DNA of 64,000 nucleotides. It comes from a virus (Duplodnaviria > Caudoviricetes). Location of the stretch: positions 1 through 64,000 of the IMG/VR virus record IMGVR_UViG_3300001598_001658. One strand, 5' to 3'. The translations under genes and the position numbers were made by a program. The notes beneath the pieces are model-generated. The model worked only from the letters and a program-made list of their open reading frames with translations. It was not told where the DNA came from and searched no databases. Shown piece after piece: positions 1-64,000 of the stretch; position 1 is the first letter of the stretch; each line of letters begins with the position of its first letter.

Positions 1-271
1 GAAAGACATTGATCCTATGACAATGATGATGCTTTCTGGAAACAAAGATATCGATCCTATGATGCTCATGATGATGAACAACAAAGGTGGTGAAGGAACA
101 TCAAACAACATGCTTCCACTTATGATGATGAACGGCGGATTGGACAAATTCAAGGACAATCCTATGATGCTCAGCATGCTCTGCGGCGGTAAAATGGATT
201 ACCAGCAGATGATGATTATGCAGATGATGTCAAAAGGCAAAGATGGTGGAAAGGCAAACCTTTTCGCTTAA
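1..271 (+). CDS. 3' end of a Met-rich low-complexity protein (starts before the window)
   Basis: Frame is open from base 2 (KDIDPM...). KDIDPM is repeated and 22 of the last 84 aa are Met. A terminator follows. Confidence 0.75.
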   Translation, partial: KDIDPMTMMMLSGNKDIDPMMLMMMNNKGGEGTSNNMLPLMMMNGGLDKFKDNPMMLSMLCGGKMDYQQMMIMQMMSKGKDGGKANLFA

Positions 272-300
272 TCTGGTGAAGCTGCAATAAAATAATATAC

Positions 301-338
301 ACCGGGGGATTTTCCCTCGGTGTATTTTTTTATTTTTT
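301..338 (+). terminator. Intrinsic terminator
   Basis: ACCGGGGGA-TTT-TCCCTCGGT hairpin plus T-tract. Confidence 0.8.
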
Positions 339-370
339 TGACAAAATTTATATATGAAAAGGAGAATATA

Positions 371-754
371 ATGAATAAAAAATTAGCAGTATATGATGAA
401 TACACTTTAGAAGTATTTGAAAAATTAAGAATTAAAGATGATATAGAAGATCCAGATTTGATTTCTAAAATTCAAAAAGATTTTGATCATAACTGTATTC
501 TGTATTGTCCTAAAAAGAAAAAGATTTTTAGAGAGATTAGAAAAGATGGTACTCCAATTTTTACAGAAAAGTATAAATATGCAAAAATAATGAGAGTAGA
601 TGAAGCTTATCATATGAGATCTAAAATAATAGATTATGCACATGATAATCCAAAGAAAAAATATATAAATGAAATTTGTAAGTCAAATAGTAAAAATGAA
701 TTTGATTTAATAAATTGCAATTTACATGTATGTATTATTAAATTCGGAGAATAG
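371..754 (+). CDS. Hypothetical protein
   Basis: AAGGAG RBS before ATG 371; the ORF-track start at 320 lies in the terminator. Confidence 0.7.
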   Translation: MNKKLAVYDEYTLEVFEKLRIKDDIEDPDLISKIQKDFDHNCILYCPKKKKIFREIRKDGTPIFTEKYKYAKIMRVDEAYHMRSKIIDYAHDNPKKKYINEICKSNSKNEFDLINCNLHVCIIKFGE

Positions 755-755
755 T

Positions 756-1775
756 ATGGTACCCAAAACTATAGATATAATTATACCATTATACAATACG
801 CCGCTAGAATTATTTAAAGAATGTTTTAAATCGTTAAAAGAACAAACGTGTTATGATTTTAATGTCATTATAGTCAACGACTGTAGTACAAATGAAGATC
901 TTTTAGAATATTATAGATCACTAAAATGCTCGCTTTTTACTATTAAAAAAATAGATAATATTTCAAATAAAGGTTTATTAAATACGAGAATAGTTGGTAT
1001 TAATAATTCAGTTAGTAAATACATTCAAATGCTTGATAGTGATGATAAACTTGAAAAAAATGCAATTGAGTGTATTATAACTAATATGAAAAAATATAAT
1101 TATCCTGACTTAATATTATTTAGATCTAAAACGTTTTATACTAGAAATAATTATTATGGACCAGAAAAGTATATAATAAATAAATTTGATGGTTATATTG
1201 AAAATAATAAATATAATGAAAATGGAACATTGTATGATATAAATTATTTCGATATGATTTATTTTAAAGGAAAGGTAAATTTCTTTATTTGGAATAAATG
1301 TATAAAACGAAAAGTGTGGTTAGAAGCTTTAAAAAATGTATCAATTGATGAAAATAAAAATATTCTTCATGGAGAAGATGAATTTTTAACTTTCATCACT
1401 AGTTTATATATAAATACAGCATTGGGAATAAAAGATATACTTCATACTTATGTGATATATAGAGATTATAAAAGTTTTATTCCTGATTCAATTGAATTTA
1501 AAAGACAATGTAATCGTTTAGATACAATTAGATATTTAAAAACTATAAATAAAAATAAGATAAAAATTGATTTTATGAATTTAGAATTAAATTCTTTAAT
1601 TGATCATTTAACTAATATTTATAGAGTTGTAGCATTATATTATTTAATTACTATACGTGACGAAAATCATATTAATAAAAGTATAGAATATTTTAATAAT
1701 AACTTTTCTGATCTTACTAAAAAAATAACAAGAGATGAAGTGGAAAAAATTAAAGAAAAGGAGAATATAAAATGA
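756..1775 (+). CDS. Glycosyltransferase family 2 (copy 1)
   Basis: IIIPLYN, IIVNDCS, DSDD (DxD) and GED motifs; GGAG RBS before ATG 756. Confidence 0.9.
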   Translation: MVPKTIDIIIPLYNTPLELFKECFKSLKEQTCYDFNVIIVNDCSTNEDLLEYYRSLKCSLFTIKKIDNISNKGLLNTRIVGINNSVSKYIQMLDSDDKLEKNAIECIITNMKKYNYPDLILFRSKTFYTRNNYYGPEKYIINKFDGYIENNKYNENGTLYDINYFDMIYFKGKVNFFIWNKCIKRKVWLEALKNVSIDENKNILHGEDEFLTFITSLYINTALGIKDILHTYVIYRDYKSFIPDSIEFKRQCNRLDTIRYLKTINKNKIKIDFMNLELNSLIDHLTNIYRVVALYYLITIRDENHINKSIEYFNNNFSDLTKKITRDEVEKIKEKENIK

Positions 1776-2785
1776 AAAGTAAATTTATAGATATTATAGT
1801 TCCATTATATAATACAAATTTAGATGTTTTTAAGTTATGTGTAGAATCCATAAAAAATCAAACGTGTAAAGATTTTAATTTAATAATAGTTAATGATGGA
1901 AGTACCGATAAAGAACTTTTAGAATATTATAAAGAATTGAAAAGTGATGATTTTGATATTCTTAAAATTGATAATGAAAAAAACATCGGACTATTCAATA
2001 CAAGAATAACCGGTATAAAAAATTCATGTAGCCATTTTATTCAAATGGTTGATAGTGATGATACGATAAATTCTAAAACTATCGAAATTTTAAAAAATAA
2101 ATTTAATGAAAATCCTAATATTGATGTATTTTCATTTGAATATAATCATATAAATTCTGAAAAAGAAAAACATATAAATTTTTGGGACTTTTATGGAAAA
2201 TGTGAAAATGATAAATATATAGATGAAGATAATAGAACCGGCTTTGGTAATTATTTTTATTTTATTACTATTAGAAAAAAAATCAATACATACATATGGA
2301 CAAAATGTATAAAACGTGAAGTATACATCAATGCTCTTAAAGGATTTAATTTGGATGATGTTAATATTTATTTATATGAAGATAAATTTTTTAATATAAT
2401 CGCTTCTATTTATTCTAAAAGTATTTTATGCTTTAAAGATAAATTGTATAATTATAATTTGCGTAGCGGAGAAAGTCATAATTGGATTATAAATTCTATT
2501 GAAGAATTTCGAAAGAAAACAAATTATGTTTATACTATTAAATATTATGAAGAAATTCTAAAATCATCAGACGAATTAAAATGTATACCAAACATTAAGA
2601 TTAGTAGTTTCATTAAAACCGAAAAAGATTTTTTAATATATTATATAAAGAAATTAATAAAAGACAAATATACAGAAAATAATCAAAAATTAGGTAAAGA
2701 ATTTATAAGATATTATAATGAAAATTACAAAAGTTTATTGGGTGATTATGAATTAAAAGAACAAGAATTTATAAATTTAAATTAA
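1772..2785 (+). CDS. Glycosyltransferase family 2 (copy 2)
   Basis: IIVPLYN, VNDGSTD, DSDD and YED motifs. Confidence 0.9.
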   Translation: MKSKFIDIIVPLYNTNLDVFKLCVESIKNQTCKDFNLIIVNDGSTDKELLEYYKELKSDDFDILKIDNEKNIGLFNTRITGIKNSCSHFIQMVDSDDTINSKTIEILKNKFNENPNIDVFSFEYNHINSEKEKHINFWDFYGKCENDKYIDEDNRTGFGNYFYFITIRKKINTYIWTKCIKREVYINALKGFNLDDVNIYLYEDKFFNIIASIYSKSILCFKDKLYNYNLRSGESHNWIINSIEEFRKKTNYVYTIKYYEEILKSSDELKCIPNIKISSFIKTEKDFLIYYIKKLIKDKYTENNQKLGKEFIRYYNENYKSLLGDYELKEQEFINLN

Positions 2786-2797
2786 AAAGGATTTTAT

Positions 2798-3802
2798 ATG
2801 AAACCTAGTTTATTTGATATCATAATTCCATTATATAATACCAATATAGAATATTTTAAAAAATGTATAAAATCTATTTTGAATCAAACTGATAAAAATT
2901 TTAATGTCATTATAGTTAATGATTGTAGTACAAATGAAGAACTTTTGGAATATTATAGATCGTTAAAAAATCCAATCATTCATTTTGAAAAAATTGATAA
3001 TGAAAAAAATATGGGAACATTTATCACAAGGATCAGAGGAATTCAGAATAGCGTAAGTAAGTATATTATATGGGTTGATCCAGACGATTATATAGTTCCA
3101 AATACTATAGAAACTCTTCATAAATATATTAAAGAAAAAGATTATGATTATATAGAATATAGTTCTAAATTCATGAATACAAATAATAATAAGTTTATGA
3201 GTAGAAGTCTTGGGTGGAGAAAAGAAAAACACGAAATAGTTGGAAATAAATGTATAAATGAAGATGGTAGTGTTGAAGAAAATAATCTATTCATTATGAC
3301 ATTTTCAAAATGTGTTATTGATAGAGTATTATGGACAACTTGTGTTAAGCGAAATAAAATAAATATTTTATTAAGAAAATTATATATTGATGAGAATGAT
3401 TATTGTTTATATAATGAAGATAATTTTTTAAAAATGATATTTGTATTATCATGCAATGAATGTCTTTATATACCTGATGAATTGTATATTTATAGACGCG
3501 GAGATGCGAGTTCTATAACTGGAACTTGGGCATGTGATTCATTAGAAAAATATAAAAGAAAGATGACAAATACTATAATGATAAAATATTATTTGGAGCT
3601 AAACAAAATATATGTAGATACTACAGATAAATTCATTCAATCTTTTGATATTTATAGTTATATTAATATAATTGCTACTATAAATAGTAAATTTTCTGGG
3701 ATGCTAATCAATATGGCTCCAAATGAATTAAAGGAAGAAATGAAAGAGTACTATAATAAAAATTATAAACCAATTTTAGAAAAATATATTATTGATCTGT
3801 AG
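2798..3802 (+). CDS. Glycosyltransferase family 2 (copy 3)
   Basis: IIIPLYN, VNDCST, DPDD and NED motifs. Confidence 0.9.
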   Translation: MKPSLFDIIIPLYNTNIEYFKKCIKSILNQTDKNFNVIIVNDCSTNEELLEYYRSLKNPIIHFEKIDNEKNMGTFITRIRGIQNSVSKYIIWVDPDDYIVPNTIETLHKYIKEKDYDYIEYSSKFMNTNNNKFMSRSLGWRKEKHEIVGNKCINEDGSVEENNLFIMTFSKCVIDRVLWTTCVKRNKINILLRKLYIDENDYCLYNEDNFLKMIFVLSCNECLYIPDELYIYRRGDASSITGTWACDSLEKYKRKMTNTIMIKYYLELNKIYVDTTDKFIQSFDIYSYINIIATINSKFSGMLINMAPNELKEEMKEYYNKNYKPILEKYIIDL

Positions 3803-3811
3803 GAGGATTAA

Positions 3812-3997
3812 ATGGAAAAGTATATTCTTAAACTTGGACCTAAAGTTTACAATGCAGACGACAATGAATTTGTTACTGATGTTTCAAAAGCAACAGAATT
3901 TGATTTATCAGAAGCAACTAAAAAACGTCGTAAACTTATGAAAAAAGTTTTCGGTAATATATTTATGGCAGTTGTTCATAAAGAAGAAACTAAATAA
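3812..3997 (+). CDS. Small hypothetical protein
   Basis: GGAGG RBS; 61-aa ORF. Confidence 0.7.
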   Translation: MEKYILKLGPKVYNADDNEFVTDVSKATEFDLSEATKKRRKLMKKVFGNIFMAVVHKEETK

Positions 3998-4010
3998 AAA
4001 GGAGATAAAT

Positions 4011-4310
4011 ATGGAAGACAAAAAGACCTTCAAATTTGTAGTAAAAGTACTCAAAGCGGTTGATGCAGGAAACACTGTGTATCATGCATTCTATCTTGGT
4101 GAAAAAGATATGCTGGTAACACGCATCAGTAATGCCAAAGAATTCAACGATTTCGATGAAGCAATGGAAAAATCAAAGACTTATTCTGCTGATTGTAAAA
4201 AGACAACAAGAGAATGGTCACCAACTTTCGTTGCTCATAAGCTCGTAAGAAACAAAGGAAATGTGATCGAAGAATCAGAAGAAGTTTTGGACGAAAAACC
4301 AAACGACTAA
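4011..4310 (+). CDS. Small hypothetical protein
   Basis: AAGGAG RBS before ATG 4011. Confidence 0.7.
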   Translation: MEDKKTFKFVVKVLKAVDAGNTVYHAFYLGEKDMLVTRISNAKEFNDFDEAMEKSKTYSADCKKTTREWSPTFVAHKLVRNKGNVIEESEEVLDEKPND

Positions 4311-4326
4311 ATCTGGAGGAAATTAA

Positions 4327-5796
4327 TTGGAAAAGACACAGCTCATAATGCCCAATTGGCGCGTTATGTATTACTATGACAAACATTTAAAAGGCCACCC
4401 TTATATTATTAATCAGGATGTTGGTATTGATAAAAGAAATGTTACCGCAATTGAAGGAGGAATCTATTCGCCTGAACTCGGTAATATTGTTGATACAGAC
4501 AAAGATCTCAGAGAATATTCTTGTTATTGTGGCAAATTAAATTCAAGATTGTACGAAGGTGATATCTGTGAAGAATGTGGAACAGTGTGTCATGAAACAT
4601 TTGGTGCTGATCTTGAAAAATATGGTTGGATCTTATTAGGCGAATACTATATTATCCAGCCGGATGCATATGAAATGATTAAGTCTGTGATAGGAAATAA
4701 AAATCTTGAAAGAATTCTGAAGTATCAAGTGAATATTGATATCGAAGGAAATCCAATTGATATCCAAAAAACAGATCCTAAAGCTTCACCTTATCAGAAT
4801 ATAGGTATGATGGAGTTTAAGAAAAATTTCGCAGAAATCATGAACTATTATGCAATGCTTAAACCAGCAAAAGCTGATAAAGCAAAATTCTTAATAAGTA
4901 TGAAACAGAGAATTTTCACAAATGTAATTCCTGTATTCTCAAACTTGTTGAGACCAGCATATGCGAGTTCTAAAAAGAAAATGTTTAGTTACGATAAATT
5001 AAATGGTAACTTAACAAAAATTCTTAGCAATGCGAAGATGTTGAAAAACGGAACAAGTAAGAGATTAAGAGATGGTGGTGAAAAGACTATTCTCTGGTCA
5101 ATTCAGGAAGAATTGCAAGCATATTATAGTATGACAATTTCGGCTAAACTTTCTGGTAAGCATAAAGTCATTCGTTATACTATTTTATCAGCTCGTACAT
5201 CTTTCAGTTCCCGTTCAGTTATCGCATCTTTGACTGATGCAAAATATCTTGGTATGGATCATATTATTATGAACTATAAACAGTTCATCGAAATTTATAC
5301 ATTGTTAATTCTTAACTGTATGATGAGAGGAATTGGAAATCCGAGATTTAGAACGATGACATTATTTGAATTGATTGCGTATTTAAAGAAAGCAAAATTT
5401 TCAGATACTGTAGATGAAAGCATTTATTCGATTTGTGAATTCTTAATTAAGAATCATAAACAGGGTCTTTGGGTAATTCTTAATCGAAACCCTACAATGG
5501 ACCTTGGATCGCAGCAGTGCTTAAAAGTAGTTCATGTTATTAAAGATGCAAATAGTCATGTTATGAATGTACCTTTAACAAGTCTTTCATCTATGACTGG
5601 TGACTTTGATGGTGACGTATTGAATGTATATGCATTAATGGAACTCCAGGTTGCAAAAGCTTATATCGAAGGATTCTCTCCTAGATATTTACTTTTGGAT
5701 CGTACTGGTGATTCGTTGATCGATACAAACTTTATCCCTATCAAAGATCATTATACAACTGCAAATTCATTCTTAACGCCAATTGCTACTAAATAA
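4327..5796 (+). CDS. Phage RNA polymerase beta' N-terminal subunit (probably non-virion RNAP)
   Basis: Zn ribbon YSCYCG...CEECG, SSRSVI, NRNPT and catalytic GDFDGD; TTG start with GGAGG RBS. Confidence 0.9.
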   Translation: MEKTQLIMPNWRVMYYYDKHLKGHPYIINQDVGIDKRNVTAIEGGIYSPELGNIVDTDKDLREYSCYCGKLNSRLYEGDICEECGTVCHETFGADLEKYGWILLGEYYIIQPDAYEMIKSVIGNKNLERILKYQVNIDIEGNPIDIQKTDPKASPYQNIGMMEFKKNFAEIMNYYAMLKPAKADKAKFLISMKQRIFTNVIPVFSNLLRPAYASSKKKMFSYDKLNGNLTKILSNAKMLKNGTSKRLRDGGEKTILWSIQEELQAYYSMTISAKLSGKHKVIRYTILSARTSFSSRSVIASLTDAKYLGMDHIIMNYKQFIEIYTLLILNCMMRGIGNPRFRTMTLFELIAYLKKAKFSDTVDESIYSICEFLIKNHKQGLWVILNRNPTMDLGSQQCLKVVHVIKDANSHVMNVPLTSLSSMTGDFDGDVLNVYALMELQVAKAYIEGFSPRYLLLDRTGDSLIDTNFIPIKDHYTTANSFLTPIATK

Positions 5797-5799
5797 AAT

Positions 5800-5835
5800 A
5801 ATCGCTCCTCTATATGAGGAGCGATTTTATTTTTT
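5800..5835 (+). terminator. Intrinsic terminator
   Basis: AATCGCTCCTC-TATAT-GAGGAGCGATT plus T-tract. Confidence 0.85.
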
Positions 5836-5856
5836 GTTTCTTTCCTATATAACTAA

Positions 5857-5868
5857 AACATTAATATA
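5857..5868 (+). promoter_or_regulatory. Putative late promoter AACA-N6-TA
   Basis: AACAttaataTA upstream of the structural operon; the motif recurs at 30509, 40446, 46904 and 33859(-). Confidence 0.5.
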
Positions 5869-5916
5869 TTATAAGTCACTTAAATTAATAATGGATAGTA
5901 GATAAAGGAGAAAAAA

Positions 5917-6996
5917 ATGAATAGTTTTAAAACAACTAAGATTTATTCTTTAATTGATGAAATTTTTCTAATCTCCCCAAAGGTTGCGAATTTAAATCAA
6001 TGGATTGGAAAATATACTATTGATAGAGATAAATATGATTACTTAGTTCAGATTTCTAAAACATATAAATTTCCTTTAACTAAAAGTGTTGTGAATGTTT
6101 TGGAACGAGGCGAGGTTTTACCATACAATTCACAGGATCCTAAAAATCCTGATGATAAGCCAATGTCAATTCCTACTTCGATCACTTCTTTTTCAACACC
6201 AGACAAAGTTAAAAAGGTTATTACATATGTAGATACTAGTATGAAAGCTAGCTATGTAAGAAACAAAACTACTAAAGAAATTGAAGCTTATGCAATTAAT
6301 GAAAGAGATTTTTACTGTGCTGCTCAAAGGGGTTATGTAGCAAGATATCTTTTCATGAATAATTCTGCATTATCCACAACACCTAAATTTGTTAAAGCTG
6401 TTATAAACTCATATGCCAGAATTATGGCTAAACCTATTTCAGCTGTTTATGGTACTGGTGCTAAAGAACAATGGACACAGAAACTTCTCTATATCACAAT
6501 TGTATATGGACTTCAAAACTTTTTTGACATGGAAACTGAAAAAGCAAAAGAATTTGCTCTTACGTTCCCTGGAATTAATCGTGCATATATTATGCAGGAA
6601 TGTAAATTTTATTCAACAAATAAATCTGAAATCTTTAATATGAGATCTTCTATTGATCCAAAAGCTCGATTTGAAGATTTTAATAAGAAAGGTTTGATTT
6701 CTGCAGAAACTAAGGATAAGAAAAATGCTTTATATAATATTGATATTTATGTATTAGCATTGAAGCACGAATTTGAAGAAATGAGAACTGGTAATATCAG
6801 CGATAGAACTATTCTCGACAGATTCACAAGTATGTATGGACAAAATTCTATGACAGCAATGGAACATTGTGAATCGTTTATTAATATGATCCTTACTTCA
6901 GAATTGAAGTGTGGTATATACAATGATCGTGGTATTTATGATATTGCAAAAGACGATGTAAAGTCCATTTGTGAAATTATAGCCAGCGACAGATAG
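5917..6996 (+). CDS. Hypothetical protein, probable virion component
   Basis: 359-aa ORF heading an operon of large structural-type proteins. Confidence 0.5.
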   Translation: MNSFKTTKIYSLIDEIFLISPKVANLNQWIGKYTIDRDKYDYLVQISKTYKFPLTKSVVNVLERGEVLPYNSQDPKNPDDKPMSIPTSITSFSTPDKVKKVITYVDTSMKASYVRNKTTKEIEAYAINERDFYCAAQRGYVARYLFMNNSALSTTPKFVKAVINSYARIMAKPISAVYGTGAKEQWTQKLLYITIVYGLQNFFDMETEKAKEFALTFPGINRAYIMQECKFYSTNKSEIFNMRSSIDPKARFEDFNKKGLISAETKDKKNALYNIDIYVLALKHEFEEMRTGNISDRTILDRFTSMYGQNSMTAMEHCESFINMILTSELKCGIYNDRGIYDIAKDDVKSICEIIASDR

Positions 6997-7006
6997 GAGT
7001 AAGAAA

Positions 7007-10000
7007 ATGGTTAAAGGTACACATTTTTATGATTTGAATCAAGAATGTAGTACTGTTATAGAACCTGAATACGATGAATACGGAAATTTAAAATCTTCCA
7101 AAAAGGTCATCGATCATTTACAGAATCACATAATCCCATTGGATAATGCAAAACGAGAATATGAATCCTCTATTTTCGATTATGAATTTTTCACATTAAC
7201 TAATGAAGATATTGTGAGATGTAAGGAAAAGTTTGATCGTAACTATGGTACATTTAGTGATGGAAAAATAATGAAAATCGATAAAGATGAATATTATTTT
7301 AAATTCACTACTAATATTGCCATTTCAGTTGATGCTGGTATTAAGAAACTTAATGAAGCAAAAGGTCAAAAATTATTTAGCCTTATATCACTCTATAAAC
7401 GTTCTATTGAACAGTTCCCAACTCTTTCTTTGTTTATAAATGGTGTTAAAATACCTGATGAATTAATTTATATTTACATGGGTGAATCATGTACTGATAT
7501 TTTAATTCCGGAATCATATTTGCGAAAAAATGCAAATACTGATAAATATGAAAGTATGGAAATTTATGTACAGAAACATGTATACTTAGCTAATAAGTAT
7601 TATTCTGTATATCAAAAAGGAATCGCAAATAAGCGAATTTCTATAGATTTAAATGAAGCAAAAATTAATAAAGAAAATTTAGATTATAATAAAAAGATTA
7701 TAGTTTACTGTAATGGTTTATATAAATTATCAGATACATATACAGTAACTAGAAATGGAGATATTTTAAATATTGATTTCCCAGATTCTTATCTTGCAAC
7801 CGATGCGATTGAAGTTGTATTTGATTTCAATATTAAAGAGGTTAATACTATTTATATAGAAGGGAATAATGATGTTTTAAGTGCAAAACTTGTTCGATGT
7901 TTCTTTAATTTAAAAGAATCAAGCATCAACTATAAAACAAATTTCTTATACGGTTCATTACCAAAAAAGAATTGTTATTTCTATATAAATAATAAACGAA
8001 TTCCATTAAATAGAATTAAACAAATTGGTCGTTTAAACTATGTATATGAAAATGAGGAAACTCCAAATGCTCCTTATGCTTGTACAATTGTTTATACTGA
8101 TAAAGATACTATTGATGAAAGTAAAAATTATATATACGGTGAAGATTATTATTTAAGTAATTTTTATGGTATGGATAATATTACTAAAATCTTAAATAAA
8201 TTAGTAAATGGAAATAAGTTAGAATCAACTGATCCTTTTGTTAATAAATATCTTTTAAATAATTCGTTAGATTATATGTATCTTATGAATAGAAATATGA
8301 AGATGTATTCTAAAGGATATTTTGAAGAATTACGACGTTTAACTGATATATATCTTGATTATGAATCACAAACACGAAGTTTAATTAAAAAAACTGGAAA
8401 TTATCTGATTCGTGATTTTATGAATCTTTATAGTAAAAACGATATTTTTGTTGAAGTATTTAAAGATGAAAATATTCCACCAATGCTTTCTTATACTTTC
8501 TCTACAAAGAAAAGCGAAGAAACAAACACTACCGGTTTTTATTATCTTCTTGATATTAATGGTGATCATATCCCAACTAATAAATATGAAATAAAAGAAA
8601 ATTATCAGTATAATCATATTAATATTCCAACTACTCTTTTAAAAGATGGTTTTAATCGAATTCATATTCGTGAAAATAAGTATGATACTGGTACTAATGG
8701 AGATATCGAATATAAAGTAGTATATCCGAGCGAAATAGAAGAAAGAATTATACCTGATGATAATACGGATTATGATTCTATAATCGATGAATTAATTGAA
8801 GAATACAATGATATTAACACATCTGAAGAAAGAAAAAGAGAAATCAATATTCTTATTCAGACATATGAAAATGCAAAAGTTGCTAGTTATAAATATCAAT
8901 ATACATTTAATAAATTTAAGACGCCTCTTGATATTTCGGATTATCTTTGTTTAAATTTCACATTTAATGAATCTAAATATTATTATTCTGATGAAAGAAA
9001 TAGTGGATGGATTGTAAATAGAAATTGTAAATTTAATAGAAATGCTGATGGTTCAATTACTTTACTCATGAAGAATAAACCAACAGAAAATATTATAATT
9101 TATAGTAAGCGATTTGCATTTAAATTCCACATAAATATTTCTAAAGATCTTGAGACTCTTGAAGATATGTCGATTGTTGTTGGAAGTAATGATGCTATCG
9201 GATTACCAATTATTCCTAATGGTTCATTTACAGTATTCTTAAATGGTGAAAGATTGTATAACGGTATCGATTATGTATTCAGACATCCTGGAAACTATAA
9301 TCTTATTACTTATACTTCTCTTTGCTTGAAACGTAAAACTAAAGTTGACGACGAAGTAGATATCTACTTTGATAGTGTGCAAAACGTCACAGTCGGTCGT
9401 TCAAACGATATTCTTTCACATTCTGGAACTGTATGGAATAAATATGGTTTGATTTATTTTGGTAATCTTTCATATCCTTATTCTCCAAAATATATCGATT
9501 TGTATGTTAACGGTAAATACATTTATCCTGATCAGATTGATATCTTGTCAGATAAACTTATTCGTATTGATCCAGAAATTGCAAATCCAATGTTTGATAT
9601 TTTTGCTGAAACATCATTTGGTGTTGATATTGAAAAATTAAAATACTTCTTTGATTATGATGGAAACAAATATGAAGATAGTGCTCTTGAAAAATTACTC
9701 GCTTCTATCTTTGTAGATTATGACTTCTCTACAATTACAAATCCACCAGAAAATTCTGGTGCTAATGCAATATATGAATCTTTTGATGATAACGTCGATT
9801 CTTGGGGTCACATTGCCAATACTAGACGTGCAGAAGATTCAGATGAAGCTATGGAAATAGCTGAAGAGCTTGTATCAAAACGTTATAACCTTTATGAAAA
9901 TGCATATTTGTTATGGTTAAAATCAAATGGTACCAAAACATTAATTGATACAAACAAAGATATCGATCAAGATATAATGAATTATTTTAAATTCTATCTT

Positions 10001-10339
10001 GAAGATACGATTCTTAGTGAGCGACAAGATATAGTTATTTCTGCTCGTACAACAAAGACTTTTAATGATATTGTTTTTGATGCATCTAAATATCCTATAG
10101 AATATTCTGATAGAGTTCGTAGAATGTTAAAATTTGCAAAAGGAAATAATTTATCAACAAAAGAACTTTTTGAAAAATTAAGAGATCATTTGCCAATTTC
10201 AAATGCATTGTATCCTCGAGATTTTCCTTGTGCTATCAGTTCTAAAACAATGATATCACAAACAAATAGAGACCTTGTTATTGGTGGTAAACCAGGTCTT
10301 ATATATTCAAATACCACAAGTCATAAAACGGAGGACTAA
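7007..10339 (+). CDS. Large virion structural protein (baseplate/tail-like)
   Basis: 1110 aa with repeated beta-rich [FY]-x-NG units (LFINGVKIP, VYCNG, VFLNG, LYVNG). Confidence 0.55.
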   Translation: MVKGTHFYDLNQECSTVIEPEYDEYGNLKSSKKVIDHLQNHIIPLDNAKREYESSIFDYEFFTLTNEDIVRCKEKFDRNYGTFSDGKIMKIDKDEYYFKFTTNIAISVDAGIKKLNEAKGQKLFSLISLYKRSIEQFPTLSLFINGVKIPDELIYIYMGESCTDILIPESYLRKNANTDKYESMEIYVQKHVYLANKYYSVYQKGIANKRISIDLNEAKINKENLDYNKKIIVYCNGLYKLSDTYTVTRNGDILNIDFPDSYLATDAIEVVFDFNIKEVNTIYIEGNNDVLSAKLVRCFFNLKESSINYKTNFLYGSLPKKNCYFYINNKRIPLNRIKQIGRLNYVYENEETPNAPYACTIVYTDKDTIDESKNYIYGEDYYLSNFYGMDNITKILNKLVNGNKLESTDPFVNKYLLNNSLDYMYLMNRNMKMYSKGYFEELRRLTDIYLDYESQTRSLIKKTGNYLIRDFMNLYSKNDIFVEVFKDENIPPMLSYTFSTKKSEETNTTGFYYLLDINGDHIPTNKYEIKENYQYNHINIPTTLLKDGFNRIHIRENKYDTGTNGDIEYKVVYPSEIEERIIPDDNTDYDSIIDELIEEYNDINTSEERKREINILIQTYENAKVASYKYQYTFNKFKTPLDISDYLCLNFTFNESKYYYSDERNSGWIVNRNCKFNRNADGSITLLMKNKPTENIIIYSKRFAFKFHINISKDLETLEDMSIVVGSNDAIGLPIIPNGSFTVFLNGERLYNGIDYVFRHPGNYNLITYTSLCLKRKTKVDDEVDIYFDSVQNVTVGRSNDILSHSGTVWNKYGLIYFGNLSYPYSPKYIDLYVNGKYIYPDQIDILSDKLIRIDPEIANPMFDIFAETSFGVDIEKLKYFFDYDGNKYEDSALEKLLASIFVDYDFSTITNPPENSGANAIYESFDDNVDSWGHIANTRRAEDSDEAMEIAEELVSKRYNLYENAYLLWLKSNGTKTLIDTNKDIDQDIMNYFKFYLEDTILSERQDIVISARTTKTFNDIVFDASKYPIEYSDRVRRMLKFAKGNNLSTKELFEKLRDHLPISNALYPRDFPCAISSKTMISQTNRDLVIGGKPGLIYSNTTSHKTED

Positions 10340-10343
10340 ATAA

Positions 10344-12197
10344 ATGAGTGGACTTATGTCATCTTCGCCTTATACAGACGACGCTGAGGATAGACAGGGA
10401 CGTGTTGCTGTCATATCTACAGAAGAATCTTGGTTTAATAAAAACACAACAGAAAATCCTGGAGGATTAGATAATCAGGTTCCTTATCCAAACGAATTCT
10501 GCCATACTCCAGAAGGTGATTTCGTTGTTTTGGCACGCGACCCTGAAACAAATGCAGTTGTCGCTAAATCAGCATCTAGAGATCTTCGTAAGAAGATCGA
10601 AAAACTTGAAAATGAACACATTTTCGAAAATGCAGAAGCATTTATGTTTAATGCATCTACAAACATTCTGTACTTCGATTCAGATCGTATGACGGTAAAA
10701 ATTTCACCAGAAAGAATTTTCGGTTCAAATTACAAATACTGGGCAATTCGTGGTGTTAGTGAAGACGGAAATGCTTCATATTACACTGGTATTTCAAATG
10801 ATATCGGTGATGGTTCGATTATCAGTCATCTTGTAAATACAGATATTGTAAGAGATGCTGAAGGAAATCTTATCGGTGTAACATGCTCTGGACATCTCGT
10901 TATGCCTCTTGTACATTCAAATAACTATGTAGTTCAGTTCTTCGATGCAGATCGTATTCTTATTGATCAGATTGCGTTCCAGGCATATTCTGTACGTGCA
11001 ATGACATTTGATGTAGCACCAGAAAATGCTATCACAGATATTATTCTTGGAGCAACAGGTGTTACAACAGGCGACATTATCAATCTTGCTCAGAATGCAT
11101 CTTGGAAGGATCTTAATATCCGTGTAAGCTTGGTTTATGCAAATGGTGTAAATAGAGATGTAACACCAGAATGGGTTATCAATGGTAGCTCAAACGGTAG
11201 AGTTGTAATCTCTGGCCTTGATGCTATCAACAGCTCTATTATCACTACTGATGGAGAAGATGGTTATCCTATTACAGTAACATATTTTGCTTCATCTACA
11301 AATATTGATAATCCACAGGTTGATCCAGATACTTTAAGTATTTCACATACTTATAAAGTACACATCGTACCTAACAAAGAAGAAAGCATCTTCTCTGTAC
11401 TTCCAGTTGCATGGATTGAAGGTAATAGTAGTACAACATCTAAAATGCGCATGAAGATCTTCGGATTGAATCGTGAAGATGATTCTACTGGCGGAATTCA
11501 TTTTGTTGATCACACATATCGTCTTAAAGAAGATGCAGCAACAAATAAAAATGGTGAATTTGTATCTAATAGTGGATTCGTTGTACGCAATGAATCAAAT
11601 CCTGATACAATCTGTTATGAACTTGAAGGAGCAATCAATGACCCATCTGGTAATCAGTATGAACACGTAATTCAGGTTCCATATGGTTCGATTTCAAAAC
11701 TCCCATATGCATTTAAAACAGATGCATCGTATGCAAGAACTCATGTAAAGTTTACAGATTGTGTTAATGCTGAAAATACAAACAACCTCACTACATTCAA
11801 AACGCCACTTTTGGCAAATGTTGTTTCTGGTTCTGATCTTAAAACAAGAATTAAACTTATCAAAGAAGGATCTGTAACAACTGAAGAATATGCATCATCT
11901 CTTAAAGCTTCCCACAAAGCTTTTGTTGGTGGAAAAGAACTTACTGCTACACATATCAGAATCCGTAATGGTAAAAACCCAACATTCTGGCATGTAAGCA
12001 CGCCTGTTGAAATTACAAAGAGTATTTTCGAATCAGGTGTTCTTTTCAATCAGGGAAGTAGAGATAACGAAACTAATTTGGATGTTAAAACACCATTGGT
12101 TGTTGAATATATTAATATTCAGACAGATCCTACTACTTTAAATAGAGTTATTAATACTGTAGGACTTGAATTATATTTCGTAGACAGTAATAATTAA
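10344..12197 (+). CDS. Probable virion structural protein
   Basis: 617 aa, beta-rich composition, in the structural operon. Confidence 0.5.
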   Translation: MSGLMSSSPYTDDAEDRQGRVAVISTEESWFNKNTTENPGGLDNQVPYPNEFCHTPEGDFVVLARDPETNAVVAKSASRDLRKKIEKLENEHIFENAEAFMFNASTNILYFDSDRMTVKISPERIFGSNYKYWAIRGVSEDGNASYYTGISNDIGDGSIISHLVNTDIVRDAEGNLIGVTCSGHLVMPLVHSNNYVVQFFDADRILIDQIAFQAYSVRAMTFDVAPENAITDIILGATGVTTGDIINLAQNASWKDLNIRVSLVYANGVNRDVTPEWVINGSSNGRVVISGLDAINSSIITTDGEDGYPITVTYFASSTNIDNPQVDPDTLSISHTYKVHIVPNKEESIFSVLPVAWIEGNSSTTSKMRMKIFGLNREDDSTGGIHFVDHTYRLKEDAATNKNGEFVSNSGFVVRNESNPDTICYELEGAINDPSGNQYEHVIQVPYGSISKLPYAFKTDASYARTHVKFTDCVNAENTNNLTTFKTPLLANVVSGSDLKTRIKLIKEGSVTTEEYASSLKASHKAFVGGKELTATHIRIRNGKNPTFWHVSTPVEITKSIFESGVLFNQGSRDNETNLDVKTPLVVEYINIQTDPTTLNRVINTVGLELYFVDSNN

Positions 12198-12225
12198 GAT
12201 TAAAAGGATTTAATGGAGGAAAAGT

Positions 12226-15200
12226 ATGGCTAAAGATATAGAAACCAAACTTAACGAAGTTAAATCTTTTATGGATAATGGAGCCTTTGTTTTCAAATAT
12301 TCGAAATCAAAGGCTTTTGCTATCCATAAAAATCAACTCTTCAAAAATCAGATGTATAATTATTCTACAGATGTAAATGGAAGAGAACTTTTAACTCGAA
12401 AAAATTTACCTGAAGTAAAAAGAGAAAAAATTAAACAAATTACAGTTAACGGAATCTTATATGATTCTGGACGTGTTATAGCATATAATCAATATATTGA
12501 CAATTATTATGAAGAAATAAATTTCACAAATGTTGAAAATGAAAATAATAATTTTGTTAAAGATTACGGAATTAAAATAACTAGTGATCCATACAATCTT
12601 TATATTTTAACAGCTATGGGAAAAATATATAATAGATCTTTACATGATGGCCATTATTTCTGGGGAGTTGAATTTAATTTCGAAAGAGATTTGGGTTGTA
12701 AAGTTGGATATAAAAATATTTTTGCTGGAACTTATTGTGAGAATAATATAAATTATTATGGTTTATATATTTTAACATCTAATGATGAATTATATTTTTA
12801 TTCTAAGGAATATTGGTATTCTGATGATAAACGAAACGAAACAAAATATCTTAAATCTTTAGGTGTTTATAAAAATATTAAAGATATTAAAAGTGCTTAT
12901 AATCGTACTTTTATTATTATGGAAAATGGTGAAGTATATGCTAATGGTAATGATAATTACGGAACATTAGGTTTAGGTATCAATATTGATAATATAAATA
13001 GATCTGGTTTTAATAAAGTATTTAGTTCTTTCACACAAGATATTAAAGATGATCAGATCTTCAATATTTCAATCAAAGATGTTGGTATTGGTAAGTATCA
13101 TACTATTTTCTTATTAACTGATGGAACCGCTATCGGATTTGGTAATAACAGTTATTATCAGTTAGGATTTGAAAACGATGTATCTATATATAATACTATT
13201 AAACGAATCCAATATCCAAATTCGTATTTCAAAGAAGTTAAATGTACTGATTATGGTACTGTCTTTTTAACATTTGATGGTAAGTTTATTTATACTGGTA
13301 CATTTGTTAATGGTGAACTTGCGCTCTTTAATGAAAATAAGAAAATTTATGAATTAGATAAAGATGGAAATGAAAATAAAAATGCATTGATTTCAGATAT
13401 TAAAACTATCATGGTTGATGGTGAATCATATACGAGATTTTTACAAACCGCTAAACCTACAAAAATTGCGAGAGAAAAAAATGCAAATAATACATATGAA
13501 CCAATTTTCTATGTTAAATTATATAATGAACCAAGCGTTTCTGGTGTTTTAGTAGTCAAAGAAAATGGATTGATTTATTATTCTGGATTTAATGAAGGAA
13601 TCATTTGTCGTAGAGATCTTCTCAATATTCCACTTAGAGAATGGACTCCAATCGAAGACAATACAAATAATATTAAACGTATTGTTGATAAAAATAAAGA
13701 ATATTGGTCATACTACACAGATTTGATTTATAGAAATGATATCTTAAATAAAAATGAAGTTGTTGGTATTTTCTATAAAACAGCGAATGGTAAATGGATT
13801 GATTGGATGAAATACATGGAAAAATGTATCGATTTGTCGGCAATTAAAAATAATATCAAGACTGAATATGATGTGAATAATGAAGAATTATACTCTCATA
13901 TTAATTTTGATTCATATGCTGCATATATTGAATCACATCCATCTCTTGAAAGCGAATATGAAATCAATAAACGTTTTATACCTGAAGTTGATTATATCGA
14001 TGAAAATCTGAATATTTGGCATATAAATGTGGGTGATAATATTGCTTGTCATTTATATACAAAAACAGAAATCGATAGAGCAAATTTACCTATAACTGAA
14101 GTTCTTAGTACTAGAATAGCATTGCTTAATGAATATAAAGAAAGATTAAATAAAACAAGCGATCCTGAAAATATTGAAAAATATCAAACTCAAATCGCTA
14201 TTATTGAATCTCAAATTGAAGAATATGAAGATGCAATTAAGAGCAATAATTCATTGATTGATAAAATATCAACAGATGATTATCTTGAATTTGCAGATTC
14301 TATTTCATTTGATTCTATGAAAGTTGTAGGAAAAGAACTTAAAACTGTTAAGTATACTCATTCTAAATTCACAGAATCAGGAGACTTTTCTTATTCGGAA
14401 CCAGTTATCGTAGAAAAAGATGGAGTATCTTGTATAGATAAAGAAACAACTATTAAAACAGTTGAATCTAATATCACAAAAATTAAATTCGAATTAATCA
14501 ATTATGATCGCAATAGCGATCCAACAGTTGATGATATTCCTGAATTGAGAGATGATGTTAAATTATCAATACAAGATGATCCTAATGATGATAAAGAATA
14601 TTCTTTTGATGATTTGTTAATCTGGATGAATGGTAAATTCGTAAATAACGATCATTATCTCGATGGTAATAGAAAATCATTCTGTATTAGAGATGGACTT
14701 AGTCAAATAGGTTCTAGACGCATTTGTGAATATCCTGATTTAGGAGAACCAAAACAGACAGATGAAATGCCAAAATTATCCGTTGATAGTGCAACTGTTA
14801 TCGAACCATCTGTTCCTACTGAATTGCGATGGGATATTAATCTTAAAGCATTTGGATGGGAAAATGTTAAAATCGATGGACCTTATCAGATTCACTCTAT
14901 GGAAAATGATGCAATGATTGATTGTGAGCTTAGAAAAAATAGAGGTTTCTATTTTGGAGAAGTTTATGTTCAAGTATTTAATCAGTTTAAACTTAGAAAT
15001 AGAAAATGTGAAAAAGGAACATTTATTTTATTCATGGATGGTGGTATCGTTACACCTGATGAATATGATGTAGAGATTATTGAAAATGATACATATATTA
15101 CTCTTAAGAATTTCACCGAATATATCGCTACAATTCTTAGAGAAAATATTGATGTTACAAAACCTGGTTATGCAGGTCATGTAAAACAGATTGTATCGTC

Positions 15201-15648
15201 ATATGAAAATATGTCACAGTTCTCTATTGCATTTGTTTCATCTAAAGAAAAATACAAGAAAATTAAATTATATTATGAAAGACAGATGATTCGCAATTAT
15301 CCAAAACCAAATCAGATTACATTCAGAAAGATTAAATATAACGATTTAATTCTTTTTGATGGATATTACATCCCATATCTTTGGGATTCATTACGTACAA
15401 TTAGTATCCCTGATACATTTGGTACCTCAAAACAGGCTATCAATAGTTATATTGTACATAGTGACATTTACAAACTTCAGCCATATCATACTTACAAACG
15501 CGAAGATGAAATGGGCGATATTGAATGTAAAACATTTGCTTTGGAAACAGGATTGATTTCTGATGTTCAGTTTGAAGGTTTCACTACTGAACATATTCGA
15601 AAGAATATTGTGAAACCATACATCGAAGCTATCATAAAAGAAGTTTAA
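12226..15648 (+). CDS. RCC1/BLIP-II-repeat-containing virion protein
   Basis: RCC1-like repeats GEVYANGNDNYGTLGLG and GKYHTIFLLTDGTAIGFGNNSYYQLG. Confidence 0.7.
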   Translation: MAKDIETKLNEVKSFMDNGAFVFKYSKSKAFAIHKNQLFKNQMYNYSTDVNGRELLTRKNLPEVKREKIKQITVNGILYDSGRVIAYNQYIDNYYEEINFTNVENENNNFVKDYGIKITSDPYNLYILTAMGKIYNRSLHDGHYFWGVEFNFERDLGCKVGYKNIFAGTYCENNINYYGLYILTSNDELYFYSKEYWYSDDKRNETKYLKSLGVYKNIKDIKSAYNRTFIIMENGEVYANGNDNYGTLGLGINIDNINRSGFNKVFSSFTQDIKDDQIFNISIKDVGIGKYHTIFLLTDGTAIGFGNNSYYQLGFENDVSIYNTIKRIQYPNSYFKEVKCTDYGTVFLTFDGKFIYTGTFVNGELALFNENKKIYELDKDGNENKNALISDIKTIMVDGESYTRFLQTAKPTKIAREKNANNTYEPIFYVKLYNEPSVSGVLVVKENGLIYYSGFNEGIICRRDLLNIPLREWTPIEDNTNNIKRIVDKNKEYWSYYTDLIYRNDILNKNEVVGIFYKTANGKWIDWMKYMEKCIDLSAIKNNIKTEYDVNNEELYSHINFDSYAAYIESHPSLESEYEINKRFIPEVDYIDENLNIWHINVGDNIACHLYTKTEIDRANLPITEVLSTRIALLNEYKERLNKTSDPENIEKYQTQIAIIESQIEEYEDAIKSNNSLIDKISTDDYLEFADSISFDSMKVVGKELKTVKYTHSKFTESGDFSYSEPVIVEKDGVSCIDKETTIKTVESNITKIKFELINYDRNSDPTVDDIPELRDDVKLSIQDDPNDDKEYSFDDLLIWMNGKFVNNDHYLDGNRKSFCIRDGLSQIGSRRICEYPDLGEPKQTDEMPKLSVDSATVIEPSVPTELRWDINLKAFGWENVKIDGPYQIHSMENDAMIDCELRKNRGFYFGEVYVQVFNQFKLRNRKCEKGTFILFMDGGIVTPDEYDVEIIENDTYITLKNFTEYIATILRENIDVTKPGYAGHVKQIVSSYENMSQFSIAFVSSKEKYKKIKLYYERQMIRNYPKPNQITFRKIKYNDLILFDGYYIPYLWDSLRTISIPDTFGTSKQAINSYIVHSDIYKLQPYHTYKREDEMGDIECKTFALETGLISDVQFEGFTTEHIRKNIVKPYIEAIIKEV

Positions 15649-15653
15649 TTATT

Positions 15654-15690
15654 ACTACTCCGTCTTAATGACGGAGTAGTTTTTTATTTA
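15654..15690 (+). terminator. Intrinsic terminator
   Basis: ACTACTCCGTC-TTAAT-GACGGAGTAGT plus T-tract. Confidence 0.85.
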
Positions 15691-15737
15691 TTATATAAAA
15701 TAATTATATAAAAATATATTATTAGTGGAGGTTTAAT

Positions 15738-15956
15738 ATGAATGAAGATTTATATACAATGGCTGCAAAAATATTATTCGAATGTGATAATATGGCCAAT
15801 TCAGTAAAATCGCTAAGAGAGCAGTTAGATGCTGCACAAGCACAAGGTGCTACAGGTGTAATGCGAGATTTGGAGAGATGCAATAGAAGTGTTATTCGCG
15901 ATGGATTTCAAAAACTCGAAACTGCTATAACTACATTTACAGGAGCATTAAAATGA
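15738..15956 (+). CDS. Hypothetical protein
   Basis: GGAGG RBS; 72 aa, helical. Confidence 0.65.
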   Translation: MNEDLYTMAAKILFECDNMANSVKSLREQLDAAQAQGATGVMRDLERCNRSVIRDGFQKLETAITTFTGALK

Positions 15957-16273
15957 TAACTAATAAACAGAAAGATGATGCTATTGTAGCAATAAACGAA
16001 ATTAAATTAATAGTAAGTCAGATATTATTTTATTCATCAAACTCTTCACTTTTTAGCGAAATAGATTCTGCGATAGCTGCAGGAGCAGCTGGAGGTGCAG
16101 AAGGAGGAGATGCGGCAGCTGATGGTTCTGCTCCACCTGCAGCAGCTAGTGGAGATGCAGCGGCTGCTGGTACAGCTGTTGAGGATTTTAAAACATCTCA
16201 ACTCGAAACGTTAAAAACGAGATTAAAAACAGCTCAAGAAAAATTAAAACAGAATATACAAGGAAATATGTAG
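15953..16273 (+). CDS. Hypothetical protein with an Ala/Gly-rich linker
   Basis: AAGAAGGAEGGDAAADGSAPPAAASGDAAAAG segment; overlaps the stop of the upstream gene. Confidence 0.65.
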   Translation: MITNKQKDDAIVAINEIKLIVSQILFYSSNSSLFSEIDSAIAAGAAGGAEGGDAAADGSAPPAAASGDAAAAGTAVEDFKTSQLETLKTRLKTAQEKLKQNIQGNM

Positions 16274-16284
16274 GAGGAAATGAT

Positions 16285-17028
16285 ATGAAAAAATCAATAA
16301 GAAATCATATCGTAATTGAAGGCATCGATGGATGCGGAAAAAGTTCATTTTTAAAAGAATTTAAAAATGATGTTGAATTTAGTCCTAAAATTGAAGATGG
16401 TGAAGGAGGACATTCACCAAGTGATTGGAATGGAATAACAGATGTAACATTTGATGCAAGTCCATACGATTCAAAAGCTACTGCTTATATCAGAAGTCTT
16501 CTTTCATCAGATGATGATAGAGATTTAAGACCTGAATATAAAGCTGAAGCTTTATTGAAAGCATTTATGTCTGATAATATTATTCATTCAAGTGATATCA
16601 AAGAATATTTTGATTATCCTGGATGCACAAATTATCTTTTTACAGATAGATTTATTGCATCTACGTTGGCTTATCAGAGTCTTGACAATGGATTTGATAA
16701 AACTTGGGAAGAATTTGAAAATTCTAAAGTAAGCATTCCTGGACTTATCGTTTATTTTGATGTAGATGTTAAAACATCACTCAATAGAGTTTCTGGACGC
16801 GGCGAAGCAAAAGAAATTTTTGAAAAAGAAGCTACACTTGAAAAAGTCAAAGAAAATTATAAAAGTGTATTTAAACGAATGAAAGAAACATATGGAGATG
16901 AAATTCATATTGTTAAAATCGATGCAAATGCCGATGTTGAAACTGTATATCAGTGTGCTCGCAAAGCTATCTTCGATTATATACACGGTGATAAATTATC
17001 AGACTGCCCAGAATACAAGGTGAGATAA
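16285..17028 (+). CDS. tmk: Thymidylate kinase
   Basis: IEGIDGCGKS P-loop; TDRFIASTLAYQ. Confidence 0.9.
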   Translation: MKKSIRNHIVIEGIDGCGKSSFLKEFKNDVEFSPKIEDGEGGHSPSDWNGITDVTFDASPYDSKATAYIRSLLSSDDDRDLRPEYKAEALLKAFMSDNIIHSSDIKEYFDYPGCTNYLFTDRFIASTLAYQSLDNGFDKTWEEFENSKVSIPGLIVYFDVDVKTSLNRVSGRGEAKEIFEKEATLEKVKENYKSVFKRMKETYGDEIHIVKIDANADVETVYQCARKAIFDYIHGDKLSDCPEYKVR

Positions 17029-17029
17029 T

Positions 17030-17257
17030 ATGGGAATCAAAGTTGAAAAAGCATTAAATAATTTTTATGATTATTTTGAAAAAGATGGAAATGTAGAAGT
17101 CGTCGAAAAAGAAATCGATGAAAAAGTTGCAGAATATCGCAATGCTGCAATTAAAGGCGATACAATACTTGTAAAAGGTATAAATCAAAGAATCGAATAT
17201 CTTACAACAATTCTCGAATTACACAAAGCAATTAAATCTGAGAAAGAAGGAAGATAA
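17030..17257 (+). CDS. Hypothetical protein
   Basis: 75-aa ORF tightly packed in the operon. Confidence 0.6.
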   Translation: MGIKVEKALNNFYDYFEKDGNVEVVEKEIDEKVAEYRNAAIKGDTILVKGINQRIEYLTTILELHKAIKSEKEGR

Positions 17258-17258
17258 A

Positions 17259-17822
17259 ATGGATAAAGATGAATACTATTTAGACATTGCAAAAAGCGTT
17301 TCGCAAAAGTCTACTTGTATTCGTCGTCATTTTGGTGCTATCATTGTAAAGAATGATGAAATTATTTCGACAGGATATAATGGTGCACCAAGAGGACGTA
17401 GAAATTGTACAAGTATGGATAAATGTGTGAGAGACAAATTAAACATACCTCATGGACAGAGATATGAAATTTGTCGTTCGGTGCATGCAGAACAAAACGC
17501 TATTATTTCAGCTGCCAGACGCGATATGATTGATTCTACATTATATCTTGTTGGAGTAGATCCTAAGACAAATGAAGTTGTTGAAGGATTTCCATGCAAT
17601 ATGTGTGAACGATTTATCGTAAATTCAGGTATAAAAAATATTGTCGTATATTGTACTTTAGATACAATATTAAAATTTCAGGCCGAATCTGATGAATCTA
17701 TAAAGAAATATAAAGAATTGCAACCTGAAAAATTCAAAGATTTGAAAATAAAATCTTTTGATGTAGACAATGTTTTTATAAAACATGATAATTCATTAGA
17801 AGGTGAATCAAATTACAAATAG
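17259..17822 (+). CDS. dCMP deaminase (ComEB-like)
   Basis: STCIRRHFGA, TGYNG, HAEQNA, PCNMC. Confidence 0.92.
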   Translation: MDKDEYYLDIAKSVSQKSTCIRRHFGAIIVKNDEIISTGYNGAPRGRRNCTSMDKCVRDKLNIPHGQRYEICRSVHAEQNAIISAARRDMIDSTLYLVGVDPKTNEVVEGFPCNMCERFIVNSGIKNIVVYCTLDTILKFQAESDESIKKYKELQPEKFKDLKIKSFDVDNVFIKHDNSLEGESNYK

Positions 17823-17832
17823 GGGAAATGTA

Positions 17833-18075
17833 ATGATAGATAAAGTTGAAAATAAAATTTACAAAAATGATGAAGATAATCGAATCTATAAAGTAGAAAG
17901 TGTTGTTGATGTTTATAAACATAAAAATAAAAAAGTATTGTTTTGTCGTACAGGATACATTGAAACAGATACAATTTATTTAACCAATGTTTATATTGGT
18001 GTTGAACTCGAAGATGCTTTAAAAATATTTACACCTGCTCCAAAATTAGAAGTTATGCCGATTGGTGGTAACTGA
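17833..18075 (+). CDS. Hypothetical protein
   Basis: AGGGG RBS before ATG 17833. Confidence 0.6.
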   Translation: MIDKVENKIYKNDEDNRIYKVESVVDVYKHKNKKVLFCRTGYIETDTIYLTNVYIGVELEDALKIFTPAPKLEVMPIGGN

Positions 18076-18090
18076 TAAATATAAATGATT

Positions 18091-18127
18091 AATAATAGAG
18101 GTCTGTAATGACCTCTATTATTTTTTG
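18091..18127 (+). terminator. Intrinsic terminator
   Basis: AATAATAGAGGTC-TGTAAT-GACCTCTATTATT plus T-tract. Confidence 0.8.
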
Positions 18128-18178
18128 TATATTATTTAAAGATATAAGAATATATTTATATCTTATAAGGAGATTAAA

Positions 18179-18790
18179 ATGAATGAAGAAAAAAGAAGAA
18201 TGTGTCATATTGTAACAACAATATTGGCATTTATCGGTGCTATACTATGGTCATTATCAAAACCAACATTACACACAGCATGTATTCAGTCTATGACTCA
18301 ATCTGACGCAGAAATGTATAATAGAATTGAGATTTTATTATCTAATTCTTGTATGCTTTTTGTATGCTGTTTATGGGAAAAACTAAAACTTAAAAGATTA
18401 ATTGAAAAATTTCCGATTGTTATTGGTATTAGATTTTTATTTTTAATTGCATTGACTATCTTTGGAGTAGCAACTGGAGATGTTAGAAGTTATTACATAA
18501 TAGATATCTATTCCTATGCATTTTTGGCAACGTTAATGAATAGATGTTGTACTTCTATAAAGAATACTGTTTTTCAAGGCGAAGGGCGAGAAAAATATGA
18601 TATTCTTACAAAATGTGCAGGGTGTGCTGCTAGCATTATCATTTGTACATTATCTTTAATTCCAAACTTAATCAAAATCAGTATAAAGACTTCGATGATA
18701 TTATCTATGATGTGGATATTAGTTGATAGAGGCACTTGGCTAATTTGTTGGATAATTGAAAGAAAAGAGGGAGAAGAAATCGATGATTAA
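18179..18790 (+). CDS. Multi-pass membrane protein
   Basis: About 5-6 hydrophobic segments; AAGGAG RBS. Confidence 0.7.
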   Translation: MNEEKRRMCHIVTTILAFIGAILWSLSKPTLHTACIQSMTQSDAEMYNRIEILLSNSCMLFVCCLWEKLKLKRLIEKFPIVIGIRFLFLIALTIFGVATGDVRSYYIIDIYSYAFLATLMNRCCTSIKNTVFQGEGREKYDILTKCAGCAASIIICTLSLIPNLIKISIKTSMILSMMWILVDRGTWLICWIIERKEGEEIDD

Positions 18791-19023
18791 GCACAAATTC
18801 ATCCATTATGGATCTACTAAATATGATCCAGAAAAATTCGATTCAAATATTTGGCCAAGAAGCAACCGATGAAGAATATCATAAAAACTGGGATAAGATA
18901 TTCTCATCATATGATGGTATGTATGTTGCAGCTGGAAGTAGCGAAATTTTATATTATCAGTTTTATGGATGGGATTGTGATTCTATCTGCATATTCAATA
19001 AGAATATAATAATACCATTATAA
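18783..19023 (+). pseudogene. Disrupted phage hypothetical gene
   Basis: Coupled ATG 18783 gives MIKHKFIHYGSTKYDPEKF...stop 18872; the C-terminal part (YDG...YGWDCDSI) is in the +1 frame. Confidence 0.5.
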
Positions 19024-19033
19024 AAATCTTAGT

Positions 19034-19068
19034 AATAAAAGGAGACTATTGGTCTCCTTTTATTTTTT
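19034..19068 (+). terminator. Intrinsic terminator
   Basis: AATAAAAGGAGAC-TATTG-GTCTCCTTTTATT plus T-tract. Confidence 0.8.
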
Positions 19069-19075
19069 CCTATGA

Positions 19076-19118
19076 TTCGTAATAAACACGTTTTTTAATC
19101 GCATATTATATTGTGAAT
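19076..19118 (+). promoter_or_regulatory. Putative early promoter (bipartite), copy 1
   Basis: TTCGTAATAA-N16-CATATTATATTGTGAAT; identical boxes and spacing at 55052-55094. Confidence 0.65.
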
Positions 19119-19192
19119 AATAAGAAAATAACGAAATACATAATACTAATTAAAAAAGTTATAAATTAAAATGTATTTCGAAGAGAGGATAT

Positions 19193-19657
19193 ATGAAAAA
19201 ATTATTTATTCTTATAGTTATGGTTATGGCTGCTGCATCAGTATATGCAGAAAGAAAATTCGATGCTAAGGGAAACCTTATTGGTATTGAAAGAAACGAA
19301 AGAAAGTGCGGCGCTGCATACGGTGCAGAACTTCACTTTATTTCAATCGGCTCACGCTACTTCATTGAAAAATATGAAGTGGAAGGAAAAGAATTCATCT
19401 TAGTCACAGATGGATTTGAATCATATTTAATCCCAGACGAAAAATATACTCAGGTATACTGGAAGTATGAGATTAATATGGAACAGGTGCGCGTTATCGA
19501 TGATGATGTAGAATTCATCTGTCGCTTATTAATAAGTGATGATGAATATAAACCGATTCATCACTATGAAGAAATTGAGAATTATCTTGCTGCTAAAGAA
19601 GATAAAACTCAAATCGCAGTATATGTTGGAGGTTATTCGTTAGCCTCTAACTACTAG
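19193..19657 (+). CDS. Exported hypothetical protein
   Basis: Signal-peptide-like N-terminus MKKLFILIVMVMAAASVYA. Confidence 0.7.
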   Translation: MKKLFILIVMVMAAASVYAERKFDAKGNLIGIERNERKCGAAYGAELHFISIGSRYFIEKYEVEGKEFILVTDGFESYLIPDEKYTQVYWKYEINMEQVRVIDDDVEFICRLLISDDEYKPIHHYEEIENYLAAKEDKTQIAVYVGGYSLASNY

Positions 19658-19662
19658 CAACT

Positions 19663-19701
19663 AAAAAAATAAAGGAGGCGAAAAACCTCCTTTATTTTTT
19701 T
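19663..19701. terminator. Bidirectional terminator
   Basis: AAAAAAATAAAGGAGG...CCTCCTTTATTTTTTT between convergent genes. Confidence 0.85.
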
Positions 19702-19703
19702 CT

Positions 19704-20513
19704 TTAAATGATACATTTCATCAATGGCATTACAAATTCTTTATAATTTATAATACTCATTAATTTCGCATCGGAATTTTGAATCTCGACATCCGTTTCA
19801 ATCATCTCTTCTCCAATTTGATAAATAAATTTATTTTTATCATTCAAAGATCGATATATATTAATATCATCCGTTTCGATATATCTTTTTCGCATCTGTT
19901 TCATTAACTTCATACATTCGACTGTTCCAAAGCTTATAGTTGTTTCGAGAGTATTTAATAAGTCTTTGAAGTACAGATTTACAAAAGGACTTTCGTTAAC
20001 AGTTTGAACATTAATACCTTTGATTCGCAAGTTACCCGTAAGAGAATCGTATAAGATACTCTTAGATCCTAAACGATAGAAGCTACTATAAGAACCATCT
20101 TTGTTTCTAAACTCTACCTCAACACCGTCGACTTTTATTATTGTTTTGGTTGGAATTTTTTGTGCTAAAACTAAAGAGTCTTTTGTCGTTTCTATAATAT
20201 TGCTTATAAGAATTCCATTCTCTGCAATGAATTTCTTTTTAAATTTGAACAATAAATCTTGAAGCTTTTTTGATAAAGATGGATCCTTCTTTACCATATT
20301 ACCTATATAGATATTACGTTCAAGTTTATCAAGAGCGGCTAACTTTTCATATAACTTATCGCCATATAAAATACGAATCGCTACTAAATGTGCACCTTTA
20401 ATATCGTATTCGCATATTGTAGAATTTATGACATTGTTTATCGTGTCATTTCGCCAAATTTCTTTTGATAGAACAACATTTAATAACGATTCATTTCCGT
20501 TAATTTGTTCCAT
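19704..20513 (-). CDS. Small DNA-polymerase-palm-like protein
   Basis: EYDIKGAH (motif A-like), TTKDSL (motif C-like) and IKGI. Confidence 0.45.
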   Translation of the reverse strand: MEQINGNESLLNVVLSKEIWRNDTINNVINSTICEYDIKGAHLVAIRILYGDKLYEKLAALDKLERNIYIGNMVKKDPSLSKKLQDLLFKFKKKFIAENGILISNIIETTKDSLVLAQKIPTKTIIKVDGVEVEFRNKDGSYSSFYRLGSKSILYDSLTGNLRIKGINVQTVNESPFVNLYFKDLLNTLETTISFGTVECMKLMKQMRKRYIETDDINIYRSLNDKNKFIYQIGEEMIETDVEIQNSDAKLMSIINYKEFVMPLMKCII

Positions 20514-21123
20514 CCGACTTATCGTCGATGTTATTGAGAACAGAATCTACATATTTTTTAAGCGATTTGGCGAAATAGAATGCGCTCTCAGATGTACATT
20601 CATAAGTATGATTATTGTCACGAATTGCACTTGAAAGTGTTTCCAATTCAATAATATACATCGGAATTGATTGTGAACGTGCAATATTTATTTCCTGAAG
20701 CTGAGAATTTGTATAATGTTCGCCAACTTCTTCATTTGAATGAGTTGCCGCATATTCATTATATTCATCAACTTTTTTCTGAAGATCATTGATTATAGAA
20801 AGTAATTCTTCCTGACGAATAAGGAATATAAGACGCTGATTTTCTGCAATAATAGCCTGACGTGAAGCGAGTCTAAATTCATTCATAGTATGAATATATT
20901 CTTCGATATTCATGATACAGAATTTCGAAAGAATATTTTCGCCTTCATTTCTTTTCCAGATAAAGTGATTTGGATGATGATTTTTTGCAAATTCATCAAG
21001 TTCATTTGAAAGTTTGTTGCATTCTTCTTTTGATTTAAAAATTGAATCGAATGATGATTCATCAATTTTTGTATTAGAATTTACCAATTCTTCTACAATT
21101 GTTTTTTCCTTTTTGTCTTCCAT
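20500..21123 (-). CDS. Hypothetical coiled-coil protein
   Basis: GGAGG RBS before ATG 21123. Confidence 0.7.
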   Translation of the reverse strand: MEDKKEKTIVEELVNSNTKIDESSFDSIFKSKEECNKLSNELDEFAKNHHPNHFIWKRNEGENILSKFCIMNIEEYIHTMNEFRLASRQAIIAENQRLIFLIRQEELLSIINDLQKKVDEYNEYAATHSNEEVGEHYTNSQLQEINIARSQSIPMYIIELETLSSAIRDNNHTYECTSESAFYFAKSLKKYVDSVLNNIDDKSDGTN

Positions 21124-21271
21124 ATGTGAGACCTCCAATAATTTAAATGTATTATTAATAATAATACGTTTTTGGTTTTATAGAATATAATATATTTTTG
21201 TATTAAAACATAAAAATTATTATATATTATAAAATGCGAAAATAAAATTTTAATATATAGGAGGCTAGAGT

Positions 21272-22285
21272 ATGATTTATATTGTTCATCACTCAGCAGA
21301 TTTTGATGGCTTTTTCAGTGGTCTTATCACTGGAATTGGGGTACTTAAGGAAAATGTTAATGAGATAAAATTTGTCCCATATAACTATGGAAAAGATGGT
21401 ATCTTTGTTGGTAAAAAGAAAAATGAAATAAAACTCGAAGACGTTGTTAAATATGACGATTGGGTTTATTTTGTTGATGTATTTTATGCAAATAAAGAAT
21501 TCATGAATAAACTGATTGAAAAGATTGGAGATCCGGCTCAGGTTGTTCTCATTGATCACCACGAAAGTTCAATAGAATGGGTTAAGAAAGAATGTCCGAG
21601 TATAGAATACTCGTGGTCAGCAAATTCATCTGAACCTGAAAATATGATTTCCGCAGCAGGTCTTTGCTGGAATAGATTCTTTGGCGATCATGATATGCCT
21701 GAAATAGTTAGACTCATTTCGGATTACGATATCTGGAATAAGAGTAATCAGAAAAGATGGGATGAAGAAATTCTTCCATTCCAGTATGGTATGAGGAATA
21801 AAGGCATCAATATGTTTGATATCCCAATATATCTGGATGAATATCGTAAAATAATTTACGAAGATCCTGTGGATTTTAAAACATCTGCTATTAAAGATGG
21901 TAAAGCTGTTATCGAATATCAGAAAAGTCGTTCAAAAACAGTTCTCAGATCAACTGGGTTTGAAGCCTTTTTGGATACAAAAGAAAGTACATATTTTGCT
22001 TATTTCGGTGCGGATTACTGTGCTAATTCAACACTGTTTGAATGGGGTCTTAACGAAGAGGAGTATGAAAAATATGAAGTCTTTGTACTTTGTAGACCGG
22101 TGATCGGTACTAACAAATCCTATATTTCAATTATCTCAAATAGAGACGACATTGATGCATCAGAGATTTGTGCACTTTATGGAGGCGGTGGTCATAAAAA
22201 AATAGCAGGTTGTGTTGTAAATATTGTAAAGCATAGAATAGATGAGGACAACGAAACTCGTGTCGAATTCGAAGAAGCAGAATAA
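21272..22285 (+). CDS. DHH/DHHA1 family phosphoesterase
   Basis: HHSADFDG, FVD, IDHH, GGGGHKKIAG. Confidence 0.9.
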   Translation: MIYIVHHSADFDGFFSGLITGIGVLKENVNEIKFVPYNYGKDGIFVGKKKNEIKLEDVVKYDDWVYFVDVFYANKEFMNKLIEKIGDPAQVVLIDHHESSIEWVKKECPSIEYSWSANSSEPENMISAAGLCWNRFFGDHDMPEIVRLISDYDIWNKSNQKRWDEEILPFQYGMRNKGINMFDIPIYLDEYRKIIYEDPVDFKTSAIKDGKAVIEYQKSRSKTVLRSTGFEAFLDTKESTYFAYFGADYCANSTLFEWGLNEEEYEKYEVFVLCRPVIGTNKSYISIISNRDDIDASEICALYGGGGHKKIAGCVVNIVKHRIDEDNETRVEFEEAE

Positions 22286-22356
22286 CACAACAGTATAAAC
22301 TAAAATAAACAGTTAGGAGAAATCTTAACTGTTTATTTTTTTGGAGGAAAATAAAA

Positions 22357-23250
22357 ATGGCAGATCCACAAAAACCTGAAATATTTCCACCTTGGGGAAA
22401 TGAAATACCAGAGGGAAGTCATATTACTTATACATGGACTCTTGAATGTAGAAAATATTTATATTTATTCGATGAAGATAAAGCATGTGGAATGAAATAT
22501 TATTTCTATGATCCAACCGAACATGGATTTGAAAAAGGAAAAGAATATCCATTATTGGTTTTTATTCATGGTAAGAATAATGCTATACATGGGGATGAAT
22601 GTACATCGCAATGTGGAGCAGCTTATTATGGATGTGATGAATATCAAAAACGAATAGGTGGAGCTTATATATTAATACCTGTAGCAAATGAATATATGAA
22701 AGGAGACGAGACTCTAAATACGTGGGATACTCCATATGTAGATATATTCGTTTCTATAATTAAAAATTTTATTAGTAAATATGGAAAACCCAATGGTGGA
22801 ATAAATAAAAAAATATTAATAGGAACATCGAGCGGTGCAAATTTTATGTATAAAGTATCGGATGCATATCCTAAATTTTTTAATGTATTATGCGCTATTT
22901 CATCATATATAGTACCGACTTTACAAGAAGTTGAAATGTATAATAAAAATGATATAACATTCTTTTTCTTTATGTCTAAGCACGATGAATATATAGATTT
23001 CCACAGATTGATAGAGCCTAATATTTATAAAATGGAAAAAATAAATAAAAAATTTATTTTAACACCAGAGTGGATTAGATTTGGAGATAAAGGTATAGCA
23101 TCAAATAATTATAATGATATTGAAATGGGTCAGCATTGTGCAATTATGCAAATGCAATATGATTTATTATATGATGATGGAACACCTATGTTTGAAGAAT
23201 TACCAGATGGTTTTTTAGTATGGCTTAGAAAGGCATTATTTGGAGAATGA
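22357..23250 (+). CDS. Alpha/beta-hydrolase (esterase/peptidase-like)
   Basis: YPLLVFIHG, nucleophile elbow GTSSG, distal Asp and His (GQH). Confidence 0.75.
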   Translation: MADPQKPEIFPPWGNEIPEGSHITYTWTLECRKYLYLFDEDKACGMKYYFYDPTEHGFEKGKEYPLLVFIHGKNNAIHGDECTSQCGAAYYGCDEYQKRIGGAYILIPVANEYMKGDETLNTWDTPYVDIFVSIIKNFISKYGKPNGGINKKILIGTSSGANFMYKVSDAYPKFFNVLCAISSYIVPTLQEVEMYNKNDITFFFFMSKHDEYIDFHRLIEPNIYKMEKINKKFILTPEWIRFGDKGIASNNYNDIEMGQHCAIMQMQYDLLYDDGTPMFEELPDGFLVWLRKALFGE

Positions 23251-23251
23251 T

Positions 23252-23929
23252 ATGGATGAAACATTTGAAATTGAATCGATAGAGAGACCTGAAGTATGTA
23301 TGCGCTATGAAAATCTTTCAAAGAAAGTTATAGCTAATATAGAAAAAATAGTAAGAGCTTCTTATCACTATAAAATATTTATTTATTATCTTAAGAATAC
23401 ACTTAATATGAATGAGTGTGCTTTTTATGAAGGATATTCGATGCATAATGGACTTGGTGTAGAAATACATCATTCTCCTTTTACTTTATTTGAATATACA
23501 TATGCTGTTGCTAAGAAACATATTGAAGAAAAAGGTTATTTTAAAATAATGGAAGTTGCTAGCGAAGTTTCTAAATTACATTATGAATTTTTAGTTGGTT
23601 TGGTTCCATTAAATAAAACAGCACATAAGTTAGTGCATAATCAACAATTAAATATTCATCCTGATTTGGTACTTGGAGATTGGGAAGGATTTTATAATAA
23701 ATATCAAGATTATGCCAGCGATTCGTTAAAGAAAGCTATGGATGATGCTACATTTGTACAAAACAATACAAAAGCGGATGCATATCCTACGATCCTTAGA
23801 AGATCTGAAAATAAATTTATTCAGAATAATGTAAAAAGTTTAAGAGAAGTAAATATTAGTAAAATGCTTACTGATATGAAACTCAGATCAATGAATCTTA
23901 TAGATGAAAAGAGTAATGATGTAAAATAG
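23252..23929 (+). CDS. HNH-like endonuclease-fold protein
   Basis: VEIHH...PLNKTAHKLVH. Confidence 0.6.
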   Translation: MDETFEIESIERPEVCMRYENLSKKVIANIEKIVRASYHYKIFIYYLKNTLNMNECAFYEGYSMHNGLGVEIHHSPFTLFEYTYAVAKKHIEEKGYFKIMEVASEVSKLHYEFLVGLVPLNKTAHKLVHNQQLNIHPDLVLGDWEGFYNKYQDYASDSLKKAMDDATFVQNNTKADAYPTILRRSENKFIQNNVKSLREVNISKMLTDMKLRSMNLIDEKSNDVK

Positions 23930-23978
23930 CAAATATATATTATACCATAGAAAACCAATATAGTAAGGAGAAAAAACT

Positions 23979-24623
23979 ATGGTTAATATGACACAAGTTA
24001 TTTACTTTAGAGTCGAAAAACAGGGTAGTGATTTTGTTGAGATGAAGAAATACATAAAAGAATATACTCCATTAAAAACAAAACAGTTTTTGAAAGAAGA
24101 AAATGATGAAGTATTCATTGGTCTTGAAATTTATTGGGATGAAGATGTTGGATCGCATTCAAGTCCATCTCCATTTATTATTTGGGACAGTTCTTCAATC
24201 ATTAATCCTATATTCGATGACTCATTTTTATCTTTCCTCGAAAATCTTTTTGAATTTGAAAGAAAAGAAGAAGAAAAGAAAGATTTTGATGTTGATTTTG
24301 CCCCGATGACACCACCAGATTTCGGTTTTGAAAATCTCTTCGATGAAAATATCGAGGATGATTTTGAAACAGCCGAAAGAAAGGCTCTCGAAAAAGCAAA
24401 GGAATATCTCCTCGGATGTGGAAACTTTACAGAAAATGGGTATAAAGAATGTATCAGAGATGCATTTACACCATTCTGCAATCGTTTCAAACCAGACAAT
24501 CCAGAAAAAGCCATCGAAGTTTATTATGATAAAATCACAATAATTTACGGAAATGATACATTACCGGTATCAATTTCTAATGGTATTAAGGCTGGATTGA
24601 AATCTGTGTTTGCTGATGCATAA
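23979..24623 (+). CDS. Acidic hypothetical protein
   Basis: AAGGAG RBS; upstream ATATATTAT motif. Confidence 0.7.
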   Translation: MVNMTQVIYFRVEKQGSDFVEMKKYIKEYTPLKTKQFLKEENDEVFIGLEIYWDEDVGSHSSPSPFIIWDSSSIINPIFDDSFLSFLENLFEFERKEEEKKDFDVDFAPMTPPDFGFENLFDENIEDDFETAERKALEKAKEYLLGCGNFTENGYKECIRDAFTPFCNRFKPDNPEKAIEVYYDKITIIYGNDTLPVSISNGIKAGLKSVFADA

Positions 24624-24716
24624 AATAAGGACAGGGAAGGTACAGGGAAGTTAATTCCCTGTCTTTATTTTTTTATTTTTTTCATTACATTGATACATAG
24701 ATAAAAGGAGTTTAAT

Positions 24717-25334
24717 ATGGAAATAAAAACATTATTCATTATTTTTTTAATTTATTTTTTATCAACTATTTTATATTTTATTTATAGTAAAATTGTAACA
24801 AAACGTAAAGAAAAAGCAATTATAAATTCTTTTGCTTCAAAACCATTAAGTGTTCAGACATCATTCGATCCTTTAATAGGAAGCGGAAAAGGTATGGATG
24901 CAGTGAATGATTTTTTAAAAATAACTTATCTCAAGTTTATTAATACAAAACTTGTTCAGTTAAATGAATCCACTAGTCTTCCGGTAACAACTCTTATATC
25001 AAAATTATCTTCAAATGATGAGATGGGTTCTTTTACACAAGGATTTGTATCATTAGTTTCAGAAACTATGTCTAAAGATTTAAAATATTTTTTCAATAAA
25101 TATTATAATGTGTTGGAAGATGGAAATGCAAATGATATTTTTGTTATATATGTAACGGAATGGTTTATTATAGCAATTAGATCTCTTCAAGCAACTTATA
25201 CTTTGATTAAAAAGAAAACAGACGATTCCATACAAGCAGACGTCGATGCTAATGATCAACTTTTCTTAGAGATCGAAAGTGAATTATATGAGAAACTTAA
25301 AATAATAGAAAATAAAACAAATGGAGGCGTATAA
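24717..25334 (+). CDS. Membrane-anchored hypothetical protein
   Basis: N-terminal transmembrane helix. Confidence 0.7.
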   Translation: MEIKTLFIIFLIYFLSTILYFIYSKIVTKRKEKAIINSFASKPLSVQTSFDPLIGSGKGMDAVNDFLKITYLKFINTKLVQLNESTSLPVTTLISKLSSNDEMGSFTQGFVSLVSETMSKDLKYFFNKYYNVLEDGNANDIFVIYVTEWFIIAIRSLQATYTLIKKKTDDSIQADVDANDQLFLEIESELYEKLKIIENKTNGGV

Positions 25335-26863
25335 TGTTACTTCAAACGCTTAAAAACAATGGGGTTATCAGTGTAATTGATAACAGTAAAACTATGTCGA
25401 GTCCGACTGGTTTTACAGCGGTAGATTTATTAGGAGCAACGCTCGAAACAGATGTAAATGGACGTCCATATGTAAATCGTGGCGTTGCAACTAAATTCTA
25501 CATGGAAACTGGTCAGTCTGGTCAGGGTAAAACAACATTAGCAATTCAAAAGTTTGCCTATGCAGTTGAATGGTGGAACAAGTTGTATTCTAATGAGCCG
25601 TCAGATCTCATCATGATTGACTCGGAAGATAATACAACAATCGATCGTGTTATGGAACTTACTCATTGGAATTATGATTATCTTAACAGACATTTTTCAA
25701 TGAGAAAAGACATCAATCTTAAAGATATCTATAATTTCGTATTGAAACTTGTTGATGCAAAACAGAAGAATAAAGATTTTTATTATGTAGAAACTCCAAT
25801 CCTTAATGTGGATGGAAAACCACTTAAAGCTTGGGCACCTACATTTGTGTTAATCGATTCTATTGCCGCTATTAAATCTGGAGTGGGTCTTGAATCTACA
25901 GAAAGAGATAAGAGTGGAGAAATTAAAGAAACAGAAATTTCCGGAAATATCGATGCTATGCGTGAAGCAAAATTGAATACTGATTTCATTATGAAAATGA
26001 AGCCGCTTTGTCAGCAGTATGGTATTCATCTTTCGCTCATTAATCACATTACGCAGGAACAGAAAATGAGCATGTTTGATATTCCAAAAAGATATCTTAC
26101 ATCTCTTAAACCTGGTGAAAAACTTCGTGGTGGTTTCGAATTAATTTATCAGGCTTATGGTATTGATAGACTTTCTATGAAAGAAAAACTTGATATGCGT
26201 AACCCAATTTATGGTGAAGACATCGAAGGATTCATTTCTGAATATATGAATATTAAATCAAAGAGTCATGGTGAAGGAATTCCATATCGTATGGTCCTTG
26301 ATAAGCGTACAGGTTATCGTCCAGAACTTTCTGATTTTGAATATCTCTTTACACAGAATTACGGTATTGGCGGAGCAGGTGCTTCAATGTATATGCTTAT
26401 GCTGCCGGAAATTAAATTCTCAAGAAAGAGTCTTCTTGAAAAATGCAAACAGCATCCTGAACTTGCTAGAGCAATTCAGTTCACAGCAAAGTATTACATT
26501 ATTCATGATCTCGTAGAAGGATTGCCGGGAGCACCAGATCTTACTATTTTCACTTCACTCCCATTGGTTGAAAGAATTAAGTGGATCTATCAATATTCTT
26601 CGGTATATCCTGGATATGATGAAGAAGCTATTTCTGCAGAATTTGCACCATATTTAGAAGAAGCTCGTAGCGATGGAACAAATGACTTTGTACATGACTT
26701 GACAAATTCATATATTGATCCACTCACAGTTATTCTTATGACTCCAACAGAAGATGGATGTGGTCCATATAGACCAGTTGGTGGTTTTGAATCTTATATA
26801 AACCCAGCAGATATCGGAGTGAGATTCGATGTTTCAGACGGTTTATTAATTCCGAAGAAATAA
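25334..26863 (+). CDS. RecA/UvsX-like recombinase
   Basis: Walker A GQSGQGKTT, IDSE, Walker B VLIDS, INHI. Confidence 0.85.
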   Translation: MLLQTLKNNGVISVIDNSKTMSSPTGFTAVDLLGATLETDVNGRPYVNRGVATKFYMETGQSGQGKTTLAIQKFAYAVEWWNKLYSNEPSDLIMIDSEDNTTIDRVMELTHWNYDYLNRHFSMRKDINLKDIYNFVLKLVDAKQKNKDFYYVETPILNVDGKPLKAWAPTFVLIDSIAAIKSGVGLESTERDKSGEIKETEISGNIDAMREAKLNTDFIMKMKPLCQQYGIHLSLINHITQEQKMSMFDIPKRYLTSLKPGEKLRGGFELIYQAYGIDRLSMKEKLDMRNPIYGEDIEGFISEYMNIKSKSHGEGIPYRMVLDKRTGYRPELSDFEYLFTQNYGIGGAGASMYMLMLPEIKFSRKSLLEKCKQHPELARAIQFTAKYYIIHDLVEGLPGAPDLTIFTSLPLVERIKWIYQYSSVYPGYDEEAISAEFAPYLEEARSDGTNDFVHDLTNSYIDPLTVILMTPTEDGCGPYRPVGGFESYINPADIGVRFDVSDGLLIPKK

Positions 26864-26950
26864 ATCTCAAAACCGATAGTTTTAATTAACTATCGGTTTT
26901 ATAAATCTTATGATGCAAATATATTATTAAATGCAGGAGGCTTTAAATAA

Positions 26951-29434
26951 ATGAGTGCAGATAAAGAAGACCTTGAATTATTAAATGAAAGATTTTCTAA
27001 TACAAAAGCTAATCCCGATCAATGGGATAAGATTTATTGTGCAGGTCTGATGTTTAATACTACAAAGAATTCAGGATCACGTTTGATCATGACTAGCGCA
27101 TTCCAGGAACAGTGTGCAATTTTGGATAATCCGGAGTTTCCGTTTATCTATACTGGATACGAAAATGCATTTGGACGTTATGCTGATTCTTTAATTAAAT
27201 CAGAAGATACTGTAAGAGTAATTTCTGTTATTTCAAAATTCCCAAATATGCCAAGACATATTTATTATTACATTACACAAAATGTACTAACCGGAGTTTA
27301 TGATGTAATTGAAGTTAAACATTATGAGTCTTATGCTGAAAAGCATGGACATATTAAACCACAGACAGATGGTGATCTTTTCATGCCTGGAATGATTATT
27401 CCGTCTGGTAAGATTCTCGCAGCTGCTCCAACTCGTGATGAATTCGGAAATTATTGTACAGGCTTTAATGCTAATGTTGCATATGTTTCTTGGATGGATA
27501 ACGAAGAAGATGGATACGGAATGCGTAGAGGATTTGCTCAAACTCATACATATGAACAGATCGAAGAACTTAGCAATACTGTTAATAAAAATATCATCAT
27601 GTTAAACCTTTATGGTAATAGTGAAGAATTCAAATGCTTCCCTGATATTGGTGAGGAAATTAAAGATGGTATTGTATGTGCAAACCGTCAGATCAATTAT
27701 GGATTTGCTGCATCTGAAACAACACAGGATGCATTAAAGAGAATACTTGATTCTGATATGACAATTTATGGTAAAGGAAGAATTATTGATATTGATGTAT
27801 TCATCAATGACGAAGAAGAATTGAAAAACAATACTTGTCGCAATCAGTTGATGAAATATTGGATTGTATCGAAAATGTTCCACAAACAGATTGTTGATGA
27901 ACTTGGACGCATTATCAATAATAAATCAAATAAATATACCTATAAACTTCAGATGCTTTATGAAAGAAGTAGAGATTTCTTGAATCCAAATATTCAGTTT
28001 AGCTCAAACAATGGTGTATTTGAATTTGGTTTTATCACATTTACTACAGCTTGTCAGACAACATTCGAAGAAGGTTCTAAGATTACAGATAGAGCTGCTT
28101 CAAAAGGTGTTACTTGTCATATTATTGATGATGAAATGATGCCAAGAGATAAATGGGGAAATGTAGCTGATATTATTCAGTCTCCTCCAAGTATTATCGG
28201 ACGTGCAAATTCGGATCAAACTTATGAACCTGAAAAGAACTTCCTTTCATTCTTTATCAGAAAAAGAATGGCTGAAGCCGCAAAACATGGTGTCGAAAAA
28301 CAGTTTGCAATTCTTTATGAATACTTCGAATTGATTGATAAGGAACAAGCCGATTCTTTGAAGGCAGCATTTGAAGCAATGAGCGAATTTGATAAAAATG
28401 AATTCATTGCGAGCAATATTGCAAAAGGTATCTATATTCGTCAGGGACCTACAAACAATATGTCTTATGAACAATTGACTAGGTTATATGATAAATATAA
28501 AGTTAAACCTGATCGTGTTCGTGTTCAAAGAGAAATAAAGAAACATGGTTTCAATAATACTATGCTTCTTGAAAAGAATGAAAAATACGGAATCGTAACA
28601 AATAAGAAGGGTGAAATCGTTAATCATTTTATCACACCTTTTGAATTAGAAAATTCAAAAGAAAAGAATATTGAAAGATATGGTGATAATGATTATGCTT
28701 ATTCGGAGGATGAATTCATCATTCCAAATGGTCCAGATGTAGCAAAAGATGGTATTTCGGTTATTAGACCAAATGAAAAGAAACCTGGTGAGTATAAACT
28801 TATCGGTTCAAGAGACGGTTTTGATATCGATAAATACATTGATGAAAACTGGACGGATGAAACATTTGTTGTTAAAGAAACAGAAGATACAATTACAATT
28901 AGTGTATTGACACAAGAACCAGTAATTATTGCTCCGAAATTCTTCTTACTTCTTGAGCATATTCCTGAAGGAAAACTTTCAGCTAGATTTATCGGATCCA
29001 CCAACCCATTGGGATTACCAAATAAATCTGGAAAATCTGAAAACAGTGTAAATGGACCTTATGGAAACTCACCAATTAAGTATGGAGAAATGGAAGTAAA
29101 TAATGCATTGATTCGTATTGATCCAAAAATTGTATTCAGATATCTTTCTGAAGTTTCAACAAATCCACAACTTCGTAATGAATTGTGTAAAACACTTCTT
29201 TATAAGAATCCGTTAACATTCCATAATTTGGAAACACCTATTACAGAAAGATGTGATAATATTTCTGCTAAAGAATTTAATGCATATTTATTCTGTTTAG
29301 GTTTGGAAGTTCTTAATGATGAAAGTGAAGATATTTATAGTATCTTTGATGAAAGAGAATATTCTGATGATGAATTAGATAAGATCTTTGCAGAGCATGC
29401 TAAAAATCATCCGCCTTCATCTATAGTAGCATAA
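26951..29434 (+). CDS. Phage RNA polymerase beta C-terminal subunit (probably non-virion RNAP)
   Basis: SGSRLIM, GFNANVAY, NEEDG, GSKITDRAASKGV, KLSAR, KYGEME. Confidence 0.9.
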   Translation: MSADKEDLELLNERFSNTKANPDQWDKIYCAGLMFNTTKNSGSRLIMTSAFQEQCAILDNPEFPFIYTGYENAFGRYADSLIKSEDTVRVISVISKFPNMPRHIYYYITQNVLTGVYDVIEVKHYESYAEKHGHIKPQTDGDLFMPGMIIPSGKILAAAPTRDEFGNYCTGFNANVAYVSWMDNEEDGYGMRRGFAQTHTYEQIEELSNTVNKNIIMLNLYGNSEEFKCFPDIGEEIKDGIVCANRQINYGFAASETTQDALKRILDSDMTIYGKGRIIDIDVFINDEEELKNNTCRNQLMKYWIVSKMFHKQIVDELGRIINNKSNKYTYKLQMLYERSRDFLNPNIQFSSNNGVFEFGFITFTTACQTTFEEGSKITDRAASKGVTCHIIDDEMMPRDKWGNVADIIQSPPSIIGRANSDQTYEPEKNFLSFFIRKRMAEAAKHGVEKQFAILYEYFELIDKEQADSLKAAFEAMSEFDKNEFIASNIAKGIYIRQGPTNNMSYEQLTRLYDKYKVKPDRVRVQREIKKHGFNNTMLLEKNEKYGIVTNKKGEIVNHFITPFELENSKEKNIERYGDNDYAYSEDEFIIPNGPDVAKDGISVIRPNEKKPGEYKLIGSRDGFDIDKYIDENWTDETFVVKETEDTITISVLTQEPVIIAPKFFLLLEHIPEGKLSARFIGSTNPLGLPNKSGKSENSVNGPYGNSPIKYGEMEVNNALIRIDPKIVFRYLSEVSTNPQLRNELCKTLLYKNPLTFHNLETPITERCDNISAKEFNAYLFCLGLEVLNDESEDIYSIFDEREYSDDELDKIFAEHAKNHPPSSIVA

Positions 29435-29483
29435 TAAATGACTCCGGGCGATAAATACCCGGAGTCTTATTTTTGGAGTAAAT

Positions 29484-29731
29484 ATGGAAAAACCTAAAAA
29501 ATTTGATTTATTTGTTAAAAGTTTAAAGGGACCGATCTATATCCTACAATATATCATTTAACTGCAGGATTTGATAATACAGAAAATGAATTTTCAGATG
29601 AAGATATCCGTGATGTATCTAAATTCATTTTTGATATTTTAAATAAAGCATCTTCTGTAAAAGTTCTAAATCTTAATGATAAAGAAATACAAAAAGATTT
29701 TAATAATATTCTCAATGGGTTGTTCAGATAG
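29484..29731 (+). CDS. Small gene split by a -1 frameshift (programmed or an indel)
   Basis: GGAG RBS, ATG 29484, stop after 25 aa. The -1 frame is open 29519-29731 with no ATG. T-TTA-AAG heptamer at 29522-29528. Confidence 0.45.
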
Positions 29732-29794
29732 TAACAATTATAAATAATTAATATATATTATAATACGAAACCAATTATATAGGAGGCCTATAAT

Positions 29795-30448
29795 ATGGCA
29801 GACAAATGGAATAATAGAATTGATCAATTGCATATCGATGCTATTTCAAAAAATGAAAAAGATTCAGAGATTTTAAAAGTAATAAAAGGTTACTTAATCG
29901 ATGGATCGGCATCTAGTGTATCGGAACGTATTTGTATTGACGATGAACTTTATTACGAAGGACGCGTTGACGGAATGCGTGAAGCATTTACAATTAATCA
30001 GAAAATAACTTCGGTTATTGATGCAGCTAAAATGTGCACAGAAAAAGGGATTGCTAGTACAATCGAAAATGGCGTTGTAACTGTTATTACTGTGAAGAGA
30101 AAAGAAGGTAATTATGAATCACATCAGATGAAAATTTCTATTAAATCTTTTAAAGAAATTGTTGAAACATCACAGCAAATTCTTCAAAAAAATATGCAAA
30201 GCGATAAAAGCATTATTGAAAATATCAATGATTCAATTGCTAAATATGATGAAGGAAGTGATGAAGAAAAATGTCTTATTGAATATAAGAAATTCTTCGA
30301 CGATTCAATTATCTTTACATTTATTCTCTTAAAGTACGATACAAATATTGGTGAAATCAAAAATACCATTCGTACCTGGCATATCTATGATGTTAACGAT
30401 GTTGTATTAAGAGCAACAAATGACATCAATAAAGAATTCAATATTTAA
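29795..30448 (+). CDS. Hypothetical protein
   Basis: GGAGG RBS; upstream ATATATTATAATACGAA. Confidence 0.7.
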   Translation: MADKWNNRIDQLHIDAISKNEKDSEILKVIKGYLIDGSASSVSERICIDDELYYEGRVDGMREAFTINQKITSVIDAAKMCTEKGIASTIENGVVTVITVKRKEGNYESHQMKISIKSFKEIVETSQQILQKNMQSDKSIIENINDSIAKYDEGSDEEKCLIEYKKFFDDSIIFTFILLKYDTNIGEIKNTIRTWHIYDVNDVVLRATNDINKEFNI

Positions 30449-30556
30449 TAAAATTTGAATTCTTCAATAAAACCTTGTACAAATGTGCGAGGTTTTATTT
30501 TTTGCAAAAACATTTCTATATTATAACTATTAAATTAATTCTAAGGAGAATATAAA

Positions 30557-32260
30557 ATGGCTAGTAAAGCAAATATAAGCACATTGAAAATGTTTTTTAC
30601 TCGCTTAGGCGGAAAAGATATCCCTGCTTCTTTTAACTGGTTTGATAATTTTGGTTTTGATAGTACTCTCGATGGAGATAGATACATTAACTATACAGAT
30701 CCTGTTTTCAAACATAGTTTAATTAATGTAATGAATGCATTTCAGAAACCAAGAATGTTTACTGTTACAAATCAGATGAATAATGGGCGCGCTGCGAGCG
30801 ACATTGCTATTATCGAAACATCTGATAATGACGATGCAAATGAACTCAAACCTACAACTACATTCTGGAAAAGAGTATTTAAATTAATTGAATTTATTTA
30901 CGAAAATCAAACAGTATATATGGGTCCAGCTGTATCTAAACCGGAAGATGGTTCATCCGCTTATACATGTTATGGAGATGAACTCTTAAGAAGCAATGAT
31001 ATGGCGTATACTGAATTTAAAGGTATTTATAAACCTGCTTCTTTAAAATGTCATAATATGAGCGGTTCTTCTAGAGTATATGCTATAGAACTTGTTGTGA
31101 CAAATACTGGTTTAACTGTAGAAGAAAGAGCCGAAGATGATAATATTTCATCTAATGGTGTAACAATGACAATTTATTTTGATCCAGATGAATTCATTCT
31201 TTCTGGTGGAAAAACAATTTATAAAGTATATTCATATGAAGACCTTACTGGTGATATGGATATCGATGATACAGTAACCGATAAAACAATCGTTGGAACT
31301 GGAAAAACTACAACAGAATTCGATGCAATGATTGTTAATAAAATTACAGAAATAACAAAGAATGGAAAATACAAACGCTACATTAGATATTGTCCTAATG
31401 GTGGTTCAAATGGTTTGACATTCTTTATCGATAAAGGTTATATAAATCCAAATACAACAATTCCAACTCTTAATACAGAACAGAATGGATTAGGAGAAGA
31501 AATTAACGAAACTAATAGAGCAGAATATGGATACAATAAAGTATTTTATATCTTTACTTCCCTTGATGAAAGTCAGAGTATTGATGATGAAATCATTAGA
31601 GATTTGATTAAAGAGTATATTGAAAATACTGTAATTGTTGGAGATGAACCAGGAAAGATTTCTGAACGTTTACTTAGATTCCCTAACTTATTCTCTAATA
31701 TTTTTGTTAATATTTATCCAATGTATAAAAACACTATTAATGATGATAAGAATAGTAATAATGTATTTGGTATTTCAAATGCTTCACTTAAATCAATTCT
31801 TAATGATGCCGGTAATCCAAATGAATACGAAATCTTCTATGTTGGATCTTCTATTCACACAGGAGGCGATTATAGATATTCAAATATACCATTGCTTGCT
31901 GTTGAACAGGATGCATCTGGAAACTCTTATAGACCTGTTTCTTCTCGTTTCAATGATTATAGACCTATTTATTCTAGCACAGATTCATATTATAATACAA
32001 TGAATAGAGATACTATTGTATTCCACGAATTGTGTATTTTAGCATTAAGTATTCTTTATGGATTTAATAATATTTCTGAAATGAATATTGGTACTAATAT
32101 CACTATTAGAGGCGAAGACGTTACTCTTATTGATGAAACTACAAACTTACAGGAAATTAAGCCTGGATACGATCAGTCAACTGGTGAATATCGTAAACAT
32201 TCGATCATGTTTACATTTAAAGGTATCACTTACAAATTTATTGATGTAAGAGGAGACTAA
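30557..32260 (+). CDS. Probable virion structural protein
   Basis: 567 aa; AACA-N6-TA motif upstream at 30509. Confidence 0.5.
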   Translation: MASKANISTLKMFFTRLGGKDIPASFNWFDNFGFDSTLDGDRYINYTDPVFKHSLINVMNAFQKPRMFTVTNQMNNGRAASDIAIIETSDNDDANELKPTTTFWKRVFKLIEFIYENQTVYMGPAVSKPEDGSSAYTCYGDELLRSNDMAYTEFKGIYKPASLKCHNMSGSSRVYAIELVVTNTGLTVEERAEDDNISSNGVTMTIYFDPDEFILSGGKTIYKVYSYEDLTGDMDIDDTVTDKTIVGTGKTTTEFDAMIVNKITEITKNGKYKRYIRYCPNGGSNGLTFFIDKGYINPNTTIPTLNTEQNGLGEEINETNRAEYGYNKVFYIFTSLDESQSIDDEIIRDLIKEYIENTVIVGDEPGKISERLLRFPNLFSNIFVNIYPMYKNTINDDKNSNNVFGISNASLKSILNDAGNPNEYEIFYVGSSIHTGGDYRYSNIPLLAVEQDASGNSYRPVSSRFNDYRPIYSSTDSYYNTMNRDTIVFHELCILALSILYGFNNISEMNIGTNITIRGEDVTLIDETTNLQEIKPGYDQSTGEYRKHSIMFTFKGITYKFIDVRGD

Positions 32261-32265
32261 AATAA

Positions 32266-33264
32266 ATGGTAAATGAAATTATACAAGGAAAGATTTATCA
32301 TTTACCTTTTATCGCACCTTATGAATCTAAAGGACCTTATGATGTTGAAGTTACCGCTGTAACAAGAAAAGCTACTCTTGATGTATATGGGGACTTCGAT
32401 ATCAGAGGTACATTTTTTGATGAAGTTGGAATTAAAACATATTTAACAATGGTTGATGATGATACCGATATTTTTATCTGTCATCCTATTTCTTCCTATG
32501 ATCCGGTAGAAATTGATTTAGGTACTAATATTTTTATACCTAAAAGCATTATTGATTATTCTAATTCTGACGAATACCAGGAAATGACTAGATATCAATT
32601 TACGATAGAAGGTGTAAGACGTCATTTTGATAAATCATATGAAGCAAAGAATTTTATAAAAGAGCTTGAAAATACTATCCCGTCTGCGTTAGCTAATGGT
32701 ACAATTTTAGCTAATGACGTTTTGTCTATTTCTAACATTCAAGAAGAACTTCTTGTTACAAAAACTGTAATAGATAAAGAAGAAAAAGAACGAGATAGAT
32801 ATATAAAAGAGCGTGAAGAACAACTTGCTAATTTGAAAAAACAAGAAATGGAACGCGAAATGGAATATTATCGTCGATTAAAAAATCTTGAACAGCGTGA
32901 AAAAATCGTTGCTGAAAAAGAAAAAATAATAGATGATAATGTAAAATTATCAGAAACTAATAAACAGACTAGTAATGCATTCCTTAAAGTTACTAACGAT
33001 ATGGTTGAACGAATTCATGAAGTTTATTTATCTATCGTTAATAACAAAGATGGTACTTTACCTGCATGGAATGAATTATATTCTTATATAGTTTATGGTT
33101 CTGCTCAAGATCAAATATCTTTAACAGAATGGAAAGATGCAGTTACCGAATATACTAAAAAAGGTTTTTGGCCTAACTCATTCTTGGAACTTATTAAAAA
33201 ATTTGATAAGACTCATTGTCCATATTGTGAAAGAGAACTTGATATTCAAATCAATTCAGAATAA
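32266..33264 (+). CDS. Hypothetical protein with a coiled coil and C-terminal CPYC
   Basis: 332-aa ORF. Confidence 0.65.
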   Translation: MVNEIIQGKIYHLPFIAPYESKGPYDVEVTAVTRKATLDVYGDFDIRGTFFDEVGIKTYLTMVDDDTDIFICHPISSYDPVEIDLGTNIFIPKSIIDYSNSDEYQEMTRYQFTIEGVRRHFDKSYEAKNFIKELENTIPSALANGTILANDVLSISNIQEELLVTKTVIDKEEKERDRYIKEREEQLANLKKQEMEREMEYYRRLKNLEQREKIVAEKEKIIDDNVKLSETNKQTSNAFLKVTNDMVERIHEVYLSIVNNKDGTLPAWNELYSYIVYGSAQDQISLTEWKDAVTEYTKKGFWPNSFLELIKKFDKTHCPYCERELDIQINSE

Positions 33265-33270
33265 TAAAAA

Positions 33271-33296
33271 CTACCTACTCCATATGGAGTAGGTAG
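33271..33296. terminator. Terminator between convergent genes
   Basis: CTACCTACTCC-ATAT-GGAGTAGGTAG. Confidence 0.75.
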
Positions 33297-33340
33297 AAAT
33301 TTTCATTTTTTATTTCCAACAAAAAGGAAAGGAAAGAAAA

Positions 33341-33814
33341 CTATTTGTTGGCAATTTTTCCATCTTCTACATTGATAATTGAAACATTCATGTTTTTCAA
33401 TGTATCAATTGCTTCGTCATTTGATTCTTCTTTGATTTCATCAAGTAAGAAATCCAATGATGGACCAGCTGCTTCTTCGATTTCCTTAGCAATTGAATCC
33501 AATTCGAGCATTTTATCGCAGAAACATTTGTACTTTGTACGATCTGTTTCTTTGATAATTTCAAGTTCAGCAGTAAGACGTGGATTTGGAAAGAGATCAT
33601 CAAGACGTGTTGATTCTTCTTTTTCATCGATACGTTTTTTATCTGCATCACTGAGATCGATAGCTGCAATAGCTGCACTTGCATCTTCAAAACCAAGAAG
33701 GTTATTTGAAGGATCTGAAGCGAGTTTCTTTACAGCTCCTTTAGACATAAGTCCAGGTACATTCTGAATGAGGTTAAGAATTACCTTTGATTTTGTTGCA
33801 ACAGTAAGTTCCAT
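33341..33814 (-). CDS. Hypothetical protein
   Basis: GGAGG RBS before ATG 33814 (MELTVATK). Confidence 0.75.
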   Translation of the reverse strand: MELTVATKSKVILNLIQNVPGLMSKGAVKKLASDPSNNLLGFEDASAAIAAIDLSDADKKRIDEKEESTRLDDLFPNPRLTAELEIIKETDRTKYKCFCDKMLELDSIAKEIEEAAGPSLDFLLDEIKEESNDEAIDTLKNMNVSIINVEDGKIANK

Positions 33815-33909
33815 TATACTTACCTCCATATAAAATATTAGTACTAATACAATTATGTTTTTAAAAAACGTATTAAAAATTAAATACGAATGTACATTAT
33901 AATGGGATA

Positions 33910-34172
33910 GATGATACAATCAATGGCCGAACATTAATTGATTGTTCATCACGCGCTGCCGGCTTCGGTACGCAGAAACTATACTTAGTTATCTGTGGTG
34001 TGACCGCAATTATTATTGTCCGTTGAGATTCCGACCTGCTGCTATAAGCGGCCATTGCCGGATGTTGGGCGTCTTATACCGACGGCGTTTAAGGAGATTC
34101 GTCTAGATAGTTGATGAGTAGAGTATATAGATACTTGTTGATCCTGAGACTATTTAAGCGAATGTTCGGCCA
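33910..34172 (+). ncRNA. Unassigned structured RNA with a long-range pseudoknot
   Basis: 5' hairpin 33910-33950 whose loop region (33924-33935) is exactly complementary to 34161-34172. Several internal helices have G-U pairs that favour the + strand. GC content is elevated. Confidence 0.65.
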
Positions 34173-34186
34173 CCTATTTGTTTTAT

Positions 34187-34251
34187 GTGAACCTGTGGAA
34201 CCCTATAAAAGGATTTTCCCCTCCCACCCGTCCTTTTATCCACAGGTTCAC
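34187..34251 (+). ncRNA. Long hairpin with a C-rich loop
   Basis: GTGAACCTGTGGA/TCCACAGGTTCAC plus TAAAAGGA/TCCTTTTA; loop TTTTCCCCTCCCACCCG. Confidence 0.55.
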
Positions 34252-34365
34252 TTTATATATTTTTTGGATATAATAGATACTGTACAAAACGCCATGTGAT
34301 TGTCAATCACTCCATTGTTAAAGAAATAGAAAACTCTAAATTTGTACAGTATCTTTTTTATATAA

Positions 34366-34438
34366 GACTCTTTAGCTCAGTCGGTAGAGCAACGGACTGT
34401 TAATCCGTGTGTCGTTGGTTCAAACCCAACAAGGGTCG
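34366..34438 (+). tRNA. tRNA-Asn (GTT)
   Basis: Full cloverleaf: GACTCTT/AAGGGTC acceptor, ACGGA-CTGTTAA-TCCGT anticodon arm, TTCAAAC T-loop; no encoded CCA. Confidence 0.95.
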
Positions 34439-34657
34439 ATACTTTCCTCATTTAGTGGGGCACTGCTATTTGAGGGACGTGGGGTTACGCCGATTGTTAC
34501 CACGTACAAATACAAACAATTATGAGCTGTGACTCTCACTCAATTTTGATCATTTGGGGGTTAGAAGAGTCCGATCAAACTCATGACGCTGATACACGAT
34601 AGGTATTATATTTCTATATATTTTTTAGTATATAGAAATATCGGCACCACTTTATGT

Positions 34658-34730
34658 GGGCTTTTAGCTCAGTCGGTAGAGCAACGCCCTTTTAAGGCGT
34701 GGGTCAACAGTTCAAATCTGTTAAAGCTCA
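34658..34730 (+). tRNA. tRNA-Lys (TTT)
   Basis: GGGCTTT/AAAGCTC acceptor, ACGCC-CTTTTAA-GGCGT anticodon arm, TTCAAAT T-loop; no encoded CCA. Confidence 0.95.
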
Positions 34731-34777
34731 TAACTCTAGAATTACCTTCCCTTTTATTTTAGAGTGTCAAAGAACCT

Positions 34778-34815
34778 GTGCTCCTCTTTTTACAGAGGAG
34801 CACTTTTATTTTTTT
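34778..34815 (+). terminator. Terminator of the RNA cluster
   Basis: GTGCTCCTCT...AGAGGAGCAC plus T-tract. Confidence 0.8.
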
Positions 34816-34877
34816 ATTAACTTTTTAACTTATCTATATATTATATATAGAAGAAAAATTATATAAAGGAGTTATAT

Positions 34878-35156
34878 ATGAATAAAAAATTATTTACACT
34901 TTTATTAATCGGAATACTTGCAATTGTATCTGTTTCTGCATCAAGATCTTTGTGTTATTCTAGAAAATGTGACAAATGCGAATATAATGTTGCTCAAAGA
35001 GTTAATGGTGCTACAAGAACAATTGCATGGCGTGTATTTGAAATACCTCATAAAAAAATTGATGGTAAAATATATACAACTTATAGATGCGATCATGGTC
35101 ATGAATATCTTGTTAATATTGAAACAGGTGAACCTAGATTTCTGGAGAATAAATAA
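34878..35156 (+). CDS. Small exported Cys-rich protein
   Basis: Signal-peptide-like N-terminus; CDKC...CDHGH. Confidence 0.65.
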   Translation: MNKKLFTLLLIGILAIVSVSASRSLCYSRKCDKCEYNVAQRVNGATRTIAWRVFEIPHKKIDGKIYTTYRCDHGHEYLVNIETGEPRFLENK

Positions 35157-35353
35157 TGGAAGTAAAAATTAAGTTATTCAATAAAGAAGAAAAGATATAT
35201 AAAAATATCTGGGAAATTCAAAATTCACATGATGTTATCATCATCAAGAAACATTCGCATGAATGTGAACGATTTAACAAAGAAGATATTGAATATATCT
35301 TAATTGAAAGTGGGATTGTAAATAAATTATCTCATAAATCAGGAAAATTTTAA
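35156..35353 (+). CDS. Hypothetical protein
   Basis: Translationally coupled ORF (TAATG). Confidence 0.55.
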   Translation: MEVKIKLFNKEEKIYKNIWEIQNSHDVIIIKKHSHECERFNKEDIEYILIESGIVNKLSHKSGKF

Positions 35354-35362
35354 GGAATAGAA

Positions 35363-35563
35363 ATGACACTCACAGAAGCACTTATGGATGTTGATATGAA
35401 TACTCATATTACAGTTATAGATACTGAACGCAAAAACTCAAAACGTGTAGTATCTATATTTGAATATATACAACCAGAATATAGTGACAATCATGAAGTT
35501 ATAGAAACTGAAAAAGGAATTCTTGAAATCAAATTTAGGGTTAGGAGCATTAAAAATGATTGA
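35363..35563 (+). CDS. Hypothetical protein
   Basis: AAGGA RBS. Confidence 0.55.
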   Translation: MTLTEALMDVDMNTHITVIDTERKNSKRVVSIFEYIQPEYSDNHEVIETEKGILEIKFRVRSIKND

Positions 35564-37538
35564 AGATGAACTCGTCACTGATATGTGGAAACGAAGAATG
35601 AAAGAAACTCTTCAAATGGTGTATCATGGCGGATTAAAAGAAGATGTTTTGGATAAACTTCTCGATGCAGAAGTTCAGAAATCTTTAAATGAGGGAACTC
35701 GATATGCATATATGAGAGATATCTATAGAGATCGAGTTATTAAATTAGACCTCAATGAAATCATGAAATGGGTGTATGAAAAGAGACTCATTGTTGGAGC
35801 TAATGGAGCATATACATTTGCTCATGACGATGTGCTTGGAGATACATCAATTATGGTTATGGGAGACCTTGAAGCTCGTGCTAAAGAAAAAGCATTAGCA
35901 AAGGAATATGAAAAGAATAATCAATTGAAAGAAGCTACTCTTCATGATAACCTTCAGACAAAATATAAACAGGATACAAATAGTACTTATGGTATTGCTT
36001 GTATGCCTGGTTCTTTCTTATTCTCACCAGACTCAGCTACATTTATTACAACACAAGCTAGACAGCTCATTGCTGAAATGATGTGGTCGTTTGAAAGATT
36101 CTTAGTAAACAATCTTCAACTTCAGAATTATGGAGAAGCTCTTCTCTATATAAACAACTGTTTAAAAGAAGAAAGACATTGGGATCAATATAAAGAATGG
36201 ATTACTTATATACCTACAAAAGAAGATATAGGAAAATATCTTCTCTCTAAATTCACAGATATCGAAAATTTCAATATTAAGACAAAAGAAATTTCAAGAT
36301 CATTGTTTATTTTTATTGAAAGATTAAGTGAAGAAGAAAGAGTTTATTTGTATTATAAATTTAATTTCATTAATTTTATTGAGAAGAATCCTAAAGTGAT
36401 GGATCTTTTTAGACAGATTGCTGATGGTGAAGAAGCATTCCTGAATCCAAATAAAGTACCTGAAATTTACAAACCTATTTGTGATAAGCTTATCGAAGTA
36501 TCAAAAGAATTTTGTTATGGTGAATTCATGGTTACACATAGAGTTGATAAATATTTTGATTGTGAAAGAAAAGCAATTCTTCTTTCTGACACAGACTCTG
36601 TATTTATCATTCTTGGTAAAATCATGGATGTTATTTATGATAAGATTGGTTTGATTTATAAGTATCGAGATAATGATTTTAAACTTGTAAATGCACTTTG
36701 TACATTATGTACAAATTATATTGGAATGAGACACAATAAGTTTGTCGAAGCTTGTAATATTAAATATAAGTTTCCACAGTATAAACTTGATGCGAAAAAC
36801 GAATTCTACTATAAACGTGTTATTCTTTATACAGGTATTAAGAAAAATTATTCTGGTCTTAAGTTACTTCGTGAAGGAAATCTTGTTCCTCCAAAGAAAC
36901 AGATTTCTCACACAGGTATTAAACTTACAGGTTCAAGAATCCCAAAACAAGTTAGTGATTTCCAAACAAAAATTATAGAAGATAATATTTTAAGATCTAC
37001 GGTGGTTGATCCAGTTAAAATTATGTCTGATATAAATGCTGAAAGAGAAATCATTAAAGAAATTATCAAATCTGGTGATAAATCTATGGGTATTCCACAG
37101 AGATTCTCAGGTTATGATAAATACAAAGTTTTTGAATCGGCCCAGATTTGTAGACTTGTTGAAATTTGGAATCGAATTTATCCGGAACAGAAAATTGGTA
37201 ATGGTGAATATTTGATGACATTTGAAACTAAAGTTTATAATGAATCACAATTATATCTTATTCAAGATGTAGAAATGAGGGAGAAGATTCGAAAGGCTGT
37301 ATTTAGTGACAGATGGGATGGAGAAGATAACTTCTTGAAATCTCATGGACTTACAACAGTTGGTATTCCTAGAGATGGAGCAGTGACAGAGATTCCACAA
37401 TGGATGATTGATATTATCGATTATGATCTTATGGCGCGTAAACATCTTCAAGCAATCACCGATTTATTGCCATCATTGAATATGAATAAAGTTAAAACAA
37501 AAGACTTTAGTACATATTCATCATTATTAAGGATTTAA
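35556..37538 (+). CDS. Family B DNA polymerase, C-terminal (polymerase) part, phiKZ/AR9 type
   Basis: Motif B KQDTNSTYG, motif C SDTDS, KNEF, KKNY; no exonuclease domain or motif A seen; GGAG RBS. Confidence 0.85.
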   Translation: MIEDELVTDMWKRRMKETLQMVYHGGLKEDVLDKLLDAEVQKSLNEGTRYAYMRDIYRDRVIKLDLNEIMKWVYEKRLIVGANGAYTFAHDDVLGDTSIMVMGDLEARAKEKALAKEYEKNNQLKEATLHDNLQTKYKQDTNSTYGIACMPGSFLFSPDSATFITTQARQLIAEMMWSFERFLVNNLQLQNYGEALLYINNCLKEERHWDQYKEWITYIPTKEDIGKYLLSKFTDIENFNIKTKEISRSLFIFIERLSEEERVYLYYKFNFINFIEKNPKVMDLFRQIADGEEAFLNPNKVPEIYKPICDKLIEVSKEFCYGEFMVTHRVDKYFDCERKAILLSDTDSVFIILGKIMDVIYDKIGLIYKYRDNDFKLVNALCTLCTNYIGMRHNKFVEACNIKYKFPQYKLDAKNEFYYKRVILYTGIKKNYSGLKLLREGNLVPPKKQISHTGIKLTGSRIPKQVSDFQTKIIEDNILRSTVVDPVKIMSDINAEREIIKEIIKSGDKSMGIPQRFSGYDKYKVFESAQICRLVEIWNRIYPEQKIGNGEYLMTFETKVYNESQLYLIQDVEMREKIRKAVFSDRWDGEDNFLKSHGLTTVGIPRDGAVTEIPQWMIDIIDYDLMARKHLQAITDLLPSLNMNKVKTKDFSTYSSLLRI

Positions 37539-37539
37539 T

Positions 37540-37782
37540 GTGGAAACATATGAATTTATAATGAATGATGAAGAAAAAGAATTTGTTGAACGAATGAATA
37601 GAAATCGATTAGATTCATATGCAATCGGAATGCGAAAATATAGAAGATCTAAGGAAATCGATGCCTCTCTAGACAATGATAAAAATCTTTTTCAAAGATT
37701 AAAACATGCTAGAGAGGAACGGTTTTTGGAATGTTTAAAATTTATAGAAACTATAGGAGATAAAAATGACAATTATAGATAA
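37540..37782 (+). CDS. Hypothetical protein
   Basis: GTG start with AAGGA RBS. Confidence 0.55.
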   Translation: METYEFIMNDEEKEFVERMNRNRLDSYAIGMRKYRRSKEIDASLDNDKNLFQRLKHAREERFLECLKFIETIGDKNDNYR

Positions 37783-37851
37783 ATTTTTAAGTAAAAGCTT
37801 GTTATAGGTTTTATAACTAATTATATTGAAAAATCTTTCGGAAATAGAATA

Positions 37852-38337
37852 ATGCAAGATGAAAATGATCCGCGTAAACTTTACGTTGAAATTTATTTGA
37901 CACATAAAGATTGTAAAAGGTTTCTGAGAATAAAAAATCTTAAATTCTTTAAAGAATTTATTATAAAATATTTTCCGCCATTATCGTTAGAATGTGGTGG
38001 ACCTATTTATAAAGTAAAGTCTAGCTCTGTATTTTCTGATGAATCAAAAAATTATTTTAAACTTATTGTAGAATATTATAATCCATATATAAAAATTGAA
38101 ACTGCTAATGACACAAAAATAAAATATCTTGAAATGTGTAAAACATTTGAAAATATGAAAAATGCTATTTTTAATCCAATTGCTATTGAAGTCGATGAAG
38201 AACCTGATATAAACAAAAAAGTAATTGAAGCTTTGGAAACATTGTCAAATTATTTTGAATATTATAAGAAAATTAATAATATTGAAATTGAAGGCGATGA
38301 ATCTAAATCGAATGAGGAATCGATTTCAAAAGAATAA
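37852..38337 (+). CDS. Hypothetical protein (may originally start at 37766 across a frameshift)
   Basis: 161-aa ORF; the frame is open upstream to 37795. Confidence 0.55.
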   Translation: MQDENDPRKLYVEIYLTHKDCKRFLRIKNLKFFKEFIIKYFPPLSLECGGPIYKVKSSSVFSDESKNYFKLIVEYYNPYIKIETANDTKIKYLEMCKTFENMKNAIFNPIAIEVDEEPDINKKVIEALETLSNYFEYYKKINNIEIEGDESKSNEESISKE

Positions 38338-38373
38338 TAAATAAATATATTATAATACGAAGAGGAAACTATA

Positions 38374-39534
38374 ATGCTACTAAACCCGTATTTATTTCAA
38401 GATACAAATGATAATAAATTTGTATCAGATGAAAGTTTTAAAAAGGCAGGAATAGTATATCATAAAAGAAAAATTTATATACTTAAAAAGTATTCTCAAA
38501 AATGCTTTGGTGAAAACAGTATATTTAATTCGTACGTTATGAATACTGTTATTTTGGTAAATATTTCTAGAACCAAAATTAAAAAAGATGTTTATCGTAA
38601 TATAAAATCGACTTATTCATTTTCATTTACATCAACTACTAATGATATAATATCGGAATTTAATAATGCAAGATTACGTTTGAATTATTGTATAACTAGT
38701 GGTTATGATTGCGATGCACTTTATAAAGAAGGTGAATTTGTAGACTCTTTATATTATGATGATCTTGGTTTTACTTTTGGATATGATGAGCATGATGATC
38801 CAGTAGAAGTCAATATAAATGATATGTTTCATTGTAACGAAAGCGAAGATATTGATAAAAAATCTGTGCTTAAAATACCGAATCCGACTTATTATACTAC
38901 TAGACAGTATAAAATCAACAACGGTGTACCACAGGGACACGTTATGCTTGAATCTAGATATTATGATGCAAGAGATCTTATTGATTCAAATACTGACATT
39001 TATCTTGTTGATGAAAAAGAAAGTACAGAATTAAATAGAACAGTGTGTTCAGATTCAGATAATGCCATCGTTCCTGCAAATAATAACTTTCTCGAATCTT
39101 GGGAACGTATCAAGGATGCAGAAGAAATTCCATTTGATATGTTTATTCTTAATTCACTAGCTTGTTTCAGTTCGTATAAATTCATCTATGATACAAAAGA
39201 AGGATTTAATATCAAAGATATCAATACAGATAAAACGATTATAAAAAGTCGAAATACTGATTATATCGAAATGATAGCAAAACGAATGAAAAAGTATTGT
39301 GATAATCTTTCAAAGATTTATGGAAATATAAGAATTCATTATTATTCTTGTGATATTAGCGATAAGATTGAAATAATCTTTGAAGATAAAAAGTTTCATA
39401 AAGTAACATCGACTTATGATCGCAACAGTATGTTTGAACGATTAATGGTTTTTGTTACAGACAAATATGAACCGGTTCTTAATAGAGGACCAATAAATTA
39501 TGATATAATGGATGATTACTATTCATTAACATAA
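38374..39534 (+). CDS. Hypothetical protein
   Basis: GAGGA RBS; upstream ATATATTATAATACGAA. Confidence 0.7.
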   Translation: MLLNPYLFQDTNDNKFVSDESFKKAGIVYHKRKIYILKKYSQKCFGENSIFNSYVMNTVILVNISRTKIKKDVYRNIKSTYSFSFTSTTNDIISEFNNARLRLNYCITSGYDCDALYKEGEFVDSLYYDDLGFTFGYDEHDDPVEVNINDMFHCNESEDIDKKSVLKIPNPTYYTTRQYKINNGVPQGHVMLESRYYDARDLIDSNTDIYLVDEKESTELNRTVCSDSDNAIVPANNNFLESWERIKDAEEIPFDMFILNSLACFSSYKFIYDTKEGFNIKDINTDKTIIKSRNTDYIEMIAKRMKKYCDNLSKIYGNIRIHYYSCDISDKIEIIFEDKKFHKVTSTYDRNSMFERLMVFVTDKYEPVLNRGPINYDIMDDYYSLT

Positions 39535-39552
39535 ACCAAAAGGAGGCCATAT

Positions 39553-40377
39553 ATGGCAGAACAGGAATTAGCAAAAGCTAATGGTGGAGCACCAGCTGGT
39601 GCAAAAGGTGATTTTTCGAATTACAACCCACTCGAAATTAACCTTGGGGTATTTTGGACAGCAAAAAGTCTTGGCGATAAGACTACACTGTCTCTTAATT
39701 ATGTAAGAGATTATGTAAAGCTTAACTTCAGCATGACAACAGACGATGGAAAGAAAGAACAGGTGTTTAAAAAGTTCAAACTTTCTGAAGCATTTGTAAT
39801 TGCAAATGCACTTCGTACAATTATTGCCGATCGTCTTGCAACCCTTAACAATTTTATTGAAAGTGGAGCAGAAGGAGCTCCAAATTATTCAGAACTTCCT
39901 GAAGACGGTTTTACATTCCATACTCATTACTTCGATAAACAGAAGGGTGAAGATGTAACAAATGGAAAAATTACAATTTCGACAATTCCTGTAAATGGAA
40001 TTAATCGTATTGTAATCAAAGGATATTCTGAAACAGAAATGCAGCAGATCCGCGTTGTTTTCTATGATGACGTAAATGACAGACTCCGTAAAGTTTCGCA
40101 GGCATCAATTATTGATGGCGGAGATCTTGATCTTTATCGACTCGGTATGGAAATCGAACAGGCATTAAAGAAGACATTCGAATATGCTTGTGCTGATAAG
40201 ATTTATCAGGCGGTTATTGCAGGCAAAAGTTATTCAAACAGCAATAACAATTTCCAGCAGAAAAAATCATTTGGTTTCTTCAATAAGAATACACAGAGAC
40301 AGGTAAGTGTTAACGACAGCTCAGCCGGAAGCAATGAAAGTGGTGTGGATCTTTTTGATCAAGATGTTGATTACTAA
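39553..40377 (+). CDS. Possible single-stranded DNA-binding protein
   Basis: N/Q/S-rich disordered tail ending in acidic DLFDQDVDY; strong RBS; function inferred only. Confidence 0.4.
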   Translation: MAEQELAKANGGAPAGAKGDFSNYNPLEINLGVFWTAKSLGDKTTLSLNYVRDYVKLNFSMTTDDGKKEQVFKKFKLSEAFVIANALRTIIADRLATLNNFIESGAEGAPNYSELPEDGFTFHTHYFDKQKGEDVTNGKITISTIPVNGINRIVIKGYSETEMQQIRVVFYDDVNDRLRKVSQASIIDGGDLDLYRLGMEIEQALKKTFEYACADKIYQAVIAGKSYSNSNNNFQQKKSFGFFNKNTQRQVSVNDSSAGSNESGVDLFDQDVDY

Positions 40378-40473
40378 TTTAAAATAAAAAAGAAACCTAG
40401 CTCGTATTGAGCTAGGTCTCTTTTTTGTAATATTAATATAGAAAAAACATTTTATTATTAATAGGAGAATATC

Positions 40474-41325
40474 ATGAATAAAAAGGAAAGTGATGGTGTT
40501 CTTTATGATCAAAAATTTGATATTAATCATATTATAGACGAAAAGTTGAAAGATCCGAATTTAAAATTAAAATTTGGAAATAATGAATTTTCTTTAGCTG
40601 AGATCAATAATCTTATCCCTTCTAAAGAGAAAAAGATTGATATGTTTATCGAATGGGATAATATGTGTCAATATTCTATTTTTGGAATAGTTTCTGTTAT
40701 AAATAGTCTTATTAAAGAAGATAGAAAATTTAATTTTCACGATTTCGTCAGAAGAGATAAATATCCAAACTCAATTGATTATGTTAAGAAAATAATTTAT
40801 CCTGATATAAAACCTGAATTAATAGATAAAACTATTAAGAAGTATTATGCTGAAATTATGTCAAAATCTCCAGTTACAAGTTTTTTTACTAAATTAAATC
40901 TTATGAAATTTATGTTGAATTCTGTAACTTTCATGTTTAGATATGAAGTGGATGGTCTTGATAAATTAATATCGGAGATATCAGAGGATAAATTTAATAA
41001 TGAAGTCACCTGCAAATATTCTGTTTATCCTTCAGAAGAATATGAAATAGAAGCAATAAAGAAATTGCCATTAAAAGAATTATACGTTGTTCCTGATATG
41101 GGTTTATATTATCAAACTATGATGGAGAACGATAAAGAATATTCTACTATATTATCATATAGAGATCATAATGGAATGAATCCTATTATTCTTGCATATT
41201 ATTTTGAAGAATTTATTAATAATGGACTTGATGGTCCAAATAATATAAGTCTTGATTTTCTGAGGGAATATAATCCGACGGAAGAAGATATTAAAAAAGA
41301 GGAACAAAAAAATGACAGATGTTGA
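40474..41325 (+). CDS. Hypothetical protein
   Basis: 283-aa ORF with GGAG RBS. Confidence 0.7.
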   Translation: MNKKESDGVLYDQKFDINHIIDEKLKDPNLKLKFGNNEFSLAEINNLIPSKEKKIDMFIEWDNMCQYSIFGIVSVINSLIKEDRKFNFHDFVRRDKYPNSIDYVKKIIYPDIKPELIDKTIKKYYAEIMSKSPVTSFFTKLNLMKFMLNSVTFMFRYEVDGLDKLISEISEDKFNNEVTCKYSVYPSEEYEIEAIKKLPLKELYVVPDMGLYYQTMMENDKEYSTILSYRDHNGMNPIILAYYFEEFINNGLDGPNNISLDFLREYNPTEEDIKKEEQKNDRC

Positions 41326-42958
41326 TATACTTTTTTGTGATAAATGGGCTATTGATAATCATATCCCAGAAGTAAAAAATGGAATTATGTTTACACAAAA
41401 ATCCTCTGAACCTGATCCTGATGGTTTGATTTCATATCAGATTTTTGGAGCACCAGGTACAATGGAAAGAAAAAGAAGCTGGGGTTATATTGATTTAGTT
41501 AATAAATTTGTTCATCCTCATGTTCTTTATGAGTTATGTAGATACCAAGCTAATTATAAAATTCTTATAAATGGTAATGAAGATTTCTTTGTAAGTCCAG
41601 TTACTGGAAAAATGACAATGGTTACACAAAAAGATCCTGTTCCAAATGGCACTATGCATGGAACTGGTGTAAGATTTTTATATAAAGTGTGGGATAAAAT
41701 TAATTTTGATACAACAGGAATTACATCAAACTCAACAGTAATGCGTTTGAAGTTTTTATCTTCTTTAAAGAAAGAAGAAGTTTTCATGAGCAAACTTCCA
41801 GTTATTCCTGCATTCTATAGAGATATGAGTTCTAATAATGAACGTGTATCTGAAATTAACACTATGTATCGTAAAGTATTAGGTAATGCTGCGGCACTTA
41901 AATCGTCTTCAGGTATGCTTGAAATCTTTGGAACCACATCATCTGATAGAAAGATTCAAGATGCATTAACAGAAATTTATCAATATTTTATTGATATTAT
42001 TGGTGGAACAAAAGGATTTATTCATAGAAACGTAATGGGTAAAGCAACAGATTATTCTGCTCGTGCTGTTATTTCTATGCCTAAATATGATAGTAATACA
42101 TTTGAAGCTGCCGAAGTTGATTTTAAAACATCAGCTATGCCTCTTTGTACAATTTGTAAATGTTTTGCACCATTCATCAAATACGGTCTCAGACAACTTG
42201 TAAATAAAATCATTGCTGGAAATAACTTTATCTATGCTATTGATCAAAAAACTAAAGAAGTAATGCGATTGGAATTAGCTATAGATTATATGGATGATTT
42301 CGATTCAGATCACATTGACGATTTGATTCAGCTTTATGATACATCGTACGAATATCGACTCGAACCGTTATATGTGCGTGTAAAAGATAAAACTATTGAA
42401 AAAGTACCATTGATGTTTTTTACCCCCGACAATGAACAAGCTGTTATGACAGAAGCCAGTGATGAAATGAAAGTTAATTCAAAGTATACTATTAGACCAA
42501 TGTCTGTAACAGAAGCATTATATATTGCGGCTTATAAAACTTGTTATAATAAATGTATGTATATTACTCGATATCCTATCGAAGATCAACATAATATTTA
42601 TCCAACAATGTTTAATATTATACCATGTACTAACACTGAAAAGAGAATCGTGTTGGGAGATGAATATCCAAGATGGCCAATTCTTTCAGATGATAGAGAA
42701 CATGCACATGATCTTAACTATTTATTTGTCGATACTGTACGTGTTTTCCCTACATTCTTAAAAGCTCTTGGTGGAGACTTTGATGGTGATCAGATTTCCA
42801 CACAGGGTGTATTTACAGAAGAAGCAAATGAAGCTTGTAGAAAATATATTACAAGTAAAATGAATATCGTCAATGTGTCTGGTGGTACAATGCGTGAATT
42901 TGCAGAGATCTCTCAAGTTGGTCTCTTTAATTTAACTTTTAGATATGAAAACAAATAA
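41312..42958 (+). CDS. Phage RNA polymerase beta' N-terminal subunit (probably virion RNAP)
   Basis: DGLISYQIFG, GYIDL, MGKATDYSARAVIS, TRYP and catalytic GGDFDGDQ. Confidence 0.9.
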   Translation: MTDVDILFCDKWAIDNHIPEVKNGIMFTQKSSEPDPDGLISYQIFGAPGTMERKRSWGYIDLVNKFVHPHVLYELCRYQANYKILINGNEDFFVSPVTGKMTMVTQKDPVPNGTMHGTGVRFLYKVWDKINFDTTGITSNSTVMRLKFLSSLKKEEVFMSKLPVIPAFYRDMSSNNERVSEINTMYRKVLGNAAALKSSSGMLEIFGTTSSDRKIQDALTEIYQYFIDIIGGTKGFIHRNVMGKATDYSARAVISMPKYDSNTFEAAEVDFKTSAMPLCTICKCFAPFIKYGLRQLVNKIIAGNNFIYAIDQKTKEVMRLELAIDYMDDFDSDHIDDLIQLYDTSYEYRLEPLYVRVKDKTIEKVPLMFFTPDNEQAVMTEASDEMKVNSKYTIRPMSVTEALYIAAYKTCYNKCMYITRYPIEDQHNIYPTMFNIIPCTNTEKRIVLGDEYPRWPILSDDREHAHDLNYLFVDTVRVFPTFLKALGGDFDGDQISTQGVFTEEANEACRKYITSKMNIVNVSGGTMREFAEISQVGLFNLTFRYENK

Positions 42959-42969
42959 AGGAGAATAAA

Positions 42970-45900
42970 ATGTCATATACACCTGAAAATAAGGCGGATA
43001 TAAATGTTTCGGATCTTAAGCTTCAAGCTGATGGTTTGATTGCTGCGGACTCGTATAACTTAATACCGACTTTTTTTGAAAAATATAAAGATAAACTTAA
43101 AGAAATCTCTGATTCTGTTAATAATATAGTAAAATCATATGGATTTAATAATAAAGCGAATGCTGATATTATTAATCCATTAAAAAACTATAATAGGGTC
43201 CTTTTAAATACTATTGATACTAGATCTATTCAAAGTGGTGTCATGGATGTACAACCTTCCAATCTTGATTCTGGTATTAGATCAATTGTAAACGAAGATA
43301 CTGGAACAAATGTAGAAGAAGGAATTATTGGATCTTTCCAAAAAATTACATCTGAATCATTTGCTCTTATGGATGAATATCGTATTTCATGCGAATTAAT
43401 TCCTGAATTAAAACGTGTTATTAAATTAATCGTTCGCGATATAATTAATGCTAATGAAATTACAAAACGTAGTATTCATGATGTTTATTCTATCCCTGAC
43501 GACGATACCGATGAAACTGATGACGATGTTTCTAAAATTAATAAACTTATTGATACAGAAATTACTGCAAAATATCATATTGAAGAAAAGCTTGAAACTT
43601 GGTTATATGAGGCTTTAACAACTGGTGCTAAACCATTATTAGTTTTACCTTATAAAGATATCATTAAACAAGCTCTCGCACTTTCTGGATGTCAGAATAA
43701 AGATGGTGCATTTGTAACAAAGAGTAATCATACACAAACTGGTACAAATGTAGCTATGTCTATGGAAGATTTGGATAATATGTCTTTTGAAACATTTGAA
43801 GAATTCGGTATTGAAAATATCGATCCTTTTAAAGTTGAAAAAGAATTGAAATCTGAAAAAGTATATAAACAAAATGGAATTAAACGTAGATCAAAATATA
43901 AATATCAATCTCAAGAAGATTTTGAAGATTATGAAAAATCTGTAGAAAATTTTGTAGGTGATATTATTGATGATAATATGATTGATACATTCTACGAATC
44001 TGGTCTTGAAGAATTATATTCTCGATATGCTATCGAAAAAAAGAAAGCAGATGATGAATGTGTACTGAGACATACACATGGTGTTGAAAGTAATGAAGAA
44101 GAAATTTATAAAAAATCTAACAATATTAAAGACTTTATTGATAAATTAAATAAATCAAATGAAGAAAAAGAAAAAACTAATGAAGAAAAAGAAGAAGAAG
44201 CTGAAAAAATAGACGAAGAACACATTAAAACAAGTATCCGTCATCAGCTTTCGGAATTTGTTTGTAAAATCGATAAAAATATAAATATTGTCAATGATGA
44301 CTATTCTGCTCTTTCTCTTGGTAAATCAAATTTAAATAAACGTATTACTAAGAAAAAGTTAGAAAAGAACTTTATTGATGGTATTTATGTAAAAGATGTA
44401 GAAGATTTAAAAAGTATTTCTGATGATTTTGATGGCGAAGTTCTTATTAGTGAACTTAATCCAGAATATGTAATTCCAGTTTCAATCGGTTCTCAGCATA
44501 TTCAGTATTATATTTATGAAGCAGAATCATATCAAGGTGCTACAGCTTCGTCTAGTAGAAAATCGACATCATTTGCAAATATCGTAGCTTCTACTGGTTA
44601 TGGTAATGATAAAGCTGTTATTTCAGCATCAAATGGCGTTTCTATTACACCTAACGATCCTGCACTTTCATCAGTATTTAATCCTGCAAATTTTGGTAAT
44701 ATCAATATGCCAATTCAAGGAAATGATATGATGGAAAATAATTCAAGAGTAGATATTATGAAACAGATTGTTTATCGTACTCTTGCTAAACGTATGGCGG
44801 ATCCATCATTATCTGAAAATAAATCATTTACAGATGCAATTATGAATCTTATGAGACAAGGGTATATTATAAATAGAGAAATCAAATTTACATGTGTACC
44901 TGCAACAAATGTCGTATATCTTGCTCACGATATTGATGATAAAGGTTTACCGCATTCTATTCTTGATGGTACTTTACTTCAGATCTATATGTATCTTGCT
45001 GGCATTGTATCGATGACAATGAATATTGTAAACAAATCTTCTGATAAAGAAAAACTCGAAGTTAATATGGGTATGAGTCATCAAATTGGTATGACACTTA
45101 TGGAAATCCAGAAACAGCTTTCTACTCGTAATATTCATGTAAAATCATTCTTTAATAATATCGGATCTGTATTGAGAAACGTAGCGACATATTCACGATA
45201 CTCTATTCCTGTTGTTGATGGTGAAAAATTATATGATATTAATACAGTAGAAAAGAATAGCGATTCTCCTATTGATACAGATTTTATTGAAAAACGATTA
45301 TCAAGTGTTCTCTCCTCATTACCTGCTCCTCCAGCAATTCTTAATATGATGCAAGAAGCAGAATTTTCAAGATCTATTGTAAATCAGAACTTAGAGTATA
45401 GAAATTCTATTAATGAAAAAGAATTTACATTTGGTAAACAGTTGACAAAACTTTATCGATTGATTGCATTATACACTCATTTGGCAAGACCTGTTTCTCC
45501 TGAAGATAAAGAACTTCAATCAGAAACAGCAGATGAAGAAAAAAATAGCGAATTACGAAGAGTTAATATTAAGAATATGAGTGTTCGATTTGTAAGTCCT
45601 ACATATCTTAATATGACAAATATTGCGGAAACATTTACTAATATGGAACCTGTAATCGAATCATTTGCTAAATATTTATTTGATGAAGATGCAGATACAA
45701 AACTCGAAAAAGATTTAATCCAGAGATTTAAAAAGGAATGTGTTAAACATTTTGCTGGTAATATTGATTTCGATTATTTTGAACGAATTGCTGAACAGAT
45801 TAAAGCTAATCCTGTTGAAGATATAGCTGAAAAAGCTAAAGAAAAGGTAATGGCTAAAAATCTCGAAGATATGTTAAATGGTGAAATTACAAGTGATTCT

Positions 45901-45975
45901 TCTTCAGGTGGAAGTGATAACTTTGGTGGCGGTGAAAGTTCAGCCGATGATGAAGAAGACGATTTTAATTTTTAA
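42970..45975 (+). CDS. Portal protein (T4 gp20-like, with insertions)
   Basis: PELKRVIKLIVRDII; KEKLEVNMG...YSIPVVDGEKLYDINT...LSSLPAP, in portal-like order; acidic tail. Confidence 0.6.
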   Translation: MSYTPENKADINVSDLKLQADGLIAADSYNLIPTFFEKYKDKLKEISDSVNNIVKSYGFNNKANADIINPLKNYNRVLLNTIDTRSIQSGVMDVQPSNLDSGIRSIVNEDTGTNVEEGIIGSFQKITSESFALMDEYRISCELIPELKRVIKLIVRDIINANEITKRSIHDVYSIPDDDTDETDDDVSKINKLIDTEITAKYHIEEKLETWLYEALTTGAKPLLVLPYKDIIKQALALSGCQNKDGAFVTKSNHTQTGTNVAMSMEDLDNMSFETFEEFGIENIDPFKVEKELKSEKVYKQNGIKRRSKYKYQSQEDFEDYEKSVENFVGDIIDDNMIDTFYESGLEELYSRYAIEKKKADDECVLRHTHGVESNEEEIYKKSNNIKDFIDKLNKSNEEKEKTNEEKEEEAEKIDEEHIKTSIRHQLSEFVCKIDKNINIVNDDYSALSLGKSNLNKRITKKKLEKNFIDGIYVKDVEDLKSISDDFDGEVLISELNPEYVIPVSIGSQHIQYYIYEAESYQGATASSSRKSTSFANIVASTGYGNDKAVISASNGVSITPNDPALSSVFNPANFGNINMPIQGNDMMENNSRVDIMKQIVYRTLAKRMADPSLSENKSFTDAIMNLMRQGYIINREIKFTCVPATNVVYLAHDIDDKGLPHSILDGTLLQIYMYLAGIVSMTMNIVNKSSDKEKLEVNMGMSHQIGMTLMEIQKQLSTRNIHVKSFFNNIGSVLRNVATYSRYSIPVVDGEKLYDINTVEKNSDSPIDTDFIEKRLSSVLSSLPAPPAILNMMQEAEFSRSIVNQNLEYRNSINEKEFTFGKQLTKLYRLIALYTHLARPVSPEDKELQSETADEEKNSELRRVNIKNMSVRFVSPTYLNMTNIAETFTNMEPVIESFAKYLFDEDADTKLEKDLIQRFKKECVKHFAGNIDFDYFERIAEQIKANPVEDIAEKAKEKVMAKNLEDMLNGEITSDSSSGGSDNFGGGESSADDEEDDFNF

Positions 45976-46047
45976 TTAACTATTATGTTGGTACCCGATT
46001 ATTCGGGTACCATTTTTGAACGTTTTAATATAATAGGAGAAAATTAT

Positions 46048-46809
46048 ATGAAAAAAAATATTTTTTTATTTATATGCATTTTATTCACATTTAATCTTTT
46101 TGCTGAAATGCTCTCTATCGATTTAGACGATTCAGAATTACCAATTGCAACAAAAGAAGAATATAGAGAACTTATTGTGCATGATTATTATACTTTATCG
46201 TATAGAGAATTTTATGAACAAGCAGAGTGGGTAATGTATGTTATGCAACCAAGTGGATACGCTAAAAGATCCGATGATTTTAGATCCGATCCTATGGTTT
46301 CAACACTATCGGCTACACCTAATGATTATAAAAATTCAGGATATGATAAAGGTCATTTAGCACCGGCAGCAGATTTTAATTTTGGTGATGATGCTATTAG
46401 TCAAACATTTTTTATGAGTAATATGAGTCCACAACATCCTAGATTAAATAGAGGTTCATGGAAAAATTTAGAAGAATATTTTAGATTTTTATCAGAAAAA
46501 TTTGATAAGGTATATGTAATTACTGGACCAATATTAGGTAATGATGATGAGAGAGAAAATTTTGGTAGTATTGGACGAAATGATGTAGCTATACCTAATT
46601 TGTATTATAAATGTGGTTTATTTATAAAAGATGATCAATATTATATGATTGGATTTATTATACCTAATGAAGAAAAACTTAGACCATATCAGCATTATCA
46701 GGAAAAAATAGATACTATAGAATATTTAACAAATTTAGATTTATTTTCTTTTTTACTTGATGATATAGAAGAAGAATTAGAATCTAGTAATCCTGACTTA
46801 ATTTATTAA
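46048..46809 (+). CDS. Exported DNA/RNA non-specific endonuclease (NucA type)
   Basis: YDKGHLAP, SNMSPQ, LNRGSW; signal peptide from ATG 46048. Confidence 0.92.
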   Translation: MKKNIFLFICILFTFNLFAEMLSIDLDDSELPIATKEEYRELIVHDYYTLSYREFYEQAEWVMYVMQPSGYAKRSDDFRSDPMVSTLSATPNDYKNSGYDKGHLAPAADFNFGDDAISQTFFMSNMSPQHPRLNRGSWKNLEEYFRFLSEKFDKVYVITGPILGNDDERENFGSIGRNDVAIPNLYYKCGLFIKDDQYYMIGFIIPNEEKLRPYQHYQEKIDTIEYLTNLDLFSFLLDDIEEELESSNPDLIY

Positions 46810-46955
46810 TTAAAATGCATCTAGCCATTATTTGGCTAGACAGATATTTTTATAATTTATAATGTTAATACTAAATATTTTTTTAAAGAATATGATAAAA
46901 ATAAACATTATAATAGCTAACGGTTATAAGATAAAATATATAGGAGAATTACTAT

Positions 46956-49571
46956 ATGAAAGTTGTAAAACGTGATGGCAGTATTGAAGAAAATACAGGA
47001 ATAGTTGAGTATAACCTCGGTTTGATTACATCAGCTATTACAAAAGCCAATAATTCGGTTACTCAGAAAAAAAATAAAATGACAAAAGCTAAGATTACAG
47101 AGGTCGCAAAAAGTATTGATTATGTAATCAAAGATACATCACCTGAGGGGATTCCTAAAGTTGAAATTGTCGTTGGATATAAAGATGATGAGAAAAAAAC
47201 CGAAATTAAAGATTACGTTGTTGAGATCGAAGACATTCAGGATTTAGTTGAAAATAAACTTATTGAATTCGGATGTATTGCGGTTGCTAAAAATTACATC
47301 AAATATAGAAATGAAAGAACTCGTATAAGGGAACAGAAAAGTGAACTTTATCGAGAACTCCTTAAAAAAGGCAATGCTGAAGATGTTCAGAATCAAAATG
47401 CTAATGTAGACGAGCACTCCTTTGGAGGTCGTAAAGGTGAAATGGATAATGTTATCATGACTAAATTGGCTCTCGACTGGATGACCGAGGAAGAAAGAGA
47501 TAGCTTTTATAATAATGAAACATATCCTCACGACAAAGACTGGCTTTTCTTAGGTGCTCATAACTGTATGTCAATTACTTTTGATGATCTTATTAATGAT
47601 TACGGATTTAACACACGTCAAACTGACGTTCGTGTATCAAATTCTCTTAATACTGGTTATCAAATGCTTGCAGTTGGATCTCAATTACAATCATTACAGG
47701 AATTTGGCGGGGTGTCTGCAACACATGTTGACTCTACTTTGGCAGTACAATTAAGAAATTCTTTCTACAAACACTATAAGGATGTAAAAAATATTATTCC
47801 ATTTGTGAATAATAAATTAATTATTCCAGGTGAAGCACGAGACGTTCCTATTCTTTCAAAAATTTATAGAGGTGGAATTTTTAATATTTTTAAACGTTAC
47901 ATGTTCTATAAAGCAGTTGAATTAACTATTAGAGAATCTGATCAGGGTGCAGAAGGTCTTTATCACAATTTAAATACTCTTCAATCTAGATCGGGCAATC
48001 AGTTGCCATTTACTTCTATTAACTATGGTCTTGATACTACACCAGAAGGAAGAATTATAACTAATTCTTTACTTAAAGCTTCTATGAAAGGTCTTGGTAA
48101 ATATTATAGAACTTCTATCTTCCCTTGTGGTATTTTCCAGTTAAAGAATGGTGTAAATTTAAAACCAGGTGATCCAAACTATGATTTAAAACTTAAAGCA
48201 TTGGAATCAACTGTAAAAAGATTTTATCCAAATTATGTAAACTGCGATTGGTCAGTTCAAGTTGCAGGAATTAAGAAAGATCGTGAAATTAAACGAAATG
48301 TAATTAATAATCTTCTTACACAGGATGTAAAAGAAAATCTTATCAGTATATTTACCGTACATCCAGAATATGCAAAGAAAATCAATTTGGCTGTTTCTAA
48401 TGGTTCATTGATTGTTACAGATGAAGTTAATCCAATGGAAGAAGCTTCAACTATGGGATGTCGTACATACAATGGATTTGATATTAACTTTGATGAAAAA
48501 TATTTTAAATCACTGTTACTTAAAATCGTTAAAACTGAAAAACTTCCTAAAAATTATTTGTATTCTGGCATGCAGAAAGATGGTAGAGGTAATATTGCTC
48601 CTCACACAATTATTCTTCCTACACTTGCTATGGAAGCAGTAGAAGAAAGTAAAGAAACTGGTGAAGATGTAATAGAAGTATTTATGAGAATTCTTGATAA
48701 AAATATCGATCTCACAAAGAGATTCCTTATTAGAAGATTTAATCATATTGCTTCTCAGAAAATGGAATCAGCTAAATTTATGTACGAAAATGATATCATG
48801 AAAGGATATGTTCCGGAACAGGGTATTAGAAGTGCATTAAAACATGGTACATTAGCTATCGGTCAGCTTGGTCTTGCCGAATGTCTTCAGGCACTCATTG
48901 GATGCGATCATACAAAACCTGAAGGTATGGAATTAGCTAAACGTATTGAGCAACTTTTTAAAGATCGCTGTGATCAGTATAAAGAAGAATATAAGCTTAA
49001 TTTTGGTGTATATTTTACACCTGCTGAAAATCTTTGTTATACCGCATATAAAAAGTTTGTTAAACGTTATGGTCTTATTGAAAACGTATCTGCTTATCGA
49101 GATGAAAATGGTAAACTCGTAGAACGCGGATATTTTACAAATAGTATTCATGTACCAGTTTGGGTTCGTATTGATCCGATTGAAAAGATTGATATTGAAA
49201 CACAGCTTATTCCATATTCATCTGCGGGTAGTATTTTATATATCGAAATTGATAGTAAAATGCAGAATAATATTAAAGGCATTGAAGATATTTTGGATTA
49301 CGCTATATCTAAGGATGCTTCTTATATTGCTTTTAATGTACCAGCAGATCAGTGTCTTGATTGTGGTTTTATTGGTGATTTTAGTGCAGAATGCAAATGT
49401 ACAAAATGTGGATCGACAAATATTCTTATGCCAGCTAAGGTTACAGGATATCTTACAGGAGACTGGAGATATTCATTTAATCACGGAAAACAGGATGAGA
49501 AACGAGATAGATTCAAACATAGTACAATTGCAAACACTTTAGCTATGAAACATATTTTGGGGATTGCATGA
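46956..49571 (+). CDS. nrdD: Anaerobic ribonucleoside-triphosphate reductase
   Basis: ATP cone VVKRDG, MGCRT, TPAENL, YFTNS, CxxC...CxxC, VTGYL. Confidence 0.95.
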   Translation: MKVVKRDGSIEENTGIVEYNLGLITSAITKANNSVTQKKNKMTKAKITEVAKSIDYVIKDTSPEGIPKVEIVVGYKDDEKKTEIKDYVVEIEDIQDLVENKLIEFGCIAVAKNYIKYRNERTRIREQKSELYRELLKKGNAEDVQNQNANVDEHSFGGRKGEMDNVIMTKLALDWMTEEERDSFYNNETYPHDKDWLFLGAHNCMSITFDDLINDYGFNTRQTDVRVSNSLNTGYQMLAVGSQLQSLQEFGGVSATHVDSTLAVQLRNSFYKHYKDVKNIIPFVNNKLIIPGEARDVPILSKIYRGGIFNIFKRYMFYKAVELTIRESDQGAEGLYHNLNTLQSRSGNQLPFTSINYGLDTTPEGRIITNSLLKASMKGLGKYYRTSIFPCGIFQLKNGVNLKPGDPNYDLKLKALESTVKRFYPNYVNCDWSVQVAGIKKDREIKRNVINNLLTQDVKENLISIFTVHPEYAKKINLAVSNGSLIVTDEVNPMEEASTMGCRTYNGFDINFDEKYFKSLLLKIVKTEKLPKNYLYSGMQKDGRGNIAPHTIILPTLAMEAVEESKETGEDVIEVFMRILDKNIDLTKRFLIRRFNHIASQKMESAKFMYENDIMKGYVPEQGIRSALKHGTLAIGQLGLAECLQALIGCDHTKPEGMELAKRIEQLFKDRCDQYKEEYKLNFGVYFTPAENLCYTAYKKFVKRYGLIENVSAYRDENGKLVERGYFTNSIHVPVWVRIDPIEKIDIETQLIPYSSAGSILYIEIDSKMQNNIKGIEDILDYAISKDASYIAFNVPADQCLDCGFIGDFSAECKCTKCGSTNILMPAKVTGYLTGDWRYSFNHGKQDEKRDRFKHSTIANTLAMKHILGIA

Positions 49572-50137
49572 AATTAGCCGCTATTAATCCTACAGACTTT
49601 GGTAATTCAATCGATGGTGTAACAATCAGCGTATGGGTCCAAGGTTGTCCTCATCATTGTCCTGGTTGTCATAATAAAGATAATTGGGATTTTGATGATC
49701 CAAATTACCCTGAAATAAAAGATGAAGATCGAATTATTCATCGTATAGTTGACATGATGAGTGAAGAGGGAATTGAAAAAAATCTCTCTATTTTGGGCGG
49801 AGAACCGTTAGCACCGCAAAATGAAAATTTTGTCTTACGCCTTATTCAACATGCAAGAAAAGAAAAACCAGATTCATCTATTTATTTATGGACTGGTTAT
49901 TCTATGTCTGAATTAAATGTAAAATATTTTAAAGACAAAGAAAAATTCGATTCATTGTTAATGGTCGACTATCTTATTACAGATAGATTCATCTTAAGTA
50001 GACGAAATCTTTCTTTGAGTCTCCGAGGATCAGACAATCAACATATATGGCAACCTATCAAGAAGTTTAAGTTTTTCGGAAAATATCAATTTGTTGATAT
50101 AACCGACAAGATAGATTGTAATATGAATAAAAAATAA
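49568..50137 (+). CDS. nrdG: Anaerobic RNR activase
   Basis: QGCPHHCPGCHN radical-SAM motif, LGGEP, RGSDNQ. Confidence 0.95.
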   Translation: MKLAAINPTDFGNSIDGVTISVWVQGCPHHCPGCHNKDNWDFDDPNYPEIKDEDRIIHRIVDMMSEEGIEKNLSILGGEPLAPQNENFVLRLIQHARKEKPDSSIYLWTGYSMSELNVKYFKDKEKFDSLLMVDYLITDRFILSRRNLSLSLRGSDNQHIWQPIKKFKFFGKYQFVDITDKIDCNMNKK

Positions 50138-50177
50138 ATATATATTATTTATTAGATCAAAAGTTAAAAAGGGGAAA

Positions 50178-50441
50178 ATGATGGACGATTTTAAATTAAT
50201 TAATCGATTCTCAGTATTATCTGAACAGCTTGTCGATAATAAAATTGACAAAGAAACATTCAAAAAAGAAGTTGATTTGCTCGCAAATCTCGCAGCTCTT
50301 CCTATCATAGGGGAGAAACTACGAGTTATGGGTCAAAATACAATTGCCGATTTTGAATATCATAGAAATAAGAGATATTTGTACAACGGAAATATGATAA
50401 ATATTTCTGATTCTATAGTTTCAGAAGAATTCTGCGATTAA
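50178..50441 (+). CDS. Hypothetical protein
   Basis: AGGGG RBS. Confidence 0.55.
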   Translation: MMDDFKLINRFSVLSEQLVDNKIDKETFKKEVDLLANLAALPIIGEKLRVMGQNTIADFEYHRNKRYLYNGNMINISDSIVSEEFCD

Positions 50442-50456
50442 TAAAAATGTTCATAT

Positions 50457-50494
50457 AAATAAACCTGGAGCATTTGCTCCAGGTTTATTTTTTT
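50457..50494 (+). terminator. Intrinsic terminator
   Basis: AAATAAACCTGGAGC-ATTT-GCTCCAGGTTTATTT plus T-tract. Confidence 0.85.
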
Positions 50495-50549
50495 ATACTT
50501 TCTTTAACTATACAATATAAATTATTATCTTTAATGGAGGATAAATAAT

Positions 50550-52376
50550 ATGAGTGATGAAAATAACAACGTTATTGAAGATTCAAACACAGAGACTCAG
50601 ATTGATTTCAGCGATTTTGATTCAGAATTCGCAAATGCAAATAAAACTGAAAAAGAAAAAATTATTGCAGAAGTCGAAAGGGAAAAAGAAACAAAATCTG
50701 AACCTGTAGTAGAAAATTCAACAGCTTCTTCTAAACTCGAAGAAGCTATTTCTGAAGAATCAGAAAAGAAACCTATTGTTGAAGAAAAAGTTCCGGAAAA
50801 GAAAGTTTCTAAAAAGAAAGAAACTTCGGTTACACCTGTGTCGGAAGTTGTAAAAGAAGAAAAAACTGAAACTTCTAAAAAGAAATCAGATTTAATCTTA
50901 GATGAGGATGAAATTAAAGAAAGATCTAAGATTGAAATTACTTCAGATGATGTTGAAAATGAAGCTGAAGATGATGAAATTAGATCTATCATCAATTCGC
51001 AGGAACCAAATGCAAGACAGCATCGTGTTGTAGATGATGAATCTGAATCGAAAGAAGATTTTATTATTGATACAGATGAAACCGAAACAATCATTGAAAA
51101 AGAAGAAAAGAAAGAAACTGTTGAAGATATCGAAGAAAAAAGAAAGAAGGTTGATGAATACTTTGAAAAACGCACAGGATTCAAAGTATATGGTGGAGAA
51201 GGCGGAACTGCGTGTATCTTTGCATCAGATAACCCTAATATCAAAGCTCTCAGAGAATTTGATATTCCATCTGATAAAATTAAACCAATTTCAAATTCAA
51301 ACGATTCTCTCAGACAGTCATTCCTTGATCAGTATATCACTTTAAAGAATGCAAAAGATTCTACCGTTGTTGATCATCGAATCACACGTTTCCCGCTGCT
51401 TCTTTCTGGTTATTATGCAGAAATGACAGATTATTCAATGGGCGATCTTACAAAAGTTATTCGTACATTGCGTAATCCTGATTTATCATTTGTTCGTAAA
51501 TTCCAACAGGAATTACTTTCACTTTATGAACACATTTCATGGACAAACCTTAAGCCTGAAGGCGAAAAACTTACATTCGAAGAATGGCTTTCAAGTACAA
51601 AGTATCAAGATCTTGGAATGTTCTATTTTGGAGCATATGATGCTACATATCCTGGTGAAAGTAAATATGATATTACTTGTGGTAACTGTCATCAGTCTTT
51701 TACTGTTTCAAAGAAGAACAGAGCTCTTTCTTATCTGTTACAGAATGGAAAAGATCCAATTCTTACTGACAGATTTATTTATGATGTAATGCATGAAAAG
51801 ATTCCGGCTTCTGAATTCAAAAAGACAATTATTTATTCAAAAGCAAATACTCCTTTTGATGAAAAAGTTCTTTTGCCGCACAATATTAAAGTATCATACA
51901 ACTGTCCTTCACTTCTCGATATTCTTGAATATCTTTCTATTTTTGAAGATGAACTCAGTGAAGATTTCGAAGATCTTGAAGCACTTATCGATGATACAAT
52001 GGATGGACACAATGTACTTGTAATGTACACTATGATCCAGAGCCTTATTCTTCCGGTTAATAAAGGTAAGAATGCTGAAGGTAAAAACGTTATTTCATTC
52101 TATGAACTTTCAACAAAAGTTGAAGATCCAAACGAAAGAATGGAAAATCGTCGACATATCGTAAGTATTTTGAAAACACTTCCAACTGATGAATTTGCTC
52201 AGTTATTTAAAGGTAAAGAAATTGCTGAACGTAAACGTCTTGTTGGTATTACAAATATCTTACACAATATTACTTGTACTGAATGTGGAAGTAATATTTC
52301 ACGTATTCCAATCGATATGCGTGTCAATTTTTTTACACGCGCAGCCACCGCGGTGGATCAGATCGATCAGTATTAG
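50550..52376 (+). CDS. Tail assembly chaperone / baseplate-hub-assembly-like protein (short form)
   Basis: Acidic disordered N-terminus; TYPG...CGNC and CTECG Zn motifs; ends near NFF at a slippery site. Confidence 0.6.
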   Translation: MSDENNNVIEDSNTETQIDFSDFDSEFANANKTEKEKIIAEVEREKETKSEPVVENSTASSKLEEAISEESEKKPIVEEKVPEKKVSKKKETSVTPVSEVVKEEKTETSKKKSDLILDEDEIKERSKIEITSDDVENEAEDDEIRSIINSQEPNARQHRVVDDESESKEDFIIDTDETETIIEKEEKKETVEDIEEKRKKVDEYFEKRTGFKVYGGEGGTACIFASDNPNIKALREFDIPSDKIKPISNSNDSLRQSFLDQYITLKNAKDSTVVDHRITRFPLLLSGYYAEMTDYSMGDLTKVIRTLRNPDLSFVRKFQQELLSLYEHISWTNLKPEGEKLTFEEWLSSTKYQDLGMFYFGAYDATYPGESKYDITCGNCHQSFTVSKKNRALSYLLQNGKDPILTDRFIYDVMHEKIPASEFKKTIIYSKANTPFDEKVLLPHNIKVSYNCPSLLDILEYLSIFEDELSEDFEDLEALIDDTMDGHNVLVMYTMIQSLILPVNKGKNAEGKNVISFYELSTKVEDPNERMENRRHIVSILKTLPTDEFAQLFKGKEIAERKRLVGITNILHNITCTECGSNISRIPIDMRVNFFTRAATAVDQIDQY

Positions 52377-52714
52377 AAAAAGAGTGGTATGATAGTGTAG
52401 GCGATACTAAAACAGACTTAGATCAAAATATAGCAAAAGCGGTAGACCAAATTGCTAAATTATTAGATTTAAAAGCTGAAGACGTTTACAAATATCCAAT
52501 ACCACTTCTTAATTCTATGGTGGCTGCAAGAACATCGAATCTTAAAGAATCTAGATATCGAGCCGAAAAAGATGGTCAGATCGATGTTTATACAAAAGAA
52601 GAATACTATGGTATGCAAGGTATTGTTCAAATTATTAACTCAATGTTTAGCGGCACTGGTGACAAAACTGATAAACCGAAAGGTGCTCAGAATATGTCAG
52701 CCATGGGTCGTTAG
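52334..52714 (+). CDS. -1 frameshift extension of the 50550 gene (long, GT-like form)
   Basis: The -1 frame is open from T-TTT-TTT (52328-52334) through ATG 52517 to stop 52714; no RBS before 52517. Confidence 0.7.
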   Translation, partial: YTRSHRGGSDRSVLEKEWYDSVGDTKTDLDQNIAKAVDQIAKLLDLKAEDVYKYPIPLLNSMVAARTSNLKESRYRAEKDGQIDVYTKEEYYGMQGIVQIINSMFSGTGDKTDKPKGAQNMSAMGR

Positions 52715-52733
52715 TTAAAATAGGTGGAAGAAT

Positions 52734-53096
52734 ATGGAAAAGCAAAACGCTGAAAAGAAAACCTCTGGACTTAGTGGATTTATTTCTACATTAGGTTCTA
52801 ATATGGGTGTTACTCTTTCTACTCCTAAAAAGAAAGAGAAATTCAATCCGTACTCTGCCGAAAATCAGAAACAGATTCAGGAAGTATATGATGTAATGAG
52901 TTCTTATCAAAATAAAACATCAGAGCAAAATATTATTGTTCCAAAAACTGCGAGTGTATCTAAAAATGGAAAGAACGCTCAGTTTGAATTTGATACAGAA
53001 CTGAAGGCAGAAGTATTTGATGAAATTGTTGAAAACAAAGGATTGAAAAATATATCTTTGGATCAAACATCAAAAGTAATTGAAATTACTAAATAA
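52734..53096 (+). CDS. Hypothetical protein
   Basis: AGGTGG RBS. Confidence 0.65.
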   Translation: MEKQNAEKKTSGLSGFISTLGSNMGVTLSTPKKKEKFNPYSAENQKQIQEVYDVMSSYQNKTSEQNIIVPKTASVSKNGKNAQFEFDTELKAEVFDEIVENKGLKNISLDQTSKVIEITK

Positions 53097-53106
53097 GGAG
53101 ACATAA

Positions 53107-55005
53107 ATGATTTCGAATCAGATTGGAACAGGAAATATTAACCTTGTTGATCATGAAACGCTTAAACGAATCATCGAAGATGTACTCGGTGACATCGGAA
53201 GTGTAAAATCTACACTTGGACCAGGTGGTAAAGCAAATCTTATTCATGATGCAGGAACTACATCTTTATATCAGTCGAAAGATGGTTATCGAATTGTAAT
53301 GGATATGCATTACAATGATTATTTCTATGATGCTGTAAGTAAACTTATTAAAGATGCTTCTGCTCATAATAATGCAATCATCGGCGATGGAACTACATCT
53401 GCAGTTGTAATTCTCGAAGCATTCTACAAAAAACTTGAAAAAGTTGTTTCTTCACATGCAGAAGGTTTTGAACACATTTCACTTACTGGTGTAGTAAATA
53501 TTCTTGAAGCTCTTAAAGTTGTACTTAAAGAAGAGCTTATTTCAAACGGTTATATCAACTTCCTTAATAAATTTGATGTTGATGTACAAAAGAAAATTAT
53601 CGTGAAAGTTGCAACTATTGCAGCAAACAACGATAGAACAATTGGTGAATATTGTGCTAAACTCTTTGATAAAATTATTGAAGAACAGAGCGGAGAGCAG
53701 TTATTTGTTGAAATTACACCTAACTATGCAAATGACACTAGTGAAAACAACGAAGTTGGTTTCCATATGCCACATTCATATTATGAACGTATTTTCACAA
53801 CAGAACCTGATCGCTCAACTGCAAAATATACTGAACCGAGATTTCTTATGATTGAAGGTGCAATTACAGATGCAGAAGAATCTGTTATTATGCCAGTAAT
53901 CGATTATGTGTGTGGTATGCAGGAACAGCCTCTCGTAATTGTAGCTTCTGATTATTCTTCAAAGATTCAGGAACTTTTATATAAGCTTCGACTTGGTGGA
54001 ACAATTTTTGAAGGAACCGACAAACAAGGTCGTCCTATGCAGTTTGCAAGACCCGAATACAAGATTTTGCCAATCATTATGAGTGTTGGTGATGATGAAA
54101 GTCATGAACGTTATGGTGATCTTGAAGCAACAATCGGTGGCCATGCAATTCCTGCCGTTACACAGACATGGGATTCAATCGGATCTACTCCTACAGAATG
54201 GGAACGTGTTCTCGGACGTTCTGAAAGAATTATTTGTGTTGAACATGAAACAAGTATTATTGGCGGATATGGTGATCCTGATGTTATCAAAGCTCGCGCA
54301 AAACAGCTTGAGGATGAACTTAAACATATGCAGTTTATAACTGATATGGGTGCTTCTGAACTGCGAAAAGCAAGATACCAGGACCGTCTCGGTATGCTTA
54401 AATCTAACATGGTTGCTATCCGTGTCGGTGGCGACACATTTAAGGAAAGACAGTATAACTGTTTGGTTTACGAAGATGCAATTTATGCCGTAAACTCTAC
54501 AATCAGAAACGGTTTTACTCTTGCCGGTCAGACATCATTGCGACATCTTGTTACTCATAGAGCCGACGAGATTACAGATAAAGTAATTGAAAAACTTCAC
54601 GCTGAAGGTCGTAATGTTACATTCGGTATTCATCGCGATGATGCTCTTAAATCTGCAATTCATAGAATTCTTGAAGTTATCGCAGAAACAATCAATACTG
54701 CTTATGAACAGGCACTTGCAAATGCTATTTTCGACAAAGATGAAATTGAAGAAATTAAGAAAAAGATTTATGATTCTGAACTTAAAAAACCAATTTCATA
54801 TAATCTGATGACTGCTGATACAGAAGAATTGGATTTAAATGAAGAATGCAATATGCTCGTTGCTGGTAACACTGATTACGAAACTTTCTCAGCAATTGTT
54901 GGTATTACAAGTATTTTCTTGAATACTGACAATCTTGAAACATTATACATTCCTGTACGTGCTACACCGGAAGAAATCGCAATTCAGGGTAGAAATAAAG
55001 CATAA
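53107..55005 (+). CDS. Phage-encoded GroEL-like chaperonin
   Basis: STLGPGG, SKDG, GDGTTS, ATIAAN, IRVGG, EDAI. Confidence 0.9.
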   Translation: MISNQIGTGNINLVDHETLKRIIEDVLGDIGSVKSTLGPGGKANLIHDAGTTSLYQSKDGYRIVMDMHYNDYFYDAVSKLIKDASAHNNAIIGDGTTSAVVILEAFYKKLEKVVSSHAEGFEHISLTGVVNILEALKVVLKEELISNGYINFLNKFDVDVQKKIIVKVATIAANNDRTIGEYCAKLFDKIIEEQSGEQLFVEITPNYANDTSENNEVGFHMPHSYYERIFTTEPDRSTAKYTEPRFLMIEGAITDAEESVIMPVIDYVCGMQEQPLVIVASDYSSKIQELLYKLRLGGTIFEGTDKQGRPMQFARPEYKILPIIMSVGDDESHERYGDLEATIGGHAIPAVTQTWDSIGSTPTEWERVLGRSERIICVEHETSIIGGYGDPDVIKARAKQLEDELKHMQFITDMGASELRKARYQDRLGMLKSNMVAIRVGGDTFKERQYNCLVYEDAIYAVNSTIRNGFTLAGQTSLRHLVTHRADEITDKVIEKLHAEGRNVTFGIHRDDALKSAIHRILEVIAETINTAYEQALANAIFDKDEIEEIKKKIYDSELKKPISYNLMTADTEELDLNEECNMLVAGNTDYETFSAIVGITSIFLNTDNLETLYIPVRATPEEIAIQGRNKA

Positions 55006-55020
55006 ATAAAATTCCATATA

Positions 55021-55053
55021 AAGAACCACCTAATTTTTAGGTGGTTCTTTTTT
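55021..55053 (+). terminator. Intrinsic terminator
   Basis: AAGAACCACCTAA-TTT-TTAGGTGGTTCTT plus T-tract. Confidence 0.85.
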
Positions 55054-55094
55054 CGTAATAATCATATATTTTATTCACATATTATATTGTGAAT
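55052..55094 (+). promoter_or_regulatory. Putative early promoter (bipartite), copy 2
   Basis: Same two boxes and spacing as 19076-19118. Confidence 0.65.
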
Positions 55095-55134
55095 CATATA
55101 TATAGATTCATAAAAATAATTTAGGGGGACAACT

Positions 55135-55437
55135 ATGGATAAAGTTGTTATGGGTGGTGTTAAAATCGCAGCAAAAGATGTACTAAATGTACTCGTACCA
55201 AAAATGTGTACAAGAGAAGCTAAACTAGTTATATTTAGAGGTATCTTCACACGTTTAAACAAAGGTCTGATAAAGGCCGATACAGTTTTCGATGAGAAAT
55301 TCATCAGAAGCTGTTATAATACAGACGCATTTTATGTGTCTGACGGTACAGGCTGTATGACGTTAGATAAAAACGGTGAACTCGATAATACAATCGGGTT
55401 CATTTATAAACTTAGAGATGTAAAAGCACAACTCTAA
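55135..55437 (+). CDS. Hypothetical protein
   Basis: AGGGGG RBS; own promoter and terminator. Confidence 0.7.
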   Translation: MDKVVMGGVKIAAKDVLNVLVPKMCTREAKLVIFRGIFTRLNKGLIKADTVFDEKFIRSCYNTDAFYVSDGTGCMTLDKNGELDNTIGFIYKLRDVKAQL

Positions 55438-55522
55438 GTACAACCCCAAAAAAGAACAGGAGAAATCCTGTTCTTTTTTTATTTTTTATCTTACATTTAA
55501 ATATAATTAAAGGAGGTTCCAA

Positions 55523-56047
55523 ATGGGAATTCATAGAGAATTGGAATTATTAAATCCAGAACTTAAAGCAGCAGTTTTAAGAACTTTTAAAACTTTAGAT
55601 TCTGTAAATTTTAAATATCTTGTAAGTGAAACGCTTAGAGATAAAGAAGTACAGGAAGCATATTTTGCTCAAGGTAGAAAGAGTTTAGAAGAAGTAAATG
55701 CTCTTCGTAAGAAAGTCGGATTGTATCTTCTTAAAGAAGCTGAAAATTTAAAAACAGTTACAAATTGTGATGGAGTTAAACATCTTTCAAATCATCAATG
55801 TAGAGATGGAAGTGGACTCGGATCAGCAATTGATATTGTACCTGCATATGAAGACAATCAGGGAAGATTAAACTTCTGGTGGGCTGCTCCTCAGTCTGTA
55901 TGGGAATATCTCGGTCATATTGCTGAAAGCTGTGGTCTCGATTGGTGTTATGGTGGAAAAGGTGAACATTGGGGTTGGGATTCTCCTCACTTTGAATTAT
56001 TAAAAGATTTTGTTGTTGAAGAACCAAAGAAAATGGAAGGTTGTTGA
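55523..56047 (+). CDS. M15-family (L-Ala-D-Glu-type) peptidase endolysin
   Basis: ETLR..E.Q..YFAQGR, SNH...AIDIV, WDSPHFEL. Confidence 0.88.
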   Translation: MGIHRELELLNPELKAAVLRTFKTLDSVNFKYLVSETLRDKEVQEAYFAQGRKSLEEVNALRKKVGLYLLKEAENLKTVTNCDGVKHLSNHQCRDGSGLGSAIDIVPAYEDNQGRLNFWWAAPQSVWEYLGHIAESCGLDWCYGGKGEHWGWDSPHFELLKDFVVEEPKKMEGC

Positions 56048-56049
56048 CT

Positions 56050-56940
56050 ATGGAATCTTATAAAAATCTTGTTAAAGAAATTCTTGAAAAAGGAAAATTA
56101 AAACACAATAGAACCGGAATCGATACATTATCTATTTCTGGGTATATGTTTACTCATGATATGAGCGAAGGTTTTCCTTTACTTACATCTAAGAAAATGC
56201 CTTATAAATGTATTTTTTCAGAGCTTGAATTTTTCTTAAAAGGTAAACATGATAAAAAATGGCTTCAGGAAAACAAGAATCATATTTGGGATGATTGGTG
56301 TTGTCCACGATTGGTTCCTTATAGTAATGATGCCGTTACAAAAGAAAAAATGAAAAATGAATCCGAACTCGGGCCTATTTATGGTGTTCAATGGAGAAAT
56401 TTTGACACTTGGATCGATTGGGGTTTAGATAAAGCAGAAAAAATGACGATTCAAAATACAGGCAAAGATCAACTTAAATATGTAGTAGATTTGATTAAAT
56501 CTAATCCGGAATCTAGAAGAATAATTTGTAGCGCTTGGAATCCAAATCAACTTCAAGATATGGCTCTCCCCCCATGTCATGTAATGTGGCAAGTTCTTAT
56601 CAATACAGAAGATAATACTATGGATCTTATTTGGTATCAGCGTTCAGTGGATACTATGTTAGGATTGCCATTTAACATTGCATCTTATGCTGCTCTTCTT
56701 GAATTATTGTGTCTCGAATCGGGCAAATATAAACCAGGTAAATTGATTGGTATGCTCGCAGATGTTCATATTTATACAAATCATATTGAAGGTGCAAAAG
56801 TACAACTCGAACGGCCAACTCATAAATTACCTACATTTAAAGTTGAAAATTTTAGTAGTATCTTTGATTTTGATTATAAAAATGTAAAAATTGAAGGTTA
56901 TGAATCTGAAGAAAAAATAAATTTTGAAATAGCGGTGTAA
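56050..56940 (+). CDS. thyA: Thymidylate synthase
   Basis: RTG, GPIYGVQWR, SRR, LPPCH, QRSVD, LGLPFNIASY, HIYTNH. Confidence 0.96.
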   Translation: MESYKNLVKEILEKGKLKHNRTGIDTLSISGYMFTHDMSEGFPLLTSKKMPYKCIFSELEFFLKGKHDKKWLQENKNHIWDDWCCPRLVPYSNDAVTKEKMKNESELGPIYGVQWRNFDTWIDWGLDKAEKMTIQNTGKDQLKYVVDLIKSNPESRRIICSAWNPNQLQDMALPPCHVMWQVLINTEDNTMDLIWYQRSVDTMLGLPFNIASYAALLELLCLESGKYKPGKLIGMLADVHIYTNHIEGAKVQLERPTHKLPTFKVENFSSIFDFDYKNVKIEGYESEEKINFEIAV

Positions 56941-56943
56941 ACT

Positions 56944-57459
56944 ATGGGATTTGTTAAAACTATAATTATAGGCGCAATGTCTATAAATGAAGTTATTGGT
57001 AAAAATAATGATTTGCCTTGGAAAGATAGGAAAGATTTAAAATGGGATATGGAACACTTTAAACGAACCACATCGAATCATATTGTAGTTATGGGTTATA
57101 ATACATTTCAGTCATTAGGATCGAAACCACTTCCTAATAGAATAAATTATGTTATTACTCATGGACCTAAAGCATCTGCATTCGATAATCTTATATTTAT
57201 AGATTCTATAGAAGAAGCTATAAATCATATACAACGGTACAATCAGGGTGAAAATGAAGTATATATAATTGGAGGCGAAAAGCTTTATACTGAGGCTTTG
57301 GAAAAAGATATCGTTGATGAAATTATTATTACTGTAATTAAAGACCAATGCGATGGAGATAAATATTTCCCTGTTAAATTAGCAAAAGATTTTCATATTT
57401 ATAATAAAATAGAAAAAGCTGAAGGATTTATTTTATATCTTAAACGAAATAATGATTAA
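56944..57459 (+). CDS. folA: Dihydrofolate reductase
   Basis: VIGKNNDLPW, VMGYNTF, PLPNR, IIGG, GDKYFP. Confidence 0.95.
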   Translation: MGFVKTIIIGAMSINEVIGKNNDLPWKDRKDLKWDMEHFKRTTSNHIVVMGYNTFQSLGSKPLPNRINYVITHGPKASAFDNLIFIDSIEEAINHIQRYNQGENEVYIIGGEKLYTEALEKDIVDEIIITVIKDQCDGDKYFPVKLAKDFHIYNKIEKAEGFILYLKRNND

Positions 57460-57522
57460 TTATTAATATATATTATCTTTTGAATATAAAAAATAAAAAT
57501 TTTATTATCCAGGAGGTATTAT

Positions 57523-57714
57523 ATGGATAGAACAGAAAATGCAAAGGAAGGTCTCGAGAATTTTCTTGAGACTTTTAGGGAGAAAAATAAAGATGTCACA
57601 CGATACGGTAGTGAAAGAGCTGTAGAAGCAGTGACTGGCGGAGATAAAAACGAGAAAAAATTTAGTCAGACTAAAATCTCTGATAGAGAAATTACATCTG
57701 ACGGAATCAAATAA
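57523..57714 (+). CDS. Small hypothetical protein
   Basis: GGAGG RBS; upstream ATATATTAT-N5-GAA. Confidence 0.65.
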   Translation: MDRTENAKEGLENFLETFREKNKDVTRYGSERAVEAVTGGDKNEKKFSQTKISDREITSDGIK

Positions 57715-57715
57715 A

Positions 57716-57940
57716 ATGAAGGTTAAAATTTCTATCCCAGCGACTATGAACACTTTGTGGATAGGAAAACCAACATATACATCTACTTCTGACGATAATA
57801 TGTCGGAAGAAGATTATAATGAAGCAAAAGGAAATCAAGAAAATCATGATTATGATGAATATCCCGATACATTTTATGACGAAGAACTAGGTAGAGATGT
57901 AGAATACTACAAAGGTCTAAGATCTTTATTGGAAATTTAA
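57716..57940 (+). CDS. Small acidic hypothetical protein
   Basis: Coupled ORF. Confidence 0.55.
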   Translation: MKVKISIPATMNTLWIGKPTYTSTSDDNMSEEDYNEAKGNQENHDYDEYPDTFYDEELGRDVEYYKGLRSLLEI

Positions 57941-57993
57941 ATAACATAGACATGAGGATATGCCCTCATGTCTATTATTTTTTGGAGGAAAGT

Positions 57994-58680
57994 ATGATAG
58001 TCGATGTAGATGAAGAAAAATATAAATATTTAAAAATTGGTTTATGCGATTATTCTTTATTAAGACAAATAATAAAAAAACAATATGATCATTGTAAAGA
58101 ATATCCATCTGATATTAAAATGATTAGAAAATTTTTTACAAATTATCCACAATCCGGTTTTGGATCTCCTGAGGTTGAAAGATTTATACAATATGTGCAG
58201 ATGTTTATCAACGCATTTGTTCCAAATCCAGTTACACAAAGAAATTCAACAAATATATTTAATGCTATATATTCATATGGAAATGATTCACACGATAATA
58301 TATATTTTAATATGCTTAAAGAAAGATTTGATTCAACAAACTCAGAAATTATAAAATCTTTAAATCAATATTTTGATTTTGAAACAGATAAAGTTAAGTT
58401 GTCAACATTTTATAAAATTCCTGAATATTTTGAATATCATATAAAACGAGCATTAAATTTAACTAGATTCGATAGAGAAAATTTTATGAAATCAGCATTT
58501 TATAAAACCTATATATCTGGATCTTATATCAATCCTACATCTGTAGATTTTGATTCATACGATATTAAAATGAATCAAAAATATTGGGATAAATATACTT
58601 TGGAAGGCGTAGCTGAATTAATAAACGAAACACCCATGACATCGTTAGCTGGAGTAGAAAAATTCACAAGAGGCATTTAA
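57994..58680 (+). CDS. Hypothetical protein
   Basis: GGAGG RBS before ATG 57994. Confidence 0.65.
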   Translation: MIVDVDEEKYKYLKIGLCDYSLLRQIIKKQYDHCKEYPSDIKMIRKFFTNYPQSGFGSPEVERFIQYVQMFINAFVPNPVTQRNSTNIFNAIYSYGNDSHDNIYFNMLKERFDSTNSEIIKSLNQYFDFETDKVKLSTFYKIPEYFEYHIKRALNLTRFDRENFMKSAFYKTYISGSYINPTSVDFDSYDIKMNQKYWDKYTLEGVAELINETPMTSLAGVEKFTRGI

Positions 58681-58688
58681 AAATAAAA

Positions 58689-58713
58689 CTCTACCCCATA
58701 TATAGGGTAGAGT
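58689..58713. terminator. Terminator between convergent genes
   Basis: CTCTACCC-CATATATA-GGGTAGAG. Confidence 0.7.
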
Positions 58714-58721
58714 ATATTTTA

Positions 58722-59435
58722 TTATTCTTTTCGTTTTGGAGTTAAGACACGACTTTTTAAACATGCACCCTGCATGAATGTTCGAACAGTTTCCAATGAT
58801 TGAGAATCATTTAAATTAACATTACAATCACTATAATTAACCATTCCATGCTGTTCAATTTGATTCAACATTTTCATTTTACCAGGCATGTTATCTGCAC
58901 GAATAGTAAGCATCTCTTTTAATGTCTCAGTTTGATTGGTTGTAACGAGAGATGATGTTTGCATATCACCAATAGATGCAGCTTTACTATCACCTGTTAC
59001 CTGACCAGTTAATGGGTTACTGTGTTCTGTTGTACCGGCTGAGAAGTTTTTATGTTGTAAGAACTGTTGCATCTTACGAATATAAATAACTACTACAGGA
59101 ACAGGTGTAGCTGTAACAACAGGATGTTCTGGATCATCAGGATTAAGATGTGGAAAAGCAACATATTCTCTTAATTTAACATTATATTTTTTAGCAACTT
59201 TTTCAATATGTGAAATATCTACTACTTTATCGGTAGCTGTACTTGATTGATCGAGATCAACTGAAATATGAGTTTTAGCTGGATCTTCGTACATATTTCT
59301 CATAAAGATATCGAAGTCTTTATCAGACATTGTTGAAAATCTATATTTCCAAGGTTCAATATTTACCCCACTAGGATCGAGATCTTTAATCAATTGTAAT
59401 ATCTGTGCTTCGGCTTTCTTTCTTTTATCATTCAT
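58722..59435 (-). CDS. Phage RNA polymerase beta extreme C-terminal fragment (probably virion RNAP)
   Basis: YIRKMQQFLQHK, NPLTGQVTGDSK, IGDMQ, EMLTIRADN (compare bacterial beta EMLTVKSDD). Confidence 0.8.
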   Translation of the reverse strand: MNDKRKKAEAQILQLIKDLDPSGVNIEPWKYRFSTMSDKDFDIFMRNMYEDPAKTHISVDLDQSSTATDKVVDISHIEKVAKKYNVKLREYVAFPHLNPDDPEHPVVTATPVPVVVIYIRKMQQFLQHKNFSAGTTEHSNPLTGQVTGDSKAASIGDMQTSSLVTTNQTETLKEMLTIRADNMPGKMKMLNQIEQHGMVNYSDCNVNLNDSQSLETVRTFMQGACLKSRVLTPKRKE

Positions 59436-59515
59436 ATTATAGCCTCTCAATATTTATCTATATTTAATTGTCGTTTGTATTTTTATAAAATCTGTATCAA
59501 ACACCTAATATAAAT

Positions 59516-59532
59516 TTATATTATTATTTGAA
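59516..59532 (+). promoter_or_regulatory. Putative early promoter of the large ncRNA
   Basis: TTATATTAT-N5-GAA matches the recurring motif. Confidence 0.5.
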
Positions 59533-60398
59533 ACAGATAATTGATTTCTGTTAATCCTTGATGTGAGTAAAATCACACATGGTCCTATGAACCTGATAGG
59601 TATGAGTACCGTCAGTAAAAATCATAGGAAAATATCTTCTGAGGAGAACTCAGGGTATTAGTGAAGTAGAAAGGTTTGTCTGCGTGAGAATCCGCACGTA
59701 TCTAGTAGTTTACTTTTGAAACACTTTATCCTTCATATCCAAAAGAGATTTCGCCCGATGTCTTAGACCAAAAGTGTCAAGACTAGGTACAAAAGAGTGG
59801 AATAACGGTGAGCGTATGTCCACAGTGTGATCCCGAAAGGGAATATGAATTATTAGCCCGAAAGGGTAGGATTAAAACGCTAGAAACGTCAATGCTGGTA
59901 GATGGGGTGTTGGCGCTAAAAACCTAGAAGCTCGATAAAAAGAGTGTTTATAGGTGACTGATGTAACGGAGGGTAGCTCGAGATTTCCTAAGTGATGTTT
60001 CTGTTTGATCGTTGATCGGATAGTTTAGATTTGCTATTTTGCGACATATTTCGCTAATAGTGAATCGCATTATATAGGAATTTAAAAATTCGGGTACAAG
60101 CGAACCGGCGCAGAGAGTCCATCACAAGAAAAGCAGAGTATGATCACGTGTCGTCGGAAATGCCGAGTATATTCGAACCTGGCTTGGCTATGCAAAAGCC
60201 TCCCAGGAGCCATGTTAATGTTTCCCTGAGGACGAGTGTTAGGGGTTGCGAAATCTTAGCTATAAGAAAGTAGTGTAAAGTGTGAAGAATAGTTGGATGC
60301 ATAATCCATCGATTTCATCAACCAGATGAATAGAGAAATGTCATATCAGCCGAGCACAGAGCCAAATCCGGAGGGCTCTGTGTTTGGTATTGGATATG
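59530..60398 (+). ncRNA. Large ornate structured RNA, GOLLD/ROOL-like
   Basis: ~870 nt with no ORF in the track and elevated GC. More than 12 helices, including GAAA tetraloops and long-range pairs. Closing hairpin followed by a U-tract. Confidence 0.75.
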
Positions 60399-60582
60399 TT
60401 TTATTTTTTTTATATTTTTTGAATCTTTATTATTCAAATATATTATATATAGAATGCGTTATTTAAGGAGTTTAAAATGGATAAAAATATAGAATCGTTT
60501 TATAATTTAAAATTTTATATTTTATAAAACTTAATATTATACAACATATAAAGAAAATAAATAAACAATATAGGAGAAAATA

Positions 60583-62658
60583 ATGAATGAAGCAAAAATA
60601 ACAAAACCCGTTGTTATGGAAATCAATACTGCTGATTTCACTAGAAAAGACAAATTAAAAGGTGAAGTTCAAACGTATGGACAAAAAGCTTATTCGAAAC
60701 TTTATGATTCTTTATGGAATTATATTTTCTTAGATTATAAAAGAAAAGATAATTTAATAAAAGTTGTGAGTATAAACGAAGCGAATGAACCAGTGTATGC
60801 GCATATGACTGCTGCAGAACTTTTGATTCATCTTATCTTTTGGAAACCATATGTAATTTACTCAAAATGTCTTAAGAGGAAAGTCGTTATCAAATCTGAT
60901 ACATTCTATAATCTTGAGAATTTTGATAAAAAGAAAATTACAAAAATTCTTAAAGATTTAGTGAAAGAGTTTTTACCAGATGCTGAAAATCGTCCAAATG
61001 GTATTAATGAACTTTCATATAATGTATCTTTAACAATTGATGATTTCTGTGAACTTATGAATTCTTATTGTGCAATTGCATCAAATACAATTTCACTTTA
61101 TGATATTCATCAGTTGGAAAAAAGAAGCCCTGAATTTGCTGATTGTTTGAATACACAGCTCGATGAATCTTTACCAACAAAGACAATTGAACAACAGTTG
61201 AAAAAAGGTGAAAGAAAAACAATTAAAGCTATTCTTGATGATAACAAATCATCTTTGGTAAATTATATTAAAGGTGGTCGTTTGACATCAGATCAGTTTA
61301 CACAAATGTTTTATGCAGTAGGTCCTCGTACTGATGTAGATAAAACAATTCTTCCGAAATTGATTAAAGGAAACTTCTTGAAAGGATATCAGTGTCCATC
61401 AGACGCATATATGGATGCTATTACAGGACGCGATGCTCAGATTCTTAAACACATTACGGTTCGCGATTCTGGTTATCTTTCGAGAAAAATTAATCTTTCT
61501 AATCTTAATACAAAGATCAATTATGCAATTGATGACTGTCACACACAACATACAGTTGCATATTATGTAGAAACAGAAGATCATCTTCAGTCTATTGATC
61601 TTAAATACATTGTAAAAGATAATGGAAAATTGTATCTTGTGCATGCAAGCAAAGATAAGGATCTTATTGGAAAAGTAGTACAACTGAGATCTCATATCGT
61701 ATGTGCGCTTCCTGAAGGCGAAGTGTGTATGACCTGTTTTGGAGAAAAAGCAAAACGATTAGCCGGAACAAACATCGGTGGACTCCCTGCTATCAAATTC
61801 GCAAACCCTATTTCCAAACGTTTGATGCGCGCTAAGCACTTTACTACTACTAACTCTGTTGATGTAAAATCTGAATACATGAGCAAATACTTTAATATTG
61901 AATCTAGTAAACTTTATTTCAAACCTGAAATGAAGAATAAAGAAGTCTTTGTTTGTGTTGATCGTGATATTATCGAAGATATTATGTCTGGAGCTACAGA
62001 TACAGAAGATGAATCGGTCGACTCTTCAACACCAATTGAATCAATTACAATTATGGATGGTGAAGAAAGATATACTATTGAATGTGAAGGTTTGTTCTTA
62101 GTTTTAACAAGTGAAATTTTGAATGAATCGAGCAAGTTTATTATGGAATATGATTCTGAAGAGGCATTAATTCCTGTAACTAAATTTGATAACGATACGC
62201 CTTTCTTCAATATGATTATTGTATCAGAAGCGGTTCAGCTTTATTTGAAACAAATCAAACGTATTATTGACTCATCTAAAACAAAAACATATTCAACTCC
62301 ATCTGCATTTATGAAAGATATTTCTGATGTTTTGATTGATATGGGTATTGCTGGTACATCTATTATTAACATCGAAACACTTATCTATCAGTTGGTGAGA
62401 AAACCGGATAAATTGTATGAAAGACCTGATTTCACAAAGCCAGATCCTGAAATCACAATTCTCCCTATTTCATCATCGATTCAGAATTCTGATATTTATA
62501 CAGCATTCGGATTTGAAAAACTTAAGCAACAGGTAACAAATGTTGATTCATTTATGAAGAAAGGAACTGGAATCTATGATCCTTTATTTAAAGTAAATAA
62601 ACCAAAGCATCTTATTCCTGTTGATAAAGAAACAATTGCTAAGGCTTTAGAAAAATAA
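60583..62658 (+). CDS. Phage RNA polymerase beta' C-terminal subunit (probably non-virion RNAP)
   Basis: GNFLKG, bridge-helix-like GRDAQILKHITVRDSGYLSRK, DDCHT, LRSHIVC...VCMTCFG, LMRAKH. Confidence 0.88.
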   Translation: MNEAKITKPVVMEINTADFTRKDKLKGEVQTYGQKAYSKLYDSLWNYIFLDYKRKDNLIKVVSINEANEPVYAHMTAAELLIHLIFWKPYVIYSKCLKRKVVIKSDTFYNLENFDKKKITKILKDLVKEFLPDAENRPNGINELSYNVSLTIDDFCELMNSYCAIASNTISLYDIHQLEKRSPEFADCLNTQLDESLPTKTIEQQLKKGERKTIKAILDDNKSSLVNYIKGGRLTSDQFTQMFYAVGPRTDVDKTILPKLIKGNFLKGYQCPSDAYMDAITGRDAQILKHITVRDSGYLSRKINLSNLNTKINYAIDDCHTQHTVAYYVETEDHLQSIDLKYIVKDNGKLYLVHASKDKDLIGKVVQLRSHIVCALPEGEVCMTCFGEKAKRLAGTNIGGLPAIKFANPISKRLMRAKHFTTTNSVDVKSEYMSKYFNIESSKLYFKPEMKNKEVFVCVDRDIIEDIMSGATDTEDESVDSSTPIESITIMDGEERYTIECEGLFLVLTSEILNESSKFIMEYDSEEALIPVTKFDNDTPFFNMIIVSEAVQLYLKQIKRIIDSSKTKTYSTPSAFMKDISDVLIDMGIAGTSIINIETLIYQLVRKPDKLYERPDFTKPDPEITILPISSSIQNSDIYTAFGFEKLKQQVTNVDSFMKKGTGIYDPLFKVNKPKHLIPVDKETIAKALEK

Positions 62659-62674
62659 AAAATGAGGTATTAAA

Positions 62675-64000
62675 TTGGAACGAAAATTATATGTATATAA
62701 AAGTAGAATCGATTTAGTACCTTATTCTTTAGGAGAATCTTTAACATTAGAAAAAAAATTATCTTTGTATGACTATATTAATCATCAGATGAGTATGGTA
62801 TTATACAAATATGATCCTGATTCAAAAACTTTAAGTATTCCAAAAGGTTTTTCTGTAAATGAGATTTTAAATAATCTTGCAACAGATACAATTGTCGAAA
62901 TTAAAGTTGTTGATAAAACATCAGAAACAATAAAAGGTAGAGATATTAAAATTGATATGAAACCTGGAATTGGGGCTCGAGATGAACATCAAGTAAATTC
63001 TATTTCATTCTTGATTGATAAAAAGGATGATAATCAGAAATTTCTTAATATAGATACTGGATATGGAAAAACATTCTGTTCTACAAAAGCCATATCTGTA
63101 TTAGGAAAAGCAACGATGATTGTTATGGCTAACAGTAATCTGATGAAACAATGGACGGAAGCTCTTAAAGAATATACTAAAATAAAACCTGAAGAAATCT
63201 GTTATATTTCAGGAAGGGATACTGTTGAAAAAGCTATAAAAGCTAAAGAAAAAGCATTAGTATACATTTGTTCAACACAAACAATGTCTATTCTTTCAAC
63301 CGAAAATAAACTTCAAGAGTTTGTAGAAGAATGTGGAATAGGAATTAAAATAATTGATGAAGCTCATGAAATGATGAGTGCAGTTGCGTTAATTGATTGT
63401 GGTTGTAATGTGTATTATAACTTTTATTTGACAGCGACACCTGAAAGATCGGATACTCGCGAAGCAATACTTTATAATAGAATTACAAGAACGTTTAGTA
63501 AATTTGGTGGTTACACTGCAAACTTAGTACAATATGTACATGTAAAAAATGTATTTATTAATACTTATCCTACACCATGGCACAAACGTATTTGTAATAC
63601 TAAACAAGGATTCTCAGCAGTTTTATATGAAAAATACATTTTCAAAAATGATAGAAAAAAGACATTTATGTATTTAATTTGCAAATACGTGTGTTCAAAA
63701 ATTCTTAATAGTGACCCTGATGCAAAAATCTTAATTGTATTTAGTATAAGGGAAAATATAAATGAAATTGCTAGATTGTTTGAATATAATGATGGTATTG
63801 ATTGTGGTATCTTTACAAATGATACTAAAGCTGAATTGAAAAAGAAAGAACTTAATAAAAATATCATCCTCAGTACTCTTAAAAGTTCCGGGGCCGGTAT
63901 GGATATTAAAGGTCTTCGGTGTATTATAAACTTTGTTCCATTCAAGAGTACTGTTTTGTTACATCAGCTTATAGGTCGTTTAAGATATATGCCAGGCAAA
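62675..64000 (+). CDS. Superfamily 2 helicase (runs off the window; absent from the ORF track)
   Basis: GAGG RBS and TTG 62675; motifs DTGYGKT, IIDEAH, LTATPERSD, QLIGRLR. Confidence 0.88.
   Translation, partial: MERKLYVYKSRIDLVPYSLGESLTLEKKLSLYDYINHQMSMVLYKYDPDSKTLSIPKGFSVNEILNNLATDTIVEIKVVDKTSETIKGRDIKIDMKPGIGARDEHQVNSISFLIDKKDDNQKFLNIDTGYGKTFCSTKAISVLGKATMIVMANSNLMKQWTEALKEYTKIKPEEICYISGRDTVEKAIKAKEKALVYICSTQTMSILSTENKLQEFVEECGIGIKIIDEAHEMMSAVALIDCGCNVYYNFYLTATPERSDTREAILYNRITRTFSKFGGYTANLVQYVHVKNVFINTYPTPWHKRICNTKQGFSAVLYEKYIFKNDRKKTFMYLICKYVCSKILNSDPDAKILIVFSIRENINEIARLFEYNDGIDCGIFTNDTKAELKKKELNKNIILSTLKSSGAGMDIKGLRCIINFVPFKSTVLLHQLIGRLRYMPGK

What the first reader, a model, noticed from the sequence alone, without database searches (positions are those of the whole stretch)
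33910..34172. Unassigned ~260-nt RNA closed by a 12-bp loop-to-3'-end pseudoknot
Seen: a 5' hairpin GATGA(T)ACAATCAAT/ATTGATTGTTCATC presents TGGCCGAACATT (33924-33935), the exact reverse complement of AATGTTCGGCCA (34161-34172), about 240 nt downstream. Between them lie TGCCG-GCTT-CGGTA, TAGTTATCT/AGATAGTTG, TGTGGT/ACCGCA, TGTCCG/CGGATG, GCTGCT/AGCGGC and CGTC/GACG. The G-U pairs work only on the + strand. A TACA-N6-TG promoter-like motif sits at 33893. I could not fit tmRNA, RNase P, SRP, 6S, hammerhead or group I consensus. Inference: a possibly undescribed structured RNA (ribozyme-like or a conformational switch) heading the tRNA transcript.
Basis: partly seen in the sequence, partly recalled or inferred. 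Interest (0 to 1): 0.8.

Follow-up and report, generated by a model that had tools for sequence, protein, structure and literature searches.

The report
Orphan structured RNA in phage tRNA slot
A GC-rich, strongly folding stretch of about 270-360 bases in an uncultured jumbo phage looks like a real non-coding RNA gene with its own promoter and terminator, but no relative of it was found, so its fold and function cannot be confirmed by comparison.

Summary
The stretch is a 44-46% GC island in a 30% GC genome. It folds much better on the + strand (z -3.1) than on the - strand (z -1.7), has no usable reading frame and matches no Rfam family.

The TACA-N6-TG motif lies in a promoter block conserved in eight related phage loci. 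It fits the late-promoter form of AR9-type jumbo phages, the nearest cultured relatives. This places the start near 33904. A 22-bp hairpin plus U-run (34187-34266) follows the element.

The "12-bp pseudoknot" reading does not hold. The 5' hairpin and the long-range helix share the loop with linkers of 0 and 1 nt. They are better read as two near-isoenergetic alternatives (-84.3 versus -85.7 kcal/mol).

The element is an orphan. Sequence searches, a covariance model and exact-pattern scans found no homolog in related phages, 152 bacterial genomes or the public collections. The slot between a conserved 157-aa gene and the DNA polymerase gene is hypervariable. Relatives carry other cargo there.

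The best reading is lineage-specific structured RNA cargo. Its function is inferred only. A second first-stage note had already described the two alternative pairings on this same stretch.

The parts
33866..33904 (+). Promoter block conserved in the clade. It contains TACA-N6-TG at 33893-33904. The predicted +1 is G33904.
   Evidence: Many positions are invariant across 8 loci (alignment A7). All six aligned promoter-sharing loci fit TACA-N6-T-R. This is the AR9 late-promoter form A(-11)ACA-N6-T-R(+1) (PMC7598289). In the own genome (A/T)ACA-N6-TR is 2.4-3x enriched upstream of ORFs preceded by a ribosome-binding site, compared with permuted controls. The TSS is inferred, not measured.
33910..33950 (+). 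5' hairpin: 14 bp with one bulged U, and a 12-13-nt loop at 33924-33936.
   Evidence: -12.7 kcal/mol when folded alone. Pairing probability is 0.98-1.0 in transcripts that end before 34155. Hairpins starting 7-14 nt after the predicted +1 occur at the same position in L006, L061, L066 and L067.
33924..33935 (+). 5' arm of the long-range helix P1. It is also the loop of the 5' hairpin.
   Evidence: Exact reverse complement of 34161-34172. The duplex energy is -19.0 kcal/mol. Pairing probability is 0.96-0.99 for 9 of the 12 pairs in the full-length RNA.
33939..34012 (+). 5' domain: a closing helix (33939-45 with 34006-12) around a branched set of three short helices. These include the UGCCG-GCUU-CGGUA hairpin and the CGCAGAAACUA/UAGUUAUCUGUG hairpin.
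   Evidence: Mean pair probabilities are 0.88-0.98.
34017..34096 (+). Central GC-rich region with a poorly defined fold. Only the hairpin GCUGCU-AUA-AGCGGC (34038-34052) is fairly well predicted.
Evidence: Pair probabilities are 0.10-0.28, except 0.72 for 34038-34052.
34097..34163 (+). 3' domain: a long interrupted hairpin with apical stem GAGUAU-AUAG-AUACUU.
   Evidence: Pair probabilities are 0.65-0.98.
34161..34172 (+). 3' arm of P1.
34187..34266 (+). Terminator-like element: a 13+9-bp hairpin with a C-rich loop, followed by UUUAUAUAUUUUUU.
   Evidence: Pair probabilities are 0.98-0.99. The RNA cassettes of relatives likewise end in a GC-rich hairpin plus a T-run (sequences). Termination itself was not tested.
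34366..34438 (+). tRNA-Asn (GUU). This is context: it recurs as cargo of the same slot in relatives.
34657..34731 (+). tRNA-Lys (UUU), context.
33341..33814 (-). Conserved 157-aa gene that forms the left border of the variable slot.
   Evidence: Relatives at 42-78% identity. It sits at the same position in all related loci.
35523..37538 (+). Divergent family B DNA polymerase gene that forms the right border of the slot.
   Evidence: PF20286 and PF00136. Relatives at 23-82% identity. The nearest cultured relatives are AR9 and PBS1 at 25% identity.

Best explanation
It is a lineage-specific non-coding RNA gene. Transcription runs rightward from a clade-conserved AR9-type promoter, with +1 near 33904. 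The transcript ends, or is attenuated, at the hairpin plus U-run at 34187-34266, giving an RNA of about 270-360 nt.

The gene sits in a hypervariable accessory slot between a conserved 157-aa gene and the DNA polymerase gene. Related phages fill this slot with other cargo: tRNA-Asn, tRNA-like RNAs, two other unassigned RNA families, a small secreted protein and a Ro60-like protein.

The RNA has two competing states. A promoter-proximal 5' hairpin forms first during transcription. Once the 3' arm is made, the hairpin loop can nucleate a 12-bp helix (up to 17 bp with extensions) that pairs both ends of the RNA and closes a three-domain body.

The most likely role is a stable, trans-acting, protein-binding or decoy RNA made together with the phage tRNAs.

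Shown: the sequence features, the predicted fold statistics, promoter conservation, slot variability and orphan status.
Inferred: that it is transcribed, where its ends lie, the switch, and any function.
For: - GC island.
- Fold z -3.12 on the + strand against -1.66 on the - strand; 17 G-U pairs among 119.
- All six frames are closed by at least two kinds of stop codon, so no single reassignment opens one. The 52-62-aa ORFs have no relatives.
- No Rfam family.
- The promoter block is conserved in 8 loci and has the AR9 late-promoter form. The motif is enriched upstream of genes in this genome. AR9 and PBS1 are the nearest cultured relatives.
- A 5' hairpin at the same position occurs in four other loci.
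- The 12-nt arms are unique in the window.
- The two conformers lie at -85.7 and -84.3 kcal/mol, and the hairpin dominates in 3'-truncated transcripts.
- Synteny shows a variable slot.
- Small RNAs of unknown role in phage tRNA regions have precedent: T4 RNAC and RNAD (PMC3014915), and GOLLD and ROOL near tRNAs in prophages (PMC5737381).
Against: - No homolog exists in anything searched, so there is no covariation and no evidence of selection on the fold.
- The central third folds with low confidence.
- Expression is untested.
- The termination signals of AR9-type RNA polymerases are not known, so the 3' end is a guess.
- The promoter motif has T, not A, at -11, a position whose template-strand uracil is strictly required in AR9.
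- A trans-acting role rests only on analogy. No complementary target of 14 nt or more exists in the 145-kb contig.
Confidence: 0.5

Rival explanations
1. It is a cis-acting leader or attenuator. The structured leader and its two 5' pairings decide whether RNA polymerase stops at the 34187-34266 hairpin or reads on into tRNA-Asn, tRNA-Lys, the small ORFs and the polymerase gene.
For: - The order promoter, structured leader, terminator-like hairpin, genes matches attenuation systems.
- The two conformers are near-isoenergetic, and the hairpin forms first.
- No second copy of the conserved promoter block lies before tRNA-Asn.
Against: - I found no antiterminator pairing between the element and either strand of the terminator stem. 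The hairpin is predicted at 0.98-0.99 whichever state the 5' end is in.
- No riboswitch or T-box model matches.
- In relatives the same promoter drives RNAs that do not resemble this one.
Confidence: 0.2
2. It is a DNA-level relic. A piece of foreign, GC-richer DNA or a small mobile or invertible segment, bounded by 12-bp inverted repeats, landed in a permissive slot. Its RNA-like folding has no function.
For: - Perfect 12-bp inverted repeats flank 225 bp.
- The element is absent from every relative, and the slot plainly tolerates insertions.
- Its GC content is far from that of the genome.
Against: - No serine or tyrosine recombinase and no reverse transcriptase lies in the 145 kb held.
- There is no second copy in the genome.
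- The 24-nt arm pattern has no hit in genome or metagenome contigs.
- No target-site duplication is visible.
- The left repeat sits inside the loop of a hairpin that starts just after a conserved promoter.
- Folding favours one strand, which a DNA repeat would not require.
Confidence: 0.13
3. It is a very divergent member of a known RNA class that Rfam models miss. Candidates are a Y-RNA-like partner of a Ro60-like protein, a 6S-like RNA, or a reduced RNase P, tmRNA or SRP RNA.
For: - In the P1 state the 5' and 3' ends pair, as in Y RNAs and 6S RNA.
- Relatives carry a Ro60-like protein with candidate partner RNAs in this very slot.
- There is a short resemblance (UUCG-type hairpin followed by GCAGAAA) to the family X RNA of relatives.
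Against: - No Rfam model reaches E<=10 on the + strand.
- ARAGORN finds no tmRNA.
- No TROVE or DUF2828 gene lies in the 145 kb held.
- The module motif that accompanies the Ro60-like gene is absent from the element.
- The family X model does not match the window.
Confidence: 0.08
4. It encodes one or two small proteins: the 54-aa ORF at 33942-34106 or the 62-aa ORF at 34111-34299.
For: ORFs of 52-62 codons exist. An AAGGAG lies 14-17 nt before the 34111 TTG and the 34114 ATG.
Against: - The starts are TTG and the spacing from the ribosome-binding site is poor.
- The predicted peptides are Arg/Cys/Leu-rich and have no relatives in any fetched locus.
- The 62-aa ORF runs through the terminator hairpin.
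- GC content and strand-specific folding point to RNA.
Confidence: 0.03

Closest known systems
T4 RNAC and RNAD, small stable RNAs from the T4 tRNA region
   Same: They are phage-encoded small RNAs transcribed from the tRNA gene region. Their role is still unknown (PMC3014915).
   Different: I made no sequence or structure comparison. The T4 RNAs are shorter (from memory, about 120-140 nt) and lie inside the tRNA cluster. This element has its own promoter-proximal position and a terminator-like hairpin before the tRNAs.
GOLLD and ROOL large ornate RNAs
   Same: They are structured RNAs of unknown function often found next to tRNAs and in prophages, possibly co-transcribed with them (PMC5737381).
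   Different: They are 2-3 times larger (ROOL averages 581 nt) and widely conserved with covariation. Their Rfam models do not match here. This element is a singleton.
Y RNAs with Ro60/Rsr
   Same: Both RNA ends pair in a closing stem around a variable body. Related phages carry a Ro60-like gene with stem-closed RNA modules in the same slot.
   Different: There is no Y_RNA or YrlA match. No TROVE or DUF2828 gene lies in the contig. The element lacks the module motif and is 2-3 times longer than typical Y RNAs.
Transcription-attenuating riboswitches and T-box leaders
   Same: The order promoter, structured leader of about 260 nt with alternative pairings, hairpin plus U-run, downstream genes.
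   Different: No Rfam model matches and I found no antiterminator pairing. The downstream genes are tRNAs and replication genes, not a metabolic operon.
AR9 late transcription units
   Same: The promoter has the form xACA-N6-T-R(+1). The phage is a distant relative of AR9 and PBS1 and encodes RNA polymerase beta-like subunits.
   Different: The -11 base is T, not A. Whether this phage has uracil DNA, and which of its polymerases reads this promoter, is unknown.

Membership tests
Any Rfam 15 family | The covariance model scores at or above the gathering threshold. | tested here: not met
   Only the two tRNAs pass in the window. On 33900-34270 no + strand match reaches even E<=10.
Y RNA / YrlA | A Ro60/Rsr (TROVE) gene in the same genome, usually adjacent. 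| tested here: not met
   PF05731 and PF11443 are absent from the 145-kb contig. The contig is only about 51% of the genome, so absence from the phage is not proven.
Y RNA / YrlA | A terminal stem carrying the conserved Ro-binding helix. | not testable with these tools
   A terminal stem exists. No reference for the binding helix was available except the Rfam models, which do not match.
   The linkers are 0 nt (33923/33924) and 1 nt (33936), for a 12-bp second stem read directly from the sequence. That they are too short is an inference from A-form geometry. At most a partial contact of about 6-7 bp could coexist with the hairpin.
Retron msr-msd RNA | A reverse transcriptase gene next to an RNA bounded by inverted repeats a1/a2. 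| tested here: not met
   Inverted repeats are present, but there is no RVT_1 match in the contig and the neighbours are tRNAs.
Inverton or MITE-like DNA element | A cognate recombinase or transposase, and further copies with the same terminal repeats. | tested here: not met
   No resolvase or integrase. It is single-copy. The arm pattern is absent from genome and metagenome contigs. The 37 hits to the shorter 9-nt-arm pattern in viral contigs showed no similarity to the element (nhmmer). Their number is about what chance predicts (my estimate), and most lie in high-GC contigs.
Riboswitch or T-box attenuator | An aptamer model match, and mutually exclusive terminator and antiterminator helices. 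| tested here: not met
   No model match. The terminator hairpin is predicted at 0.98-0.99 with no competing pairing.
Family X RNA of related phages (follows tRNA-Asn) | Match to the 5' domain model: cUUCGg hairpin plus the GCAGAA/UUCUGU helix. | tested here: not met
   Model R2 scores its four training sequences at 78-90 bits and finds nothing in the window at E<=10. Only a short motif resemblance remains.
tmRNA / tRNA-like | A tRNA-like domain and a tag reading frame. | tested here: not met
   ARAGORN reports only the two tRNAs.

The most novel reading that the evidence does not exclude
The element would found a new class of phage RNA: a bistable RNA in which the loop of a conserved promoter-proximal hairpin acts as a toehold for the 3' end. 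The RNA would then switch from an open co-transcriptional form to an end-paired closed form. It would serve as exchangeable anti-host or RNA-metabolism cargo, alongside tRNAs, tRNA-like RNAs and Ro60-like/Y-like pairs, in an RNA accessory slot of AR9-related gut jumbo phages.
Probability: 0.15. Interest if true: 0.7.

Novelty: new variant of a known kind. Interest (0 to 1): 0.4.

Why it matters
Phage tRNA regions have long been known to carry stable RNAs whose function nobody knows, such as T4 RNAC and RNAD, GOLLD and ROOL. This element adds an orphan example. More usefully, the comparison shows a fixed, promoter-equipped slot in a clade of AR9-related uncultured jumbo phages that swaps very different RNA cargo. 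If that cargo serves to counter host attack on tRNAs or RNA, the slot would be a place to look for new RNA-based phage functions. On its own, the element cannot be validated by comparison and needs experiments.

Tried and rejected
- Phage database: blastn of 33850-34360 found no match.
- Syntenic slots of relatives: I reached 24 loci, L002-L011, L049-L051 and L061-L069 through the polymerase and the 157-aa neighbour and L071 through a covariance-model search of the own genome. nhmmer found nothing in those reached through the two proteins.
- Covariance model R1 (255 positions, 89 pairs, built from this one sequence). It finds only itself in the contig. It finds nothing in the related loci, in the MAG that holds a 186-kb related phage, or in 151 genomes of that MAG's class. 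The single hit at E 0.6 per genome is chance.
- Exact-pattern scans:
  - 9-nt arms in viral contigs gave 37 hits. None showed any similarity to the element by nhmmer, and most lie in high-GC contigs; the number is about what chance predicts (my estimate).
  - 12-nt arms in genome and metagenome contigs gave 0 hits.
  - Four internal 19-22-mers gave 0 hits.
- The search for related loci with the neighbour protein, the polymerase and a 17-sequence alignment returned no viral-contig relatives.
- Sequencing runs: none was listed and no RNA holder was listed.
- Homology to family X of relatives was rejected by model R2.
- The Y-RNA idea: no Ro-like gene and no module motif. A recollection that the 5' region resembles human Y1 RNA could not be checked, so I did not use it.
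- Antisense targets: no complementarity of 14 nt or more elsewhere in the contig. The 12-13-mers found are at chance level and mostly AT-rich.
- RNase P, tmRNA, SRP, 6S and group I readings by eye were not supported by any model.
- A phmmer search of the DUF2828 protein against solved structures found nothing.

Full report
**Where the window comes from.** The window is the first 64 kb of a 145-kb IMG/VR phage contig, 30% GC, estimated about 51% complete. Its family B polymerase (35523-37538) carries PF20286 and PF00136. The nearest cultured relatives of that polymerase are the Bacillus jumbo phages AR9 and PBS1, at 25% identity over 95% of the protein. After them come other jumbo phages such as Yersinia phiR1-37. 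Related contigs encode an RNA polymerase beta-like protein just upstream. The phage is therefore a distant, uncultured relative of the AR9-type jumbo phages, which carry their own multisubunit RNA polymerases.

**The observation.**
- The sequence features are all real. The two 12-nt arms are exact reverse complements and unique in the window.
- GC reaches 0.44-0.46 against 0.26-0.31 around it.
- The + strand folds at -86 kcal/mol (z -3.12, none of 200 shuffles as good). The - strand folds at -66.3 kcal/mol (z -1.66).
- The model of 33904-34270 has 119 pairs, of which 17 are G-U. These would be mismatches on the other strand.
- All six frames are closed by at least two kinds of stop codon, so no recoding opens one.
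- The 52-62-codon ORFs give Arg/Cys/Leu-rich peptides with no relatives.
- Rfam gives only the two tRNAs at gathering score, and no + strand match at E<=10 on the element itself.

**Topology.**
The 12 pairing bases are the hairpin loop, with 0 nt before them and 1 nt after. A linker of 0 nt cannot span a 12-bp A-form helix (inference from geometry). At most a partial contact could coexist with the hairpin.
- Thermodynamic folding treats the two as alternatives. The hairpin has probability 0.98-1.0 in transcripts ending at 33960-34100 and 0.76 at 34155. Once the 3' arm is present, P1 takes over at 0.98-0.99.
- Forcing the hairpin costs only 1.4 kcal/mol (-84.3 against -85.7). This agrees with a second first-stage note on the same stretch (e1-5821137).
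- In the P1 state two further short helices extend the end-to-end pairing to 33911-33932 with 34164-34186.
- The 5' domain (33939-34012) and the 3' domain (34097-34163) are predicted with confidence. The central third is not.

**Transcription signals.**
- The motif TACA-N6-TG at 33893-33904 lies in a block (33866-33904) that is nearly invariant across eight loci from related phages, while the flanks diverge. All six aligned promoter-sharing loci read TACA-N6-T-R.
- The AR9 late promoter is A(-11)ACA-N6-T-R(+1) (PMC7598289).
- In this contig AACA-N6-TR and TACA-N6-TR are the two most enriched of 16 related patterns upstream of ORFs preceded by a ribosome-binding site. The enrichment is 3.0x and 2.4x over the share of sequence examined.
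- This places +1 at about 33904. That position is an inference.
- In four other loci the transcript from this promoter also begins with a hairpin 7-14 nt downstream of the predicted start. The 5' hairpin is therefore a conserved positional feature of this transcription unit.
- Downstream, a 13+9-bp hairpin followed by a U-rich run (34187-34266) is predicted at 0.98-0.99. It resembles the hairpin plus T-run that ends the RNA cassettes of relatives.

**Comparative result.**
- I reached relatives through the polymerase (23-82% identity) and through the neighbouring 157-aa protein (42-78%). They share the order: 157-aa gene on the other strand, promoter, variable slot, polymerase gene.
- In the most distant relative fetched, the two flanking genes are 138 bp apart. 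In the others the slot holds very different cargo (details under "noticed in passing"):
  - a 129-135-aa signal-peptide protein, then tRNA-Asn, then an unassigned RNA I call family X (L002, L003, L068);
  - a Ro60-like protein preceded by 2-4 stem-closed RNA modules (L006, L061-L067);
  - tRNA-like RNAs with oversized anticodon arms (L007, L008);
  - a structure closed by a perfect 15-bp helix (L050).
- None of these loci contains anything like the element, by nhmmer or by a covariance model built from it.
- The model also finds nothing else in the contig, in a MAG that carries a 186-kb related phage, or in 151 genomes of that MAG's class.
- Exact-pattern scans of viral, metagenome and genome contigs gave nothing, or hits with no similarity to the element.
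- The element is therefore an orphan.

**Interpretation.**
- The composition, the strand-specific stability, the closed frames, the conserved promoter and 5' hairpin, and the terminator-like hairpin together make a transcribed structured RNA the best reading. I put this at about 0.5 for that core claim as worded.
- A stand-alone trans-acting RNA is favoured over a cis attenuator. No antiterminator pairing exists, and the terminator hairpin is predicted whatever the state of the 5' end. The attenuator model still stays at 0.2.
- A DNA relic or mobile segment with 12-bp inverted repeats is possible in such a permissive slot. Against it: no recombinase or reverse transcriptase in the contig, no second copy, no arm-pattern matches elsewhere, and no explanation for the strand bias.
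- The divergent known-family readings (Y RNA-like, 6S, RNase P, tmRNA) found no support. The resemblance to family X, a UUCG-type hairpin followed by GCAGAAA, did not survive a model search.
- Nothing suggests a ribozyme.

**Comparison with what is known.** The nearest analogues are small RNAs of unknown role in phage tRNA regions. These are T4 RNAC and RNAD (PMC3014915), and GOLLD and ROOL near tRNAs in prophages (PMC5737381). The element belongs to none of these families. I rate it a new variant of a known kind. The element alone is of moderate interest, because a singleton cannot be validated by computation. The RNA-swapping slot found around it is the more promising lead.

Noticed in passing
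L002:5069-5400, L003:5468-5770, L006:4610-4985, L049:379-745, L068 about 2290-1990 (minus strand): An unassigned RNA family ("family X", about 250-340 nt) starts directly after tRNA-Asn in five related phage loci. It has a cUUCGg hairpin, then a GCAGAA/UUCUGU helix with compensatory changes, and ends in a terminator. It has no Rfam match. Its 5' domain model finds it only in these loci.
   Followed up: partly
L006:1282-1700; L061:2860-2440 (minus strand); likewise L062-L067: Repeated stem-closed modules of the form AAAG-NNNC-RNACAGCAA...GNNN-CUUG, with covarying NNN, occur 2-4 times per locus. They occur only in loci that also carry a 495-aa DUF2828+DUF7788/vWA protein. The nearest named ESM Atlas clusters of that protein are TROVE/Ro60 (26 of 30 hits, score 0.92-0.93). 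This is a candidate phage pair of a Ro60-like protein and Y-RNA-like RNAs.
   Followed up: partly
L007 about 4363-4468 and 4634-4745; L008:5322-5418: tRNA-like RNAs with normal acceptor, D and T arms but a greatly expanded anticodon region. ARAGORN calls the L008 one tRNA-??? and misses the others. First-stage notes describe a similar RNA elsewhere in this genome.
   Followed up: no
L050:5364-5378 with 5461-5475: A perfect 15-bp long-range helix closes about 80 nt in the same slot of another relative. End-paired RNAs seem to be a recurring form of cargo here.
   Followed up: no
window 34439-34656 and 34275-34354: The spacer between tRNA-Asn and tRNA-Lys (218 nt, GC about 0.40-0.45) and the leader before tRNA-Asn (14-bp stem GATACTGTACAAA.../...TTTGTACAGTATC) also look structured.
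   Followed up: no
window 34187-34251; L005:4700-5560; L007:4290-4350; L008:5260-5330: The hairpins that end or punctuate these RNA cassettes often contain CCUCC or ACCUCCUU runs, like the 3' end of 16S rRNA, either paired with GGAGG or exposed in the loop. First-stage notes e1-5821134 and e1-5821138 flagged the window copy.
   Followed up: no
L002:4470-4859, L003:4817-5221, L006:763-1164, L009:5101-5487, L068:2877-2470 (minus strand): In several relatives a 128-135-aa protein with a signal peptide occupies the position that the element holds in this window (41% identity between two copies, no Pfam family).
   Followed up: partly
whole contig G000: AACA-N6-TR and TACA-N6-TR are the most enriched of 16 related patterns upstream of ORFs preceded by a ribosome-binding site. 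This suggests the phage uses AR9-type late promoters. Further GC-rich islands lie at, for example, 15784-16248, 54023-54638, 59716-60400, 95867-97403, 114485-116554 and 121966-123867. I did not check which are non-coding.
   Followed up: partly

Follow-up and report, generated by a model that had tools for sequence, protein, structure and literature searches.

Background

GOLLD assembles into an RNA-only cage of 14 copies (a 14-mer), and to our knowledge few functional RNAs that still lack a known job are as large as GOLLD and ROOL. GOLLD RNAs are large (many members exceed 800 nt) and ornate, are borne by phages and prophages and contain GNRA loops and A-minor or kissing contacts, with a 3' region that has been described as universally conserved and a location by tRNA genes or tRNA islands that is frequent, not obligatory (PMC12286853). 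ROOL RNAs are large structured RNAs of phages and prophages as well, which are sometimes abundantly expressed and form RNA-only cages (PMC12286853; PMC5737381).

The locus described here comes from an uncultured, AT-rich gut jumbo phage, and had been read as a giant RNA of the GOLLD/ROOL class with its own promoter (hereafter the original prediction). The window is the 64 kb stretch of DNA that was analysed, which forms the first part of a 145-kb IMG/VR virus record; CheckV estimates the completeness of this record at ~51%, and it is therefore a fragment of the genome of an AT-rich (30% G+C) jumbo phage. Relatives of the phage come only from gut and other metagenome assemblies, one of them (72% identical) being part of a 186-kb contig that was assigned to a metagenome-assembled genome (MAG) of the Anaeroplasmataceae, and none were found by protein-anchored scans of IMG/VR. 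The features of the locus are collected in Table 1.

Table 1. Features of the locus, with positions counted from the first nucleotide of the window
Feature	Position	Strand	Basis or remarks
Left flank, small RNAP subunit gene (beta C-terminal-like)	58722..59450	-	242 aa by ORF, 237 aa as called
TATATTAT promoter element of the RNA unit	59517..59524	+	one of 13 intergenic sense copies; predicted start near G59530
Predicted ~880-nt non-coding RNA	59530..60411	+	no ORF, 41% G+C, MFE z, RNA-library contigs, no Rfam family
Predicted 5'-terminal hairpin, 6 bp, two bases past the predicted start	59532..59552	+	mean pair probability 0.87
Predicted branched 5' hairpin, 8 bp + 5 bp + 4 bp, UGAG loop	59583..59629	+	P 0.94-0.98; contains the CCTATGA/TCATAGG helix
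Predicted 10-bp long-range helix closing the central domain	59745..59754 (5' strand) / 60248..60257 (3' strand)	+	P 0.98
Predicted twin GAAA-tetraloop hairpins UCCC-GAAA-GGGA and GCCC-GAAA-GGGU	59831..59867	+	direct repeat, starts 25 nt apart; P 0.93-0.97
Best-defined predicted sub-domain: two stacked helices around a CCUAAG / UAUAGG internal loop	59985..60080	+	P 0.92-0.98; local z=-3.2
Intrinsic-terminator-like end: 6 bp + 15 bp hairpin 60342-60398, then U-tract 60399-60411	60342..60411	+	
TATATTAT promoter of the downstream RNAP gene, ancestral for the intergenic region	60439..60446	+	aligns with the single promoter of L002, L004, L009 and L010
Right flank, non-virion RNAP beta'-C-like subunit gene	60583..62658	+	691 aa; phrog_3015, E=2.5e-63

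Results

Search for known RNA families and homologues

The complete 145-kb record was searched directly with the Infernal covariance models of GOLLD (RF02032, with 21 candidates scored) and ROOL (RF03087), neither of which gave a match at E<=10, and the class assignment of the original prediction falls with this result. The positive control covers ROOL only: on plasmid pMP118 of Ligilactobacillus salivarius the ROOL model recovered a full-length match at 178263-178805 with 130.4 bits (the Rfam gathering scores are 150 bits for GOLLD and 99.1 bits for ROOL). The ordered sequence blocks described earlier as GOLLD-like are all present in the sequence, but RF02032 does not bear out their likeness to GOLLD. 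A cmscan of the whole window with 4227 Rfam 15 families at gathering score returned two tRNAs only (34366-34438 and 34658-34730) and nothing on the block, and with lax filters the region 59300-60600 gave only noise at E<=10 (e.g. frnS with 24 bits on the terminator). Group I and group II introns, RNase P, tmRNA, 6S RNA and self-cleaving ribozymes were not among the Rfam matches listed at E<=10, nor was there a match to RF01998 (a piece of a group II intron). The block was also considered as an intron, a reading which was rejected since the gene on either side is intact in all relatives and no Rfam intron model matches.

Homologues of the block were sought in 50,697 phage records and 72,556 plasmids using blastn with 'distant' settings, and none were found. 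Exact-pattern scans of IMG/VR and the JGI metagenomes gave chance seeds only (as assessed with blastn and nhmmer), and BLAST searches of the two MAGs with related phage contigs, of 307 genomes of the order of the MAG and of 399 of its class (~700 Bacilli) gave only short AT-rich chance matches. A covariance model built from the single sequence 59974-60097 recovered only itself when run on the own record, on both MAGs and on 16 loci, and there is no second copy of the block in the own record. Membership of the GOLLD or ROOL family is rejected and a resemblance in kind stands; as judged by these searches, the block is probably an orphan outside every catalogued Rfam family.

The position away from the tRNA cluster was predicted correctly, with the nearest tRNAs (34366-34730) about 25 kb off. 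The rest of the 145-kb record contains tRNAs as its only Rfam matches, near 122-124 kb. The two tRNAs of the window lie within its second-largest ORF-free, G+C-richer gap (33920-34877, 38% G+C), and on the minus strand of L141 (17900-19600, ~121.9-123.6 kb of the own record) three Rfam tRNAs are separated and followed by ORF-free stretches of higher G+C content. An ORF-free region of ~850 nt near the 122 kb tRNA cluster is unrelated in sequence to the block (local score 22, vs a shuffle mean of 23) and has no Rfam match.

A non-coding block between two RNA polymerase genes

As had been noted, the block is a G+C-enriched, ORF-free element in a compact AT-rich genome: positions 59530-60400 have 41.0% G+C compared with 30.1% for the window, which is the maximum among all 870-nt windows, and the gap 59451-60582 is the longest in the window without an ORF of at least 80 aa. 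The G+C enrichment by itself could reflect a foreign origin of the block. The longest ORF within the block has 52 aa (table 11), and no long frames are open under code 4 or with either TAG or TAA read as glutamine. Stop codons in the three plus-strand frames number 20, 21 and 22, where 20.5 are expected from base composition, with no frame favoured. As no frame is open under four codes and stops occur at the random expectation, the block is non-coding, and represents neither a recoded nor a lightly damaged gene. An exact look-up of nine spurious block ORFs in a protein collection found none on record. The plus strand of the block has 25% G vs 16% C.

The block lies between two divergent RNAP subunit genes, in agreement with the original prediction (phrog_3233 on the minus strand to the left, phrog_3015 on the plus strand to the right). 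The left gene matches phrog_3233 'RNA polymerase beta subunit' with E=1.9e-38, phmmer aligns its product weakly with residues ~1220-1310 of bacterial beta (the C-terminal part), and the gene is syntenic in all relatives examined. A profile of 17 homologues of the right-flank protein matches the non-virion RNAP (nvRNAP) of AR9 (chain 7s00_D, 6.7e-50) and gp74 of phiKZ (7ogp_D, 4.1e-27). Judged by these similarities, both flanking genes are split multisubunit RNAP genes of the phiKZ/AR9 type, which belong to the non-virion enzyme. Further to the left, a perfect bidirectional terminator-like palindrome (58688-58713) is located between the convergent genes 57952-58680 (plus) and 58722-59450 (minus).

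The block as an insertion at a cargo site

Comparison with the relatives revealed a point which the original prediction had missed, namely that the block is an insertion. In seven syntenic relatives (L002, L004, L009, L010, L234, L235 and one further contig), with RNAP subunits ~70-81% identical to those of the window, the site is empty and the divergent RNAP genes are separated by 156-190 nt. Other relatives carry other cargo at the same site: L143, the 72%-identical relative in the Anaeroplasmataceae MAG, has a promoter, a 74-codon gene and a terminator, and in L005, L006, L011 and L144 (about 61-62% identity) there is a RCC1/WD40_RLD-like gene. Searches with blastn and tblastn detected no likeness of the block to the cargo of these relatives. 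The comparison shows that the block was inserted specifically in this lineage, at a hot-spot for cargo, and that it brought a promoter copy and a terminator with it.

The L143 cassette (4380-4830) contains TATATTAT promoters, a strong AAAGGAGG ribosome-binding site in front of the 74-codon gene and a terminator with a GC stem. The RCC1/WD40_RLD-like gene has ~371 codons (L011:2752-3867; L005:2985-3850; L144:1127-2242), and is split into pieces of 77 and 201 codons in L005 and L006.

Promoter and terminator

The motif TATATTAT is present in 35 copies in the window, compared with 19.5 expected, a number reached in 0 of 100 shuffles. Thirteen of these copies are intergenic and in sense orientation, mostly with a Shine-Dalgarno sequence and a start codon following within ~50 nt. 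Two of the thirteen are found at 60439 and at 59517-59524, the latter where a phage-type promoter of the RNA had been proposed. The copy at 59517 has no counterpart in the four aligned relatives, the short intergenic regions of which were compared with both edges of the gap; their single promoter aligns with the copy at 60439, and the copy at 59517 therefore came with the insert. Because TATATTAT also precedes the gene for the beta'-C subunit of the nvRNAP, and this enzyme cannot be the first to transcribe its own gene, early transcription of the block by the virion RNAP can reasonably be inferred.

The closing hairpin 60342-60398 with its U-tract (60399-60411) was found as described originally. 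Its 15-bp stem has a pair probability of 0.99, and the local z is -4.8 on the plus strand vs -2.8 on the minus strand, where three G-U pairs seen in the sequence weaken the hairpin.

The spacer between the RNA terminator and the RNAP gene contains a strong AAGGAG ribosome-binding site with a 16-codon mini-ORF (60466-60528, with ATG at 60478 and the stop codon at 60526-60528), which is absent from the corresponding position in the four aligned relatives. A single contig joint with low support in sequencing run X4 skips positions 60435-60567.

Predicted fold

The whole block folds with an MFE of -264 kcal/mol on the plus strand (z=-4.7 vs shuffles) and of -199 kcal/mol on the minus strand (z=-3.0). 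In 150-nt windows of the plus strand, local z reaches -3.6 (start at 59525), -3.2 (59975), -4.9 (60275) and -4.8 (60350), and is near 0 in several other windows inside the block; for the flanking genes it is mostly between +1 and -2. There are 126 predicted pairs with P>0.9, 12 of which are G-U. Pair probabilities of the long-range helices are mostly low to moderate (0.24-0.84), the exception being the 10-bp helix which closes the central domain (P=0.98); in a strain variant the innermost pair of this helix is broken and the adjacent pair becomes G-U. The model fold can be divided into five parts: the 5' hairpin, a 5' hairpin domain (59562-59715), a central multi-branched domain, two 3' hairpins, and the 6+15-bp terminal hairpin with the U-tract. 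As no homologues were found, the fold rests on one sequence and its strain variants.

The helices listed in the original prediction are all complementary at their positions and most are part of the MFE fold, with P of 0.93-0.99 for CCTATGA/TCATAGG, CTGAG/CTCAG, both GAAA hairpins, ACCTA/TAGGT and the closing hairpin, but two long-range helices are absent from it. One of these, TTAATCCT/AGGATTAA, is complementary yet does not appear in the predicted fold; the other, TAGAAACGTCA/TGATGTTTCTG (59881-59891/59993-60003), competes with a helix of P=0.97 (59992-59998/60067-60073), and the natural change G59994A would disrupt the TAGAAACGTCA/TGATGTTTCTG pairing and keeps, or even improves, the competing helix. 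A candidate pseudoknot between 59732-59738 and 59843-59849 was rejected, as the natural change A59848T would break it. No tRNA- or tmRNA-like elements (ARAGORN), iterons or tandem repeats were detected inside the block.

The sub-domain 59985-60080 encloses hairpins at 60001-60023 and 60028-60066. The sequence of its CCUAAG/UAUAGG internal loop (helix 59985-59998/60067-60080) suggests a candidate receptor for a GAAA tetraloop, and the two GAAA hairpins lie 120-150 nt upstream of it. The strain-variant changes T59986C and A60076G convert the loop to CCUAAG/UAUGG, which we take to be the classic 11-nt GAAA-tetraloop receptor of the textbooks.

RNA-library cover and strain variants

Sequence cover of the locus was obtained from Logan contigs of four runs, which carry no strand, end or level information. 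In metatranscriptome run X1 two contigs of 340 and 430 nt (depth 7-9, 95-97% identity) match positions 59550-59888 and 59868-60292, and there are zero contigs on the flanks (58700-59482 and 60353-61300). Runs X2-X4, which are probably DNA or are of unrecorded type, have contigs on both the block and the flanks; these are short and represent strain variants of ~93-98% identity. The sampled-word shares in the runs are 0.04-0.17, and the whole block is bridged in 0 of runs X1-X4. With regard to the discrete transcript on which the original prediction depends, the X1 contigs lie on the block only, although RNA libraries can contain DNA. Cover of the block only is what would be expected for a stable and abundant RNA, and points away from the absence of a transcript that would have counted against the original prediction.

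The block is conserved among strains. The variants differ from the window at 2.0-5.6% of positions in the RNA body (contigs within 59463-60292), at 6.5% over the terminator and downstream spacer (60330-60482) and at 4-7% in the flanking genes. For the left gene, 8/8 of the listed differences are in the third codon position, with only part of the differences listed. As the listed changes in the flank are all in the third position, neutral divergence is probably several-fold above that of the block, and the block is probably under purifying selection, as estimated from these partly listed differences.

When the 32 placed substitutions were compared with the MFE fold, 11 were at unpaired positions, 12 kept a pair and 9 broke one (9/21 at paired positions), and at pairs with P>0.9 ten kept and three broke the pair. 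The pair-keeping changes, which come from strain variants only, consist of one compensatory pair and 11 one-sided changes; the compensatory double change converts C59834-G59839, the pair closing the first GAAA loop, to U-A in X1, X3 and X4. Compared with 3000 random mutants with the same substitution spectrum, the natural variant gave p=0.053 for the energy on the reference structure and p=0.058 for broken pairs, with p=0.13 when only pairs of P>0.9 were counted as broken and p=0.19 for the refolded MFE. The natural variant thus preserves the modelled fold only marginally better than the random mutants do, which is suggestive rather than proof.

Discussion

Taken together, the data support, and do not prove, a discrete, non-coding and strongly folding unit on the plus strand with a phage-type promoter and terminator. 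We consider it probable, at roughly 60%, that the block was acquired horizontally as an accessory transcription unit, which gives rise to a folded non-coding RNA of ~880 nt from the plus strand. The TATATTAT element at 59517 would drive transcription from near position 59530, and the hairpin with its U-tract would stop it near 60411. The RNA would be made early, either by the injected virion polymerase or by the host enzyme, and would accumulate as a stable and highly base-paired molecule, which may be protected from decay by its 5' and 3' terminal hairpins. It would then act through its fold, with the twin GAAA tetraloops and the receptor-like loop providing tertiary or intermolecular docking as in the ROOL and GOLLD particles. 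By analogy with the protein cargo of the relatives at this site, our guess is that it could serve as a non-essential scaffold or decoy RNA in host take-over or counter-defence.

Alternatively, the cassette may be transcribed without adopting one global fold, and be either a precursor of several small RNAs or functional in its local hairpins only (the 5' domain, 59975-60095 and the 3' hairpins). The local z is significant in four windows only with values near 0 between them, and most long-range helices have P of 0.24-0.84, features which would suit such an arrangement, but the RNA-library contigs are continuous over 59550-60292, the centre is closed by the 10-bp long-range helix of P=0.98, and tRNA-like or known processing elements are absent (Rfam at E<=10, ARAGORN), and we regard this as unlikely, if deserving of serious consideration. 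Another reading of the block is decaying acquired cargo, i.e. a dead protein gene or the scar of a mobile element, which has no function and is transcribed via a retained promoter. Relatives do carry protein-coding cargo at this site, the higher G+C content could mark foreign DNA, and the homologue search was negative; against this, stops are at the random expectation in all three plus-strand frames with none favoured, tblastn shows no likeness to the relatives' cargo, the divergence of the block among strains is not above that of the neighbouring genes (the listed changes of which are all in third positions), and the loop-closing pair of a GAAA hairpin has undergone a compensatory change. Compact phage genomes also shed dead DNA quickly, and decay is in our view an improbable explanation.

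Two other readings carry much less weight. A stretch which is ORF-free, deviates in composition and lies between divergent genes could, instead of being an RNA gene, act at the DNA level as an origin of replication or as a site of binding or packaging, but this is very improbable given that the block contains no iterons or tandem repeats, that its folding is strand-asymmetric with G-U pairs in the terminator and a U-tract on one side, that the RNA-library contigs are confined to it, and that close relatives manage without it. Hardly credible at all is a very divergent GOLLD or ROOL that was missed by the Rfam models: for all the similar size, the phage setting, the ornate GNRA-rich appearance and the GOLLD-like blocks named in the original prediction, neither RF02032 nor RF03087 matches at E<=10 where the ROOL search does recover a true ROOL, tRNAs do not adjoin the block (the nearest are at 34366-34730), and the GOLLD model, which is built on the universally conserved 3' region (PMC12286853), finds nothing.

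If the block does encode a folded, horizontally acquired RNA, a bolder extension would see in it the first member of a new family of ornate RNAs of large size, which travel between jumbo phages as promoter-to-terminator cassettes, are made at the onset of infection and fold, possibly multimerising, via GAAA docking into a stable particle; its target would be the host or the nvRNAP of the phage, the genes of which flank the block. We consider this speculation something of a long shot. Where relatives have protein genes, the exchangeable cargo in this phage is a predicted structured RNA, which points to an accessory role at a stage of infection rather than to a core function. It lies off the tRNA islands and its promoter is probably an early one, which broadens the range of settings where RNAs of this kind should be sought; the value of the case is limited for now, this RNA being an orphan from an uncultured phage.

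Comparison with known systems

The block shares with GOLLD a comparable size and a phage setting, but differs in lacking a covariance-model match, tRNA neighbours and a detectable conserved 3' core, and in its occurrence at the level of a single species. Similarly, it resembles ROOL in kind as a large structured phage RNA, with a fold that is here predicted from sequence, whereas it has no match to the ROOL model, is ~300 nt longer than the 574 positions of that model and is distant from tRNA islands. The two GAAA hairpins and the CCUAAG opposite UAUAGG (UAUGG in the variant) are reminiscent of the GAAA tetraloop and 11-nt receptor of group I and II introns and RNase P; unlike these, the block has no model match and does not lie inside a gene, and its docking is a proposal from the loop sequences. 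The closest parallel in genomic organisation is with phage morons and accessory cassettes, which have their own promoter and terminator and show presence or absence between conserved neighbours, both of which apply here, and as with moron-type cassettes the same site carries other cargo in other relatives. What sets this locus apart from the morons is the cargo itself, which is a predicted non-coding RNA of ~880 nt in place of a protein gene.
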